Position numbers and translations under genes: made by a program. 64,000 bases of DNA. It comes from Desulfatiglandales bacterium (GTDB taxonomy: Bacteria > Desulfobacterota > DSM-4660 > Desulfatiglandales > Desulfatiglandaceae). The notes beneath the pieces were generated by a model. The model ran no database searches and was not told the DNA's origin. It saw only the letters and a program-made list of their open reading frames with translations. The stretch is taken from positions 2,304,001-2,368,000 of the forward strand of contig OY759599.1 of the NCBI GenBank assembly GCA_963662465.1. Reading direction: 5' to 3'. Shown here piece after piece: positions 1-64,000 of the stretch. Position 1 is the stretch's first letter; every line of letters starts with the position of its first letter.

Positions 1-681
1 AAAATCCTGACCGGCAGCCCGGTGACCCATGTCACCAAATCCAACAACGCCTGTGCCGTATCCCTGGAAAACGGGTTGGATCTATCCGCCCACTTGCTGC
101 TGGTGGCCAAAGGCGTCAATGCCTGTAAGGAGTACCTGAATGGCTCGGGCGTTGAAACGGACGTGGGCATACTGGTGGATGACACCATGCAGACCAGCGT
201 TAACAATGTCTGGGCCGCGGGCGATGTGGCTCAGGCCACAAATTTTTTCGATGCAGACAAAATCATGAACGGTATTTTGCCCGATGCATCGGAGCAGGGT
301 AAAATCGCGGGGATGGCCATGGCCGATGATCCGGGCCTTGAGTCTTATGGCGGCGGTATCTCCATGAACACCTACAACTTTTTCAACAACCGCGCCTTTG
401 CCATCGGCATGTGCGGCAGCTCAGGAAAACTGGCCTGTCTCCCCTGCGGCCTCGATAATCTGGAAATGGACAAAGTATTTTCACCCACCAGCATGCGCTA
501 TCAAAAGATGGTCTTTCAAGACAATCGACTGATGGGAGTGGCTTCCATCAACACGGAAATCGACCCGGGCGTCATGCTTCAGATTATTCGAAAAAAACTG
601 GATCTTACGGGCATAAAGGAAGCGCTTGCCCGCGATCCCCTTGACGCCGGGCGACTGCTCATGACCAAAACCTGGCGTTAA
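1..681 (+). CDS. padH: FAD-dependent NAD(P)H oxidoreductase, probable phenylglyoxylate dehydrogenase epsilon subunit (5'-truncated by window)
   Basis: Frame open from base 1; pyridine nucleotide-disulfide oxidoreductase motif (TSVNNVWAAGDVA); directly upstream of a PadI-like gene. Confidence 0.7.
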   Translation, partial: KILTGSPVTHVTKSNNACAVSLENGLDLSAHLLLVAKGVNACKEYLNGSGVETDVGILVDDTMQTSVNNVWAAGDVAQATNFFDADKIMNGILPDASEQGKIAGMAMADDPGLESYGGGISMNTYNFFNNRAFAIGMCGSSGKLACLPCGLDNLEMDKVFSPTSMRYQKMVFQDNRLMGVASINTEIDPGVMLQIIRKKLDLTGIKEALARDPLDAGRLLMTKTWR

Positions 682-748
682 AATTCGCCTAAAAGATTCA
701 AACCGTAAAAAAAAATTCAATATCTTAAACATAAGAGGAGATAAGATC

Positions 749-2077
749 TTGGGTAAAAGTTATAAAACCATCGCCTTCCATCCGGAAAAATGCAATGGAT
801 GTAATGATTGCATTGAGGCCTGCGCCAGGATCAAAACCGACACAACTGAGCCGCTACACTCCCGCATCAGCATCGTGAAAGAGCCGGAGGGCAGAACCTT
901 CGGCCTTTCCCTGTGCAGACAATGCGGAGACCCGGACTGTGTCACAAACTGTCCGGCAGGGGCGTTAACCAAGAATGAGGACACCGGCGTCGTAGAATGG
1001 GACGACACAAAATGCGTGGGTTGTCTGATCTGCACCCTGTCTTGCCCCTATGCAGGCATTACCTTTAACAAATCAACCAAAGAAGTCATGAAATGCGATC
1101 AGTGCGGCGGGGATCCCCAATGCGTCAAGGTATGCAAAACCGGCGCGCTGGAATTCAAGCACGAATCTGACATCTTTAACGAATGGGGAGATGTAGAAGA
1201 TCTCTTCGTTCCCGGAATCTCAGCATGTCTGGGATGCAACTCTGAGCTTCTCATGCGCCACACCCTGCGGAAAGTGGGGCCCAACACGGTCCTGGCAACG
1301 CCTCCCGGCTGTATTGCGGGAATCGGGTCCGTGGGCGTCAACGGCTTCACAGCCACCAAAGTCCCGGTGTTTCATCCGCTCTTGACCAACACGGCCTCCA
1401 TGCTGGCCGGCGCCCGCCGATACTACAATCGCATCGGCAGGGATGTCACCATGCTGGCGCTGGCCGGGGACGGGGGCACCGCGGATGTTGGATTTCAATC
1501 CCTGTCGGGGGCTGCCGAGCGCGGCGAGCAGATCATTTATATCTGCATCGATAACGAAGGGTACATGAATACGGGCGTGCAGCGATCTTCCACCACGCCT
1601 TATGGGTCATGGACCACCACCACCCCTGTGGGCTCGGTGCTGCGAGGCAAGACACAAGATGCAAAACCCATGGCCATCCTGATGATGATGCATAACTGCG
1701 AATATGTGGCCACTGCCTCCACCGCCTTTATGGATGACTATTATGATAAACTGGAAAAGGCCATTCAGGCGGCCAAAAAAGGGATGGCATATATTCATGT
1801 GTTTTCGCCCTGCCCCACGGGATGGCGCTTTCCGCCGGCCAAATTGATCGAAGTCAGCCGAAAGGGCGTGGAAACCAATCTGGTTCCCCTGTGGGAATAC
1901 CACAAGGATGAGGGTAAACTCCATTTCACCCATAGCATCGACAACCCGCTGCCGGTTCAGGAATATCTGAAACTGGTGGGTAAATTCCGCCACATGGATC
2001 CGGAACAGATCGCTCATATCCAGGGACATGTGGATAAGACCATTAAAACCTTGAAAGGCTTTACCGGTGATAAGTGA
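749..2077 (+). CDS. padI: 2-oxoacid:acceptor oxidoreductase beta subunit with N-terminal 4Fe-4S ferredoxin domain (phenylglyoxylate dehydrogenase beta subunit)
   Basis: N-terminal CxxCxxCxxxC(P) clusters fused to a TPP-binding domain (ACLGC, GDGG, DNEGYMNTGVQ, PCPTGW); GAGGAG RBS before TTG; this fusion architecture is that of PadI. Confidence 0.8.
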   Translation: MGKSYKTIAFHPEKCNGCNDCIEACARIKTDTTEPLHSRISIVKEPEGRTFGLSLCRQCGDPDCVTNCPAGALTKNEDTGVVEWDDTKCVGCLICTLSCPYAGITFNKSTKEVMKCDQCGGDPQCVKVCKTGALEFKHESDIFNEWGDVEDLFVPGISACLGCNSELLMRHTLRKVGPNTVLATPPGCIAGIGSVGVNGFTATKVPVFHPLLTNTASMLAGARRYYNRIGRDVTMLALAGDGGTADVGFQSLSGAAERGEQIIYICIDNEGYMNTGVQRSSTTPYGSWTTTTPVGSVLRGKTQDAKPMAILMMMHNCEYVATASTAFMDDYYDKLEKAIQAAKKGMAYIHVFSPCPTGWRFPPAKLIEVSRKGVETNLVPLWEYHKDEGKLHFTHSIDNPLPVQEYLKLVGKFRHMDPEQIAHIQGHVDKTIKTLKGFTGDK

Positions 2078-2107
2078 CAAGTGATAAGTAACGAGTGACA
2101 AGTGACG
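2066..2107 (+). repeat. Degenerate heptamer tandem repeat x6 (AGTGACA-like)
   Basis: GGTGATA AGTGACA AGTGATA AGTAACG AGTGACA AGTGACG spanning the padI stop codon. Confidence 0.8.
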
Positions 2108-2141
2108 AGAAATGTCAAGTTTTGATAAACGGAGGTTTTCA

Positions 2142-4763
2142 ATGAACAACCAGCCAGTTCTAAATTCCATGAAACCGGGGAAGTGGATTCCCACCACCTG
2201 CAAGATGTGTTTGCATTCCTGCAACACCCTTGCCCATGTGACGACCGATGGGATCGTCAACAAGATTGAAGGCAATCCCACCAGTCCGAGCAACGGCCCC
2301 GGGCTCTGCCCCAAGGGCAACTGCTCTTTGTTGCGGCTTTACGACCCCAACCGCATCAAAACGCCCATGAAACGCACCAACCCCAAAAAAGGACCCATGG
2401 AAGACCCCAAATGGGTTCCCATCACCTGGGATGAAGCCCTTGAGACCGTGGGCAGGGAACTCAAAAAAACCTATGATGAAGATCCTCGGAAGCTCCTCAC
2501 CGCCATCAACGACTTCCAGAAACTGTACCTGTGGGCCTGGCCCGCGGCATTCGGCGGCAACGCCAACTACTTCACAGTAGTTGGCACCCTTTGCGGCGCC
2601 GGCTATCATCCCATGAACGGTATGATCCATCGCACCTTTGCGGCCGGCAATGATTATGATCATAGCAATTATTGGCTCAACGTGGGCGGCGGGGATGGTT
2701 TTTCATCCCACCTCCATGTGGCGGCGGCGGCACGCGCCATGGCCCACAATCGCGTGGAAAAAGGAACAAAAGTCAAAATTGTCGAGCCCCGTCTTTCCAT
2801 CGGCGGCGCCAAGGCGGATGAATGGATTCCCATCCGGCCTGCAACGGATCGTCAGTTCGCCCTGGGCCTGTGCCAGGTGTTGATTGAAGAAAATCTTTTT
2901 GACATCAAATCCATCAAAAAGGATACCAATGCCGTCTATTTGGTGGGCCCTGACGGACTCTTCGTGCGCAACAAGGAAGGACAGGTCCATGTCTGGGATC
3001 CGGAAGACAACAAAGCCAAAGTCTGGAATGACGAAACCATCAAAGACTTTGCACTGGAAGGGACCTATAAGGTGGAAGGCGTTACCTGCAAGCCCGCTTT
3101 CCAGCTCTTTAAGGACATCCTGAAAGACTGTACCCCGGAAAAAATATCCAAGATCACCACGATTCCCGCTGATACCATCATTCGTCTCGCCCGTGAATTG
3201 GCGGAAGCGGCCATGATCGGTTCCACCATCGATATCGACGGCCGAACCCTCCCATACCGACCCGGCGCCCTCAACTACTATCGCGGCGCTCAAGGTCGTA
3301 AAAAGTCCAGCCAGACCAATCATTCGTTCAAACTGGTGAACATGCTTTTAGGCGGTATCGACACCCCCGGCGGCCATTGCGGCATGACGCTGGATGATTT
3401 TTACGTTGATTTCAACCATGCCTATGATGAAGGTCCCTGGTGGGCAGCCAACACCAGCGAAAACGGCATGATGGATTGCGCGCCCCACCAGCTTCACCCG
3501 GAAGTGCCTTTTGCCTATCCTCCCAACACCACCCATATGATGGACTATTTTCCGCTGGGTGTGGACCCGGGGCACTTGAACAATATTACCCTGTTTGACC
3601 CGGATCATTGGGGATTTGACTTTTATCCGGACACCATGCTCATCTGTCATTCCAATCCCCTGTGGAACCTTCCCGGGGACCAGACCCGTTACTTTGAAAT
3701 CATGCGGCGCATGCGTTTCATCGTAGGCATCGACGTCCTGGTTAACGAAACCAATATCTGGGCCGACATTCTGCTGCCCGCCCATGACACCCTGGAATCC
3801 TGGAACCAGACCATGATCGAGCCCCCCAACACCGAGGGTATGTGCCTGCGCCAGCCGGTCATTCCACCGCTCTACGACAGCAAGAGCGAAGAGGAGATTT
3901 TTGCTGAAATTTCCGAGCGTGTAGGGATTCTTGAAAACTGGAATAACGTCATGAACTTTGGGCTACGATTCAACTTGAAGGAAGAGTTGATGCTGAAACC
4001 CGACGTCAAATACGGCGACAAGGAGATCGCTGAACGTCGCGGTCTGCTCTGGGACGGCCACGACCTGGAATGGTACAAGAAACACGGCCATTCCGTGACC
4101 AAACGCCGACCGGACAAATTTTACCGACCCTGGGAAGGGTTGCGCCTTATGTTTTACCTTGAGTTTATTTTGAATGAACGAAATAAGCTGAGGGCCAAAA
4201 TGGAAGAAGCCAAGGTGCCCTTTATTGACGAATGGGAATGGGACGACTATCAGGCCCTGCCCCTGCCGACCCTGGATCCCATGCATGAAGAACCGGCGGA
4301 ATACGACCTCTACGCCATCAGTTTCAAGGATGTGGCGCTCAATTTCACCGAAAACCTGAGCATCCCCTGGATTGACGATATCGTATTCAAGGACCCGGTT
4401 CACATGGGCGTTCTGATCAACCCCAAAACCGCGGCAGCGCGGGGGATTAAAAACGAAGACCTGATTCAACTCATGTCGCCCTATGGGCAAATCAAGGGGC
4501 TTGCCAAACTGACGGAAGGGGTTCACCCGGAAACCGTCGCGGTCTCCAATGCCCTGACCCGCTGGACTGCACACCATCCGGTTGTGGCGCCCGGCGGCGG
4601 CAATTTCAACCGAATGTTGCCGGCCAATCTTAAAAATACGGATGCCTGCAGCGGACAGCCCGAAACGGGGTGTAAGGTCAAAGTGACCCGGCTGCGCTCC
4701 AAACCGGATAACGTACGGGAAGTCTTTCTGAAGAATACCATGTTTAATGGTTATACCGCTTAA
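2142..4763 (+). CDS. padB: DMSO-reductase-family molybdopterin oxidoreductase catalytic subunit, probable phenylacetyl-CoA:acceptor oxidoreductase large subunit
   Basis: CKMCLHSC...LCPKG Fe-S motif, RIKTPMKRTNPKKG, WADILLP, C-terminal molybdopterin-dinucleotide domain; no Tat signal; start moved to ATG 2142 after GGAGG at 2131; context with padI and CoA ligase. Confidence 0.78.
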   Translation: MNNQPVLNSMKPGKWIPTTCKMCLHSCNTLAHVTTDGIVNKIEGNPTSPSNGPGLCPKGNCSLLRLYDPNRIKTPMKRTNPKKGPMEDPKWVPITWDEALETVGRELKKTYDEDPRKLLTAINDFQKLYLWAWPAAFGGNANYFTVVGTLCGAGYHPMNGMIHRTFAAGNDYDHSNYWLNVGGGDGFSSHLHVAAAARAMAHNRVEKGTKVKIVEPRLSIGGAKADEWIPIRPATDRQFALGLCQVLIEENLFDIKSIKKDTNAVYLVGPDGLFVRNKEGQVHVWDPEDNKAKVWNDETIKDFALEGTYKVEGVTCKPAFQLFKDILKDCTPEKISKITTIPADTIIRLARELAEAAMIGSTIDIDGRTLPYRPGALNYYRGAQGRKKSSQTNHSFKLVNMLLGGIDTPGGHCGMTLDDFYVDFNHAYDEGPWWAANTSENGMMDCAPHQLHPEVPFAYPPNTTHMMDYFPLGVDPGHLNNITLFDPDHWGFDFYPDTMLICHSNPLWNLPGDQTRYFEIMRRMRFIVGIDVLVNETNIWADILLPAHDTLESWNQTMIEPPNTEGMCLRQPVIPPLYDSKSEEEIFAEISERVGILENWNNVMNFGLRFNLKEELMLKPDVKYGDKEIAERRGLLWDGHDLEWYKKHGHSVTKRRPDKFYRPWEGLRLMFYLEFILNERNKLRAKMEEAKVPFIDEWEWDDYQALPLPTLDPMHEEPAEYDLYAISFKDVALNFTENLSIPWIDDIVFKDPVHMGVLINPKTAAARGIKNEDLIQLMSPYGQIKGLAKLTEGVHPETVAVSNALTRWTAHHPVVAPGGGNFNRMLPANLKNTDACSGQPETGCKVKVTRLRSKPDNVREVFLKNTMFNGYTA

Positions 4764-4775
4764 GGAGGGAAAGAA

Positions 4776-5390
4776 ATGCCACGATGGGGAATGGTTATTG
4801 ACTTACGGCGATGCATCGGTTGCAACGCCTGTACAATCGCCTGCAAACAAGAAAACACGACACCTGACGGAATACTGTTCACAAAAACAGTCAGCGAGGA
4901 AATCGGCACCTATCCCAATGTCACGAGGGCCTATATTCCACTCATCTGCAATCACTGCGATGACGCCCCCTGCGAACGGGTTTGTCCGACCGGGGCCACT
5001 TATACGACCGATACGGGGATCGTCATGGTGGATGAAAACAAATGCATCGGATGCGGGGCCTGCCATACGGCCTGTCCGTACAAAAACCGCTATAAACTGA
5101 CACAGGAACCCCTCGACAAGGGCCTTTATCGAACCGGTGAGCTGACCCCCTTTGAGAAACAGGGTTACGGCAGGTGGGTTGTGGGAACGGCGGTGAAATG
5201 CACCTTCTGCCATGAGCGCGTGGAACAGGGACTGGATCCCGCCTGCGTCGTGACTTGCCCCACGGAAGCCAGGGTTTTTGGCGACCTGGATGATCCGGAC
5301 AGCAAACCCCGCAAACTCATTCAGGCACGAAAAGGCTATCAGCCTCTGGCCCAGTTCAACACCAAACCCAAGGTGTTCTACGTGGAATAA
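4776..5390 (+). CDS. padC: 4Fe-4S dicluster electron-transfer subunit (DmsB/NrfC-like)
   Basis: RWGMVIDLRRCIGCNAC, CNHCDDAPCERVCP, CIGCGACHTACPY, KCTFC...PACVVTCP. Confidence 0.8.
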   Translation: MPRWGMVIDLRRCIGCNACTIACKQENTTPDGILFTKTVSEEIGTYPNVTRAYIPLICNHCDDAPCERVCPTGATYTTDTGIVMVDENKCIGCGACHTACPYKNRYKLTQEPLDKGLYRTGELTPFEKQGYGRWVVGTAVKCTFCHERVEQGLDPACVVTCPTEARVFGDLDDPDSKPRKLIQARKGYQPLAQFNTKPKVFYVE

Positions 5391-5463
5391 ACATTCGGCT
5401 TAGAACCTTGTTTTATAAAAAAGGATACTTAGTCTATAATCTAGCGCTTAGAGAGGTAAACAA

Positions 5464-6348
5464 ATGGATTCAAAAATTTATAACCTCGTTGGAGAGGAAT
5501 TTGAGCTTGGCTACCGCCACCAGGATCTCTGGGGATGGGAAATCGCCTTTGCTTTCTTTTTCGGCGAGGTCGGAACCGGTTTTTTCTTTTTCTCCGCCAT
5601 CTACGGCTTTACCGCCGGAATGATCCTAGGTTGGCTCATGGCGGCGGTCTGCAAACCCATTGCCCTTTTCATGCATCTGGGGCAACCCAAACGATTCTGG
5701 CGCGCCATTATGGGCATCAGGCATTCATGGATCAGTCGAGGCGTGTTTTTTACGATATTTTTCACCGGTTTCGGTTTTATTCACATGATTAACCATGCCT
5801 GGCCGTTTTTGTCCCAGAATCTCACGTCATTTGTGTTTGTGGTCACCATGGTGAGTTGCCTGGGCGTTATGATTTACCTGGGATTCGTACTCTCCTATTC
5901 GCCTGCCATTCCCCTGTGGAACAGCGGCATCATGCCTATCCTCAGCGTCCTTTACGGCTGTCTCGGCGGCACCACTTTAGTGTTGTTGTTCGGTTACCAC
6001 ACATTTCTGACGCCTGAAGCGGCACAGACCGTAAAAATCATGGAACTGGTGCTTGTCTGCTTCACTTTCGTTTCGCTTCTCAGTTTTCTGCACAGCGCGA
6101 CCTATGTGAGCAGTGCGGGCAATAAGTCCGTCAAACTGCTATTAAAAGAAAAATTTGCCGTGTGGTTTATCCCCGCGGTTATCATTGTGGGAATTCTCAT
6201 GACCGCGATGCTCATGTACTATGGCTCGGTCTCCGTTGTGGTACTTTTGATCATCGCCATCGCGGAACTGATCGGGGACATCGGACTTAAAATTCTTCTT
6301 TTCAAGGCAGGCACCTTTGAGCCGACGCTGTCGCATTCTCGTTTTTGA
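5464..6348 (+). CDS. padD: NrfD/DmsC-like polytopic membrane anchor subunit
   Basis: Many TM segments; HLGQPKRFWRA and SWISRG motifs typical of NrfD family. Confidence 0.75.
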   Translation: MDSKIYNLVGEEFELGYRHQDLWGWEIAFAFFFGEVGTGFFFFSAIYGFTAGMILGWLMAAVCKPIALFMHLGQPKRFWRAIMGIRHSWISRGVFFTIFFTGFGFIHMINHAWPFLSQNLTSFVFVVTMVSCLGVMIYLGFVLSYSPAIPLWNSGIMPILSVLYGCLGGTTLVLLFGYHTFLTPEAAQTVKIMELVLVCFTFVSLLSFLHSATYVSSAGNKSVKLLLKEKFAVWFIPAVIIVGILMTAMLMYYGSVSVVVLLIIAIAELIGDIGLKILLFKAGTFEPTLSHSRF

Positions 6349-6531
6349 TAGCGCACGGCGTTATATTTAAAAAAACAAGGACCTTGTCGGCCATAAACCG
6401 GCAACGGTCCTTGAATTGCGGATGCCGGGCAAAAATGGAAATTTCTTCCTTTTTTGCCCGACGTCTTTGACTCATCAGCTGTGGACGGAATCTGATTCCG
6501 GTGTAAAACCCAGCGGATGTTCGAGGAAAAA

Positions 6532-7167
6532 ATGGAAGATTTTGAAACATTGCTGGCCCGGTCCGTTCAACATCACGGTCACCTGTGTTCCGGACAAGTG
6601 ATAGGGGTTCGCATGGCCATGCTGGGATGCCGCTTGATCGGCATCGATGATCCCTATAAAGATATCAAAAAAATCATCGTATTTGTGGAAATTGATCGAT
6701 GCGCCAGTGATTCCATTGCCGTGGTAACGGGATGTAAACTGGGACGTCGGTCCCTGAAATTTATCGATAACGGCATTATGGCGGCCTCTTTTCTTAACCT
6801 GGAAACCTGTGACGCCTATCGCATCAGCGCCACGGAACGATCCCGCGATCTTGCCAGAAAATATGCCCCCCACATCAAAAACATTCGGGAAAGGCAGCTT
6901 CATGCCTATCGCATTATGCCCACCTCGGAGTTGTTCAAAATAGAAGAAGTTAAAATCGACCTTCAAAAACTGGACATGCCGGGACCCACCAAACGAAAGG
7001 CGGTATGCAGCCAGTGCGGGGAAACCGTCCGAGACGGAAAAGAGATCATCAGGGACGGCAGGGTTTACTGCAAGCCCTGTGCGGGCAATTCCTACTTTCT
7101 GCCCCAAAGAACCTGCGAAATCGAATCCGAATGGGACAACATGTCCACCATGAGAGAAATCATATGA
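6532..7167 (+). CDS. FmdE-family protein with C-terminal zinc finger
   Basis: HHGHLCSGQVIGVRM, EIDRCASDSIAVVTGC, CSQCGE...CKPC; start placed at ATG 6532 after GAGG. Confidence 0.85.
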   Translation: MEDFETLLARSVQHHGHLCSGQVIGVRMAMLGCRLIGIDDPYKDIKKIIVFVEIDRCASDSIAVVTGCKLGRRSLKFIDNGIMAASFLNLETCDAYRISATERSRDLARKYAPHIKNIRERQLHAYRIMPTSELFKIEEVKIDLQKLDMPGPTKRKAVCSQCGETVRDGKEIIRDGRVYCKPCAGNSYFLPQRTCEIESEWDNMSTMREII

Positions 7168-8195
7168 TTGAAAAAGTACCGTTTTCCGAAATTGTCGGCT
7201 CGGAATTATCCCATGATGTCACCGAAATCAGGCCCGGCCAGTTTAAAGGCGCCGCCTTTAGAAAAGGCCATATTGTCAATGAATGCGATTGCGCCCATTT
7301 TAAACGGTTAGGCAAGGAAAATTTTTACAAAATATCCCTTGAAGAAGACGAATACCATGAAAATGAAGCGGCTGAAATTATGAGCCGCGCACTGTGCGGC
7401 GAAGGAGTGTCATGGTTCGAACCGCCCCACGAGGGTAAAATCGTTCTCCGGGCCAAACATGGAGGACTGCTTAAAATCAATGTGGAAGCCCTGGCCCGTT
7501 TCAACATGATCCACTCGGTCATGTGCGCCACCATCCACAGCAACAGTGTGGTGAAAAAGGGGGAAATTGTAGCCGCAACCCGGACCATACCGCTGGTGGT
7601 CAAGAAATCCATCATCCATGACGCGGCAAGGGTGGCCGAAGCGGTGGGAGGCATTGCCCATGTGAAACCGCTTCGCCGAGCACGCACCGGAATCGTGATC
7701 ACGGGCAATGAGGTCTTCAACGGCATCATCAAAGACCAGTTCGAGCCGATTTTGCGGAAAAAACTGGAATCCCTTGGGGCAGAGGTCATTCATGTTTGTT
7801 TTGCCCCCGACGACAAGGACGCCATCGCCGCCGGCGTCAAAGAATTATTGGGGCGGGGCGCGGACCTAATCATCACTTCAGGCGGCATGTCCGTAGACCC
7901 GGACGACGTCACCAAGGAAGGGGTCCGCGAGGCCGGCGCCGACCGATTGATCTATGGTTCCGCCGTGCTTCCCGGCGCCATGTTCATGGTAGCCTACATT
8001 GATAATGTGCCGGTTCTCGGCACCCCCGCATGCGGTCTTTTCCACAAGGTCACGGTGCTGGACTTGATCCTGCCGCGTGTATTGGCGGGAGATGTTGTGA
8101 CGGAAAAGGACATTGCCCTCTTAGGTCATGGCGGCCTCTGCATGAACTGCAAAACCTGCATCTATCCACGCTGCTCCTTTGGGAAAGGAACTTGA
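7164..8195 (+). CDS. Molybdopterin-binding protein (MoeA/MoCF_biosynth domain)
   Basis: HDVTEIRPGQFKGAAFRKGH, ITGNEV, SGGMSVDPDDVT, GGLCMNCKTCIYPRCSFGKG; ATGA overlap with the FmdE stop gives start 7164. Confidence 0.85.
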   Translation: MIEKVPFSEIVGSELSHDVTEIRPGQFKGAAFRKGHIVNECDCAHFKRLGKENFYKISLEEDEYHENEAAEIMSRALCGEGVSWFEPPHEGKIVLRAKHGGLLKINVEALARFNMIHSVMCATIHSNSVVKKGEIVAATRTIPLVVKKSIIHDAARVAEAVGGIAHVKPLRRARTGIVITGNEVFNGIIKDQFEPILRKKLESLGAEVIHVCFAPDDKDAIAAGVKELLGRGADLIITSGGMSVDPDDVTKEGVREAGADRLIYGSAVLPGAMFMVAYIDNVPVLGTPACGLFHKVTVLDLILPRVLAGDVVTEKDIALLGHGGLCMNCKTCIYPRCSFGKGT

Positions 8196-8226
8196 CAAAG
8201 TACCATTCCCATTTCAAAAATTTACC

Positions 8227-8256
8227 GAAAGCCCCATTCATTGGGGCTTTCTTTTT
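8227..8256 (+). terminator. Rho-independent terminator
   Basis: GAAAGCCCCA-TTCAT-TGGGGCTTTC followed by a T run, 30 nt after the stop. Confidence 0.75.
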
Positions 8257-8407
8257 ATTGACTCACAAGACCGAACCCATTACATTAACCCTAATTAAAA
8301 AAAATGCCATTTGATGAAGATCTTTGCGGGGAAAGGGGGTGAAAAACGCATAGGGATCTTTCCGGCGTTTAACGGTTACTTTAAATTTGAATAAGGAGTA
8401 TTTGAAA

Positions 8408-9433
8408 ATGAAGAAATCATTTTTGTCTTGTATGTGTTTTGCCTTTGTTATCGCCTTGTCTCTTTGTTTATCTCCCATTCAATCTCAAGCTAAACCCATC
8501 ACCCTCACCTATAGTAATTTTTTCCCACCTACCCATATTCAGTCAAAACTGGCGGACCAATGGTGTAAAGAAGTTGAAAAAAGAACCAGTGGCCGAATCA
8601 AGGTTCAGTACTTTCCCGGCCAGACCCTGACCAAGGCCAAACAGAATTACGACGGCGTCGTACAGGGGATGTCGGATATCGGGTTCTGCCTATTTGGCTA
8701 TACCCGAGGTCGCTTTCCGGTTATGGAAGTGATAGACCTTCCCCTGGGCTACCCATCAGGAACTGTGGCCACAAAAGTGGCCAATGATGTTTATAATGAA
8801 TTCAAACCCAAAGAACTCCAGGACGTTGAAGTTATGTATGTCCATGCTCATGGGCCCGGACTGCTGTTTACCCGTAAAAAACCCGTAAAAACCATGGAAG
8901 ATCTCAAAGGCATGAAGATCAGATCCCACGGAACATCCGCCAAAGTTGTTCAGGCTCTTGGTGGAACCGCTGTCGCCATGCCCATGCCCGAACTTTACCA
9001 GTCTTTGCAAAAAGGCGTTGTTGAAGGGGGCATCTATCCCATTGAGGTGAACAAGGGGTGGAAAATGGCCGAGGTCGTTGATTTCTGCACCCTGGATTTA
9101 CCCATTGCCAACACGTCCTCTTTTTATGTGGTCATGAACAAGGACAAATGGAATTCAATTTCCGACGAAGACAAAGCCACCATCAAACAAATCAATCAGG
9201 AATGGATCAGCAAACACGGCAAAGCCTGGGATGAAAGCGACGCCGAAGGCAAGGCATTCCTCATCCAAAAAGGGGGAAAAGTGATTCCCCTTTCACCTGA
9301 AGAAGGAGAAAAATGGAAAAAAGCCGTCTCCCCGGTTCTGGATGAGTATGCGGAAGCGGTTCAGAAAAAAGGACTGCCCGGCAAGGAAATGGTCATTTTC
9401 ACACAGGAAGCCCTTAAAAAATACACAGACTGA
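8408..9433 (+). CDS. dctP: TRAP transporter substrate-binding protein
   Basis: Signal peptide; DLKGMKIR, ALGGTAVAMPMPELYQSLQKGVVEG; AAGGAG RBS. Confidence 0.9.
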   Translation: MKKSFLSCMCFAFVIALSLCLSPIQSQAKPITLTYSNFFPPTHIQSKLADQWCKEVEKRTSGRIKVQYFPGQTLTKAKQNYDGVVQGMSDIGFCLFGYTRGRFPVMEVIDLPLGYPSGTVATKVANDVYNEFKPKELQDVEVMYVHAHGPGLLFTRKKPVKTMEDLKGMKIRSHGTSAKVVQALGGTAVAMPMPELYQSLQKGVVEGGIYPIEVNKGWKMAEVVDFCTLDLPIANTSSFYVVMNKDKWNSISDEDKATIKQINQEWISKHGKAWDESDAEGKAFLIQKGGKVIPLSPEEGEKWKKAVSPVLDEYAEAVQKKGLPGKEMVIFTQEALKKYTD

Positions 9434-9512
9434 TCACCCTGGTTCTTCCCGCCCTTTTTCACGAGGGCGGGACTTTCACCTCTAAGAACCCAATACATAG
9501 GGGAGGCAATTC

Positions 9513-10001
9513 TTGGAAACCGTAAACCGTCTGATTTATAAACTGGTGGATTGGGTCAAATATCTGGGAGGCACGGCATTGGTAGGCATGATGACCATCA
9601 CCACATTGGATGTCATCACCCGCTATTTCGGACATCCCATTTTCGGCGCCGTGGAGATTGTCAGTTTCATGGCCACCATTTTGCTGGCCTGCGCCATGCC
9701 CATGACCCATGTGGAAAACGGACACGTGGGCGTGGATCTGGTGGTTCGTTTGCTCGGCCCCCGAACCCAGGCGCTCATTGACGCCATCACCGGATTGCTG
9801 TCATTGACGTTGTTTGCTCTGATCTGCTGGCAGAGCTTACTGTATGCACAATCCATGAAAAAAACCGGCGAAGTCTCCATGAGCCTTGAGTTTCCCAGCT
9901 ACATTTTTGTTTATGTGGTTGCCGTGGCCTTTGGCGCGCTGGGGTTGGCCGTTATCCCCCAACTTTCAAACAACCTTCGAACACTTTTCGGGAAAAAATG
10001 A
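9513..10001 (+). CDS. dctQ: TRAP transporter small permease
   Basis: 4 TM segments, DVITRY, GHVGVD. Confidence 0.9.
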   Translation: METVNRLIYKLVDWVKYLGGTALVGMMTITTLDVITRYFGHPIFGAVEIVSFMATILLACAMPMTHVENGHVGVDLVVRLLGPRTQALIDAITGLLSLTLFALICWQSLLYAQSMKKTGEVSMSLEFPSYIFVYVVAVAFGALGLAVIPQLSNNLRTLFGKK

Positions 10002-11299
10002 ATCCTACACTGGTTGGCGTTATCGGAATTTTGGTATTGATACTGGTATTCTTCACACGAATGCCGGTTGCTTATGTCATGACCATGGTGGGCTACGTGG
10101 GCTTCAGTTTTCTGGTTTCCGGTTCTGCCGGGCTGAAGCTTCTGGCCCGGGACTTCTATGAAGTCTATTCCTCCTATGGTCTCACCATTATCCCCATGTT
10201 CGTTTTCATGGGCCAGATCGCATTCAATGCCGGCATCAGTCGGAAGCTTTATGACTCGGCTTATCATTTTGTGGGCTCCTACCGCGGCGGCCTGGCCACG
10301 GCCACCGTTTGCGCCTGTACCGCCTTCGGCGCAGTCAGTGGATCAAGCCCGGCAACAGCCGCCACCATGGCAACGGTGGGACTGCCGGAAATGAAACGGT
10401 ACAAATACGCGCCCGAGCTTTCCTGCGGTTCTGTTGCCAGCGGTGGGGGCTTAGGCATGCTCATGCCCCCCAGCGTGGTCCTGATTGTCTATGGTATTCT
10501 GACGGAACAGTCCATCGGAGCGCTGTTTGTGGCCGGCATTATTCCAGCACTGTTCATCACCCTCTGTTTTGCGGTGGCCATATCCGTCTATTGCTGGAAA
10601 TATCCGCTCCAGGGTCCTGCCGGCGATAAATTTACGTGGGGAGAGAAAATCCGCTCACTAAGTAAAATCGGCGAAACCCTGGTGGTCTTCCTCCTGGTCA
10701 TGGGCGGCCTGTTTACCGGGATTTTTACCCCCACCGAAGCCGGCGGGATCGGATCGGCGGCGGTCCTGTTGGTGGCGGTCCTGCGCAAACAGCTTTCCTG
10801 GAAAGGTTTTGTCAAATCCATCAATGAAACCCTGCGCACCTCCTGTATGGTGCTGCTGCTCATTGCCGGCGCCACCATTTTCGGGCATTTTCTGGCCATC
10901 AGCCGTATTCCCTTCAATGTGGCCAGTTGGGTGGCCGGACTCAACATGCCCGCTTTTGCGGTAGTCATCGTGATCATGCTGGTGTATCTCATCGGGGGAT
11001 GCTTTATCGACGCTCTGGCCCTCATTATGCTAACCATTCCCATCTTTTATCCCATTATCATCAATCTGGGCTATGATCCCATATGGTTCGGGATCATTAT
11101 CGTTCTGGTGACCCAGATGGGCGTCATCACACCGCCGGTGGGCATCAACGTGTATGTGGTGGCGGGGATAGCCAAAGATGTTCGGCTGGAAACTATTTTC
11201 AAAGGGGTACTCCCCTTTTTGATTGCTCTAATTTTCGGAACCCTTTTCCTGATCGCGGTTCCTCAGATCACGCTCTGGTTGCCCAGAATGATGTATTAA
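9998..11299 (+). CDS. dctM: TRAP transporter large permease
   Basis: IPMFVFMG, GSSPATAA, PPSVVLIVYG, FTPTEAG, ITPPVGINVY. Confidence 0.92.
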   Translation: MNPTLVGVIGILVLILVFFTRMPVAYVMTMVGYVGFSFLVSGSAGLKLLARDFYEVYSSYGLTIIPMFVFMGQIAFNAGISRKLYDSAYHFVGSYRGGLATATVCACTAFGAVSGSSPATAATMATVGLPEMKRYKYAPELSCGSVASGGGLGMLMPPSVVLIVYGILTEQSIGALFVAGIIPALFITLCFAVAISVYCWKYPLQGPAGDKFTWGEKIRSLSKIGETLVVFLLVMGGLFTGIFTPTEAGGIGSAAVLLVAVLRKQLSWKGFVKSINETLRTSCMVLLLIAGATIFGHFLAISRIPFNVASWVAGLNMPAFAVVIVIMLVYLIGGCFIDALALIMLTIPIFYPIIINLGYDPIWFGIIIVLVTQMGVITPPVGINVYVVAGIAKDVRLETIFKGVLPFLIALIFGTLFLIAVPQITLWLPRMMY

Positions 11300-11324
11300 C
11301 CCTGAAACCCTTTAGGAGGATTTT

Positions 11325-12662
11325 TTGATTGTGGAAACCCCTTACTGGAATCCTTATCTCGAAACCCTTGACCCGGAAGTGCTCAAGGAAATTCAACTGA
11401 AAAAATTCCAGAATATTGTCTCCTGGGCTTTTGAACGTTCACCCTATTATAGAGAAATCTACAGCCAAGCAGGACTTGAACCGGGGGACATACAGTCATG
11501 GGAGGACGTCTCAAAAGTCCCCAAAATGGACAAGGCCCGACTCAAAGAGGGACAGGCAGGCGATCCTTTTCCCTACGGCCGGCTGCTCTGCCAGCCCCTT
11601 GAAGAAATCACCGAATTTCGTCAAACTTCCGGAACCACGGGAAAGCCGGTTTACCAGGCGGATTCCTGGGCCGACTGGGAATGGTGGTCGGAATCCTGGT
11701 GCTACATTCTCTGGTCCCAGGGATACCGTGCAAGTGACCGGGTTTTCTTTCCTTTTGGATACAACGTGTTCGTGGCCTTCTGGGCGGCCCATTACGCCGC
11801 CGAGAAACTGGGGTGTGAAGTGGTGCCGGGGGGTGTTCTGGATACGGCCTCCCGAGTCCTTAAAATACAGGAGCTCCAAACCACGGCCATGATGGGCACC
11901 CCTACCTACCTGCTCAATATGGCGGATGTAGCGCTGAACCGTTTGGGCATAGATCCGGTAACCCTGCCCATTAAACGCATTACCTGCGCCGGAGAGCCGG
12001 GGGCCTCCATTCCCGCCACCAAGAAAAGGCTGGAGGATGCCTGGGGAGCCAAAGTATTCGACCATGCGGGAGCCACCGAAATCGGCGCATGGAGCTATGA
12101 ATGCAGCGAACAACCCGGCGGTCTTCACGTAAACGAAGGCCTGTTTCTCGTGGAAATTGAAGACGTGGACACGGGCGTTTTGATTACGGAACCCGGCAAA
12201 AAAGGAAAGATGATCATCAGCGCATTTGATCGATTTGCCCAACCCTGTATCCGTTTCGATTCCAAAGATATCATCGAATGGCAAAAAGAGTCCTGCCCCT
12301 GCGGGCGAACCTACCGGCTCATCAAGGGGGGGGTTCAAGGTCGCGCCGACGATATCACGAAAGTCAAAGGCGTGCTGCTGTCGCCTTCGGCCATTGAAGA
12401 GGTGGTCAGAGGATTCTCCGAGCTTTCCGATGAATATGAAGTTATTGTGGAACGGATCGGCGACAATGAGAAAATCACCCTGAAGATTGAGTTGGTTTCA
12501 GGCGCCGAATCCAGCGAAAAAGAGATCCTGGCCCGTCTGTCCAACGCCCTCAGGTTAAACACCAACCTGGGGTATATCATCGAGGTTCATCCCCAGGGCA
12601 CACTTCCACGGTATGAAGTCAAAGCCCGGAGATTCAAAGACCTGAGGAAGATTCACGGATAA
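11325..12662 (+). CDS. paaK: Phenylacetate--CoA ligase family protein
   Basis: TSGTTGKP P-loop, AGEPG, HAGATE, GRADD, KARRFKDLR. Confidence 0.8.
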   Translation: MIVETPYWNPYLETLDPEVLKEIQLKKFQNIVSWAFERSPYYREIYSQAGLEPGDIQSWEDVSKVPKMDKARLKEGQAGDPFPYGRLLCQPLEEITEFRQTSGTTGKPVYQADSWADWEWWSESWCYILWSQGYRASDRVFFPFGYNVFVAFWAAHYAAEKLGCEVVPGGVLDTASRVLKIQELQTTAMMGTPTYLLNMADVALNRLGIDPVTLPIKRITCAGEPGASIPATKKRLEDAWGAKVFDHAGATEIGAWSYECSEQPGGLHVNEGLFLVEIEDVDTGVLITEPGKKGKMIISAFDRFAQPCIRFDSKDIIEWQKESCPCGRTYRLIKGGVQGRADDITKVKGVLLSPSAIEEVVRGFSELSDEYEVIVERIGDNEKITLKIELVSGAESSEKEILARLSNALRLNTNLGYIIEVHPQGTLPRYEVKARRFKDLRKIHG

Positions 12663-12676
12663 AAAAAGGAAATGCA

Positions 12677-12865
12677 TTGGAAACAGAAAAAGTGAACAAA
12701 ATTCGACGGAGCATGGAAAACCTCGCAAAGGATGCTGAAATTCTTGCATCCGAGGCGAATGGTTTTCCAGCGATTCTACAAAATACCCAGCGATTAAAGG
12801 CATGCATCCGCATGATGAAAATCAGTCTGGGAGAGATCAGCATGACGCCAAAAAAGATCTCTTGA
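12677..12865 (+). CDS. Small hypothetical protein
   Basis: 62-aa ORF with AAGGA RBS directly after the ligase. Confidence 0.5.
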   Translation: METEKVNKIRRSMENLAKDAEILASEANGFPAILQNTQRLKACIRMMKISLGEISMTPKKIS

Positions 12866-12880
12866 GTCGCAAAAAGTTGT

Positions 12881-14764
12881 TTAAAAATCCTTAAAATCAT
12901 CATCATCATCCAAGGGGAGTACTTTCATGGGATCGGGTTGGGTTGCTTTTCGGGGAAGCAACTTTCGGCTCCCCTTGGAATGGGTTGGCCTTTGCGCAGT
13001 AACCGTTCTATGGGCAGTCGCCAAAGGCGGTTCGTCATCATTTTTTCCCCCTTTTCCACTAATTAGCGTTGACAACTCACGCACCGTTGCTTTCATCTCA
13101 AGGGATTGGGCACTCATTTCTTCAGAAGCCGATGCGGATTCCTCGGCATTGGCCGCCACCTGCTGAACCACCTTATCCATTTCGGAAACCGCCCGGTTGA
13201 TCTGCTCAATCCCCTGGGCCTGTTCATCGGATGCGGCGGCAATTTCACTCACAAGCTCTCCCACTTTAACGGAACTTTGATTTAACTGAGCAAAGGCATC
13301 GCTGGTCCGGCTCACAAAACCCGAGCCGTCATGCACCTTTTTCACCGTGCCTTCAATCAACACCGCCGTATTCTTAGCCGCTTCGGCGGCACGCATGGCC
13401 AGGTTTCGCACTTCGTCGGCCACCACGGCAAATCCGGCCCCGGCCTCCCCCGCTCTTGCCGCTTCCACCGCAGCATTCAAGGCCAGCAGATTGGTTTGAA
13501 ACGCAATCTCATCAATGGTCTTGATGATCTTGGACGTTTCCTCGCTGGCATTGGAGATATCCGCCATAGATACGGTCAACTGTTCCATGGCGTCATTGGC
13601 CTGTTTTCCAAAATCACCCACTTCTTTCATCAAGCTATCCGCTTGCCGGGCATTACCCGCATTCTGCTTAGTCATGGAAGACATTTCTTCCATGGAAGAA
13701 GAGGTCTCCTCGATGGCTGCTGCCTGCTCCCCAGCCCCTTCCGCCAAAGACTGGCTTGAAGCAGACACCTGGTCGGCCCCGGCGGCCACCTGTTCCGATC
13801 CCTGCTTCAGCCCGTTCACAATTCGATTGATGGGTTTCACAATGGACTGCACCAGCAATAAAATGACGATTGCGGCAAGCAACACTACGCCCAGGGCAAC
13901 TCCCAAGTTCCAATAGCTGAGATTTCTCACCGACACCAATATTTCAGCGGTGTTGGCTGAAATACCCAGAGTCCACCCCACCTCCGGGATCGTCCTGAAA
14001 ACGACCATTTTGTCAAGGCCCTTGTCTTCATACTCGATAAGGCCATTACCCTGGGCTAACATTCTTTTTCCAAAATCAAAATCATTCATGTTGAGTTTCA
14101 GAATATTGCTTTTATCCGGGTGGCAAATCAGGAATCCGCTTTTTTCGTAGATATAGGCATAGCCCGTTTTGCCGATCTTAATGGGATCAACGAACAGATG
14201 GGTAAAGGAATTCAAATCTACAACACCGAAAAGGACCCCCGTTACCTGGTCTTTCTCCTTGATGGGAGCGGAAACAACAAAAACGGGATTGCCGGTCCCC
14301 TTGCTTTTCATAACCTTGGAAATATAGACTTTTCCTTCCATGGACGCCGTAAAATAGGCCCGATCTTTCACGTTTATTTTATTGATAATTTTTTCGTTGG
14401 AAGCTGAAACAAGCTCACCCGATGTGTCGGCAACACAAATATCCTCATAATACTGATAGTCGGCCTTAACCTTTGCCAATTCGGAGTCGGCTGATTTTCG
14501 TGCCGCCTTACCGATAAAGGAGTCTTTTACCGCCGTCATGTACATCTTCTGGCGGCTCCAGTTGGACACATTGAGTTTTTGATCTTTGATCCATGCATCG
14601 ATCACCTTCCGCGTCGAATCCGCTATCTGTTCAAGCCGCGAAACAATCTCTTGTTCAAGAGCGTTCTTTGCCTTAATGTAAGACACGACCGTGGAGGTTC
14701 CCATGCCGAGGATAATCAGCAAAAGCATGGGAAACAAAAACTTGTTTCTCAAATTCATTTTCAT
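12881..14764 (-). CDS. Methyl-accepting chemotaxis protein with dCache sensor
   Basis: Two TM helices flanking a Cache domain; [37 protein letters not shown]. Confidence 0.95.
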
Positions 14765-14855
14765 TGGAATGCCTCATTTCTTTTTGTAAAGATAAAGAAA
14801 ATTATCTGTCAAACACCGTTTTTTTGACTTTTTGGGAATGGAAAAAAATAATGCC

Positions 14856-16511
14856 CTAACGCTTATCCAGATCCAGAATCCGTCTTATCTTTTGGGACAT
14901 TCGGATCAAATCAAACGGCTTCTGGATAAAATCATTACATCCTCGATCCAAAATTTCCTGCGCCTGACCTCTAAGGCCATAGCCGCTCGACAACAGCACC
15001 CTTACATCAGGGTTAATCTCCTTCAAGCTGTCATAAACAACGCCCCCTCCCATGTCCGGCATGACCATGTCAAGAATAACCAACTGAACATCCTCTTTAT
15101 TTTCCCGGTAAACCGCTATGGCATCCTTGCCGCTTGCAGCAACGAAAACATGGTATCCCAAATTCGCCAGCAGTTCTTTGGCGGTCTCAATGATCAACGC
15201 CTCATCATCCACCAAAAGAATTACCTCGTCGCCTTTCAATAACGCTTCCGCAGACTCTTTCTCTTTCGTGATTTGTTTTCCGGATGTGGGCAGATACAAA
15301 TCAAAGGTTGTCCCGTGACCTTTTTCACTGTAAACGTTGATAGCCCCCCCGTGGTTTTTGATGATGCCGTAAGCCGTCGCCAAACCCAGGCCCGAACCGC
15401 GGCCCATCCCCTTTGTGGTGAAAAACGGTTCAAAGATCCGCCTCAGTGTTGCCCTGTCCATCCCCACGCCCGTATCCGTAATGGATATTTTCACGTAACG
15501 ACCGGGGCTAATGTCATAGGGCCGTGCATAGGCCTCTTCAAGGGCGACGGTTTCAGTGCAAAGATACAAATCCCCACCATCAGGCATGGCGTGCCAGGCA
15601 TTCAAATAAATATTCAGCAACACCTGCTCAATCTGCCTTCGATCCATATCAACCGTCTGGATATTCTGCTGGTACTTTCGGTGAATTCTAATTTCCTTTC
15701 GGGTACGGCCAAACAAATCGGCGCTTTTTTCAACAATTTTATTTGCATCCTCGGGCTTCACCTCGTACTTCCCGCCTCTGGCAAAACCGAGCAGTTGTTT
15801 GGAAAGAGTGGCTGCGCTTCTCACATACCCTTCTATTTCTTTTAAATGCCCACAAAAAGGATGATCTGAGTTAATTCCCATGAGCATCAGGGAGACCCGT
15901 CCCTGAATTCCCATCAAAAGATTATTGAAATCATGCGCAACCCCACCTGCCAGAGTACCGATGGCTTTCATTTTCTGTGCCTGCCAGAACTGGGTTTCCA
16001 ATCGCTTTCTTTCGGAGATATCCCGAATGACCACCAGCATTCCCGAAGGGTTCCCTTCATGGTCGTTATAACGCGATGCACTCAGGCTGACGTCTATCAC
16101 TTCCCCATCCTTTGTGAGCCGTTTGGTCTCATAACCGTGGCACATTGTCCCTTCCTTGATGAGATCATCAATAATGACCATGGTCGTGGCCATTTCGGAT
16201 TCCGGAACAAAGGGAACCCGCTTTCCCTCCAATTCCGCTTGGCGCCATCCGAATATCTCCGTAAAGGAAGGACTTACATATTGACAGAGCCCCTTCATGT
16301 CGTAGATGACGATGGCATCCGCCGAAGAATGAATCAGGGAACGATAAACCTCTTCATTCCTTCTGGAGTTCTCGTACAGGCGTTTATACTGCTCCTTGCT
16401 CATCTTAAGGGCCTCTTCCGCCCGATCCTGGATATCCTCCAGGGTGAAGATGTATTCTTGAAGTTTTCGCCTCCCGGTCTCGTCCTGTTCCACCGTTTCG
16501 TCTCCCTCCAA
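14856..16511 (-). CDS. Cytoplasmic PAS-HisKA-HATPase-REC hybrid histidine kinase
   Basis: PAS; AHDFNNLL; FEPFFTTK GLGL; receiver LVDDE...LDMVMP...KPF. Confidence 0.92.
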   Translation of the reverse strand: MEGDETVEQDETGRRKLQEYIFTLEDIQDRAEEALKMSKEQYKRLYENSRRNEEVYRSLIHSSADAIVIYDMKGLCQYVSPSFTEIFGWRQAELEGKRVPFVPESEMATTMVIIDDLIKEGTMCHGYETKRLTKDGEVIDVSLSASRYNDHEGNPSGMLVVIRDISERKRLETQFWQAQKMKAIGTLAGGVAHDFNNLLMGIQGRVSLMLMGINSDHPFCGHLKEIEGYVRSAATLSKQLLGFARGGKYEVKPEDANKIVEKSADLFGRTRKEIRIHRKYQQNIQTVDMDRRQIEQVLLNIYLNAWHAMPDGGDLYLCTETVALEEAYARPYDISPGRYVKISITDTGVGMDRATLRRIFEPFFTTKGMGRGSGLGLATAYGIIKNHGGAINVYSEKGHGTTFDLYLPTSGKQITKEKESAEALLKGDEVILLVDDEALIIETAKELLANLGYHVFVAASGKDAIAVYRENKEDVQLVILDMVMPDMGGGVVYDSLKEINPDVRVLLSSGYGLRGQAQEILDRGCNDFIQKPFDLIRMSQKIRRILDLDKR

Positions 16512-16513
16512 AG

Positions 16514-16885
16514 TTATTTCTCGTACGCCCTTATCTCTCCTAAGATGTCGGGAAAGCTGATCGGTTTGCAGAGATACCGGTCCGCGCCTGCTTTAAGGCC
16601 CACCTTGATCTCATTGGCCTGAGCCTTTGCCGAAAGTATGATTACGGGAATATGTTTCGTTTCGGTATTTGATTTGATCCTCTTACATACTTCGATGCCA
16701 TTCAATTTGGGCAATTTTACATCCAATAAAATGATATCGGGTCGCTCTGAAGAGACCTGACTGAGCGCCTCCTCGCCATCCGCGGCGGTATACACCGAGT
16801 AGCCCAGCTTGCTTAGTTTTCGCTGCAAGTAAGCATAAATAGGCTCTTCATCATCCACCACAAGAATCTTTTTGATTCTCGCCAC
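16514..16885 (-). CDS. Single-domain response regulator
   Basis: ILVVDDE, LLDVKLP, KP. Confidence 0.92.
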   Translation of the reverse strand: MARIKKILVVDDEEPIYAYLQRKLSKLGYSVYTAADGEEALSQVSSERPDIILLDVKLPKLNGIEVCKRIKSNTETKHIPVIILSAKAQANEIKVGLKAGADRYLCKPISFPDILGEIRAYEK

Positions 16886-16934
16886 AAGTTCCTCCTTCTG
16901 AAACCCCTCATATTTAAAGCGGCAAGCCGCGGTT

Positions 16935-19469
16935 TTAAATTTTAAGTTTTAAGTTTTCCGGGTTTAGATTCCGTTCCCGGTTAATCGGTACGTGAACAAC
17001 AAAAACCGTTCCTTTTCGGTCACCGCCAAGGGGCAGATCCGGAAACCTGCCTTCGGGGATTGGGCTTTCAAAATAGATGCTTCCGCCGTGTTCTTCCACA
17101 ATGCCCTTCGCGATGGTCAGGCCCAAACCGCTCCCTCCCACCTTTTGGCTCATAATGCTGTCTGCCTGGAAAAATCGGTCAAACACTTTTTCATGCACCG
17201 CAGGCGGAATGCCGTAGCCATTATCGGCCACTGAAAGGACGATGTCATCTCCTTTTTCTTCCGCGCCAATCAATATTTTGCCGCTTTCGGGCGTATATTT
17301 TACGGCATTGCTCAACAGGTTCACGACCACCTGAATCATCCGCTCTCCATCCACCTGAATATCGGGCAATTTGGATGAATAACGTTCAATGGCCAGATGA
17401 CCATAAGCTTCAATCAGCTGGGAAACTTCACTGACGGCGCTTTTGATAATGTGCTGGATCGATACGCACGCCATATTGAGATCAAACTTTCGGGACTCAA
17501 TTCTTGAAAGATCTAGTAGATTATCCACCAGAACCATGAGCCGGGCAATCCCGTCATTCACAATCTGAAGATCTTCCCGGGTCTCATCGTTGATCTCGCC
17601 GGCGTAACCCTCCAAAATACCGGATACGCCCAGGAGCATGGCATGAATGGGCGTTCTGAACTCGTGGGAAGCGATGGTCACGAATTCAGACTTCATTCTG
17701 TCCACCGCTGAAACAGCACCGGCCATTTCGTTGAACGACCTGGCCAGTTGCCCGATCTCATCCGTTGATTTGACCTCAATTTGCTGATCCAGATCTCCCC
17801 TGCTGATGGCCATGGCGCCCTCGGTTAACCGCTTCAGAGGTCGGGTGATATTGAGACCCAGGAAAATGGCGGCACAGATGACGGCCAAAGCCGCGGTGAC
17901 GGCGATAATCGTAATCAGGCGGCGATTTCTGTCGGCGCTGTCTTCAATGAGCGCCTTGGCCCTGTCATTGGCGCTTCTGATATCCTCTTCCTGCCGGGAA
18001 ATACTGTTTTCAATGCCTTCCCGGGTCTTGTTGGCGGCCTTATGAAAATCATCCACATTGGCCCCGATGGTAACATAGCCAAAACCCCTTTTGGAAGCAC
18101 CATAGGCCCCAGTATAGTAAGGCACCGCCGCATAGGTGGTCAATTTCCACAATCCGCTCCAAAGGATCAAAAATGATCCGGCCCCCCCATCTTCCGTTCC
18201 CCGGTGCCATCCCTCACACTGGGGGGCCGTATCGAGTATGCGGCAATCCAGTGCGATTTCGCCGGACTTCAATTGATCCTTCGAACCCCCTTTTTTTTGG
18301 GTGAACTCCCTGAAAGACGGCAACTGTTTCAGAAAATCCTTCAAACTCAAACCGCTGGTCTTGTATTCATCATAAGTATCCTGACTGATCCATCCGGGGA
18401 CCTCTTCTCCCGTTTCAGGATCGTATCCGCAAATAAAAAAATCCCGAGCGTGTGAAATACATTGGTCCTGATCGTCCCAGAGAAAGGCGTAATTGCCTGA
18501 ACCGCCATCTGACAATTCGGAAAACCGTTCTTCGGTAGGAACAATGTGGTCCGTAAACTCCATGACATGCATATGGTCCAGTGCCATGGTTAAATAACCG
18601 GTTTTCTTTCCATTTTCAAAAACAGGCGTGGCCCACCGAATAATCCCCTCAAACTTATCCCCACCGGGATTCTCCCATCCGGCATGGGCACTTCCCGGCT
18701 TTACCCTGACGCCTTCCGAACTTTTGTAGAGCCACCCCTTCCGGTAGGCCCCGATAACCCGCGAAACATAAATTTCACCCTGTTTCAGGGTCGAGAGATG
18801 AAGAAAATAGTCTTCAGCTTTACAGAAGGTGTTTTCTCTTTGGCTCACATCTTTCAACTCATTGGAAAGATGACCGTTTATGACTTTTATTGTTTCATTT
18901 CCCGACAGATCAACAAAGGTAATTTCCCTGTAAATGGGTTTCGATATTCGCTTAAAATCATCCGGGGACCTGTGGTGCCAGCTGACCCTGTTGGCGGGGT
19001 TGGACCAGAGCAATCCAATGGAATCCCCGGACACCGTCTCACGAGGCAGGTTACGGGGAACAATCACATCCTTGACGCTCGAAAGATAAACCAAACGATA
19101 TTTTTCGGGATCGGGTTTGAAAGCGGCCAGCACAAGGATATCGTTGTCTCTTTCATAGAGAAAATCCGCGATCCTGATGGCCAGTTCCAGGGTCCTTAAT
19201 TCAATGGCCTCCCTGGATTTGTCATCCAGGGCATGCACGCTGTCTTCGATGGCCACTTCCCCGATTTCCCGGGCCGCCTTCAAATTCTTCTCGCCCATCC
19301 CCGTGGCAATAACTGTAGACTCCAAACCGGTTTGGGCCATATTTTTGTTCGCCATGTACCCCAGAATAATTAGAGGGCTTATGGAGAGAACCAGAAAAAA
19401 CAGAAGAAGTTTTGGAAAAATTCCCAGGAACGGGATTTTTGCCTTTACCATTTTCTTTGTCTTCTTCAT
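16935..19469 (-). CDS. Membrane sensor histidine kinase with large periplasmic domain and HAMP
   Basis: TM-periplasmic-TM-HAMP; ASHEFRTP; NLLSNAVKY; GSGLGL; start set at ATG 19469 (ATGA overlap with upstream stop). Confidence 0.9.
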   Translation of the reverse strand: MKKTKKMVKAKIPFLGIFPKLLLFFLVLSISPLIILGYMANKNMAQTGLESTVIATGMGEKNLKAAREIGEVAIEDSVHALDDKSREAIELRTLELAIRIADFLYERDNDILVLAAFKPDPEKYRLVYLSSVKDVIVPRNLPRETVSGDSIGLLWSNPANRVSWHHRSPDDFKRISKPIYREITFVDLSGNETIKVINGHLSNELKDVSQRENTFCKAEDYFLHLSTLKQGEIYVSRVIGAYRKGWLYKSSEGVRVKPGSAHAGWENPGGDKFEGIIRWATPVFENGKKTGYLTMALDHMHVMEFTDHIVPTEERFSELSDGGSGNYAFLWDDQDQCISHARDFFICGYDPETGEEVPGWISQDTYDEYKTSGLSLKDFLKQLPSFREFTQKKGGSKDQLKSGEIALDCRILDTAPQCEGWHRGTEDGGAGSFLILWSGLWKLTTYAAVPYYTGAYGASKRGFGYVTIGANVDDFHKAANKTREGIENSISRQEEDIRSANDRAKALIEDSADRNRRLITIIAVTAALAVICAAIFLGLNITRPLKRLTEGAMAISRGDLDQQIEVKSTDEIGQLARSFNEMAGAVSAVDRMKSEFVTIASHEFRTPIHAMLLGVSGILEGYAGEINDETREDLQIVNDGIARLMVLVDNLLDLSRIESRKFDLNMACVSIQHIIKSAVSEVSQLIEAYGHLAIERYSSKLPDIQVDGERMIQVVVNLLSNAVKYTPESGKILIGAEEKGDDIVLSVADNGYGIPPAVHEKVFDRFFQADSIMSQKVGGSGLGLTIAKGIVEEHGGSIYFESPIPEGRFPDLPLGGDRKGTVFVVHVPINRERNLNPENLKLKI

Positions 19470-22015
19470 ATCAGAATTTTTTCTAATTTTTCCGAGAGTT
19501 GTTTCATATTGAATGGCTTTTGGATAAACGCATCGCAACCACGGTTCATGATGTCGCCGGCATGACCATTCATGGTATATCCGCTTGCCAGGATGACCTT
19601 AACGCCTGGATTAATGGCTTTCAACCGGTCGAACGTATCCCCGCCGCTCATATCCGGCATGATCATATCCAGTATCACAGCATCAATCCGATCTTTTTTC
19701 CTTTCGTACAATCGGATCGCTTCTTTCCCCCCTTTGGCCGTAAAAACCTGGTAGCCAAGCGCCTTCAAAAGCGCTTCCGCCGTTTCAATGATCATCGGTT
19801 CATCATCCACAAGCAGCAGGGTCTCGGCGCCACGCCTGATATCCTTATGACCCCCTGGTTTCGGGGCAACAACATCCGATTCCGATGCGGGCAGATAAAT
19901 GGTAAACGTGGCGCCTTCGCCTTTTTCGCTGTATACATTGATAAAACCGCCATGATTCTTGATGATGCCGTAAACGGACGCCAACCCCAGACCCGTTCCT
20001 CTACCCATCTCCTTGGTTGTGAAAAACGGATCAAAAATTCTCATTTGAGTCGTCTTATCCATTCCAATGCCCGTGTCCGTAATGGATATCTTAACGTATT
20101 TGCCCGGAACAACCGAAAACGGTTTAAGGTATTCTTCATCAAGGACCACATTGTCGGTTTCAAGAAACAGGGTCCCCCCCCCGGGCATGGCCTGCCAGGC
20201 ATTGATGAAAAGATTCATCAAAACCTGATTGATCTGGCCCCGATCCACGTCCACAGTCCATATATCGGCGTGGTATTTGGGACGGATTGTGATCTCCTTG
20301 CGGGTCCTTCCAAACATCTTGGCGGTTTTTCCCACCAGGTCGTTAATGTCGGAAGGCTTCACCTCATATTTTCCTCCCCGGGCGAAACCCAACAATTGCC
20401 GCGTCAGGGTCACGGCATTCTGAATATAATCCTCGATGCCCTTAAGGTGTTCAAAATCAGGATAGGACGCGTCTTTATCCATTAGCATCAGGGAAACGCG
20501 GCCCTGAATGCCCATGAGCAGATTGTTAAAATCGTGGGCGATTCCACCGGCCAGGGTTCCCATGGATTCCATTTTCCGAGCCTGTTGGAGCTGCTTTTCA
20601 AGCCTGGCCTTTTCAGCCACGGTTCGCTTCATCCGGGTTATATCCTTGACCACCGCCACCAGACAATCCTCATTTGCGTATCCTAAATGCCGTGCCGCCA
20701 GAAGCGTATCTCTGATGATCCCGCCCTTCGAACGATATTGGATTTCAAAACCCTTCACCTCCCCTTCCTCTGCCAGTTTTCGCTCAAAAGCATCCCTGTC
20801 CTCTAATCTGATAATCAGATTCAGATCAGAAGGCGTCTTGCCGATCACCTCATCTCTTGCATAACCACTCATCTCGATGAATCCGTCGTTTACCTCAATA
20901 AACCGACCGTCTTTCCTTCGGGTGATGGTAATGGCATCGGGAGAACTCTGAAATGTCGTTCGATATTTCTCTTCACTCTCACGGAGGGCCTCTTCCGCTC
21001 GTTTCTTTTCCGTGACGTCCTCTATCGCCACAACCGACCCGGCGGAAGGATCCAACGGAGCAATATGTGCGGCCCTCAACACGATGTCGCGAACAGACCC
21101 ATCCTTACGAATATGACGCGTTTCAGCATAGGCGACCCCCTTATGGCGCAAATGGGTATAAAGTTCGACACCGATACGAGTATTTTCATCTTCATTTTCA
21201 TAGAGCATACGGGGCGTCTCACCCAGCAGATCATCTTCACCATAACCCACAATCTTGCAAAAAGATTCATTAACATCAACAAACTTGCGATCTTTAACAA
21301 TAGAAAGTCCCACCGGCGTCGCCCGGAAGGTACTCTTCAACATTGATTCACTCTCCTTCAACGCCTGATCGGAGCAATGGTGTTCTTCAATCTCTCGTTT
21401 AAGTAATGCCGTAACATCCTTTTGTCTGCGTGTGGTACGTTCAAGCCCTCTGAGCATTACGGCGACGGAAATCGCAGCGGCAATGTTCAGCATGATGAAA
21501 TTGGCAAGTGCGGCAAAAGCCCTTTCCGGACTGCTGAAAAATTGAAACCGGCCTCCGAAAACGCCATTGTTAATGGCATACCAGAACGCACTTAACGTTA
21601 CAACGTTAACAAAGATGGCAACACATGCCGTTCTAAAACCCAGCAGCAAACCTGCCAGAACCGAGAACGCAAATAGCCAGGCGGGAGTACCGCTGACGAT
21701 CCCAACATTTGTCAAAATGCTCAGGCTGACGGCATAAATAATCAACAACGTGCCGCCCGCCCGGAATCTATAGCTCAATTTACAGCTGAACAGAAGATAC
21801 AACAAAACCGCATATACGAAAAGATTAGCACCTGCCAACAACCACAGATTTTCCTTAACAATCAAAACGGTTGCGGGCAGAACCGCAACGGGAGAGAACA
21901 CAGCGCCGCAGGCCAGCATGGCAAACAGAATTCGCTCACGCCAGTAGGCCATGGCATCGTCTTCCTCATTCAAGGAAAGCCATAATTTCTCTTTTAAAAA
22001 CTTTTTCAAAACCAT
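19466..22015 (-). CDS. Membrane-anchored PAS-PAS hybrid histidine kinase with receiver
   Basis: N-terminal TM helices, two PAS domains, AHDFNNLL, HATPase, REC. Confidence 0.92.
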   Translation of the reverse strand: MVLKKFLKEKLWLSLNEEDDAMAYWRERILFAMLACGAVFSPVAVLPATVLIVKENLWLLAGANLFVYAVLLYLLFSCKLSYRFRAGGTLLIIYAVSLSILTNVGIVSGTPAWLFAFSVLAGLLLGFRTACVAIFVNVVTLSAFWYAINNGVFGGRFQFFSSPERAFAALANFIMLNIAAAISVAVMLRGLERTTRRQKDVTALLKREIEEHHCSDQALKESESMLKSTFRATPVGLSIVKDRKFVDVNESFCKIVGYGEDDLLGETPRMLYENEDENTRIGVELYTHLRHKGVAYAETRHIRKDGSVRDIVLRAAHIAPLDPSAGSVVAIEDVTEKKRAEEALRESEEKYRTTFQSSPDAITITRRKDGRFIEVNDGFIEMSGYARDEVIGKTPSDLNLIIRLEDRDAFERKLAEEGEVKGFEIQYRSKGGIIRDTLLAARHLGYANEDCLVAVVKDITRMKRTVAEKARLEKQLQQARKMESMGTLAGGIAHDFNNLLMGIQGRVSLMLMDKDASYPDFEHLKGIEDYIQNAVTLTRQLLGFARGGKYEVKPSDINDLVGKTAKMFGRTRKEITIRPKYHADIWTVDVDRGQINQVLMNLFINAWQAMPGGGTLFLETDNVVLDEEYLKPFSVVPGKYVKISITDTGIGMDKTTQMRIFDPFFTTKEMGRGTGLGLASVYGIIKNHGGFINVYSEKGEGATFTIYLPASESDVVAPKPGGHKDIRRGAETLLLVDDEPMIIETAEALLKALGYQVFTAKGGKEAIRLYERKKDRIDAVILDMIMPDMSGGDTFDRLKAINPGVKVILASGYTMNGHAGDIMNRGCDAFIQKPFNMKQLSEKLEKILI

Positions 22016-22257
22016 GAAAAAACACCATTTTGTCCAATAGGGAAATTTGGTTGTACAGGAGGAGACTGTTGATCAGCAGATTCTCCAGGGCGATGCCTTG
22101 AGCCTCAGCCGACTGAAGCACCAACGGTGTGCTTTCAAAAAAAAAAGGAGCGTCAATCGACTGCCCAAGTCATAGACTGAAGTAAGTTGTAAAACCTGAT
22201 TTGCGGTTTGTTGCTGTAATCGGAAGGCGAAATCCCGCTCTGTTTCAAGGGCCGAGA

Positions 22258-22605
22258 TCAAAAAGTGATCACGTCATAGCCCTCTTCAATATATTTGCTC
22301 ATACCGGGATGACCGGACACATCACCCAAAAGCGTCAACCCCTCAGCCACCACGGCATCCATCACCCCCATTTTATTAGAGCATGCCTTGCAAACTCCTT
22401 CAATGAGTCCCATATCACGAGTTTTTTGAAACAGTTTGAACATGGGGTTGTCCGCTTTACTCAACTCAGGCGCCAGTTTGGTGGCGGCGCCTTCGATGAC
22501 AATCTTGACGTCATACCCCCTCTCCGCCATGTCAAGGGCGTTGAGAAGCACGTGGACAAAACACATCATCTCCCCATTGAAAGCAAACAGCACTACTTTT
22601 TTCAT
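22258..22605 (-). CDS. DsrE-family protein
   Basis: CFVHVLLNALD, IEGAAT, CKACS, GHP, GYDVITF. Confidence 0.75.
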   Translation of the reverse strand: MKKVVLFAFNGEMMCFVHVLLNALDMAERGYDVKIVIEGAATKLAPELSKADNPMFKLFQKTRDMGLIEGVCKACSNKMGVMDAVVAEGLTLLGDVSGHPGMSKYIEEGYDVITF

Positions 22606-23585
22606 TGAGAACCTCCGTGACCCTCTCTTGAAACAAAATCCCTGACCCGCTCCTCCACCTCATCCCGAATATTCCGCATAAAATCCAATGATTTTCCTGA
22701 AGGATCCGGCAAATCCCATTGTGCCGCGGCGGCGCCTGGAAAACTAGGGCACACCTCTTCGCAACCCATGGACACGACCACGTCCGGCTGCAGGCCGGCG
22801 GGCAAATCCGATACGGCACAGGGCTTCAGGTAAGCCATGTCAATCCCCTTTTCCGCCATCACCGTCTCCATCATGGGATTGATTTCCCCGGCAGGATTAC
22901 TCCCCGCACTTTCAACTTCAAACCGATCTCCGGCCATTTGACGGGCAAAGGCCGCCGCTATCTGACTTCGGCAGGCATTTTCCCTGCAAACAAAAAGAAC
23001 CTTCTTACGGTTCAAAAGAGGCGTCACCAATTCCCGGGCCTTGCCCACAGCCTCTGCCAGGGCCGTAGGATGCGCTTTGATATCGCCCGCTTTTTCCAAC
23101 TGTCGATACCCAAGGGTTCCCTCAAAGCTCGCGCCTACGGCATCAAAAAAATATCTGGCCGTCAGATTGGTGCCGTCAAAAAGATTCTTCCCCTTGGTGG
23201 CGCCCACGGCCAATAGAAACCCCTGCCGCCACTTTCGGCCCGGATCCTCCAGTCCCAGCGAATACTTTCTCGACCACAGAGCCTGGGACCGATCAATAAA
23301 CGCTTTCATCTGTGCCGTCGGCCCATAAAAAAAGATGGGCGTGGCCAACACCACCAGATCCGCCTTTCGCAAAAGTGGATAAACGCCCTGCATATCATCA
23401 TCCAGGGGACAGTACCCCTTTTTCTCACAAGTGCCGCATTCCACACATGGCATAACTTTCATCTTGGCGACATCAAGAGAGCTAACGCGCCCTCCCAGTC
23501 TTTCCACCTCATCCAGAAACGCCGACAAAAGGATGCTGGTATTTCCCTTGGCGCGTGGGCTACCCTGTAAACCGAGGACAAACAT
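22602..23585 (-). CDS. Iron-sulfur flavoprotein (flavodoxin-fold) fused to LMW-PTP-type arsenate reductase domain
   Basis: GSPRAKGNT and CVECGTCEKKGYC (Isf); C-terminal VCRENACRSQ, SAGS, SMGCEEVCP, WDLPDP (ArsC/LMWP). Confidence 0.85.
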   Translation of the reverse strand: MFVLGLQGSPRAKGNTSILLSAFLDEVERLGGRVSSLDVAKMKVMPCVECGTCEKKGYCPLDDDMQGVYPLLRKADLVVLATPIFFYGPTAQMKAFIDRSQALWSRKYSLGLEDPGRKWRQGFLLAVGATKGKNLFDGTNLTARYFFDAVGASFEGTLGYRQLEKAGDIKAHPTALAEAVGKARELVTPLLNRKKVLFVCRENACRSQIAAAFARQMAGDRFEVESAGSNPAGEINPMMETVMAEKGIDMAYLKPCAVSDLPAGLQPDVVVSMGCEEVCPSFPGAAAAQWDLPDPSGKSLDFMRNIRDEVEERVRDFVSREGHGGSQ

Positions 23586-23626
23586 ATCAAGGTTCCTTTC
23601 CGGGCTAATGGTTCACTTTTCGCGTC

Positions 23627-23953
23627 TCAAAAAGAAGGGGGCCTACTCTCGGGAACATATCCGTGTTCAATTTTCCCCTCATTCCATTCCTTTGAAACAT
23701 ACAGGTTGCAATAGCAACTTCCATACTTTTTGACATCCGCTTCCCGGTAACGGCAGGGACAAATGATATCTTGATCCTTTTCCCGATCGCCGGAAGCCAG
23801 CCTGCAGGGACAGCACATGTAGCCGTAGCGGTTTTTATTATCAAGGAGTCCTTCAATCAAATCAAAAACCATTGCCTTGTTATGGCTGAAGTAAAACCCT
23901 TTCGGCTCCTGAGCCTTTTTTAAAAATGCATGGAGTTTTTCAACGTCATTCAT
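23627..23953 (-). CDS. Ferredoxin-thioredoxin reductase catalytic subunit
   Basis: CPCR, CPC, CYC motifs. Confidence 0.9.
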   Translation of the reverse strand: MNDVEKLHAFLKKAQEPKGFYFSHNKAMVFDLIEGLLDNKNRYGYMCCPCRLASGDREKDQDIICPCRYREADVKKYGSCYCNLYVSKEWNEGKIEHGYVPESRPPSF

Positions 23954-24201
23954 AACCCCAGGGCCTCCCTGATTTCATCTTCTTTATATCCGACAATAAC
24001 CTTGTCGCCGATAATGATGGTGGGAAACGAACAATTGGGATTCCATTTCTTAACATCTTCCAGTATGGCTTCCCTTTCATCACCGTGAAACAGGTCCACA
24101 TCTGTGAAATCATATTTTACCTGACATTCGTTCAACAGCTTTTTGGTTGCCTTGCAATGACCGCAAGTACTCAGCGTATAAACTTTTACCGAATCAGCCA
24201 T
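23950..24201 (-). CDS. Glutaredoxin/NrdH-like protein
   Basis: YTLSTCGHC, SFPTIII, VGY; strong GAGGAGGAG RBS before ATG 24201 (frame remains open upstream to 24429). Confidence 0.85.
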   Translation of the reverse strand: MADSVKVYTLSTCGHCKATKKLLNECQVKYDFTDVDLFHGDEREAILEDVKKWNPNCSFPTIIIGDKVIVGYKEDEIREALGL

Positions 24202-24441
24202 TCCGACCCTCTCCTCCTCGTTTCGTCTTTCCTTTTGCCATGCCAGATATTCTCCGTGGGTAAATGCCGCCCCTAACCCGGAAGACAAACCCCGATGTTC
24301 GCTTTTTCTGCAGACACGGCATCTGGTCTCGCCGCACATCTGACATTGCAAGCAATCGGGGCATCTTTTTTTATCCTGTAAACACTCATGAATCACGCGG
24401 GCATTCACCCCCCCAACATGAAAATACATCTACCGCTTTTA

Positions 24442-24476
24442 AGCTAATAGCTAATAGCTAACAGCTAACGGCTAAT
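24442..24476. repeat. Heptamer tandem repeat x5 (AGCTAAY)
   Basis: AGCTAAT AGCTAAT AGCTAAC AGCTAAC GGCTAAT at the 3' end of the ferritin-like gene. Confidence 0.85.
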
Positions 24477-24933
24477 CCCCTTGCTCCGCCATATAATCGT
24501 CATACAGGGTTTCAAGGGCAAGCTTATGTTTGGCTTCTTCCTGGCACAGCATCTTGAAAACATTTTTAAGGTCTTCGTTGTCCGCTTTTACCAACAGCTC
24601 ATTATACAGTGCCAGGGATTTTTCTTCCCGCTTCATGGCTAATCTGAGAAGATCCGCATAATCCATATCTTTTGGATCATCCATATCCACAAGATAGTCG
24701 CTCCGCTTTAAATCGGGGATCCATGTAAATTTATATTGCGCCAGGTCCTTTTTCTCTTTTCCCAAGTTATCCAGCAAGTCAAAATGTTTCTGTTCTTCCC
24801 CGGCAAACCCTTCCAAGGTTTCCCTGGCGCCGGAAAAAATAGCATTTTTTGCCAAATCAGAATAAAAATCAACAGCTTCTTTCTCTTTATCCTTGGCAAA
24901 CTGAATAATTTCCTCAAATGACGTAAAAGACAT
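24472..24933 (-). CDS. Ferritin-like (rubrerythrin-family) di-iron protein
   Basis: E...EEQKH / E...EEAKH motif pairs. Confidence 0.85.
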   Translation of the reverse strand: MSFTSFEEIIQFAKDKEKEAVDFYSDLAKNAIFSGARETLEGFAGEEQKHFDLLDNLGKEKKDLAQYKFTWIPDLKRSDYLVDMDDPKDMDYADLLRLAMKREEKSLALYNELLVKADNEDLKNVFKMLCQEEAKHKLALETLYDDYMAEQGD

Positions 24934-24962
24934 GCGTTTTCTCCAATTCCAAAAGATTAGGT

Positions 24963-25415
24963 TTAATTCAAAAGAGAATTCAAATGCGTTTCGATATCCC
25001 TTTTCGGGAGAGCGCCCACCAAGCTGTTAACAAGGTCTCCATTTTTGAATAGAAGCATGGTTGGAATGCTTCTGGTCGAATACCTGGAAGCGGTTTGTGG
25101 GTTTTCATCCACGTTCAGCTTGGCAATTTTAACTCGGCCCGCATATTCAGAGGCCAATTGTTCCATGACAGGCCCCACCGTACGACAGGGCCCACACCAT
25201 GGCGCCCAGCAATCCACCAGAACAGGGCCGGAAAAAGAGAGGACTTCAGCATGAAATGTCATGTCTGTAACGTCCACCGGCTTGTCGGTGACAATTCCCG
25301 TCGACAAAGGCGACTTGCATTTTCCGCATACCGGACTTTCCCTTAATCGACTTTTGGGAATCCGATTTTTGGCGCCGCATTGACGACATTTCACAATGAT
25401 GCTTTCTCCGCTCAT
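24963..25415 (-). CDS. trxC: Thioredoxin with N-terminal zinc finger (TrxC/Trx2-like)
   Basis: CRQC...CGKC zinc site plus WCGPC; GGAGG RBS before ATG 25415. Confidence 0.85.
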   Translation of the reverse strand: MSGESIIVKCRQCGAKNRIPKSRLRESPVCGKCKSPLSTGIVTDKPVDVTDMTFHAEVLSFSGPVLVDCWAPWCGPCRTVGPVMEQLASEYAGRVKIAKLNVDENPQTASRYSTRSIPTMLLFKNGDLVNSLVGALPKRDIETHLNSLLN

Positions 25416-25438
25416 TTTTCCTCCCTGTTCGCTCTTAC

Positions 25439-25597
25439 CTATTCCAGCTCGAACTGATCTTTTTCCGCACCGCAAACCGGGCAGGTCCAATCGCCGGGAA
25501 CATCAGCAAATGCAGTCCCGGCAGCCACGCCGTTATCGGGATCGCCTTCTTCAGGGTCATAAACATATCCACATACGGAACAAACATATTTCTCCAT
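25439..25597 (-). CDS. Rubredoxin (52 aa; absent from ORF track)
   Basis: Manual translation [61 protein letters not shown]. Confidence 0.95.
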
Positions 25598-25639
25598 CAA
25601 TTCTTCTCCTTATTATTTCCCATCGAGATTACATCTTAG

Positions 25640-26071
25640 TTAGAGCTTTTTGGCAACATCCTTGCCATAGCCCTGCGCCATTTCGGTTCCACCGCCCAAT
25701 AAAGCGGATTTAAGCATCAAAGGACCATTCACCATATCCATTTTGAAGATATTTTTCATAGTGTCAAAGATCCTTCCCGGGGCTTCCCCACTCCATCCAA
25801 AAGCGCCGAAAGAACCCCCTACTTTGCCTTCAAGACCGGTTTTTTCCGCTAGAAACAGCATGGTTTTCATACCCTGCATCATTTCACCGTGATAGGTTGC
25901 GGACCCGAAAACGTAGGCGTCATAGCCTTCCAAATCTTCAACCTTCTTCACCCCTGTAATATTGACGACGGATGCTTCCGAACCTTGAATTCGAATCCCT
26001 TCCGCGATCAATTCGGCAATTTTTTTTGTCTCGCCGGACCTGGTGGCATAAACAACAAGTGCTTTTCCCAT
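25640..26071 (-). CDS. Flavodoxin
   Basis: VVYATRSGET, GSATYHG, FGAFGWSGEA; GGAGG RBS. Confidence 0.9.
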   Translation of the reverse strand: MGKALVVYATRSGETKKIAELIAEGIRIQGSEASVVNITGVKKVEDLEGYDAYVFGSATYHGEMMQGMKTMLFLAEKTGLEGKVGGSFGAFGWSGEAPGRIFDTMKNIFKMDMVNGPLMLKSALLGGGTEMAQGYGKDVAKKL

Positions 26072-26169
26072 GAACAACCTCCTGTTTTATTCTTCTTCAA
26101 CCACGACTTTACCTTTGTGCTTCGTCCCACAAAGGGGACACAGGATATCAATTTCATTCTCAATGAGTT

Positions 26170-26322
26170 TTAAAGTCTCGGATCCTGACCGGTATTGCCG
26201 CAATCGGGAATATAGCACGTCGTATCGACAAATTCACATTTTTTGTCGCAGGACGGACATTTTTCCGGTGGCGTATCTGCTTTCACGGTATATCCACATT
26301 CCTTGCATTTCCAATCTCCCAT
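26170..26322 (-). CDS. Small rubredoxin-like zinc/iron-ribbon protein
   Basis: WKCKECGY...PPEKCPSC...CYIPDCG. Confidence 0.8.
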   Translation of the reverse strand: MGDWKCKECGYTVKADTPPEKCPSCDKKCEFVDTTCYIPDCGNTGQDPRL

Positions 26323-26401
26323 TGTAACACCCCCTTTTCCTTGATTTTTCAATTCAAATTGATTTTCCAAACAACCCAAAGCACCTTGATCTTCTTTAAC
26401 G

Positions 26402-26911
26402 CTACCCGCCCCATGGCATTTTAGAATAGGTATCGGTCAGTTTATCACGGAATTCCTTGAAAAATTTCTCATGGGACTTTTCCCAGGAAGCCAGCATCTT
26501 CAAGGCCTTTGAAGGCGGACCCTCAACTTTTTCCGCCATTTTTTCATAGAACTCACTCAAATCCTTTTCAATCAACCAGGCCGTATTAAAAACGGTCACA
26601 TCGGGAATCATGGATTCATAAAGACATCTTTCCAAAAATTCCGATCGGCTTCGATCGTCAAAATAATTGGTCGGTTTCAAGACCTCTTTTTCCAGAGACG
26701 GCAGGTCCACATCCTGATCTAATCTTAATTTTTCCAGGATCGCTTCAATAAATACAATATGCCGCTTCTCCTCTTCAACAATCCGTTTGAACGCCGTTAC
26801 CGCGGCGCCGATATTCATCCGTTCCAGAGATGTCTCAAAAAAATTCATGCCGGTCTTTTCCTGAGCCAGTGCATACTCAAAAATTTTAATGAGATTTTGA
26901 TTACTATCCAT
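26402..26911 (-). CDS. Ferritin-like (rubrerythrin-family) protein
   Basis: QEKTG...EEEKRH / IEKD...WEKSH. Confidence 0.85.
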   Translation of the reverse strand: MDSNQNLIKIFEYALAQEKTGMNFFETSLERMNIGAAVTAFKRIVEEEKRHIVFIEAILEKLRLDQDVDLPSLEKEVLKPTNYFDDRSRSEFLERCLYESMIPDVTVFNTAWLIEKDLSEFYEKMAEKVEGPPSKALKMLASWEKSHEKFFKEFRDKLTDTYSKMPWGG

Positions 26912-27068
26912 ATATCTCCTCCCTTGAGCAGTTTTCCCGTGAAAAAGGCTTTCAGTCTCGATTTGTAGCGCACAGTATAAAATAATTAAAACCGTAGAGC
27001 AACCTGTTTACACACCTCGTTAATTGTTTAACCGGTTGGGCCTTGATCATCGTTTCTGCCATTTGCCA

Positions 27069-27160
27069 CCAGGGGTTGAAACCCCTGGCTATTATCAACC
27101 TACAGGACGGTAAAAGCCCCATCGGGGCGACAGACAATAGCCCTGCAATTTATTGCCGGG
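27069..27160. repeat. REP/REPIN-like palindrome cluster
   Basis: CCAGGGGTT-GA-AACCCCTGG; GCCCC-ATC-GGGGC; CCTGCAAT-TT-ATTGCCGG; GGCTATT/AATAGCC inverted pair. Confidence 0.65.
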
Positions 27161-27209
27161 TGGCCGAAACGATGATCAAGGCCACCGGTTGATGTCTAAA
27201 ACCGTCGGA

Positions 27210-28283
27210 TCACTCCTCAAAAAACCTCACATATTCACCATACCCCTCCGTAACCAGATCTTTTTCAGGAACAAACCGAAGGGCGGCGGAATTCATGCAA
27301 TACCGTTTCCCCGTGGGCGGCGGTCCATCCGAAAACACATGACCAAGGTGGGAATCAGCATGATGGCTTCTGACCTCGGTTCTTGTGGAAAACAGGCTTC
27401 GATCCTCCTTTAAAACAATATTTTCCGGCATCAGAGGGGTTGTAAAGCTGGGCCAACCCGTTTTTGAATCATACTTATCCAGGGAACTGAAAAGGGGTTC
27501 ACCCGACACCACATCAACATAGATTCCCCGTTCCTTGTGGTTCCAGTAGGGATTGTGAAATGGCGGTTCCGTGCCATTTTCCCGGGTTACTTCGTATTGA
27601 AGCGGGGTTAGCCTCTTTCTGAGTTCCGCCTCGGATTGTTTTTGGTATGCCGCAGTCTTTGATGTTGTTGGAATTTTTTCGGGTTTTCCCGTCCATATCC
27701 GCATTAAATACAGGTCCCGCCCGGAGCCGCTTCTGTATTGCCGGTATCCCATGGGGTTTTTTTTGTGATAATCCTGATGGTATTCTTCCGCTTCATAGAA
27801 TCCGGAGAAGGCCCTGATCTCGGTTACAATCGGTTTGTCATATGTTCCGGAATGATCCAGCGCTTCCCTGGACTTCAGCGCCGCCAGTTTTTGCGTTTCC
27901 GAATGATAAAAAATGGCCGTCCCATATTGGGAGCCCCGGTCAACGAACTGCCCCCCGGAATCCGTCGGATCGATCTGTCGCCAAAACAGATCCAGGATTT
28001 CAGAATAGGTCGTTTGGGACGGGTCAAAGACAATCTGAACCGCTTCCACATGACCGGTTTCACCTGACACCACATCGCCATAGGTCGGATTTTCCGTGTG
28101 CCCCCCCGCATACCCGGCTTTAACCGCCGATACCCCTTCCAGTTGTTCAAAGGGATGCACCATGCACCAGAAACAACCGCCGGCCAGGGTCGCCGTTTCA
28201 ACAGCGGCCCGTGCATCCGAAACAGGAGGGCTCACCATAAGCGCCGGCAACAGCGAAAATAAAAGCGTTCCTTTTCCAAGCAT
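27210..28283 (-). CDS. msrAB: Bifunctional peptide methionine sulfoxide reductase MsrA/MsrB with signal peptide
   Basis: GGCFWC (MsrA), GWPSF, HLGHVF, RYCMNS (MsrB). Confidence 0.95.
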
Positions 28284-28286
28284 TAT

Positions 28287-29810
28287 TTATTCCTTTCCCA
28301 TATCTCTTTTCAACATGGCTTTTACGACACCGAGCGATACCACATACAGGACCCGCGATGCCTCATTAAGGCCCAACAGGTCACGCGCCTCCCCGTCATA
28401 AAATGCACCGATACCGCAGCAACCCAGGCCCAGGGCCGAGGCAGCCAGATAAAGCCGTTCCCCCAGGCAACCGGCCGTCATCATGGCATATCGGTATCCC
28501 CTGGGTCCCCATGCACGTTCCAAAACCTTCATGTTGGTCATGAACACAACATGTACAGACGCCTGGGCCATCCAACCCTGATCCAGACAGATTTGCGACA
28601 TGGATACGGTAAAGGACCCAGGCCGAACCAAGTCGAGACCTTTCCCATTTTCATCCATCAGATAAAATCCATCCCGCAGGGATTCGACGCCATGGGTCAA
28701 AAATCCAATGCAAATACCTTGAAAGCAGGGGGCCTTTTCTCCGGAACCTGTTGCGAAAAGAACCTTCAGCAGTCGGCCAAAGCTGGAAATGGGCATGGCT
28801 TCTGCAATGAAGTTTCTGCTGGATCTTCTGCGGAAAACAGCATCCGGATACCATAAGGTCGTACCGGGAATCGATTTCGAAGGGATCGAAACCCCGACTT
28901 CAGGAGAAAACCCCAGGGCGCCGCGCATGTTAAAATCCGTTTTGTTTGATAAAACCCTTTCATATCCGGCAATGTGAACCGCCCGAACCGCCGATGTGTC
29001 GAATTCAACAGGGGATACACGGCTGGCCCCTTTAACGGTTTCAGACAAACCCTCAATCATCAGGGGGTCAAGTCTCGCGTCTTGTTCCAACACCCTCTTC
29101 ACCCGGCACACGGCAAGGGCAACTTCCAGGTTGTCATCCAGGCCCAGCAACCCATTAACGACCGGATCATCGAAATCGAATGTGATGTCAAATGCATATC
29201 CCAGCGCTTTGAGAGAGAGGGCAAGATTTTCAAGGACATGACCCGTATCCAGCAAATGGTAACGATAAGAACGATCACGGTATTTCCATGCACTTCGAAA
29301 AAAAATGGCCGTTAAAAAAAATGTAAGCGGAAAAGCCCCCTCAAATTTATCATCGATAATGTCTTTCACCGAACCCGAAAAATGTCCATCACGAAGCTTC
29401 ACCAAGCGGTGTTGGGCAATGGAAAAATGATAAAGCCCGGGGTCCAAATCCTTCATCCCCTCACTCATCACATAGATTTCCGTAGGATAAAGGGCGCCGG
29501 CGGAAGCGGCGCTTCGAAAATAAAACATACCGCCCGAGTGATCCGCCCGAGAAGTTAACGTATAGGTCAAAGACAGCATTCGGGAAAGGGTTTCCAGGTC
29601 AAAAACGTCACTTTCCCTTCGAAGTTCAGGCCCATAAAGGGCAAAAAGATCCGCCCGGGGCAGCGGCATCTCACGGGGCAGAGTGATGCATTTCAGACCG
29701 GCATATGTTTTGAAAACATCCGGCTGGTTCTGCCAGTCCAGAAGATGTCCACCCATCTGTGACCGCTTATAGCAGGTCTTTTCATGGTATGCACCGGCAG
29801 TTTGTTTCAT
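28287..29810 (-). CDS. SagB/ThcOx-family nitroreductase (tandem domains)
   Basis: SAGALYPTEIY, WKYRDRSYRY, RRSSRNF, CGIGAFYD. Confidence 0.85.
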   Translation of the reverse strand: MKQTAGAYHEKTCYKRSQMGGHLLDWQNQPDVFKTYAGLKCITLPREMPLPRADLFALYGPELRRESDVFDLETLSRMLSLTYTLTSRADHSGGMFYFRSAASAGALYPTEIYVMSEGMKDLDPGLYHFSIAQHRLVKLRDGHFSGSVKDIIDDKFEGAFPLTFFLTAIFFRSAWKYRDRSYRYHLLDTGHVLENLALSLKALGYAFDITFDFDDPVVNGLLGLDDNLEVALAVCRVKRVLEQDARLDPLMIEGLSETVKGASRVSPVEFDTSAVRAVHIAGYERVLSNKTDFNMRGALGFSPEVGVSIPSKSIPGTTLWYPDAVFRRRSSRNFIAEAMPISSFGRLLKVLFATGSGEKAPCFQGICIGFLTHGVESLRDGFYLMDENGKGLDLVRPGSFTVSMSQICLDQGWMAQASVHVVFMTNMKVLERAWGPRGYRYAMMTAGCLGERLYLAASALGLGCCGIGAFYDGEARDLLGLNEASRVLYVVSLGVVKAMLKRDMGKE

Positions 29811-29923
29811 GTTTGCCTCGCTTTTTCCATTTTAAAGATTTTCCCCGCCATGGCCCCTGAACACACCATCATGCCAGGCGGGAAAAATATCTCAATCAAA
29901 CCAATGGTTCCGGTTCGAAAACC

Positions 29924-31897
29924 TTAGACCGCTGCAAGCTTCTGCCTGTCGGCCATGTCCATCAGGACTCGTTCCCTGGCCCGGTCAATACCCAGCGCCT
30001 TTCTTTTCTTGTCAATGTGGGCAATCATCATGCGGGCCATTTCATAAGGATCCGCCGTAAACCCCCATTTACCAAATCCCATCTCTTCCAGCCCATTAAA
30101 GAGAAGCTGATGGAACTTCGTTCCTTCGATGATGGGATAGGTCACGCCGAAAACCGTGTACACCCCCGACGCCACAAAATAATGCCCGATGGAAATGGCC
30201 TTTTCACTCATCCACTCCGGGGCAGCCCCGGCAACGGGAAGATCCGCCAGGCTGTTTCCCAGTCCACCGGTCCGCACCATCTCCGAACAGGCAGTGAGAA
30301 TTCGGCTGTTATCCACACAGGAACCCAGTCCCAGAACAGGCGGCATCCCCACCGTCTCACAAACTTCACTGAGCCCGGGACCCGCCAGGGACGCAGCCTC
30401 AGGCCGATACAAACCGGCCTTTGCCAGAGCGATCTGCGAACATCCGGTCTGCACCACCAGTACATCGTTTCGAATCAGCTCTTTGACCAGCTCCACGTGA
30501 ACCCAGTCATGTTTCACCCTTGGGTTGGTGCAACCCACCACACCGGCCACGCCCCTGATCCGCCCGTTGATGATATTCTCATTTAAGGGCTTGTAGGAGG
30601 ACCTAAAGGTTCCCCCCAACATGTAGTTAATGGATTCCATTGAAAAACCATGAATTCCGGGGTTCTTGATATTGGGAATCTCAACCGGCATTGTCCGATT
30701 TTTAAACCGGTCAATAGCGCTTTTGACAATGGCATCCGTACATGCTCTCGGTTCATGTTCTACAAATTCAATATGGTCTACCCCCTCTATATGGCATCTG
30801 GGGTTGGTGGTAAAGAGTTTGGTGCCGTAACAATCGGCCACCTGGGCAAGTCCCTGCTTGATGCACTGCACGTCAACGCCCATGGCATCCACAGCGCCGG
30901 TCACCAGAATCGTTTCCGTACTCATGAAATTGCCCACATGGGGGATCCCGTGGCGGGAGAGCATTTCAGCGCCTGAACAGCACATCCCCACCAAATTGAT
31001 GCCCTTGGCCCCCGCCCCTTTTGCAGCTTCAAGAAGTCCGGGATCATCCACCGAAGCCATCATGGACTCAAAGAGATTGGGCTCATGTCCGTGAATAATC
31101 ACATTTACCTCATCCTCTTTGAGGCATCCCATGTTGACATCCCCTTGGACGGGTTTGGGCGTGCCGAAGAGAATATCCGATATTTCAGTGGCCACCATGG
31201 AACCACCCCAGCCGTCCGACAAGGCGGTTCGAGTACACTGCTGGGTGATGTTCTCGTAATGCTGGTCCACCCCCATATGGGTGCGATGCATCAATTCCAT
31301 AATTTCGCGCATAGCGCCTCGGGGCACCACCCCATGTTTTCGCCATGTCTCCAGTGTTTTCTCGGGAACCCTTTTGGCAAAGGGGATCTCCCCTTCCACC
31401 TGGGTATAGGTCCGTTCCAGTTCGTGGTAAAGATCCAGGGCAATATCCTTAATCTCCCGATCCGCCACCTCAATGCCCAATCCCGAGGCCACCGCTTTCA
31501 ATTTAATAGGATCTTTTATGGAATATTCCTTAATATGACCATTCACAACCTCCCTGAAAAGACCCAGCATGCTCATGCCATGATCCGTATGGGCAGCAGC
31601 GCCTGAAGCCACCATTCTGGCAAAGTTACGAGCCTGAATCGTATCGATGGTCGCCCCGCAGACACCGACTTTTCCATAAGGGTCTTTAGAACTCAATCTA
31701 CAGGGTCCCATGGAGCAATTCTTGCAGCAGGCGGAATCGGCGCCAATCGGGCAAGCCTTCATGGCCGCCGCACGGTGAAAAGCGGTTTCAACACCATCTC
31801 GTTCAGCCTTTCGCAACATCTGAGCCGTGGCATCGCAAAGAGTTGCCTCTTTGATGTTCAAAGGTTTTATTTCTTTAATTTTCATGTCCTTTTCCAT
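29924..31897 (-). CDS. cooS: Anaerobic Ni-containing carbon monoxide dehydrogenase catalytic subunit
   Basis: C-x7-CCKNCSMGPC, HTDH, GHEP, MCCSG, VQC, VGCTN, TGCS, GSCVDNSR, SEKA: B-, C- and D-cluster ligand positions present. Confidence 0.93.
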   Translation of the reverse strand: MEKDMKIKEIKPLNIKEATLCDATAQMLRKAERDGVETAFHRAAAMKACPIGADSACCKNCSMGPCRLSSKDPYGKVGVCGATIDTIQARNFARMVASGAAAHTDHGMSMLGLFREVVNGHIKEYSIKDPIKLKAVASGLGIEVADREIKDIALDLYHELERTYTQVEGEIPFAKRVPEKTLETWRKHGVVPRGAMREIMELMHRTHMGVDQHYENITQQCTRTALSDGWGGSMVATEISDILFGTPKPVQGDVNMGCLKEDEVNVIIHGHEPNLFESMMASVDDPGLLEAAKGAGAKGINLVGMCCSGAEMLSRHGIPHVGNFMSTETILVTGAVDAMGVDVQCIKQGLAQVADCYGTKLFTTNPRCHIEGVDHIEFVEHEPRACTDAIVKSAIDRFKNRTMPVEIPNIKNPGIHGFSMESINYMLGGTFRSSYKPLNENIINGRIRGVAGVVGCTNPRVKHDWVHVELVKELIRNDVLVVQTGCSQIALAKAGLYRPEAASLAGPGLSEVCETVGMPPVLGLGSCVDNSRILTACSEMVRTGGLGNSLADLPVAGAAPEWMSEKAISIGHYFVASGVYTVFGVTYPIIEGTKFHQLLFNGLEEMGFGKWGFTADPYEMARMMIAHIDKKRKALGIDRARERVLMDMADRQKLAAV

Positions 31898-31992
31898 ATC
31901 TACCTCCTTGGTTGATATTCTCCCTTCGTGGGAAAAATTAATTTTTCAGACTTTTAATTATCATCAACACAAAACACCCCATATTGCGACAT

Positions 31993-32009
31993 AGCAGGTT
32001 GTGTGCCAA
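31993..32009 (-). promoter_or_regulatory. Sigma54 (-24/-12) promoter for cooS
   Basis: Minus strand TTGGCACACAACCTGCT matches TGGCAC-N5-(T)TGC with GG-N10-GC spacing, about 95 nt upstream of the ATG. Confidence 0.7.
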
Positions 32010-32332
32010 TGCAAACTAAAGATCCATACAATCTTTAACATATCCCATGGTTGCATCGAAACAGCGTCATCCTCCGCGATAAAGAATCATCACTAAAGAA
32101 TGGCCCGTGAGACATAAGTGACACGAAAAAAATTTAGGTTATTGATATGATTATTATTTTATGGTTTTGCGCATGTTTCTTCACAAAACTTCCCGGAATC
32201 GCGAAGTGCATCGGCAAAAAGAGTTGAACGGGGTGAATCCCAAAAAACAGAGAGAATTAATTAAGCAATAAAAAGGGTTAGCAAAAAAATCTTCCGCCAT
32301 AAGAAAGCACGGCTACCAAATGAAGGAAACAA

Positions 32333-32364
32333 AAGGATGTCTCATTTTAATTTGAGACATCCTT
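32333..32364. terminator. 12-bp perfect hairpin, likely terminator of the ferritin-like gene (or operator)
   Basis: AAGGATGTCTCA-N8-TGAGACATCCTT flanked by A/T runs. Confidence 0.5.
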
Positions 32365-32419
32365 GTTTTATGAAACATTTTCCTTTGTCTCAAACCTTGA
32401 AAGATGAACCCATAAACCG

Positions 32420-32905
32420 CTACAAAAAAGAAATGCGGGTCAGTTGCGAAAGATGGCCAAATTCTTCACGGATGATTTTTTTCAGCAAATGATTAAAATC
32501 GCCATCTTCAACCAGACTCACCAATCCGGAATAGAATACGATACTGTCCTTTTCAAATCCGATGGCAAGCTGAATAACCTCCGACACATCCTCATGGCCT
32601 GAAATGGTGCGATTCAAGATAAAATCAAAATCAAACACACGGTAATCCTGAATGGCTTTCACGTATTTGGAAATGGATTCCCCATCATACTCCTCAAAAA
32701 TACCCACATCCTGTTTTTCGTATTTTGCTTTCAGGTCCGAAAAAAAATGTTCATGGTCCAGCTCCATGGACGCCAATCTTTGGAACTCCTGCCGCGCCTC
32801 CTCATTCATTGCGAGTTTTGAGGCTTGCTGGTAAAATTGAGCACACGCGTATTCAAGTCTTTCCCCCATTTTCAACAGACTCAAAACGACTCCTCGTGAA
32901 TCCAT
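32420..32905 (-). CDS. Ferritin-like (rubrerythrin-family) protein
   Basis: LE...MELDH / FEKDSIVFY...EEFGH. Confidence 0.85.
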   Translation of the reverse strand: MDSRGVVLSLLKMGERLEYACAQFYQQASKLAMNEEARQEFQRLASMELDHEHFFSDLKAKYEKQDVGIFEEYDGESISKYVKAIQDYRVFDFDFILNRTISGHEDVSEVIQLAIGFEKDSIVFYSGLVSLVEDGDFNHLLKKIIREEFGHLSQLTRISFL

Positions 32906-33117
32906 TTTTCAGTACTCCGAAATGTTCCATTTCGATTTATTTGCCGACCCTTAAGGCGACTTCTTTTTAGGAACCTAAAAAATACAGGTTTAAAACATAG
33001 CAAATTAACAACATTGTCGGCAATAAAAAAACCGGCTCAAAATTATTTCATGACAAAACAGCGAAAAGCATGTATTTTTTAAAAGAAACCGACCCTCACA
33101 TTTTACGGAAAAATATC

Positions 33118-34353
33118 ATGAAAAACTCCTCCTTGAAAATATTCACGGCAGCCCTCATGATTTCCGGCAACACCATCGGCGCCGGCATACTGGGATTACC
33201 CGTTCTGGGTGGAATGGCGGGAGCGCTTCCATCGACCATCGGCCTTTTCACCATTTGGATGGTAATGCTGGGGACAGGTTTTATTTTAGCCTGGCGAATG
33301 ATCAGTCACGGCAACGACATTCAAGGACTGCCGTCGCTGTTTCACAGGGAACTGGGACCCATTGGAAAAGGGTTTGCCACCATCGGTTATCTGATCAACT
33401 ACTTTGGCATTCTGGTGGCCTATCTGTGCGGGGGAGCCACCATCATCACACACCTTTTCAACATCGATATTCCGGAATCCGTTGTCACCCTGGTTCTTTT
33501 TACCGTTCTGACCGCCGTCACCCTGTTTGGCGTGGAAGTGGTTCGCAACAGCAACGCGGCATTGATGGCGCTGCTTTTTGTGGCATTTGTGTATCTGATT
33601 CTAGCCTCTGGAAAGAGCGTACATCCCCAATGGTTCCGGTATGCGGACTGGGGGTTCTTTCCGGTTGTTTTTCCAGTATTTGTTTGTGCCTTTACCTATC
33701 ACAACACTATCCCCATCGTCGTACGGGTTCTGGATTACGACCGTCCATCCGTCAAAAGAGCCCTTATCGTGGGAACAGCAATCCCACTGGTCCTGTCGGT
33801 TTTATGGACGCTGTCCGCCATCGGCTGCCTGCCGTTGGAGGGATCGGGAAACAATACGATCTATCACGCTTTCAAGGAAAACCTGCCGGCCACCATCCCG
33901 TTGGCCCATATCCTCGATTCCGATATTTTCACGACCGTCAGTTTGATTTTTTCCCTCCTGGCTATTGCCACATCTTATCTGGCCGTGGGAACCGGTTTGC
34001 TGAACTTTATGAAAGACTTGACGCGCCCCTTTTTCAAAAGGAGGAATCGCGCCACGGATGCCCTTCTGGCTTTTGGTCCGCCCCTGTTTATCACCCTTTG
34101 TTACCCCGACCTTTTTCTGATTGCATTGAATGTAGCGGGAGGAGTGGGCATTGGAATGGTATTCGGAATACTGCCTGGCATGATTCTCCTTAAAATGCGG
34201 CAAACATTCAAACCCGGTCTTGCATTAGGCATGGGCATTATCCTGTTTTTCACGGCGGTCATGGGAATGGAACTGCTTCAGGAAACAGGCAGGCTTAAAA
34301 TCAGTCCCCACATGGAACATTGGACCTCAACATTCAATCAGCAGAAGGATTGA
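33118..34353 (+). CDS. Aromatic amino acid permease (TyrP/Mtr family)
   Basis: GNTIGAGILGLP, AFTYHNTIP, AIATSYL; about 11 TM segments; start uncertain (33070 or 33118). Confidence 0.85.
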   Translation: MKNSSLKIFTAALMISGNTIGAGILGLPVLGGMAGALPSTIGLFTIWMVMLGTGFILAWRMISHGNDIQGLPSLFHRELGPIGKGFATIGYLINYFGILVAYLCGGATIITHLFNIDIPESVVTLVLFTVLTAVTLFGVEVVRNSNAALMALLFVAFVYLILASGKSVHPQWFRYADWGFFPVVFPVFVCAFTYHNTIPIVVRVLDYDRPSVKRALIVGTAIPLVLSVLWTLSAIGCLPLEGSGNNTIYHAFKENLPATIPLAHILDSDIFTTVSLIFSLLAIATSYLAVGTGLLNFMKDLTRPFFKRRNRATDALLAFGPPLFITLCYPDLFLIALNVAGGVGIGMVFGILPGMILLKMRQTFKPGLALGMGIILFFTAVMGMELLQETGRLKISPHMEHWTSTFNQQKD

Positions 34354-34368
34354 TGGCCATAACCCGCT

Positions 34369-34818
34369 TCACGGGTCCGATTTTTCAAATTCGGATTCAA
34401 TGGGCGCAAATTCCTTTAAAACCGCTTCATAGCTTCCACCCAAAAGAGGTGCATCGGCTTCCGGCGCCGTCTGTCGCCGCGATTCCGTCTTTTCCCTTTC
34501 CCCACTATCAGGATTAGGAGGCAATTCTTCAGCGGGGGGAATTTCAGGCGCAATACCGCTGCCGGCAATGGAAATAAAATTCCCCGCCCTATCCAAAAAC
34601 ACGGAAAGATTCACCAACACCTCAAAATCAATGGAATAGACCACATCCTTCCCCTGGACGCCTATGGCCGCATGTTTACACTGGATATCTTCTCCCACAT
34701 CGAGATTATGAATCCTTTTAAATATTTCCCGGATCACACGCCGATCAAAATTCGAAGCAATGGCCTTGACCAACGCTTCTTCCCCTTTCTTAATGGCCTC
34801 GGGATTTGCGACTCTCAT
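34369..34818 (-). CDS. Hypothetical protein co-oriented with ParA
   Basis: ORF with AAGGAG RBS directly downstream of parA-like gene; acidic, Pro-rich tail. Confidence 0.65.
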   Translation of the reverse strand: MRVANPEAIKKGEEALVKAIASNFDRRVIREIFKRIHNLDVGEDIQCKHAAIGVQGKDVVYSIDFEVLVNLSVFLDRAGNFISIAGSGIAPEIPPAEELPPNPDSGEREKTESRRQTAPEADAPLLGGSYEAVLKEFAPIESEFEKSDP

Positions 34819-34831
34819 ATGACCCACTCCT

Positions 34832-35593
34832 TCATTTCAAATGCAGGATCTCCCCTGCCAATTTCAGATAACACCTTGCACCATAGGCCCCAAGATCCTT
34901 CTGAAAAATCGGCTTGCCATCCGCCGGAGCATTCTTCAAGGCAGTATTCCTGGGAATCACCGTATTAAACAGCAGGGGACCAAACCGCTCCCTGGCAGTT
35001 TCACAAATCCGCAGACCGACGCTTTCGCCAACGTCAAACATGGTCAAAAGGATACCACTCATTTGAAGGGATGGGTTGCCGGTATTTTTGATGATATTCA
35101 TGACCTGCATCAAGGGGGCAACCGCATCAAGAGCATAGGCTTCACATTGCATGGGGATCAGCAGAAAATCGGCCGCCGTAAGGGCGTTAAAGGTCAGAAG
35201 CCCCAAAGATGGAGGGGTGTCCAAGAGAACATATTCAAAAGATTCCGTTGCACCGGACAAAAAATTCCGAAGCCTTTTTTCCTTGTCAACGCTTGTCATC
35301 AGTTCAACTTCCGCCCTGAAAAGTTCCGTGCGGGCCGGCAGGAGCTGCAAAAAAGCGAAATGGCTCTGAAGAACAATATCGCTCAGAGCAACGCCTTCAA
35401 CCAGTGCGTGATACATCGTTTTTTTGAGGGTTTTTTTATCAATGCCAAGGCCTGACGTGGCATTCCCCTGGGGGTCCAGGTCAACCAGAAGTGTTTTTCT
35501 TTCCAGCAAGGCCAAGGCGACTGCAAGGTTGACCGCCGTGGTCGTCTTTCCAACCCCGCCCTTCTGGCTTGATATCGCAATAACAATTCCCAT
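34832..35593 (-). CDS. ParA/Soj-family ATPase
   Basis: QKGGVGKTTT, DLDPQGNAT, DTPPSLG. Confidence 0.9.
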   Translation of the reverse strand: MGIVIAISSQKGGVGKTTTAVNLAVALALLERKTLLVDLDPQGNATSGLGIDKKTLKKTMYHALVEGVALSDIVLQSHFAFLQLLPARTELFRAEVELMTSVDKEKRLRNFLSGATESFEYVLLDTPPSLGLLTFNALTAADFLLIPMQCEAYALDAVAPLMQVMNIIKNTGNPSLQMSGILLTMFDVGESVGLRICETARERFGPLLFNTVIPRNTALKNAPADGKPIFQKDLGAYGARCYLKLAGEILHLK

Positions 35594-35711
35594 GTTCACA
35601 GATCCAACTGACGGTCAAATTTGCGCCTCTGCCCACGCTAAAACTGCATTTTGCAGACTAACCACTTTTACCGTTTGCGGTCAATTTATTTCTTATTTTC
35701 TTTTTTTTTAA

Positions 35712-36866
35712 TCAAGGCCTTTCGGAAAGCAACACACGAATGTGCTTAGAAAATCCCTTTCTCAAAATCGAGAGGTCCGCTCCCTGCCCCACTTCCATCT
35801 GCTCCACATAATGAACCAACTGTTTCATATCCGTGATTGAAACGTCATTAATATCGGTGATAATATCCCCTCCCAGAAGGAGCCGGATTCCTCCGATCAC
35901 CACTTCCCGGTTCCCCCCCCTCAAGCCGGCCTGATAAGCCGGCCCACCACGCACCACCTGAACCACCAGCACGCCCTGTTCCACCCCAAGCCCCAGGCCT
36001 TCAGCGAGAGAAGGGGTCAGGGAAAGCCCGGAAATGCCGAGCCAGGGCCTGGCCACCCTCCCGGCGGTGATCAATTGTGTGGCCACACGCTTGGCCAGGT
36101 TAATGGGGATAGCGAAACCGATTCCCTGGTATCCGCCCGAAAGGCTGAAAATGGCGGTGTTGATGCCGATGACATCACCGTTTGAATCCAGAAGGGGGCC
36201 GCCCGAGTTGCCGGGGTTAATGGCGGCGTCCGTCTGTATCAGGTCCTCGATCTCGTTGCCGTCCTCGGTCCGAATGCTTCGATGAAGCGCGCTGATAATT
36301 CCCGTGGTCAGGGTATGGGAAAGTCCAAAGGGATTCCCGATAGCAATGGCTTTCCTGCCGGGAAGAAGGTCATCCGAATCCCCCAGGGTGGCCACCGCTT
36401 CCACATCACCAGGGGGAATACGAATCACCGCCAGGTCGGTCCGAGGATCCCGGCCCACCAGGGTCGCTTCAATTTTTTTGCCGTTCACCGTGGTCACCGT
36501 CATCTTCTGAGCCTTGGCCACCACATGGTTGTTGGTCAGGATATATCCCCTTCGATCAATAATAAAACCCGATCCCTGGCCCTGCCTTGGGATGACCTCC
36601 ATCCAGAAATTCATGCCAAGGGTAGTGGTGGCAATATTGACCACTGCGGGATGGACTTTTTGGAACACATCTACATTGATCTTCTCATCGGAAGAATAAA
36701 CGGCCGGGTGGGCCACCATTGAAGGTTCCGGGGCATTGAAATCCAGGGATTCGGCTGTGGGGGATTTCCGCGGAAAAATGGATCGATCCTCTTTCTTGAA
36801 CCATAAGAAAAGAAAAAGCAGCAGCAGAACAAACCATATGGTTTTGGTTGAATATCTCGGCATCAT
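35712..36866 (-). CDS. HtrA/DegP-family serine protease with PDZ domain
   Basis: TNNHVV, DLAV, INPGNSGGPL; N-terminal TM; start set at ATG 36866. Confidence 0.92.
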   Translation of the reverse strand: MMPRYSTKTIWFVLLLLFLFLWFKKEDRSIFPRKSPTAESLDFNAPEPSMVAHPAVYSSDEKINVDVFQKVHPAVVNIATTTLGMNFWMEVIPRQGQGSGFIIDRRGYILTNNHVVAKAQKMTVTTVNGKKIEATLVGRDPRTDLAVIRIPPGDVEAVATLGDSDDLLPGRKAIAIGNPFGLSHTLTTGIISALHRSIRTEDGNEIEDLIQTDAAINPGNSGGPLLDSNGDVIGINTAIFSLSGGYQGIGFAIPINLAKRVATQLITAGRVARPWLGISGLSLTPSLAEGLGLGVEQGVLVVQVVRGGPAYQAGLRGGNREVVIGGIRLLLGGDIITDINDVSITDMKQLVHYVEQMEVGQGADLSILRKGFSKHIRVLLSERP

Positions 36867-37060
36867 CAGTATCCTTTTAAGAGATAGTATATTTCCACAA
36901 TATAGGTCTTTAAGGATAAATTTCAACAAACTCAGATCCTCCCAGAATTCGTTCGTCAGAGTTGACCCGCCGGCCCCGTTTTTTCGACATACCTCTTGCA
37001 ACTCTCACAATGGGCAGATATAATGTGAGTTATCCAGATAATCCACAATAGAGCTGCCAG

Positions 37061-38203
37061 ATGGAAATAACTCGCGAATTACAACTGATCCCCTTGCTGT
37101 CCATGAATTCATTCTTTCTTTTTGGACCGAGGGCTACCGGAAAGACGACCCTCATCCGAAAAGAACTTGCGGAAACTGCCACAATCATAGATCTTTTGGA
37201 TTCGCGTTATTTTCTCAAGCTCAGCAGCGCTCCCCATGAACTGGAATCTTTGATTGCCGCAACTCCTGGAAAGATTGTCGTCATTGATGAAATTCAGCGC
37301 GTCCCCGAACTTCTCAACGAAGTTCACCGGCTCATTGAAGAGCAACATATCACATTTCTTTTAACCGGCTCCAGTGCGAGAAAACTCCGACGAGGGAAGG
37401 CGAACCTTCTGGCCGGTCGCGTCTGGGAGGCAAGGATGTTTCCATTGATTTACCAGGAACTGAACAATTTTGATCTGGACCGCTATCTGCGGTACGGTGG
37501 CCTCCCTGCGGTCTATCTGAGCAACTATCCGGAGGAGGCCCTTGATGCCTATGTCAACACCTACTTGAAAGAAGAAATAATGGCAGAAGGGCTGATACGG
37601 CGTCTCCCTCCGTTTTCCCGTTTTCTGGAAGCCATTTCACTGGCCAACGGAGAGATGGTCAACTTTACCAAAATTGCCAATGACTGTCAGGTTCCTCCCT
37701 CGACAGTAACCGAATATATCCACCTTCTTGAGGACACACTCGTCGGATTCCTCCTGCCCGCGTGGACCCGCTCCAGAAAACGGAAGGCCATAAAGACCGG
37801 GAAATTTTATTTTTTCGATCCCGGTATCACACACATGCTTTGCGGCACAGAGACACTGGACCGCAATTCCAACCTCTACGGGAAGAGTTTTGAACAATTC
37901 ATCGGCATGGAGTTAAGAGCCTATCTGAGTTACACAAGAAAGAAGTTCCCGCTTCGCTACTGGAGGTCGAAAAACGGGCATGAGGTGGATTTCCTGATTG
38001 GCGAAAAAACAGCCATCGAAGTAAAGGCATCCAAAAGGATCAGCAGGAGCGACTTCCAAGGCTTAAAATATTTGAAAGAAGAAGGAATATTTCGAAATTT
38101 CGTTCTGGTCAGCCAGGACCCGATACACAGCCGTACGGATGAAATCCTGGCGCTGCACTGGCAGAAATTCCTCACAGATCTATGGAAAGACTCATTCGTA
38201 TGA
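37061..38203 (+). CDS. AAA_14 ATPase with DUF4143 / PD-(D/E)xK-like C-terminus
   Basis: GPRATGKTT, IDEIQ, LTGSSA, KFYFFDPG, EVDF...IEVK. Confidence 0.85.
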   Translation: MEITRELQLIPLLSMNSFFLFGPRATGKTTLIRKELAETATIIDLLDSRYFLKLSSAPHELESLIAATPGKIVVIDEIQRVPELLNEVHRLIEEQHITFLLTGSSARKLRRGKANLLAGRVWEARMFPLIYQELNNFDLDRYLRYGGLPAVYLSNYPEEALDAYVNTYLKEEIMAEGLIRRLPPFSRFLEAISLANGEMVNFTKIANDCQVPPSTVTEYIHLLEDTLVGFLLPAWTRSRKRKAIKTGKFYFFDPGITHMLCGTETLDRNSNLYGKSFEQFIGMELRAYLSYTRKKFPLRYWRSKNGHEVDFLIGEKTAIEVKASKRISRSDFQGLKYLKEEGIFRNFVLVSQDPIHSRTDEILALHWQKFLTDLWKDSFV

Positions 38204-38319
38204 CGGAGGATTTGTAGATTTGTAGAATGGACGTTCGTGCAGAACGTGCTATACAATTTTGACCCCGAAGGTATTTAAGGAGTTCTATCGAGTATTGATC
38301 CAATCGGGAGGATTTAAAT

Positions 38320-38358
38320 AAAATCCCCCTCAGGCGCTCTGCACTGAGGGGGATTTTT
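38320..38358. terminator. Bidirectional terminator hairpin between convergent genes
   Basis: AAAATCCCCCTCAG-N10-CTGAGGGGGATTTT. Confidence 0.8.
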
Positions 38359-38388
38359 TGGATGAATTTTTAAAGCAGGGCGCTGCAA

Positions 38389-38529
38389 TCAGTTATCGGA
38401 TTCTGAAGCGAGTTCCCTCAGCGTCTCGGCATTTTTCTGAATGCGCTCCTGATTTTTCTTGAGGTTTTTTCTATTGGGCTTTGCTTTTCTTGCCCGTATC
38501 AGCTTGGTCTGTTTACTGTTGGAACCCAT
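38389..38529 (-). CDS. Small basic protein (46 aa; absent from ORF track)
   Basis: MGSNSKQTKLIRARKAKPNRKNLKKNQERIQKNAETLRELASESDN; TAAGGAG RBS; terminator downstream. Confidence 0.65.
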   Translation of the reverse strand: MGSNSKQTKLIRARKAKPNRKNLKKNQERIQKNAETLRELASESDN

Positions 38530-38598
38530 ATCGCATCTCCTTATTTACGGTAAATTTTAATTTTTGAGATTAACTTTCATTAGGGTGGTTGTCAAGAA

Positions 38599-38634
38599 TA
38601 AAAAACCTCCTGACCGAACATCCCGGCCAGGAGG
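38599..38634 (-). terminator. Rho-independent terminator of the ArsB/NhaD transporter
   Basis: CCTCCTG(G/A)CCG stem with T run on the minus strand just after the stop. Confidence 0.7.
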
Positions 38635-38656
38635 CGATTGATTTCAAACATTTAGA

Positions 38657-40399
38657 CTACTGAGGCCTGACGATCAACAACCAGGCATGGGCGATAATGA
38701 TGGTGATGATCATGAATGGAAAGGCGGTTTTCATAAACCCGATAAAGCTGATCTTGTACCCCCTGGACTCCGCAATCCCCATGGTCACCACGTTGGCCGA
38801 GGCCCCGATAATGGTGCCGTTTCCGCCGAAACAGGCGCCCAGTGCCAGTGCCCACCAAAGGGTATTTTCAGCCCCCGGGATCACGGTACTCAGGTACGCC
38901 ACAATGGGCAGCATGGTAGCGGTAAAGGGGATGTTGTCCACAAAAGCGCTCATGATGGCCGACACCCACAAAATCAGACTACAGGCAACCACAAAATCCC
39001 CCGCTGAAAGTTTCAGTATCCAGTCGGCAACGACCGCCAGCAAACCACTGGTTTCGACGGCCCCCACCATGATAAACAGGAAGATGAAGAACATGAGGGT
39101 AGGCCACTCGATGTCCTTTTCGATCAGTTCAATCAGATCCACCTTTTCCGTAATCATGGCAATGGTCAGAAGCACGGCGCCGCCCATGAGGGCAGCCACG
39201 CTGACCTCCATATGCCAGTAGCCATGACTCAAGAATAAAAATACCACAAAGCCCAGCACGGCCAAACCGTAGGTCAGCAGTCGCGGATCGGTAATCCGGT
39301 ATTTCTCCTTGAGTACTTGAATATACGACTCAACATCATCCACATTGCCGACCGCATACCCCTTACCCCACACCAGCTTGGTGAAAATGATCAGGGCAAC
39401 CATACAGACCACGCAAATCAATCCCAGGGCAGTCACAAAATTCATGAAGGTAAGGCCCGCAAAGGAACCGACCATAATGTTGGGCGGATCACCGATGAGG
39501 GTGGCGGTGCCGCCCACATTGGACGCCAGCACCAGGGGGATAAGCATGTGAAGGGGATTGATGCCCAGGGATATGGAAATCTCGATGGCCACCCCCGTCA
39601 ACAGCAGCATGGTGGTCACATTGTCCAGGAAGGCCGAAGCAACGGCGGTAAAAATCATGAGGTAAACCGCCAGCACAAAGACTTTCCCCTTGGCCAGCTT
39701 GTAGGACAAATAAGCGCACCATTGGAACACGCCGGTATGTTTCAAGACCCCCACGATGATCATCATGCCCATGAGGAGAAATACCACATTCATGTCAATG
39801 GAAAAGATGGCGCTTTCAAATGAAAAAATACGATACTCCGGATTGATGGTGCCGAAGGTATAGGAAATGACCAGCATCACAATAGCGCCCAGCATGGCGG
39901 CGATGGTCCTATGAAGCAACTCAAAGGCAATCAGCACATAGGCCAGAATAAACACAATGGTGGAGATCCAGAAAGCCGGCCCCAGGTGGCGGTCCATGGA
40001 CATGTCTTCGCTCAGGAAAAGATGATCCCCCTGCCGGGCCATATCTTTTCCGTGAACCGTAAAGGTAACCTCCTTGAAACTGGCTTTATCGGCCTTTATC
40101 TCAATGGTCGCCTTTTCGATTTCGCCTTTTTCCAGTTGGAACCGGGCCACATATTTTCCGTTGTGGGCCGTCACCACATGCTCCACGTCTTTTCCATTGA
40201 CCAAAATCCGAACGGCGGCCTCGTTGATGGGCTCCTTGTGACTGTCAAGGACGATGCCCGAAATGTTGATGGTGTCCCCGCCCTCAATTACAGCCTTGGG
40301 AGGGCCGCCTTTTGCCCCATGGCCGGCAAATGCGGGTGAACTCAGTAAAAAAAGGACAATGGCAAAAAAAGAAAATAGACCGTACCTAGGGGTTTTCAT
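38657..40399 (-). CDS. ArsB/NhaD (IT superfamily) transporter with N-terminal periplasmic beta-sandwich domain
   Basis: SAFLDNVTT, GGTATLIGDPPN, SAFVDNIP, GGNGTIIGASAN; signal peptide plus about 110-aa soluble domain. Confidence 0.88.
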   Translation of the reverse strand: MKTPRYGLFSFFAIVLFLLSSPAFAGHGAKGGPPKAVIEGGDTINISGIVLDSHKEPINEAAVRILVNGKDVEHVVTAHNGKYVARFQLEKGEIEKATIEIKADKASFKEVTFTVHGKDMARQGDHLFLSEDMSMDRHLGPAFWISTIVFILAYVLIAFELLHRTIAAMLGAIVMLVISYTFGTINPEYRIFSFESAIFSIDMNVVFLLMGMMIIVGVLKHTGVFQWCAYLSYKLAKGKVFVLAVYLMIFTAVASAFLDNVTTMLLLTGVAIEISISLGINPLHMLIPLVLASNVGGTATLIGDPPNIMVGSFAGLTFMNFVTALGLICVVCMVALIIFTKLVWGKGYAVGNVDDVESYIQVLKEKYRITDPRLLTYGLAVLGFVVFLFLSHGYWHMEVSVAALMGGAVLLTIAMITEKVDLIELIEKDIEWPTLMFFIFLFIMVGAVETSGLLAVVADWILKLSAGDFVVACSLILWVSAIMSAFVDNIPFTATMLPIVAYLSTVIPGAENTLWWALALGACFGGNGTIIGASANVVTMGIAESRGYKISFIGFMKTAFPFMIITIIIAHAWLLIVRPQ

Positions 40400-40721
40400 G
40401 AAACGTTTTCCTCCTTCTAGCTTGACAAGGGTCAGGGTGATAGTTCCTTATTGACCCAAAGAAAACGGGCCATAAGGGGCAATCAAGCGATGCATTAAAA
40501 AACAACTCATATCATTACGGGTAAACGATATCGCCGGAATTTACAAAACGGTTTTTGGACTGTCAAGAGAAAGGTTGCACCGCTTGCAATTCTGGTGTAG
40601 GTTTTTTTAGATCTTTCAATTTTTTCATTAAGGCGCCGGGGTTTTTTCGTTTGCTCTTTGGAACCATTCTTTGACAAACGCCGGAATCCCTCGCCGGAGG
40701 CTTCAGTAAGACTTTAAAGCT

Positions 40722-41147
40722 ATGAACGCTCAATTTTTTGCCATAAAATCCATCGCGGTTCAAAACAGCATCATGCTTTTCGCACTGGGCCTGGTGCTGT
40801 TTTTTATTTTTTATTCAATTTCGAAAAAAAAGCCCAGGCATCTTCTGGCATCCCTCATCTGGCTGGGGATCATCTTTTGGTTTTTTAACAGCCCCTTTTT
40901 CGGTTTCAGCACGGTTTCCGTAAGTCGCGAAGGGATCGACGTAAATTACGGCGTCCTTTCATTTAAAAACGACCGTCTTCCCCTTATGTCCCCCTGGAAG
41001 ATAGAGACCATTCCATCGGGGCTTCGAAGAATGAAGCGGGTTTCTTTTATCAGGATTGGGGACCTAGAAAGCATGAAGGTTGGCAGCGGAAAGGACCTGG
41101 ACCTTCTCAAACACATCGGTGCAGCCATTGACGACTACAGGGATTAA
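40722..41147 (+). CDS. Hypothetical membrane protein
   Basis: 141-aa ORF, two TM segments. Confidence 0.6.
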   Translation: MNAQFFAIKSIAVQNSIMLFALGLVLFFIFYSISKKKPRHLLASLIWLGIIFWFFNSPFFGFSTVSVSREGIDVNYGVLSFKNDRLPLMSPWKIETIPSGLRRMKRVSFIRIGDLESMKVGSGKDLDLLKHIGAAIDDYRD

Positions 41148-43090
41148 GCAGGAATACCAAATTTTTTCCGCCATGCATACACGGTGGGGCGTGAAACATT
41201 CATTATTTTGGCTGTTTTGGAGATGTTCCCTTCCGTTTCGTTATACACTTGAACAAATTCCACGTAACGTGTTTTGTCCTTGTCTGAAATGTCCGTGGGC
41301 GGTGTAAAGATCCTCTGTATATGTTTGGGAATATCATCCACTCTAATGAGGGGGCCTTCCGTCATAACAAGGGTCTGCTCAACGGCATTTCGCAGCTCTC
41401 GAATATTTCCCGGCCATTCATAATCCATAAACGCCGACATGGCTTCATCGGACATTTTCATGTTTGTTTTTCCCAGGCTTTCGGACAGTATCCGCAGAAA
41501 ATGATCCGTTAAAAGGGGAATGTCGTCTTTGCGCTCTTTCAAGGCCGGGAGATCAATGCGAAGAACATTCAAGCGAAAAAAAAGGTCGGCGCGAAACCTC
41601 CCGGCCTGCACTTCCTGTTGCAGGTCCTTGTTGGATGCGGCAATGAAACGGATATCCACGGGAATGGTGCGGTTTCCACCCAACCGGGTAACAGCTCTTT
41701 CTTCAATAACGCGAAGAAGATAAACCTGTGATTCCAGGGGCATTTCAGATATTTCATCCAAAAGAAGGGTTCCGCCGCTTGTCAATTCAAACTTGCTGGC
41801 ATGCCCTTTCTTGGCCGCACCTGTAAAAGCACCGGCCTCATACCCAAAGAGTTCACTGCCCAGAAGCTCACGAGGGATCGATCCGCAATTGATAGCCAAA
41901 AGGGGTTTCTCACTGCGCATGCTCTTCTCATGGATATACTGGGCGATCACTTCCTTCCCAGTGCCCGTCTCTCCCATAATCAGAACATTCGAATCGAATT
42001 TCGCCGTATTTTCAGCATATTCCAGAATCTTTCGAAAAGCCGGGGATCTACCGATGGGTCTCTGAACGCCATCATCGGCCCCTGACGCCGCATCGGCTGC
42101 GTTTTTTTCAAGGAGAATCAAGGAGCCGATCACCTGCTTTTGATGTACGATCGGTTGCCGGGCCAGTCGAATCTCAACGCCATCCACTGCGTTTATAAAG
42201 GTCGGCTTATCCAGATCCTGCCAACCCGCAAAAATCTTGAGACTCTTGAGTTTCTTGTTGAGGAGATCCCGACTTTCAACCCCCAGGTGGTCCAGGGCCT
42301 TGAGATTGGCCCTGCGAATGCGATCATTGTCATCCAACACCACAACGCCCCGCTCCATTTGATCCAGCGTCAGCTGTGTGCTGTACTCTCTGAAAAAATC
42401 GTCCCGCTCCTTGCGGCTGCGATATATTTCCAATTCAACACAGCGCCCCATCTGCAGCGCCATGCCCATGGAATGAGGTTGGTGGTCGCTCATGTAAGCC
42501 ACGAAATTGAGCGCGCCAATCACCTTTTTAGAAAAAGGGTTGCGAATGGGAACAGCCGTGCAAGTGAATTCATGGAGTTCCCGACAATAATGTTCCGCAT
42601 GAAAAACATGGCTGGGCTGGCCGGTCTTGAGAGCAATGCCGACGGCAGTGGTTCCGGTAAACCGCTCATTCCAGTTGGCCCCGATTCGAAAATTGATGGA
42701 CGCCAGAACTCGCTGGATATTCTTGCTGCCGAATATTTCAAGAACATACCCGTCGCGATCCACAAAGGCAATGAGATGGTTTGAGATATCAATGAGGTCA
42801 TCCACCGAATCCACCACCGGCTTGATGGCTGACATGCACTCATGGTTGTATCTCAATTTTTTTTGGACCAGTTCGGGATTCAGAAAAGCAGGCGAATGTG
42901 TTTCCGGATTTACATCCAGATTCAAGCATCGCTGCCAGGACTGAAAAATTTCCGGATGCAGCCCCTGCTGCGGCACCACCGGATCCCGAATGAAATCTTC
43001 CCAGCGCCGCTTCATTTTGGCGACTGCCTTGCCGGGATCGGGAAGGACAATGGCGTTGCGGAGCGATTCGGTATTTAATGTGGAGCCCAT
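41144..43090 (-). CDS. Sigma54-dependent activator, GAF-PAS-AAA-HTH (AcoR-like)
   Basis: SWQRC GAF start, GETGTGKE, GAFTGA, WPGNIREL, Fis HTH. Confidence 0.92.
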   Translation of the reverse strand: MGSTLNTESLRNAIVLPDPGKAVAKMKRRWEDFIRDPVVPQQGLHPEIFQSWQRCLNLDVNPETHSPAFLNPELVQKKLRYNHECMSAIKPVVDSVDDLIDISNHLIAFVDRDGYVLEIFGSKNIQRVLASINFRIGANWNERFTGTTAVGIALKTGQPSHVFHAEHYCRELHEFTCTAVPIRNPFSKKVIGALNFVAYMSDHQPHSMGMALQMGRCVELEIYRSRKERDDFFREYSTQLTLDQMERGVVVLDDNDRIRRANLKALDHLGVESRDLLNKKLKSLKIFAGWQDLDKPTFINAVDGVEIRLARQPIVHQKQVIGSLILLEKNAADAASGADDGVQRPIGRSPAFRKILEYAENTAKFDSNVLIMGETGTGKEVIAQYIHEKSMRSEKPLLAINCGSIPRELLGSELFGYEAGAFTGAAKKGHASKFELTSGGTLLLDEISEMPLESQVYLLRVIEERAVTRLGGNRTIPVDIRFIAASNKDLQQEVQAGRFRADLFFRLNVLRIDLPALKERKDDIPLLTDHFLRILSESLGKTNMKMSDEAMSAFMDYEWPGNIRELRNAVEQTLVMTEGPLIRVDDIPKHIQRIFTPPTDISDKDKTRYVEFVQVYNETEGNISKTAKIMNVSRPTVYAWRKKFGIPA

Positions 43091-43435
43091 GATTTTTACC
43101 CTATCCGTATTTTTGAATGCTATTTTTCGATCTCTTCAGCCTAGCCAAAGAACTTTACACTGTCAAGCCATAAAACCGGCCATGCAACATTTTGGAGAAC
43201 ACACCAATATTTTCGATAAAAATAGTATTTTTTTAGTTAATTTAAAGGCTTAGATATTCAATCAAGGCACCTGCAATCCAGTAATTTTACACACAATATT
43301 ACAATGCAACCGAAAAGGAAAAATGGTCTTTTACGACAATACACCACAATTGGAATCTCAACCCATCACGATTTTTTCTTGACAGGGGAAATCCGTTCCG
43401 ACATGTTTCAATTTTATCAAAATGAAAAAAGGGGA

Positions 43436-44350
43436 ATGGAACCTATGAACAAACCATTTGAAAAGGTAACCGTAATTGGAACAGGCACCCTGGGTACCCA
43501 AATCGCCCTGCTGGCGGGCAATGCCGGGTATGATATCACCATTTACGACTTGCGCAAGGGCGCTCTCAGCGAAACCCTGGCCCGTCTCCATTCAAGCATC
43601 GAAGAAAAAGGGATCAAGCCCTTTGTTCCCTGGGAACAGCTGGAAAAGATTAAAGAACAGATTCGAGAGACAACAGATCTTGATGAAGCGGTTCGAGATG
43701 CGGACCTCATCGTGGAAAGCGTACCGGAAGACCTGAAGATCAAGCAGGCTGTATTCCAAACCTTGGGCAAAAAAGCGCCATCCAAAACCATTTTTGCCAC
43801 CAACAGTTCCTCCATGCCCGTATCCCTCATGGAAGAAAGCAGTGGAAGGCCTGAAAAATGCCTCAACACCCATTTCTATGTCATTCTGGAAGGAATGAAC
43901 ATGGCCGATGTCATGGGCGGCACAAAAACCAGCCCCGAAGTCCTTCAAAAGGGCGTTGACTGGATTCGTTCCATGGGATGCATTGCCCTGACCGTCAAAA
44001 AAGAACTGCTGGGATTCTGCTTTAACCGGGTATGGCGGGCCATCAAACGGGAAGGGTTGTGGATGTGGGGAAACGGTTATGTGGATTTCCAGGATGTGGA
44101 CCGGGCCTGGATGACCTTTACCAAAATGAAAATGGGGCCCTTCGGCATTATGGACGGCGTAGGTCTGGATGTGGTCAGGGACATTGAAACGGTCTATTAC
44201 AATGAAAGTAAGGACCCTAAAGACAAGCCTCCCCAGGCATTGACGGATAAAATTGAACGCGGCGAGTTGGGGGTTAAAACAGGGCGTGGATTCTATACCT
44301 ACCCAAATCCGGAATTCGCACAACCGGGTTTTCTGGATTCGACAAAATAG
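43436..44350 (+). CDS. 3-hydroxyacyl-CoA dehydrogenase family protein
   Basis: VIGTGTLG, ESVPE, ATNSSS, GPFGIMDGVGLD, LGVKTGRGFY; start uncertain. Confidence 0.9.
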   Translation: MEPMNKPFEKVTVIGTGTLGTQIALLAGNAGYDITIYDLRKGALSETLARLHSSIEEKGIKPFVPWEQLEKIKEQIRETTDLDEAVRDADLIVESVPEDLKIKQAVFQTLGKKAPSKTIFATNSSSMPVSLMEESSGRPEKCLNTHFYVILEGMNMADVMGGTKTSPEVLQKGVDWIRSMGCIALTVKKELLGFCFNRVWRAIKREGLWMWGNGYVDFQDVDRAWMTFTKMKMGPFGIMDGVGLDVVRDIETVYYNESKDPKDKPPQALTDKIERGELGVKTGRGFYTYPNPEFAQPGFLDSTK

Positions 44351-44361
44351 GAAAAAGGGTC

Positions 44362-46362
44362 CTATTGCGGCGGTTGCCGGATCTCCATATGGGCGCCGTT
44401 TTCGGGCCTAAAATGATACCCTGGTGTAACCCTCACCAGGGGCGCCTGAAAGGTGACCGAGGCGCCGCTTTCAACGATTATTCCTTCACCCAGGGTCAGA
44501 GAGGTCGTCCCAGTGCAGGTGCAGGTGCTGCCGGCTTTGAAAGTAATATTTTCCAAAAGCTTTTCATCGCCCGAACAGTCGGGGCAGGGAGAAGCTTCCG
44601 GAACCGTTACCAGGAGGGAACCGTCTCCAAACAAAACCCAGGTCCGGGTGGTCTCCACATCGTCGTCTCCGGCTTCGGCAATCTGCAGGTTGAATGCATT
44701 GAAAACAATGGAACCCAGTCGGGTCTTGCCGTGGTTGGTACTGGTCCCGATCCCCGGGTTCACGTCGTAATCGTATCCGCCGGTAAGAAGATCGTTCATA
44801 TAATCCTGACCCCGCATGGGAGGATCCCAAGGCTGACTGATGGTCGCCATGAGGGCCGACACCGCCCCACCATCCGTTTTTCGCAGCCAGGTCTCGGCAA
44901 AGCAGGTGCCACCATTGTATTCCCCGTTCGAACAGGCCACTGAAAAAATAAAGGGGAGTTTGCTTTCATTTGCTAAAACAGTCACATCACTGCTGCTAAA
45001 ACCGGTTGTACCCCAGCTGGTTGTGGACCCATGGCCAGTGTAGTTAATCACGTGAACACCGTCGTTGACAGCAGCCGTCACCCCTGAAGCGGAAGCGTTC
45101 GGATCGTATTCATCATAAACGCTGAAATAACCAAAGGGAAGCAATTTATTTTTCTTGATAATATCCATATGCTCATTGTCATCTTCATTATCATCACCGA
45201 GACCTTGATTGGAAGCAATCCCCAGACCTTTCTTCCACCATGATGGGTTGGGAGTTGTTTCATAGGCAATAACCTTGTTCACCTGGGTGGTCACATCGGT
45301 CGCATTTGTTGCACTGAAGCGCGAAATGATCAAATCAAAATAATCGTCGGAACCCGATACCAGACCCAAAGCGTTATCCTCGGGGCACCCATCCGAATTA
45401 ACGCACGTCCCCTCGACAGGGTCCCATTCCATTTTTTCACACTGAATATCCGCCCAGTCCCCCACCAACTGCACATAAAGGAGCTCATGGTCCGCATCGT
45501 AGGCATTCTGAATAATGTTCTTTACATGGGTTCCTTTTGCGACTTCCTGCTCCACCACCGTGAACCCCAGGGATTTCTTATGCGCAATAAAGGGCTGAAT
45601 CGCGTCTCTGTCTCTTGAGGTATAGATCACCAGCATATGCCCGGGTCCGTCATCCAGTTCCCCATCCCACCTGAAGTTGACAAAAAGGGATTCAAGAACC
45701 GTTTCATTCTGCGAAAGGATCTTCAATCTTCTCTGCGACTGCTGGTTGATGATCACCCCTTCCTCCACCGGAACCAGTTCGAATTCAATGGTCTTGAGAA
45801 TTTTCACCCGTTTTTGGACGGTATTGATCAAAACGGGGTAAATCGTCACATCAATCCCCCTCACCTCCCGAATGAGAAAGGGATCACCCAGAACGGCGAA
45901 GTCGCTTCCCGGATAATCGGCATCCACCAGGGCATTCTTTTCCATTTTGTAGGGAACTTTCCCAGGATCCATACTCCTCAAAATCTGCCCCCTGGAGGGC
46001 AGCCAATCCCCTTCAAAGGGACGCTCGTCAAAGGCCGTTTTTTGAACCACCAATTTGTAATTCCGGTTGTCTCGCAGCTGAAACGCCATTTTAAAATAAC
46101 CGACTTCGGGGAACCCTTTCTTTTGAGTAGGCAGGCAACTTTCAAACATAACAGCTTGATATTCTTTGTCCCGTCTTTTCATACGGCCTACGGAAAAAGC
46201 GCTCTTGGCCTTGACCTGAATGGTAATCCGCCCATCCCGTGCGGCATCTTCCACAACGGCGATATCAAAATCCTTCGCGCCCCTTTTCCCACCGGAAAAG
46301 GCGGGGGAAGCAAACCACACCAGTAAAATAGCTGTAAAAAAAATCAACCCTGTCTTTTTCAT
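44362..46362 (-). CDS. C25 (gingipain-family) cysteine peptidase with propeptide
   Basis: Signal peptide, propeptide, LVGD, INYTGHGS and ACSNG catalytic His/Cys, WVLFGD. Confidence 0.85.
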   Translation of the reverse strand: MKKTGLIFFTAILLVWFASPAFSGGKRGAKDFDIAVVEDAARDGRITIQVKAKSAFSVGRMKRRDKEYQAVMFESCLPTQKKGFPEVGYFKMAFQLRDNRNYKLVVQKTAFDERPFEGDWLPSRGQILRSMDPGKVPYKMEKNALVDADYPGSDFAVLGDPFLIREVRGIDVTIYPVLINTVQKRVKILKTIEFELVPVEEGVIINQQSQRRLKILSQNETVLESLFVNFRWDGELDDGPGHMLVIYTSRDRDAIQPFIAHKKSLGFTVVEQEVAKGTHVKNIIQNAYDADHELLYVQLVGDWADIQCEKMEWDPVEGTCVNSDGCPEDNALGLVSGSDDYFDLIISRFSATNATDVTTQVNKVIAYETTPNPSWWKKGLGIASNQGLGDDNEDDNEHMDIIKKNKLLPFGYFSVYDEYDPNASASGVTAAVNDGVHVINYTGHGSTTSWGTTGFSSSDVTVLANESKLPFIFSVACSNGEYNGGTCFAETWLRKTDGGAVSALMATISQPWDPPMRGQDYMNDLLTGGYDYDVNPGIGTSTNHGKTRLGSIVFNAFNLQIAEAGDDDVETTRTWVLFGDGSLLVTVPEASPCPDCSGDEKLLENITFKAGSTCTCTGTTSLTLGEGIIVESGASVTFQAPLVRVTPGYHFRPENGAHMEIRQPPQ

Positions 46363-46387
46363 TGTCCTTTCCTGGAAAAGCAGAGAC

Positions 46388-46702
46388 TCAAATATTTAAG
46401 GGATTAAACATCAAATCCGGATCAGGACCATAAAATTTGACCCGATTGCCTTGATCATCCAACACGTAAACATTGACCACGTCGCCCGTTTTGAATTCCC
46501 CTCCCGATGGCTCGCCTGCCGCCGAAAACCGCCTTGCCAGTTCCCACGCGGATACCTCGCTCGTCATAGGTTTTGCTTTTTCACCCGGGAAAACATCACT
46601 GACCCACTGGTTATCCTGCCATTTCTGAAAGTGAACACGATATCCCGCAAGCCGCCGCACCCACCCTTCATCAATGGCCTTCATCGCTTCCTTCAACTTC
46701 AT
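46388..46702 (-). CDS. Hypothetical protein
   Basis: 104-aa ORF overlapping mscS stop by 4 nt. Confidence 0.65.
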   Translation of the reverse strand: MKLKEAMKAIDEGWVRRLAGYRVHFQKWQDNQWVSDVFPGEKAKPMTSEVSAWELARRFSAAGEPSGGEFKTGDVVNVYVLDDQGNRVKFYGPDPDLMFNPLNI

Positions 46703-47532
46703 TTTAATTCCCTCACGGACGAATCCCCCGTTTCAACCTGCTCATTATAAATATGAACATCCCTTTGTGGAAAGGCAATGTTAATGCCTTCCCGATCAAA
46801 ACGCAATTTGATGACCTCCAGAAAATCGCAGCGGGTTCGCCAATAGTCCACATTGTTAACCCACGGCCTGGCGGCGATTTCAACGCAGCTTTCAGCCAGG
46901 TTCAGCACAAAAATCCTTGCGGCAGGACTGTCCAACACCCTGGGATCGCGGGCGATAATCTCCGAAATGATCTTTTTGGCCTTCATGAGATCGGTGTCAT
47001 AGCCGATCCCCACCACCAACCGAATCTGCCGGCTGGGGGTGAAATGATAGTTTTCGATAACCTCATTTAAGATCATCCGGTTGGGAACAAACACCGTTCG
47101 ACCATCAAAAGATTTGATCCGCGTATTCAGGATGGTAATGGCTTCCACCTTGCCCAGGACCCCGCCCGCCTTAACCGTATCACCCACCTTGAAAGGAAGA
47201 CTCGGAAACAAAGGTCGAAAAATGACAATCAGTCCCACCAGCGCAATGGCCACGGCCCCCAGCGTCCGTATGATCACGATGCCTTGCATGCCGGCATGGT
47301 GAAACGCGGCCGAAGCCACCAGGGCCAGCAACAGCACATAAACGGCATTGGCAATGACGGATACCCAGGTTTCCTTTATTCTGATGCCGCGAAGCAGAGG
47401 CTTCAGATAGCGCATCAAAAATTTGATTAAAAGCAGACCCACCACCAGAATAAACAGGCCTTGAACCACATCCCGACCGTACAACATCATATCGTTGTTG
47501 AACTGCTGGAATTTATACAGATCCGAGTTCAT
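46699..47532 (-). CDS. mscS: Small-conductance mechanosensitive channel
   Basis: PFKVGD, VFVPN, IGYDTDL, GINIAFPQRDVH. Confidence 0.88.
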   Translation of the reverse strand: MNSDLYKFQQFNNDMMLYGRDVVQGLFILVVGLLLIKFLMRYLKPLLRGIRIKETWVSVIANAVYVLLLALVASAAFHHAGMQGIVIIRTLGAVAIALVGLIVIFRPLFPSLPFKVGDTVKAGGVLGKVEAITILNTRIKSFDGRTVFVPNRMILNEVIENYHFTPSRQIRLVVGIGYDTDLMKAKKIISEIIARDPRVLDSPAARIFVLNLAESCVEIAARPWVNNVDYWRTRCDFLEVIKLRFDREGINIAFPQRDVHIYNEQVETGDSSVRELK

Positions 47533-48011
47533 TGATCCCTCTCAGCTGAAACCATCCGCCAACCGAAGACCATCAAACAAAACTGTCCGGCCCCCAGCCA
47601 AAGCATCAACAGGGGAACCAGGATGCTCCCCTGTTCAATCCACCAAACCACCCTTTCCTCATAAAAACGAAGACGATCTTTGTTCTTTTGTATATCTTCC
47701 CCAAAATCAGAAGTCAGGGCCTGAAAATCCACCAGGTCTTTTTCCTGGATTCCGTCTACTGAAAGGGCGTCGGCCCGCGAGGCGCCGGATTTCAAGCTCA
47801 CACGCATGTCAGCCACGGATATACCGATCTTATCCAAACGCTCATGGATTTTCACCATGGCCGTTTCCGTGGAATCAAAGGCCTGCCCGACAAAGCAAAG
47901 CAACTGCTTTTTGGCCGCCCCCGTTTCATAAATCGCCGCAAGACAAGCGATCAATCCAACGGCGCCGAAAGCCAACATCAGCACGCCCCCAAACCTTTTC
48001 AGCAGCATCAT
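47529..48011 (-). CDS. Hypothetical membrane protein
   Basis: Terminal TM segments; overlaps mscS start by 4 nt. Confidence 0.55.
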   Translation of the reverse strand: MMLLKRFGGVLMLAFGAVGLIACLAAIYETGAAKKQLLCFVGQAFDSTETAMVKIHERLDKIGISVADMRVSLKSGASRADALSVDGIQEKDLVDFQALTSDFGEDIQKNKDRLRFYEERVVWWIEQGSILVPLLMLWLGAGQFCLMVFGWRMVSAERDQ

Positions 48012-48047
48012 TTCGTTACCCCACCACACCCACATGACCCTTTGGGA

Positions 48048-48548
48048 TCATGGTCTGACGCGTTTATCCGCAAAAGAAGCCATCTGCTCCGCCTGGCGCA
48101 AATATTTTCCGATTTCCATTGCCTCTTCCCTCTCCATCAGCACAACGGGGCTAAAAGGTTCGTCCTGCTTGACCCTGACTTCAAAACCCCGCCCCTGCTT
48201 CGAGGAAAAAGTAACCACACAATTGTGGGAAAAAAGCGCATCCGTGGATGTCAGATCTTCACTCTTCTTCTGTATTTCATAATAGTCGTTGGTTCTTTTC
48301 AACATATCTCCCACGGCATTGGCCTGTACGGGAAAAACCGTCAGCGCGCACAAGGGAATCCCCGAACGTCCAAAAATGACCACAAGCGCCTCGGGGGTCT
48401 TCTGAATTTCCAGCGTCGTACCGCCGATCTTAATCACATGCCAGGTAAAGGTATAATCCCTGATCACAAAGTCTTCCGCCTGAACGGGTGCAACTGACAT
48501 GCAGAGAAAAATCAACCAAAGCATCACCACAATTTTTTTCATACCCAA
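48048..48548 (-). CDS. Hypothetical exported protein
   Basis: Signal peptide (VQA-E), GAGGAG RBS. Confidence 0.65.
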   Translation of the reverse strand: MGMKKIVVMLWLIFLCMSVAPVQAEDFVIRDYTFTWHVIKIGGTTLEIQKTPEALVVIFGRSGIPLCALTVFPVQANAVGDMLKRTNDYYEIQKKSEDLTSTDALFSHNCVVTFSSKQGRGFEVRVKQDEPFSPVVLMEREEAMEIGKYLRQAEQMASFADKRVRP

Positions 48549-48571
48549 ACATTCTCCTCTCGATGTTCCCT

Positions 48572-48606
48572 AACTTAAAACATAAAACTGAGAACTTAAA
48601 ACTGCT
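48572..48606. repeat. Heptamer tandem repeat x5 (AACTTAA-like)
   Basis: AACTTAA AACATAA AACTGAG AACTTAA AACTGCT. Confidence 0.65.
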
Positions 48607-48614
48607 GTTTACCC

Positions 48615-50156
48615 CTACCGATACCGTTTTGAATCAATACTATATTTTTGCACCTTATAGCCAAAAATACGTTCCGTGGTCTTCAAGGCCAAGGCCGCCT
48701 GCCGCATGTTGCCGCGACTGTTTTTGAGGGCTTCCATGAGCAACTCCTTCTCAAAACGATCCACAGCATCTTTCAACGACTGGGATTGCTGGGTGCCCGT
48801 CTCTTTTGCCGTCTGCAAGGTCGGCGGCAGGTGATAGCTGTGAAGCACCTGGTCTTCACATAACAGCACGGCCCTTTCAATACAGTTTTCCAGCTCCCTG
48901 ACATTGCCGGGCCAATGATACTGGGTTAGCGCATCAATGGCCGGCGTGGAAATTCGTTTAATATCTTTCTCATACTCGGCGGCATATTTTTCAAGAAAGT
49001 AGTCCGCCAGCAAAAGCAGATCCGCTTCTCTTTCCCTTAACGCCGGCAAATAGATGGGGTACACATTCAACCGGTAAAACAAGTCCTCCCGAAAATCCCC
49101 ATCCTCCACGGCTTGCGCCAGATCCCCATTGGTGGCGGCCACCAGACGGACATTCACCTTAATGGTTCGTGTCCCACCCAGTCGTTCGAACTCCTTTTCC
49201 TGAAGCACTCTCAGCAACTTGCCCTGGCTTTCCAGGGCAAGGGATCCAATTTCATCCAGAAAAATGGTTCCCTTATCCGCCAGTTCAAACTTCCCCGGCT
49301 TGGTACGGTTAGCCCCGGTAAACGCCCCTTTTTCATAACCGAACACCTCCGCTTCAACCAGGTTGGCCGGAAGCGCCGCACAGTTCACTTTAACCATCGG
49401 TTGACCGGCACGCAAGCTGTTGTAGTGGATGGCATTGGCGGCAAGCTCTTTTCCCGTCCCGCTTTCACCCAGCAACAGCACATTGGCATTGCTTTTGGCC
49501 ACCTGGCTGATCAGGTAGAAAACCTCCTGCATTTTGCGGCTGTTGCCCACAATATTGGTGAAGCTGTATTTCTTGTTCAGCTCTTTTCTGAGTCTGAGAT
49601 TCTCTTCCTGAAGCTGGTCCTTCTCTCTACGAATCCTTTCCAGCAACGCCACTTTCTGAGCGATGAGCGTACTGATAACACTCAACAACCTGACATCATC
49701 TTCCAGGGTCGATGTTTCTTCGTAGGGACAATCGGCGCTCAGTGCCCCAATAACCCGGGTCTCATCTTTGATGGGAACGCACAGAAAAGATATTTTGGAA
49801 TGATCAATGCCGCTTCTGGCGCCGGTTCTATCCAGAAAAAGCGGCTCGTCGTCAATCTGAGGCACCACCATGGGTCTGCCCGCCTTGATGACGCGTCCCG
49901 TTATGCCCTCGCCCAACTTGTATTTACCCTTGGTCCTTTCCGATTCGGAAATGCCGTGGGCCACTTCAATATGGATCTGGGAGGTCTCGGGATTCAAGAG
50001 CGTAATGGACCCCCGATTCATCCCCAGATGTTCCGAAAGCAATTCAAGGACCTTGTACAAAGTCTTTTGGAGGTCCATGGTTGCATGAATGGCCTTGGTA
50101 ATTTCATACAGGCAGGTGATCTCGCCGGGCGTGTGGTTCCCCGATTGAGCAGGCAT
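48615..50156 (-). CDS. NifA-like GAF-AAA-HTH sigma54-dependent activator
   Basis: GAF ([17 protein letters not shown]), [22 protein letters not shown]. Confidence 0.9.
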
Positions 50157-50211
50157 AGAAAATTCTCCGAATTATACAATGATTGCCGTAATCCACATCC
50201 GCCGAGGTCTT

Positions 50212-50802
50212 TTAAGGCCGCACATTCCAGTCAATTTTATCATGAATGCCTTTCCAGTCCGTAACGGTCTGGAAGGGGTGGGGTTTACGGTTCCAGGGTT
50301 GTTCAAAAACGATGGGCGTAATGTCCCGTTCATGTATAAGATAGCAGGTATCCAGTCGGTCTTCCACAAAATATTTAACGCCATAGTTCAGAAGAACCGG
50401 CAGTTTTTCCAAGTGATTTCCGGTGGCTTCAAGACACACGGTTCCAACATTTGGAAATCCCATTGTCTGCCGCAACCACACCATGATTGCATCCTTCTCA
50501 GGTCTTGCCGTCACAAAGAGTACGGAACCCATCTCCAGAAGACGATTCAGCACCCCTTTTGCACCCGCAATGGGTTTTATTCCCATGCCCAAAGGATCTT
50601 CCAGGATTTTTCGGATGATTTCGTCACTGACGGCATCATCGATATCCACTACTTTTCTAAAATCATATTCCGTAATGGCATCATATTCTATTTCAATGCC
50701 ATAATCATTTCGGGCCATTTCCACAAAGGACCGAAAGGTATCCGCAATGACCCCATCGATATCAAAAGCCAATTCACGGGGTCTTATTTTTCCATTATTC
50801 AA
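50212..50802 (-). CDS. HAD-superfamily hydrolase (5'-nucleotidase-like)
   Basis: FDIDGVIAD, VTAR, FVEDR, QPWN. Confidence 0.8.
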   Translation of the reverse strand: MNNGKIRPRELAFDIDGVIADTFRSFVEMARNDYGIEIEYDAITEYDFRKVVDIDDAVSDEIIRKILEDPLGMGIKPIAGAKGVLNRLLEMGSVLFVTARPEKDAIMVWLRQTMGFPNVGTVCLEATGNHLEKLPVLLNYGVKYFVEDRLDTCYLIHERDITPIVFEQPWNRKPHPFQTVTDWKGIHDKIDWNVRP

Positions 50803-50834
50803 ATTGAAAATTCCTTTCCGGCAAGCGGTAACCG

Positions 50835-51362
50835 TTACTTCATCCCGATGAAACCGGCAATCGCTTTTCGATGCTCCAAAATCCCCTCTCGATAGCGAAG
50901 GCAGCGAAAATCGCGAAAGAGATTCAGCAGCTCATTGTGTTCCAAAAGATGTTTAGGATTTCTGGGCCTGCCGAATTGGGCCTGATCAACGATATAGGTT
51001 TCATAGACCAGCATGCCACCCGTGCGAAGCGCAGCCTTCAGGGCCGGCATAAGAGGCCGATAGAGGTAGTTAAAACATATAATAAGGTCGTAAGCGTCTT
51101 TTTCAATAAAAACGTCTTTCTCGAGGTCTTTCAATCGAGCCGTTAAGCGAACTCCGGATTGCCGGGCCAATGCCTTGGCAGCCTCCAGGGCTTCAGCGGA
51201 AATATCAACACCTTCCACTTCAAATCCCCGCCCCGCGAGATAAACCGCGTTCCGCCCCCGCCCCATGGCCACATCCAGGGCGCACCCTTTTGGCAGCAGA
51301 TCAATATTTTCCACCAGGAAAGCGGAAGGCGCACCGCCCCGGTGGTGAACATGGGCCATCAT
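50835..51362 (-). CDS. Class I SAM-dependent methyltransferase (TehB-like)
   Basis: ALDVAMGRGRN, GVDIS. Confidence 0.85.
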   Translation of the reverse strand: MMAHVHHRGGAPSAFLVENIDLLPKGCALDVAMGRGRNAVYLAGRGFEVEGVDISAEALEAAKALARQSGVRLTARLKDLEKDVFIEKDAYDLIICFNYLYRPLMPALKAALRTGGMLVYETYIVDQAQFGRPRNPKHLLEHNELLNLFRDFRCLRYREGILEHRKAIAGFIGMK

Positions 51363-51388
51363 CGATCATTCTCCAGACCCAAAACGTC

Positions 51389-52807
51389 TCATTTCTTGAC
51401 CGCCTCCCGGGCCTTTGTCATTTCATCTTTGGTGGTCCATCCGCCGCCCAGGGCTTTGTACAGCTTGACATAACCATTCAGGTATTGCTGCTTCAGCTCG
51501 GACAGTTCCAGTTGGGCCGAAAACAGGGTACGTTCCGTCTCCAGAACCTCCAGATAAGTGCTGACCCCTTTGTCGTACCGGAGCTTTGCCAATCGATAGG
51601 CGTTTTGGGCGGCCGTTTCTTTTCTTTTAACGGCCGCCATCTGCTCTTGATAGGTATTAATTTCGACCAGGGAGTCCTCAACTTCTCTAAACGCGGTCAG
51701 CACCGTATTTTCATAAAAATACAAGACCTCTCTGGTTTTCGATTCCTCAATTTCAACACGCCTGACATTTTTGTAAAACTCAAAAACAGGTCCGAACAGA
51801 CCCCCATTGACCGACCAGGCGCCGCCCTGGGAGATAAGGCCCGAAAGCTCGCTGCTGGCAAGGCCCAGCATACCGGTCAATGAGATGGCCGGAAAACGCA
51901 TGGCCTCAGCCACCCCGATGTTGGCGGTTTGGGATTCCAGCAGATACAGGGCCTGGACAATATCCGGCCGCCGCTCCAGAAGAGTGGACGGGAGACCCAT
52001 GGGAACCGTTGGCGGCGGTGTTTCAAGGTTTAGCCCTTTACCCGTCTTGACAGGCTCGGGAAGCTTCCCCAACAAAATACTGAGGGCATTTTCCGTCTGG
52101 GCCACGGACCGTTCATACTGCGGAATAGCAGCCGCGGCAATCTCTTTCTGGATCTGGGCCTGGTTAACGTCCAGCTCGGGAATAATCCCCCGATCAAACC
52201 GCTTTTGGATGATGTTAAGGCTCTCCTCCCGGGATTCAAGGGTATCTTTGGATATCTTCACCCGCTGGTGATAATCCAGCAGTAGATAATAAGATCCCAC
52301 CACTGCCGAGATCAACCCAATCTGAACCGTCCTGAGCCCGTATTCCGAGGCCATCAGCTGCGCCCTGGCGGACTCCGTGGCCCTGCGAAATTTGCCCCAG
52401 AAATCCAGTTCCCAACTGAGTGTCGGACCCGCATAGTAACTGCTGTTCCGGGTATCGGACCGTGTACTTCCGGCAAAATTGCCCGTGCCGGCGCCGGCTT
52501 TCATATAGAAACCGGGATATTGGTCCGCCTGGGTAAATCCCAGATAAGCACGGGCCTGTTCCACTCGGGTTGCGGCAATTTTCAAGTCCTTGTTATTTGA
52601 GAGCGCCTGGCTCACAAGGGTGTAAAGGACGGGGTCATCAAACAATTCCCACCATTTCAGGTTGATCATGGTTTCCACTGGAACTTTATCAAACCGGTAG
52701 TTTTTGGGCGTCTCCACCACCGGGGGCTTGAAATCCGGCCCCATGGCGCAGCCTGAAAGAAAGAAAAAAACCAATATGCCGGCTATTTTAATTGTTTTTT
52801 TCATCAC
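51389..52807 (-). CDS. RND efflux outer membrane lipoprotein (NodT/OprM family)
   Basis: Lipobox LSGC, WELDFWG, LLERRPDI, LYKALGGGW. Confidence 0.93.
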   Translation of the reverse strand: MMKKTIKIAGILVFFFLSGCAMGPDFKPPVVETPKNYRFDKVPVETMINLKWWELFDDPVLYTLVSQALSNNKDLKIAATRVEQARAYLGFTQADQYPGFYMKAGAGTGNFAGSTRSDTRNSSYYAGPTLSWELDFWGKFRRATESARAQLMASEYGLRTVQIGLISAVVGSYYLLLDYHQRVKISKDTLESREESLNIIQKRFDRGIIPELDVNQAQIQKEIAAAAIPQYERSVAQTENALSILLGKLPEPVKTGKGLNLETPPPTVPMGLPSTLLERRPDIVQALYLLESQTANIGVAEAMRFPAISLTGMLGLASSELSGLISQGGAWSVNGGLFGPVFEFYKNVRRVEIEESKTREVLYFYENTVLTAFREVEDSLVEINTYQEQMAAVKRKETAAQNAYRLAKLRYDKGVSTYLEVLETERTLFSAQLELSELKQQYLNGYVKLYKALGGGWTTKDEMTKAREAVKK

Positions 52808-55800
52808 ACCAACTTTCCCTCACCCTTCTGAAGGTCGCGTTTCTTTTCGTAACGGGCGATTTTACCCACCATCACAAACAGCATGGGATAAAAGAAAACC
52901 CCCAGCAATGTGGCCAGCGTCATCCCTCCCAACAAGGCCATGCCCATGACGATTCTGGCTTCAGAGCCCGCGCCCGAGGCCACCACCAGGGGCAACACCC
53001 CCAGAATAAAAGAAAATGCCGTCATCAATATGGGCCTGAAACGCAGTCTTGCGGATTTCACCGCCGCATCAAACAGGGAAAGTCCCTTGTCAAACTCCAG
53101 TTTGGCAAACTCCACGATGAGAATGGCGTTCTTGGCCGCCATGGCAATCAACATCACCAGTGCGATCTGACCAAAGATATTGAGTTCGTAGCTCTCACTG
53201 TACAACCGCGCCACATACAGGGCCAGGAAGGCGCCGAAGATGGCAAAGGGCGTTCCCAATAGAATACTGAAGGGCAACGACCAGCTTTCATACTGGGCCG
53301 CCAGAATCAAAAACACGAAAACCAGGGAAAAAACAAAGACCATGGACCCCGTGCCGGCGGATTTTTTCTCCTGAAAGCTCATATTGCTCCACTCATACCC
53401 CATACCGTCCGACAACACCTCGGCGGCTACTTCCTCCAGAGCCGCCATGGCCTGGGTGGAGGTATATCCTTTGGCCGGACTCCCGGTCAACTCGACGGCG
53501 CGGTAGAGATTGAAGCGGTTGGTGAAATCGGGGCCCACAATATCCTTTATGTTCACAAAAGTGGACAGGGGAACACTCATCCCCTGATTGTTGTTCACAT
53601 AAAACAGATTGACCTGGCTTTCCTTAAGCCGATATTGGGGTTCAGCCTGAACATACACCTTGTAAAGTCTTCCGAATCGATTGAAATCATTCACATAGGC
53701 GCCGCCCAGAAAAGCCCCGGTGGTGGTGTAGATATCGTTTAAGCTTACCCCCGCTTTCAAGGCCTTGTCCTTGTTGATTTCCATATACCGCTGGGGCACA
53801 TTGGCCCGAAAGGTGGTAAAAATGGCGCCGATTTCAGGCCGCTTCATGGCCGCTTGAATAAATTTGTCGGACTGCTCCCCCAGATAAGCGGCGGAAACCC
53901 CTCCCTTGTCCTGAATCATCAACGTGAAACCGGAACCGCTCCCCAAACCGGGAATCGCGGGCGGTCCAAAAGCAAACACCTGAGCCTCGTTGATATTCAT
54001 ATAGAAATCCACATTCAGCTGCGCCACCAGTTCATTGGCCGTAATCTTCCTGAGCCCCCAATCCTTGAGGGAAACGAAGATAAAACCCGAATTGGAACTC
54101 ATGCTGCCCGAAAGCATGCTGAAACCGGTGGCCGTGGTGATGAATTCCACCTGGTCATATTTCCCGATGATTTCTTCTACTTTCCTAGATACCGCGTCGG
54201 ACCGTTGCAGGGATGCCGCATCGGGCAACTGGATATTGACCATGAGGTACCCCATGTCCTCTTCGGGCATAAATCCCCCGGGAATCAATATTCCCAGATA
54301 TCCCATGGCCCCGGTGAGAATCAGGATAAACACCACACCCATGGCAATTCTTCGAGCGATGACCTTTGTAAACCACACATACCCATTGGTGGATTTCTCA
54401 AAAACCTTATTGAACAATCTGAAAAAGGCGCCCAGAGGGCCTCGCATGGGCTTTTGTTTTCGGAGCAACAACGCGCACAGAGCCGGACTCAGGGTCAATG
54501 CGTTCACAGACGAAAAGAGTACCGACACGGCCACGGTAATGGCAAACTGCTGGTAGAGACTCCCTGTGATGCCCCCCATGATCGCCACCGGAATAAATAC
54601 CGCCACCAGCACCAGGGTGGTGGCGATGACGGGCGCCGTCACCTCCTCCATGGCTCTGAAGGTGGCGGTCTTGGGGTCCATGCCGTTTTCAATGTTAACC
54701 TGAACCGCTTCCACCACAATGATGGCGTCATCCACCACAATGCCGATGGCCAGCACCAATCCCAGTAGAGACAACACGTTAATGGTGAATCCGATGACGG
54801 GAAATATAATAAAGGCTCCCACCAGGGACACGGGAATAGCAATGGTGGGGATCAGGGCCGCTCGCCAATCCTGGATAAAAATGAAAACCACCAGGATCAC
54901 CAGGGCCAGGGCGATAAAGAGGGTTTCGATGATTTCATCAATGCCTGCAGTGATGGCCAGGGTGGTATCCAGGGAGATATCATACCGGAGGCTTTCGGGA
55001 AAAGACCCGGAAAGTTCCTCCATGGTTTCTTTGACTTTTGCGGCCAATTCCACCGCATTGGAACCGGGGGCCTGGTATACGGCGATCATGGCGCAAGAAC
55101 TGTTGTTGAGACGGGTGAAGGCGTTATAGGTCTCAACACCCAGTTCCACCCGGGCCACATGCTTGATCTTGACCTGAGCCCCGGCCTCGGTGGTTCGAAT
55201 TACCACTTCACCGAATTCTTTTTCAGATTGCAAGCGCTCCGGCAACCGCACCGTGTAGGTAAATTCCGTTCCCGGCGGCGCCGGTTCCGCACCGAACTTG
55301 CCGCCGGGAACGATGACGCTCTGGGCGCGAATCGCATCCATGATTTCCGGAACCGTAACGCCCATCTGGCTCAATCGATCCGGCTTGATCCAGATGCGCA
55401 TGGAGTAATCGCTGGCGCCGATCACGTTCACCCGCCCAATCCCCTTGATGCGCGCCAGGATGTCCTTGATGTTAATAAGGGCGTAATTTCCCAGGAAATG
55501 CTGATTAAAACGCCCACCTTCCGAAGTGACGGCAATGAGCATGAGGATATTGGGAAGGGATTTCTCGGTGGTCACCCCGTACCGCTTCACCTCCTCGGGG
55601 AGTTTTGCGGTAGCCGCGGCCACCCGGTTCTGGGTAAACACGGTGTTCATATCCGGGTCAGTGCCGATGTCAAAGGACGTCTGAATGGTCATGGTGCCAT
55701 CATTGGCATTGATGGACTTCATGTAAATCATATTGTCGACGCCGTTGATCTGCTGCTCGAGCGGCGTGGCCACGGACTGTTCCACGCTGATACTATCGGC

Positions 55801-56052
55801 CCCGGTATAGGTGGCACGCACTTCCACGATGGGGGGGGTGATATTGGGGTATTGTTCGATAGGCAAGGCTTTCAGAAACACCAGCCCCGCAATCACCGTT
55901 ATAATGGCAATCACCATGGCCACAATGGGACGTCTGACGAAAAAATTACCCTTTTCTGCCGGGTCTGTTTGATCCGTCTGATCCACCCGATCTGTCTGAT
56001 CGGTCTGATCCGCCTGAGCTGTCCGATCTGATCGCTTTAATTGATCCGCCAT
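52804..56052 (-). CDS. RND efflux permease (HAE1, AcrB-like)
   Basis: FFVRRPI, GIVVDDAIIVVE, AKNAILIVEFA, RFRPILMT. Confidence 0.95.
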   Translation of the reverse strand: MADQLKRSDRTAQADQTDQTDRVDQTDQTDPAEKGNFFVRRPIVAMVIAIITVIAGLVFLKALPIEQYPNITPPIVEVRATYTGADSISVEQSVATPLEQQINGVDNMIYMKSINANDGTMTIQTSFDIGTDPDMNTVFTQNRVAAATAKLPEEVKRYGVTTEKSLPNILMLIAVTSEGGRFNQHFLGNYALINIKDILARIKGIGRVNVIGASDYSMRIWIKPDRLSQMGVTVPEIMDAIRAQSVIVPGGKFGAEPAPPGTEFTYTVRLPERLQSEKEFGEVVIRTTEAGAQVKIKHVARVELGVETYNAFTRLNNSSCAMIAVYQAPGSNAVELAAKVKETMEELSGSFPESLRYDISLDTTLAITAGIDEIIETLFIALALVILVVFIFIQDWRAALIPTIAIPVSLVGAFIIFPVIGFTINVLSLLGLVLAIGIVVDDAIIVVEAVQVNIENGMDPKTATFRAMEEVTAPVIATTLVLVAVFIPVAIMGGITGSLYQQFAITVAVSVLFSSVNALTLSPALCALLLRKQKPMRGPLGAFFRLFNKVFEKSTNGYVWFTKVIARRIAMGVVFILILTGAMGYLGILIPGGFMPEEDMGYLMVNIQLPDAASLQRSDAVSRKVEEIIGKYDQVEFITTATGFSMLSGSMSSNSGFIFVSLKDWGLRKITANELVAQLNVDFYMNINEAQVFAFGPPAIPGLGSGSGFTLMIQDKGGVSAAYLGEQSDKFIQAAMKRPEIGAIFTTFRANVPQRYMEINKDKALKAGVSLNDIYTTTGAFLGGAYVNDFNRFGRLYKVYVQAEPQYRLKESQVNLFYVNNNQGMSVPLSTFVNIKDIVGPDFTNRFNLYRAVELTGSPAKGYTSTQAMAALEEVAAEVLSDGMGYEWSNMSFQEKKSAGTGSMVFVFSLVFVFLILAAQYESWSLPFSILLGTPFAIFGAFLALYVARLYSESYELNIFGQIALVMLIAMAAKNAILIVEFAKLEFDKGLSLFDAAVKSARLRFRPILMTAFSFILGVLPLVVASGAGSEARIVMGMALLGGMTLATLLGVFFYPMLFVMVGKIARYEKKRDLQKGEGKLV

Positions 56053-57215
56053 TATTTCTTTTCTTCACCCGACAAGGGAATATCCACAACCTCAGCTTCC
56101 ACAACGGTTCCATCTTTCACTTTCTGCAACCCTTCATACACCACCTTTTCCCCCGCTTTCAACCCTTCCCGAATCAGCCAGAAGGATTCGATTTTGGGTC
56201 CCGCCTTGACTTCTTTGGCCTGAATTTTATTTTCAGCGCCCACCACATAAACACTGAAGGTTCCCTGAAGCTCCATTACGCACCGCTGAGGGATTAAAAT
56301 ACCCTCCTTTACCACCTCGACCTCCGCCCTCACCTTGGCAAACTGACCCGGGCGAAGCAGTTCATCGGGATTGGGAAAAGAGGCCTGGATCAGAAGGGCG
56401 CCGGTGCCGGGATCCACCTCCCGGTTAACGAAATCCCCCTTCCCCCTGTGGGCATAAACGGAACCATCGGACAAAATCAATTCAAGATCAGCTTTTTCCG
56501 TATTATCGACCTTACCGGCATCGACATCCGCCATATGGCGCCGCATGAACATCAGGTACTGGGATTCCGTAATAAAAAACTGCACCAGCACCGTATCAAT
56601 GCGAGAAACCATATTCAGAATGATGGGACTCGGCGATCGCCCTACAAAATCTCCCACCTTGGCTTTTGTTTTACCGATAATCCCGGATATGGGAGAATAA
56701 ATCTTGGTATATCCCAATTGAATGTTTGCGGCCCGGAGATTGGCTTTTGCCGCCTTAACCGACGAGATGCCAACCTCGTATGTGGCCACGGCAGAATCCA
56801 GATCGCTCTGACTGACCGCTTTTTCCTCAGCCAGCGGCTTAATCCGGTTCAGATAGGTCTCCGCCTCGGTTTTAACCGTTTCAGCGCCGGCAACGCCGCT
56901 CATCTTGGCCGCCACATCCGCTTCGAACTGCTGGCTTTCCAGGGTGTAGAGCAGCATCCCCTTCTTTACCGGAGATCCCTCTTCAAAATGGATGCCCTCC
57001 AGATAGCCCTCCACCCGTGCCGAAATGGCAATGTCCTTAAATCCATAAACCTGGCCCACAAATTCCTGGTAGATGGGCACGTCACTGGCTTCAGTCTGGT
57101 ACACGACCACTTTCGGGGGGGGTGGTGGGGCTTGTTCCGCTTCCTCCTTAATAACACATGAAAGCAGGCCAATGAACAGAATACATAGAAAACTCAGTTC
57201 TACATTTTTTTTCAT
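56052..57215 (-). CDS. RND efflux periplasmic adaptor (MFP)
   Basis: Lipobox LLSC, ARVEGYL, IYSPISG, LRPGQF. Confidence 0.93.
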   Translation of the reverse strand: MKKNVELSFLCILFIGLLSCVIKEEAEQAPPPPPKVVVYQTEASDVPIYQEFVGQVYGFKDIAISARVEGYLEGIHFEEGSPVKKGMLLYTLESQQFEADVAAKMSGVAGAETVKTEAETYLNRIKPLAEEKAVSQSDLDSAVATYEVGISSVKAAKANLRAANIQLGYTKIYSPISGIIGKTKAKVGDFVGRSPSPIILNMVSRIDTVLVQFFITESQYLMFMRRHMADVDAGKVDNTEKADLELILSDGSVYAHRGKGDFVNREVDPGTGALLIQASFPNPDELLRPGQFAKVRAEVEVVKEGILIPQRCVMELQGTFSVYVVGAENKIQAKEVKAGPKIESFWLIREGLKAGEKVVYEGLQKVKDGTVVEAEVVDIPLSGEEKK

Positions 57216-57341
57216 TTTATTCGTCTTCTCGGTTTGAATAAGGATATGAGGTGCGAATCTTCATTTTGGAAAAAAGCGTCGATATCTATTTTTTCGTTTC
57301 ATTAATATCGTAGTATCTGGTAATTTACCAGGAAAAATTCA

Positions 57342-57482
57342 CAGCAATTCTCATTATGCCCATAGTGTGGGAAAGACATACCTTTTTACAGGCATTTTCG
57401 ACCCAAAAGTGTCAACATTGACCTCGTTTACTACCGGAAGTGGAGAGTTTTCCCATCGCAAAGTCCAAAATGAGAATTGCTG
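57342..57482. mobile_element. MITE (141 bp) with 14-bp perfect TIRs and 9-bp target-site duplication
   Basis: CAGCAATTCTCATT ... AATGAGAATTGCTG, flanked on both sides by AAAAATTCA (57333-57341 and 57483-57491). Confidence 0.8.
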
Positions 57483-57660
57483 AAAAATTCAGCATCCTTC
57501 ATTTTTCGGTTTACACTTTTGCCCCTATCTACCTCGCTTCCAAGCATGAAAACTCCCCTGTGGAACGGCGTACCGTCGCGACAGCTGTTGCCGTAACCTT
57601 GTCGCCCGACTTGCCAAACCCGGCAGGTTTTAAAAGAAAGGACGACAGGGGGACTTGCGC

Positions 57661-58018
57661 CTCATTGAAAGAACCGCCATAAGTAACGTCCAAGCGCGAG
57701 ATAAAGACCTCAACGATTTCATGCCCAACAGAAAAGATGTCCGGAATCCAAGGGCAGAGTACATGCTGAAAGCTTTCGAATATGTGGTGCAAGGCCAAAT
57801 GGTGCTCCCTGACGGTAAAACATGCGGGTTTGTTTCTGAATTGAAACCGCTTCAAAGGGATATCCTGAAGATTCTGGAAATACCTTCACGCTGTTTTTCT
57901 TACGAATACCTCTTTGAAGCCGGGTGACCCATGAAAATCAAACTCATTCCAGCAGTGGTGCAAAAAAAGGTAAAAGCAAAAATTGGAAAACAACTTTTTT
58001 AAAAGAGCGAAATGTGAG
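57661..58018 (+). mobile_element. IS1634-like transposase C-terminal remnant with right end
   Basis: LIERT...MPNRK..RNPRAEYMLKAF...LKPLQRDILKILEIP resembles IS1634-family C-termini; GCGAAATGTGAG end-like sequence at 58007-58018. Confidence 0.65.
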
Positions 58019-58125
58019 TAAAATCAAAGCCATTTTTTGTAATATGCCTGAAATCGCTTCTGAACAGGTTTCCGATCCAGAAAATGCTGAAAACGCGCTA
58101 TGATGTCTGGCGGAACTGGAATCAT
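58019..58125 (-). pseudogene. intI: N-terminal stub of a long-form integron integrase
   Basis: MIPVPPDIIARFQHFLDRKPVQKRFQAYYKKWL*FY resembles the N-terminal extension (YxKWLRYYLDFC) of deltaproteobacterial integron integrases; divergent from the cassette array; cut at the IS end. Confidence 0.55.
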
Positions 58126-58272
58126 GATATGCCCGCCTATTGGACGTTCAATATTACAAATACGCGTATTATACATATCGCAGAAACCATGCCATTGATC
58201 TTCGTCAATAATGATTTCATGCCGGCTTTCAACCTGCAAATCATAATGAGCCTCAGAGAAAAAGCAGGACAT

Positions 58273-58487
58273 TAGCAATTCTCATTTTGGAATTTCGATT
58301 TCCTCATCCTGGCTCACACGCTCTATGTTGAACCCGCCTCTGGACGATCTGCGTCCTAAACCATGAATATACCATATTTAAAACAGTTTTTTTCGAGTTT
58401 GCCGCCAGACGCGGAGCGTCCAAAAACTATTCCCACATTAGAACGTATGAACGAGAGCGAAAACCAAGTCCCTAATGAGAATCGCTA
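58273..58487. mobile_element. Second MITE-like element of the same TIR family, containing a degenerate REP doublet
   Basis: TAGCAATTCTCATT ... AATGAGAATCGCTA; internal GGACGATCTGCGTC / GACGCGGAGCGTCC inverted pair; no TSD seen. Confidence 0.6.
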
Positions 58488-58609
58488 ATAAAATATTTAG
58501 CAGAATATAAAAATATTGCCCTTGCGTTTTTGCCTCAAATAATTTACAAAATATAAATTTCAGAGGGAGATTGGTTCGATTTTGTCGGATAACATGCGGG
58601 AACGGATAT

Positions 58610-58645
58610 TTGATGACAAAAAAACTGTATAATCATTGGTTGAAC
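58610..58645 (+). other. Candidate attI site
   Basis: GTATAAT-CATTG-GTTGAAC; R box GTTGAAC (58639-58645) nearly complements R'' GATCAAC of the next attC; lies between intI stub and first attC. Confidence 0.5.
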
Positions 58646-58718
58646 AGACCGCTACGCGGGGAGAGGGGCAAAAGCTACAATCTCCAATCGCAGAAACCGT
58701 GCCAAGAAAGAAAAAAAA

Positions 58719-58850
58719 GATCAACCAGCCGTTCAAGTCGGATATTTTCCGTCCCAAAAAATGCAATAAACATCATTTACCCGTGAACACGTCATTTGCT
58801 CACAGGCAATTTTTGGGCCGGAAAATTACCGCTTAACTAAATCGTTGGGC
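58719..58850 (+). other. attC site 1 (132 bp)
   Basis: R'' GATCAAC, spacer CAGCC, L'' GTTCAAGT-CGG, stem ATTTTCCGTCCCAAAAAATGC/GCAATTTTTGGGCCGGAAAAT, L' CC-GCTTAAC, spacer TAAATC, R' GTTGGGC; unpaired extra base in L''. Confidence 0.85.
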
Positions 58851-58904
58851 TAAGCCGCTAAATGACTTGACCCACCGATATTGCCAAATGAAAGGAGAAA
58901 AGCT

Positions 58905-59381
58905 ATGATTAAAATGAATAAAATTATGGTAATTTGTATGGCTCTTCTGGCATTCTTTTTAACAGAAACTTTTTGCCTCGCTGATTCCAAAGAAAACGGT
59001 TCCACCGGAGGCTATGTTGCATATAATAACGGTATTGTAAAAGACAACAATACCGGCCTCGAATGGCGGGTAGGCCCTGACAAAGACACTACCTGGGAGG
59101 AAGCCAAGTCATGGGTGGAAAGCCTGAATGCTTCAGAAGGCTGGCGTTTACCAAAAATAGTAGAAGTTGAGGGGCTTTACAAAGAGGGGTTGGGAGAGCG
59201 AAATATGACGCCACTTTTGAAGATGAACGGTTGGTGGGTATGGTCAAAGGATTTCAAGAAATCTTCAGAATATAACCTTGCTTGGAACTTCAGCTTCTTT
59301 TTTGGGAATGGACGCTGGAATTGCCCCAGAGAAGCTGCTGATCGCAGAGCCTTTGCGGTTCGTTCTGCACGAAACCAATAA
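58905..59381 (+). CDS. Exported DUF1566 (Lcl C-terminal domain) protein, cassette gene
   Basis: Signal peptide; VKDNNTGLEW, TWEEAKSW, GWRLP..E, WVWS, AFAVR; AAGGAG RBS. Confidence 0.85.
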   Translation: MIKMNKIMVICMALLAFFLTETFCLADSKENGSTGGYVAYNNGIVKDNNTGLEWRVGPDKDTTWEEAKSWVESLNASEGWRLPKIVEVEGLYKEGLGERNMTPLLKMNGWWVWSKDFKKSSEYNLAWNFSFFFGNGRWNCPREAADRRAFAVRSARNQ

Positions 59382-59429
59382 TTTTAAGACATCCAGCAGA
59401 AATCAATCCAAAGACAGGGATCTGAATCC

Positions 59430-59753
59430 ATGAAGAAATGGACAGTTCAGGATCGGTACGAGAATTCTATCTACTTCACCGAAGAACGCTGGCAGCACAT
59501 CCTTGAATCAAGGCCTGAATTGGAACCATTTTTTGAGCAATTTTTGGAGACCATTCGCACAGGACGTAGGAAGCAGGATACACTATTGCTTAATGAGTAT
59601 AGGTACTTCAAGCAGTTTGATGAATTAGAGCCAGACAATAACCATCTGGTAGTTATCGTTATTTTCAAGACGAATCTTGACGAACATGGCAAATATACCC
59701 CTAACAATTTTGTAGTTACCGGGTGGGCGAAATACATTCAACCCAAAAGGTGA
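59430..59753 (+). CDS. Putative RelE/BECR-fold toxin (DUF4258-like)
   Basis: IYFTEERWQHI...PEL and FVVTGW motifs; immediately upstream of a DUF2283 gene. Confidence 0.6.
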   Translation: MKKWTVQDRYENSIYFTEERWQHILESRPELEPFFEQFLETIRTGRRKQDTLLLNEYRYFKQFDELEPDNNHLVVIVIFKTNLDEHGKYTPNNFVVTGWAKYIQPKR

Positions 59754-59757
59754 ATCT

Positions 59758-60174
59758 ATGGACAAAACATCGTTTTTGAATACAGAGGTGAAAGCTGCAG
59801 ATGGGACGCATGTTCGTATGGTCTACGACCAAGAGGCTGATATCCTGGAAATCTTTTTCGGACAGAATGAGGCGGGAACAGGAGTGGAATTAACAGAACA
59901 TATCCTCTTGCGCGTTAATTTACAGACGCGCCGACCGATCAGTGTGACGGTACTTCATTTTTCTATCTTGTCTGAACATACGGAATATGGTCCTCGCAGC
60001 TTTGCCCTAGATAGACTAAATGAGCTTCCAGAAGCCTTACGGGATTTAGTGCTGCATGTTCTAAATTCTATGCCGGTACGGCAGTTCCTGAAAACCACAC
60101 ATTACCAGGCATCACCCACAGAGCAAATTCCGGTCACTTATGTGGAATCGCAGCCAGCCCTGAATGCAGCCTGA
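59758..60174 (+). CDS. DUF2283-family protein, putative antitoxin
   Basis: VYDQEADILEIFF motif. Confidence 0.7.
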   Translation: MDKTSFLNTEVKAADGTHVRMVYDQEADILEIFFGQNEAGTGVELTEHILLRVNLQTRRPISVTVLHFSILSEHTEYGPRSFALDRLNELPEALRDLVLHVLNSMPVRQFLKTTHYQASPTEQIPVTYVESQPALNAA

Positions 60175-60199
60175 TATTGCGTCAATTCGTGAAGGGACC

Positions 60200-60284
60200 G
60201 CCCAACCAAACGCTTCAGCGGCCCCCTGAAAGTCTGGCGGTTCTGGCGGGGGCCAGTGGAGGGGCCGCTGAGCTTGTCGTTAGC
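60200..60284 (+). other. attC site 2, R' box interrupted by group II intron
   Basis: R'' GCCCAAC (exact complement of GTTGGGC at 58844), L'' GCTTCAGC-GGCCCC, L' GGGGCC-GCTGAGC, R' GTTAGC then intron GTGCG. Confidence 0.85.
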
Positions 60285-62562
60285 GTGCGACGTGATGTCG
60301 CGTAAGTAGCTGTTTTATATATTGATATAAACCATATAACAAAACCCTGTTTTCTGCAACAGGCATTCTACCGGGACATGCGTCCGGAGTAATCCGGGGG
60401 TGTGAAGCTCTCGGGACAATGAAGCCCGCGGAATTTTCCGGAAGAGGGAACCGTGAGGGGACCTCAACTCTGCAAGCATCATGCGGTGAGGGAGCTAGAA
60501 TTGAGCAGTACGGTTAACACATGTGAATCGCTGCAACGTCGTCACGAAAACAAGCCTAAGATGCTGAAAGGCTTGGACCAAAAGGTACGTGGCCAGGAAC
60601 GGAGGCTGCGAACTCCTCCGTCGCAGATGTCGTGCCACCGGCGTAGGGGCGGAACCTAACCTGCTCGGGTACTTACGCGGAACATGGTAAGCCCGTAATC
60701 CTCCCCACGGGGAAAGCGAACCGCAAGGTGAGCCCATGGGGTTGCGGGTAGAGGATGTCAGAAAAAGCGAATGCTCCGTTGTAATGATGGGGATACGGAT
60801 TGATGGTAATCACCGACATGATCCGGCTCGAAAGAGAGCAGACTTCTGACCGGTGTTCCATTGCGAGATAATCTGTAGAATCTTCAAACAGGGGAAAGCA
60901 GCCAGTGAAACGGGCGAATGACGGTGGCCGTTCTGGCGACTGGTGCACCTTTGGACGGAACAAACTGGTGGAAATCCATAAACTGGAAAACCGCCGGGGA
61001 GCATGTTAGAAGACTGCAGGTGCGTATCGCAAAGGCTGTGAAGGAAAAGCGATGGGGAAAAGTCAAGGTGATACAGTGGCTTTTGACTCATTCGTTTTAT
61101 GCCAAGTTGTTGGCTATCAAGCGCGTTACTTCCAACCGGGGTAAACGCACACCGGGAGTGGATAAAGTCATATGGTCCACCCACATTGACAAAATGCAAG
61201 CGGTAAACGACCTGCGCCGAAGAGCCTACCGACCCAAACCGCTGCGCCGAATTTACATACCCAAGAAAAACGGCAAGAAACGCCCATTGGGCATTCCCAC
61301 AATGAAGGACAGAGCCATGCAGGCATTGTACAAATTGGCGCTTGATCCGGTGGCGGAAACCACCGCCGATCCGAACTCTTACGGGTTCAGACCCTATCGG
61401 GGATGTGCGGATGCCATCGGTCAGTGTTTTATTTCTCTGGCCAAGCGCTACTCACCCGTATGGATTCTGGAGGGAGATATAAAGGCCTGTTTTGATGAAA
61501 TCAGCATCATTTTATCCAAAATAAACCAAGGATGCTGCATCGTTTAATTGGATTTCAAGTTTGAGATACCCGTGATATTATGCAAAGTAAACTCAGTGAA
61601 GGTGTTGGAAATCTGGTAGCTTTAGCGGTTTACTTTGCATAATCGGCAACTTGGCATAAGGCGGGATTATCTCTCCAACATTGGCTAAGATGGTCCTGGA
61701 TGGTCTGGAAGCGGCAGCCAAAAGCACCGCCCCGATAAGAATTCAGGGAAATATACGGTCCAAGATAAACGTAATCCGCTACGCTGATGATTTTATCATC
61801 ACCGGGAATTCCAGAGAGATGCTAAATGAGATCAAGCTGGAAATTGAAGCATTTATGGAGCGAAGAGGTCTTTCGCTTTCAGCGGAAAAGACGTTGATCA
61901 CAAGGATAGAAGAAGGATTTGATTTTCTCGGACAAAGTTCACGCAAATACGGAGGAAAACTTTTGATAAAGCCCTCTCGCAAAAACGTGAAAGCCTTTTT
62001 AGGCAATATCCGGAAAACAATCCGAAAGCATGCGGCATCAAGAGCCGACATTCTGATTAAAGTACTCAATCCCAAAATCAGGGGGTGGGCCAATTACCAC
62101 AGGCATGTGGTTTCCGGTAGAACTTTCGGGCTTGTAGATCACCGTATCTACAGCTATATTTGGCAATGGATGAGGAGGAAACATTCGGGCAAGAGTAAGA
62201 GTTGGCTGATGGATAAATACTGGTCAAAAGGATCTCGCCCGTGGTCCTTTTCAGCGGTGATCAAGGACGGCTATGCGAAATCCGCCAGAATTGAACTTGA
62301 GAAGGCTTACGACGTCAAGATAAAACGCCATGTCAAAATTCGAGGGGATGCGAACCCCTTCGATCCGAAATATGAACAATATTTCAGGAAACGATATGCC
62401 CAACGCAGTCAGCAGAAGGCAGACAGGCGTAAAGAGCATAAAACGTCACAACCGGGTAGCCCCGAAAGGGCTTGCCTTTGGAATGCTTGAGCCGTGTGCG
62501 TTTAACGGCGCACGCACGGTTCTTAGCGGGGGGCGCTGGGTAACCGGCGTTCCTACCGTGAG
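60285..62562 (+). mobile_element. Group II intron (IIB, chloroplast-like/CL1-type IEP, no endonuclease domain)
   Basis: 5' GTGCG; domain V GAGCCGTGTGCG...CGCACGCACGGTTC (62489-62522); domain VI hairpin with bulged A near 62555; 3' end uncertain (62562 or 62570). Confidence 0.88.
60918..62490 (+). pseudogene. ltrA: Group II intron reverse transcriptase/maturase, disrupted between RT motifs 3 and 4
   Basis: Fragment 1: WKSINW..VRRLQVRIAKA, TPGVD, RPLGIPT, EGDIKACFD; fragment 2 from 61660: GGIISP, RYADDF, FDFLG, LNPKIRGWANY; about 155 bp of unrelated sequence with stops between them. Confidence 0.88.
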
Positions 62563-62642
62563 AGCTCGACGAGACCAACTGGGGCGGCAGGTGGGCTTTC
62601 GAGCTTTTCAGGAACAACTTCAACGAAAGGGAGGACCTATTT

Positions 62643-64000
62643 ATGGAAAACGTGCATTACTTTAAACGATACATGGTTTTAATCGGGGTTTTTTGTTTGC
62701 TGTTTTCATGCTCTTCAGGCAGTGACACACCGTCTCCTGAACCCAAAACATGGTCTTATGTGAATCTTCATCCGGAAGGTCAATGCTGGTACTCAATGGG
62801 AAGGGCCCTTAACAATGGAAAAATAGGAGGCACGATAGTTTATAAACAGCCCCCTAAAGGTAAATTGCATCATGCAGCCTATTGGTCGTCGATCTCAGCA
62901 GGCAGCTTTCTTGAGTTAGGAGGAGGTTATTACTATAGTACACCCTCAGACATTTTTTCTCTGAATGATGCATGGAAAGTTGGATATTATATTCAATATG
63001 GCGCATTCTGGCCTAATAACACGTATCCCCCCGAAATTGTACCAAATTTTATGAAGGTCAGTTCAATGAGCAATATCATGGGGGTAAGCGGCAACTGGGC
63101 TGTGGGAGATGCCTTTACCGTTTACGATCAGGGTAAGGCGGCATTGTGGCATCTTACTGATGACAATACAGCTGTCGGCCATGATCTTACCCCTGCGGAG
63201 ATAAAGGAGGTGGACCTTGCGACGGCCTGGGCCATGGCCATAGACGGCACAACGGAACAAGATCCGGGGGTCGTTGTAGGCGGAGCCTCCATATCCCGCA
63301 AAAGTATAGCAATTCTTTGGAAAAACATATCTCCGAATGGAGAGGATACTACTTTTGACTATGTCAATCTCCATCCGTCCAACGATTACCAGGCATCCGA
63401 ATGCTGGGCTGTATATGGCAATAAACAGGGCGGATATGTTCAAGAATGGGGGGAGGCCGACGAGGACTCAGGATATCGCGCTGCTTTATGGGGCGAGACA
63501 CCTGAAAGTTTTGAAAATCTGCATCCCGATATAGAGGGTGTCGAAAATTCGAGGATACGAGGGATGGCGGATGGAATTCAGGTCGGAGATATATTCTATG
63601 GTGATGATATAAACCAAGATCCGCCGAGTCATGCCTTTCTGTGGTTTGGCGCTGCAGACGATTATTTTGATCTGCACACTGTTCTTCCATACAATTATTC
63701 TTCCTCTACTGCCTTGGGTGTCGAAAAAATCAATGGTGATATTCATGTCGTCGGATATGCCATTAATGATGACGCCGATGTGGGGGGAAGACAGGAGGCC
63801 ATGGTCTGGATCTATTCGGCTTCAAAACCGGATGTCCTGTCGGGAAGCAACTGGATACAGGCAACCGAATCTGCAGAATTTTCCGCGCGCCAGGATTTTA
63901 CAACCCTGGTCTTTGATGGTAAATTGTGGCTCATTGGCGGATCGTATGGCTGGACGACCTATAGTGATGTCTGGTGTTCAAGTGATGGCGTGACGTGGAC
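62643..64000 (+). CDS. Lipoprotein with beta-propeller-like repeats and Kelch-like C-terminal repeat (3'-truncated by window; absent from ORF track)
   Basis: GGAGG RBS; MENVHYFKRYMVLIGVFCLLFS-C lipobox; recurring A.LW...(N/D)LHP units; FDGKLWLIGG...DVWCSSDGVTW in the same frame at the window end. Confidence 0.8.
   Translation, partial: MENVHYFKRYMVLIGVFCLLFSCSSGSDTPSPEPKTWSYVNLHPEGQCWYSMGRALNNGKIGGTIVYKQPPKGKLHHAAYWSSISAGSFLELGGGYYYSTPSDIFSLNDAWKVGYYIQYGAFWPNNTYPPEIVPNFMKVSSMSNIMGVSGNWAVGDAFTVYDQGKAALWHLTDDNTAVGHDLTPAEIKEVDLATAWAMAIDGTTEQDPGVVVGGASISRKSIAILWKNISPNGEDTTFDYVNLHPSNDYQASECWAVYGNKQGGYVQEWGEADEDSGYRAALWGETPESFENLHPDIEGVENSRIRGMADGIQVGDIFYGDDINQDPPSHAFLWFGAADDYFDLHTVLPYNYSSSTALGVEKINGDIHVVGYAINDDADVGGRQEAMVWIYSASKPDVLSGSNWIQATESAEFSARQDFTTLVFDGKLWLIGGSYGWTTYSDVWCSSDGVTW

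What the first reader, a model, noticed from the sequence alone, without database searches (positions are those of the whole stretch)
60200..62570. Chloroplast-like (IIB) group II intron inserted in sense orientation in the R' box of an attC site
Seen: the intron 5' end GTGCG starts immediately after attC ...GCTGAGCTTGTC-GTTAGC, on the cassette coding strand. The stem-loop ACGGAGG-CTGCGAACT-CCTCCGT (60599-60621) presents GCGAAC, complementary to the flanking GTTAGC at 5 of 6 positions (candidate EBS1/IBS1). ACAAGC (60550-60555) is complementary to GCTTGT (60272-60277; candidate EBS2/IBS2, although it overlaps a predicted stem). The IEP has the CL-type N-terminus and no HNH domain. Established: described attC-targeting introns are class IIC, insert antisense near the R'' end and recognise the hairpin. 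Inference: a separate intron lineage may target the conserved GTT core by base pairing; because it sits 3' of the G/TT crossover it would travel as the head of the downstream cassette. A single chance insertion cannot be excluded.
Basis: partly seen in the sequence, partly recalled or inferred. Interest (0 to 1): 0.75.

Follow-up and report, generated by a model that had tools for sequence, protein, structure and literature searches.

The report
Decayed group IIB intron homing to attC
A broken copy of a self-splicing mobile intron sits, in the reading direction of the genes, exactly six bases into the recombination core of an integron attC site, and its many relatives do the same because a loop of the intron RNA base-pairs with that core.

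Summary
A group II intron starts at 60285, directly after attC ...GAGCTTGTC-GTTAGC, on the cassette coding strand. It ends at 62562.

It is not a chance insertion. The genome holds 11 copies. Nine follow an attC R' box (GTTNNN|), one follows an attI core, and one follows another copy. Relatives from five other assemblies sit at the same position.

The intact protein of sister copies has RVT_N, RT and maturase domains and no HNH. It is closest to the IIB1 T.el4h maturase (571 bits, against 110-121 for IIC).

The EBS1 hairpin is backed by compensatory changes at all 7 pairs. Its loop always ends in AAC, opposite GTT. The other three loop bases vary and often match the local R' box.

The proposed EBS2/IBS2 pairing is not supported.

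The window's own copy is a fossil. Its RT gene lost 36 codons in a deletion that also cut an inserted MITE, and its domain VI comes from a different intron family.

A IIB1/CL1 intron next to an attC was reported once (Sonbol and Siam 2021), without a targeting rule.

This scan has already noted the same lineage in other windows of this genome (e1-7817193, e1-7687102, e1-7817243).

Verdict: a real feature, a new variant of a known kind.

The parts
58017..58641 (+). intI-proximal region plus attI-type site (core GTT near 58634) of an integron whose integrase gene is missing here
   Evidence: About 90% identical over 625 bp to five other places, two of them beside integron integrase genes at 4981289-4982224 and 6845296. 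TIGR02249 has no hit in the window. RND efflux genes lie directly upstream.
60200..60284 (+). attC site (top strand) of the upstream cassette: R'' 60200-60206, stem 60215-60225 with 60261-60271, spacer TTGTC, R' box GTTAGC 60279-60284
   Evidence: Sequence, DNA folds of both strands and an nhmmer hit to the genome's attC family, E 9.5e-20.
60279..60284 (+). IBS1, the first six bases of the R' box (GTTAGC); 5 of 6 pair with EBS1
60272..60277 (+). candidate IBS2 (GCTTGT); unproven
   Evidence: Exact complement of 60550-60555, but there is no covariation and chance expectation is about 0.37.
60285..62562 (+). group II intron copy c1 (2278 nt): CL/IIB1-type body, defective
   Evidence: Rfam hits. 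94-98% identical to 10 other genome copies. The 3' end is taken from the RF00029 model end, which coincides with the true 3' end in copy c3.
60345..60494 (+). domain I core matching Rfam RF02012 (group-II-D1D4-7)
   Evidence: The same model hits all 8 T.el4h-like relatives tested.
60550..60555 (+). candidate EBS2 (ACAAGC), lying mostly inside a conserved hairpin
60599..60621 (+). EBS1 hairpin; loop CTGCGAACT, EBS1 GCGAAC at 60608-60613
   Evidence: 94% of cells paired, 7 of 7 pairs with changes on both sides, and 0 of 500 shuffles as high, over 12 related introns.
60918..61505 (+). IEP gene, N-terminal part (RVT_N and the first part of RT) up to ..FDEIS
   Evidence: Pfam and alignment to intact copies.
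61506..61657 (+). right-hand remnant of a MITE-like element with 12-bp inverted repeat TGCAAAGTAAAC; it replaces 36 RT codons. The left junction is ambiguous within 61505-61509.
   Evidence: Comparison with intact copies (107 bp here) and with copies carrying the full 325-bp element. Contigs of other runs carry 112 letters in place of these 152.
61660..62490 (+). IEP gene, C-terminal part (GGIISP.. onwards: RT 4-7, maturase X, C-terminal region, no HNH)
62489..62522 (+). domain V (34 nt)
   Evidence: RF00029 and sequence.
62527..62562 (+). domain VI of foreign type (family 3), with bulged A at 62555
   Evidence: About 39 of 40 bases identical to the DVI of the RF02005-type family 3. All 10 other copies, and relatives L051, L053 and L055, carry a different DVI ending ..GGCTACTCGAC.
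62563..64000 (+). 3' exon: head of the downstream cassette (ORF 62643 to beyond 63998, with a weak, sub-threshold Kelch_1 Pfam match (19.3 bits, cut-off 20.1))

Best explanation
Window 60285-62562 is a dead copy of an endonuclease-less, chloroplast-like (IIB1-type) group II intron family. The family retrohomes in the sense orientation into integron recombination sites, between base 6 and base 7 of the R' box (GTTNNN|N) of attC, and apparently also of attI.

Shown by computation:
- The insertion position is fixed.
- The EBS1 hairpin loop reads YT-NNN-AAC-T. Its AAC faces the invariant GTT, and its NNN often matches R' positions 4-6.
- Identical copies with intact IEP genes lie in three different arrays, so the family moved recently.

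Inferred from established group II intron biology:
- The IEP of an intact copy splices the RNA.
- The RNP reverse-splices into the attC top strand.
- Because there is no En domain, a nascent strand at a replication fork primes the cDNA.

EBS1 alone cannot set the specificity, since GTTCGC occurs 2851 times in the genome. A second determinant is needed. It could be EBS2 pairing with GCTTGT, or recognition of the attC by the protein or by DNA shape. It has not been identified.

The G|TT crossover stays intact 5 nt upstream. By geometry, the intron should therefore leave with the downstream cassette when the integrase excises it.

Copy c1 cannot make its own RT, because 36 codons are deleted along with part of an inserted MITE. 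It also carries the domain VI of another intron family, most likely after a deletion within a tandem intron stack. At best it could be spliced or moved in trans.
For: Position in this genome:
- 9 of 11 copies follow an attC ending ..GTT[C/G/A]GC. One follows an attI-type core (GTTCGT) and one follows another copy. A truncated twelfth copy follows GTTCGG.
- 20 of 55 parsed attC sites carry a sense intron right after R' base 6.
- Empty and filled sites can be compared directly. The cassette head CAGACCCGCTGG.. follows GTTGGA at three attCs. It follows copy c6 and a family-2 intron at two others.

Base pairing:
- Family-1 EBS1 GCGAAC pairs 6/6 at 6 of 10 informative sites and 5/6 at the other 4.
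- Family 1 occupies 5 of 9 GTTCGC attCs against 4 of 46 others (Fisher p = 0.0034).

Other assemblies:
- L051, L053/L056, L061, L062 and L064 all sit at attC R' boxes.
- Their EBS1 loops differ: CCTAAC, CTTAAC, and GCTAAC with GTTAGC at 6/6. Family 2b pairs CTCGAAC with GTTCGAG at 7/7.
- The hairpin shows covariation at 7 of 7 pairs.

Class:
- T.el4h scores 570.7 bits, LtrA 149 and the IIC RTs 110-121.
- T. elongatus introns are subclass IIB1 (PMC2882425, passages).
- RVT_N, RVT_1 and GIIM are present and HNH is absent, while a 56%-identical E. coli plasmid IEP does show HNH.

Activity: c4 = c9 = c10 and c3 = c5 are 100% identical, and 5 of 11 copies have an intact 510-aa ORF.

Decay of c1.
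Against: - Several copies pair poorly. Family-2 copies score 3/6 and 4/6, t441 4/6 and L061 4/6.
- L053, 2371487, 5886487 and 4983327 have irregular registers.
- No covariation supports EBS2, so base pairing alone does not explain why only attC and attI sites are hit among 2851 GTTCGC sites.
- Family 3, with a different RNA type (RF02005), uses the same position. That could point to a structural cue shared by unrelated introns.
- The IEP tree does not resolve the attC-R' introns as one clade. L064 groups with non-attC introns at SH-aLRT 83.
- Copies within one genome are not independent events.
- No splicing or mobility was observed. Contigs of four runs showed neither an empty site nor a spliced joint.
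Confidence: 0.85

Rival explanations
1. Site choice is set mainly by recognition of the attC as a folded DNA hairpin or by protein contacts, as in class IIC introns. RNA-DNA pairing would then be little more than the 3-bp AAC:GTT anchor.
For: - The distance from the attC stem is fixed.
- Some sites have poor pairing at R' positions 4-6 (3/6 and 4/6).
- An unrelated RNA type, family 3 (RF02005), sits at the same base.
- GTTCGC occurs 2851 times, but only attC and attI sites are hit.
- EBS2 is unsupported.
Against: - Occupancy by family 1 tracks the R' sequence (p = 0.0034).
- EBS1 variants match their own sites at 6/6 or 7/7 in L064, 3322313 and family 2b.
- Four copies sit at attI-type sites, which lack the attC hairpin. 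Cassette insertion by the integrase could also explain those.
Confidence: 0.2
2. The copies spread mainly as passengers of cassettes moved by the integron integrase, not by retrohoming. One old insertion was multiplied.
For: - The crossover G|TT lies 5 nt upstream, so the intron would stay with the downstream cassette.
- Four copies stand at attI, where new cassettes enter, with no match to the candidate IBS2.
Against: - The 3' flanks differ between the copies. Three abut further introns, so only eight show a cassette flank, and none of those is repeated.
- Identical introns c4, c9 and c10 have three different downstream sequences and different upstream attCs.
- The same cassette head occurs with no intron, with family 1 and with family 2.
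- Tandem stacks such as c4|c5|family 2 are what repeated homing into the retained 5' exon would give.
Confidence: 0.08
3. A single chance insertion next to a hairpin that only looks like an attC.
For: There is no integrase gene in the window.
Against: - 9 of 11 copies share the junction, and so do relatives in five other assemblies.
- The hairpin belongs to a 56-member family arrayed beside five TIGR02249-positive integrase genes.
- An attI-type region lies 1.6 kb upstream.
Confidence: 0.01

Closest known systems
UHB.I2, a IIB1 intron with a CL1 IEP in a soda-lake metagenome cassette array (Sonbol and Siam 2021, Mob DNA 12:8, PMC7923331; abstract and sections 7 and 10 read)
   Same: Both have IIB-type RNA with a CL-type, En-less IEP. 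Both lie in the same orientation as the cassettes, directly after an attC. Its unusual 5' UUGCG matches the 5' TTGCG of this genome's family 2.
   Different: UHB.I2 is a single metagenomic instance. The authors found poor exon conservation among its homologues and proposed no targeting rule. Here there are many copies, a fixed position inside the R' box and an EBS1 AAC:GTT pairing with covariation. I could not compare the sequences because UHB.I2 is not held in my tools.
Group IIC-attC introns such as S.ma.I2 (PMC3001079, passages read; PMC4424553, passages read)
   Same: Both are En-less group II introns whose homing site is the integron attC.
   Different: IIC-attC introns are class C, insert into the bottom strand opposite to cassette transcription, and lie between the gene and its attC. 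The intron here is CL/IIB-type, sits in the top strand in the sense orientation, and lies at the R' end, 5 nt past the crossover. That IIC introns recognise the hairpin with a short IBS1 is recalled from memory, not read here.
TeI3/TeI4 introns of Thermosynechococcus elongatus (Mohr et al. 2010, PMC2882425, passages read); T.el4h maturase structure 6ME0
   Same: T.el4h is the closest solved IEP (570.7 bits). Both systems are IIB1, have proliferated to many copies and include ORF-less derivatives presumably moved by a relative's IEP. Both also show families that differ in EBS sequences, a 5' U variant, introns nested in or stacked on introns, and an EBS2 that is hard to read from the fold.
   Different: The T. 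elongatus targets are ordinary homing sites, not integron sites. The TeI4h IEP has an En domain and this one does not.

Membership tests
Group II intron (ribozyme plus IEP) | Domain V and VI and the domain I-IV core detectable by covariance models | tested here: met
   RF00029 at 43.8 bits and RF02012 at 118.3 bits, both above gathering score.
Group II intron (ribozyme plus IEP) | Intron-encoded RT with a maturase (X) domain | tested here: met
   RVT_N, RVT_1 and GIIM are found in the two fragments. The intact sister-copy protein P0001 matches TIGR04416 at 365.8 bits, cut-off 300. In c1 itself the gene is broken.
Group II intron (ribozyme plus IEP) | Splicing or mobility activity | not testable with these tools
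   Contigs of four runs show no spliced joint or empty site. Recent mobility of sister copies is inferred from 100% identical copies at three loci.
Chloroplast-like (CL) / IIB1 lineage | IEP groups with CL-type IEPs rather than ML or class C | tested here: met
   T.el4h scores 570.7 bits, LtrA 149.3 and the IIC RTs 109.5-120.9. The IEP is about 55% identical to plasmid ltrA genes that share RVT_N. Classes A, B and D-F have no labelled reference in my tools, so CL1 versus CL2 was not resolved.
Chloroplast-like (CL) / IIB1 lineage | IIB-type RNA with EBS1 in a domain I hairpin, a 34-nt DV, and a bulged A 7-8 nt from the 3' end | tested here: met
   The EBS1 hairpin co-varies. DV is 34 nt. In the standard family DVI the bulged A lies 7 nt from the end. 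RF02012 is shared with all 8 T.el4h-like relatives tested. A full IIB1 fold was not built.
Chloroplast-like (CL) / IIB1 lineage | EBS2-IBS2 pairing | tested here: inconclusive
   ACAAGC and GCTTGT are complementary, but there is no covariation, the site lies in a conserved stem, and relatives at other attC types lack it.
Group IIC-attC introns | Class C IEP and IIC RNA | tested here: not met
   IIC RTs score only 110-121 bits against 571 for the IIB1 T.el4h.
Group IIC-attC introns | Insertion in the attC bottom strand, opposite to the cassettes | tested here: not met
   The intron and the cassette ORFs are all on the + strand. The definition comes from PMC3001079.
Integron attC site | R''-L''...L'-R' imperfect palindrome with GTT core and an extrahelical base | tested here: met
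   GCCCAAC ... GTTAGC, an 11-bp stem and an unpaired T.
Integron attC site | Occurs in arrays next to an integron integrase | tested here: met
   There are 56 family members. Arrays lie on the expected side and strand of TIGR02249-positive genes at 3287696, 4425408 and 6792755. The window's own array has only an attI-type remnant and no intI.
Integron attC site | Recombination by IntI | not testable with these tools

The most novel reading that the evidence does not exclude
The lineage has two ways of moving. It retrohomes by RNA pairing into the one sequence every integron must keep, the GTT core. It lands 5 nt past the crossover, so the integrase then carries it as the head of the downstream cassette to other attC and attI sites and to other hosts. 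Sense-oriented copies joined to attC on their 5' side could also serve as recombination bridges that place an attC junction in front of new genes. That would be the missing 5' half of the intron-mediated model of cassette genesis proposed for IIC-attC introns.
Probability: 0.25. Interest if true: 0.8.

Novelty: new variant of a known kind. Interest (0 to 1): 0.65.

Why it matters
Reviews describe attC homing as a class C trait that works through DNA hairpins. The only report for IIB is a single metagenomic intron with no targeting rule.

Here a chloroplast-like IIB lineage is seen homing to the integron core by ordinary EBS1 pairing, in the opposite orientation and at the opposite end of attC. 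It fills about a third of one genome's attC sites (20 of 55). It has produced ORF-less and RT-dead riders, and it recurs in other Desulfobacterales assemblies and in metagenomes.

That makes three questions testable:
- how an En-less IIB intron finds a structured, recombination-prone DNA site;
- whether introns ride cassettes between integrons;
- how intron load affects cassette expression and shuffling in large chromosomal integrons.

The copy in this window adds little on its own. It mainly shows how such copies decay.

Tried and rejected
1. Splicing or an empty site in public reads. I laid contigs of four runs (X1, X3, X4 and RNA run X16) on 60100-62750. Contigs bridge both junctions in X1 and X3, but none skips the intron. 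The only relevant joint (61505 to 61658, with 112 letters between) is the intact-RT form of other copies. This gives no verdict on splicing.

2. A serine-recombinase element as the cause of c1's foreign DVI (lead from earlier notes e1-7817277 and e1-7687113). Six family-2 copies do share an insert after GGTTCTGAGG. However, my by-eye comparison of the junctions seen places that element's crossover inside GGTTCTG. The c1 junction lies after TTAG (62526|62527). The idea is not supported, and a deletion within a tandem intron stack remains the better guess.

3. Replication-strand bias. Cumulative GC skew puts the origin near 5.74 Mb and the terminus near 1.78 Mb. Ten of 11 copies are head-on to replication. 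The arrays set this orientation, not the introns (about six arrays), so nothing follows from it.

4. EBS2 covariation: none found.

5. Another copy of c1's flanking cassettes that could serve as its own empty site: none in the genome.

6. An autonomous partner of the MITE with the same terminal repeats: none found.

7. IEP tree. The attC-R' introns cluster (9 of 500 shuffles as low) but are not resolved as a clade. The outgroup branch is very long. I labelled L068 as not attC without finding its 5' end.

8. Placement among classes A, B and D-F, and CL1 versus CL2. This was not possible because my tools hold no labelled reference sequences.
Full report
**What is there**

The + strand from 60200 reads R'' GCCCAAC, then an imperfect hairpin, then the spacer TTGTC and R' GTTAGC (60279-60284). 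GTGCGACG follows at 60285.

Rfam finds a group II intron. RF02012 (group-II-D1D4-7) lies at 60345-60494 at 118 bits. RF00029 (domains V and VI) lies at 62487-62562 at 44 bits.

The cassette ORFs on both sides are on the + strand, so the intron is in the sense orientation.

**The flank is an attC**

An nhmmer profile built from 37 regex-selected genome attC sites finds 56 sites of this type. They form arrays on the expected side and strand of integron integrase genes. TIGR02249 scores above its cut-off at 3287696(-), 4425408(+), 6792755(+), 4981289(-) and 6133965.

The window itself has no integrase gene. However, 58017-58641 is about 90% identical to the integrase-proximal attI region found at five other places. 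RND efflux genes begin directly upstream. The window therefore holds an integrase-less array. It continues past the window's end, with attC sites at 2368792, 2369747 and 2371406.

**It is not a single insertion**

The genome (8.16 Mb, one contig) has 11 copies at 94-100% identity.
- Nine follow an attC ending ..GTT[C/G/A]GC.
- c11 follows an attI-type core (..ACTGGTTCGT).
- c5 follows the 3' end of c4.
- A truncated twelfth copy follows GTTCGG.

The boundaries are fixed by comparing empty and filled sites. The cassette head CAGACCCGCTGG.. follows GTTGGA directly at three attCs. At two others it follows copy c6 and a family-2 intron.

Tandem stacks such as c4|c5|family 2 are what repeated homing into the retained 5' exon would produce.

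Of 55 parsed attC sites, 20 carry a sense intron right after R' base 6:
- 9 carry family 1;
- 9 carry family 2, plus one irregular junction;
- 1 carries family 3.

Family 2 consists of ORF-less 0.8-1.0-kb introns of the same Rfam type, with 14 copies. Family 3 is a different RNA type, RF02005, with 5' GCGCC.

**Relatives elsewhere**

A scan of one genome per species, and a scan of metagenome contigs, gave close relatives of the intact IEP.
- L051 (85% identity) follows attC ..GAGCTTGTCGTTCGG.
- L053 and L056 (about 80%) follow another attC type ending GTTAAT. L053 is irregular.
- L061 (85%) follows GTTAAT.
- L062 (68%) follows GTTCGG.
- L064 (55%) follows GTTAGC.

At 50-54% identity the picture is mixed. 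L046/L047 and L065 sit at ordinary sites. Three Desulfamplus copies sit inside attC sites, but 10 nt into the L'' arm. The plasmid relatives L066, L067 and L069 sit in ordinary sequence.

**Class**

The intact sister-copy protein (P0001, 510 aa) has RVT_N, RVT_1 and GIIM and no HNH. A 56%-identical E. coli plasmid IEP does show HNH, which serves as a positive control.

Against solved structures P0001 scores 570.7 bits to the T.el4h maturase, 149 to LtrA and 110-121 to the class C RTs. T. elongatus introns are subclass IIB1 and resemble EcI5 (PMC2882425, passages).

RF02012 also hits all eight T.el4h-like relatives tested. So the intron is CL/IIB and not IIC. I could not separate CL1 from CL2, or test classes A, B and D-F, for lack of labelled references.

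In a quick tree the attC-R' introns cluster but are not resolved as one clade.

**Target recognition**

The EBS1 hairpin is real. Over 12 related introns, 94% of cells pair, all 7 pairs change on both sides, and no shuffle out of 500 reaches the observed score.

Its loop reads YT-NNN-AAC-T. The AAC always faces the GTT. The NNN differs between lineages and often fits the local R' box:
- GCGAAC with GTTCGC pairs 6/6 at 6 of 10 family-1 sites and 5/6 at the other four, including c1.
- GCTAAC with GTTAGC pairs 6/6 in L064 and in one family-2 copy.
- CTCGAAC with GTTCGAG pairs 7/7 in family 2b.
- CCTAAC with GTTCGG pairs 5/6 in L051 and L062.

Family 1 occupies 5 of 9 GTTCGC attCs against 4 of 46 others (p = 0.0034).

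Against this, some copies pair at only 3-4 of 6, and four junctions have odd registers.

EBS1 cannot be the whole story, because GTTCGC occurs 2851 times in the genome.
- About 0.37 such 6-mer matches are expected by chance.
- It lies in a hairpin whose stem co-varies.
- Relatives at attCs with other sequences at -13 to -8, and the attI copies, have no complement.

Recognition of the attC by the protein or by DNA shape remains open.

**State of this copy**

Five of the 11 copies have an intact 510-aa ORF. c4 = c9 = c10 and c3 = c5 are 100% identical at different loci, so the family moved recently.

The other six, c1 included, carry a 325-bp MITE-like element at the codons for TPQGG. c7 and c8 are 99.4% identical, carry an identical element and sit at different sites. 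RT-dead copies therefore seem to have been moved in trans.

In c1 a deletion runs from ..FDEIS into the middle of the element and removes 36 RT codons.

From 62527 on, c1's domain VI is that of family 3. All other copies and foreign relatives end ..GGCTACTCGAC. A deletion within a family-1|family-3 tandem is the simplest origin. The 3' end at 62562 follows from the RF00029 model end, which is exact in c3.

**Comparison with what is known**

IIC-attC introns insert in the bottom strand, opposite to the cassettes (PMC3001079, passages). A 2015 review gives attC homing to class C only (PMC4424553, passages).

Sonbol and Siam 2021 describe one full IIB1/CL1 intron in the sense orientation directly after an attC, plus two class E fragments. 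They found poor exon conservation among homologues (PMC7923331; abstract and sections 7 and 10).

Three full-text searches found no other report of IIB introns at attC. The library lacks most subscription journals, and I did not see supplements.

Earlier notes of this scan describe the same lineage in other windows of this genome. I treated them as leads only.

**Verdict**

The finding is a new variant of a known kind. Its interest lies in the lineage. The copy in this window is a decayed member.

Noticed in passing
window about 61506-61657; genome 292476-292805, 3215916-3216241, 3338476-3338806, 3346612-3346936, 3350296-3350620, 4989421-4989746, 6842523-6842851: A 325-bp MITE-like element with 8-bp terminal repeats ATGCAAAG and AAGGCGGG on both sides. 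All 8 of its 8 genome loci lie inside group II intron RT genes, always at the codons for T-P-Q-G-G. It occurs in three different RT genes, in both orientations and as two subtypes about 82% alike, so it appears to target this conserved RT sequence. No autonomous partner was found.
   Followed up: partly
L048, L050, L052 (Desulfamplus MAG contig); intron 5' ends at locus positions 898-900: Introns with a 50%-identical IEP and the same Rfam type also lie inside attC sites in the sense orientation. They sit 10 nt into the L'' arm rather than in the R' box. This looks like a second attC homing specificity in the same broad lineage.
   Followed up: partly
genome 3214560-3217006, 6787916-6785796, 6745351-6743231, 6375430; window 62527-62562: A third intron family (RF02005, 5' GCGCCGAGG) has an IEP equidistant from the class C, CL and ML structures (140, 137 and 135 bits). 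It inserts at the same base of the R' box, and it donated domain VI to the window's copy.
   Followed up: partly
genome 3329531-3334800 (L059); also after c10, and at 6375430: Head-to-tail stacks of two or three introns at one attC, for example c4|c5|family 2. They probably arise from repeated homing into the same 5' exon.
   Followed up: partly
six family-2 copies, e.g. genome 3314683, 3322313, 5886487, 6752326, 6379417, 4983327: These copies share an identical sequence after GGTTCTGAGG at the DV/DVI junction, which indicates an inserted element. Earlier notes of this scan call it a serine-recombinase element. I did not test that.
   Followed up: no
window 58017-58641 and 57215-58017: An attI-type region without its integrase gene lies next to RND efflux genes. 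The motif AGCAATTCTCATT occurs four times in both orientations between 57348 and 58486.
   Followed up: partly
window 59430-59753 and 59758-60174: A small gene pair in the cassette upstream of the attC. The second gene has a weak DUF2283 match, and the pair may be a toxin-antitoxin-like module. The cassette also holds an Lcl_C-domain protein at 58881-59381, so one cassette would contain three ORFs.
   Followed up: no
genome 2371406-2371489, just beyond the window's end: A family-2 intron is joined as ..GAGCTTGTCG|TTGCGAC, with the six R' bases missing. This would fit a recombination between the R' GTT and a G+TT formed at the intron's 5' TTGCG.
   Followed up: no
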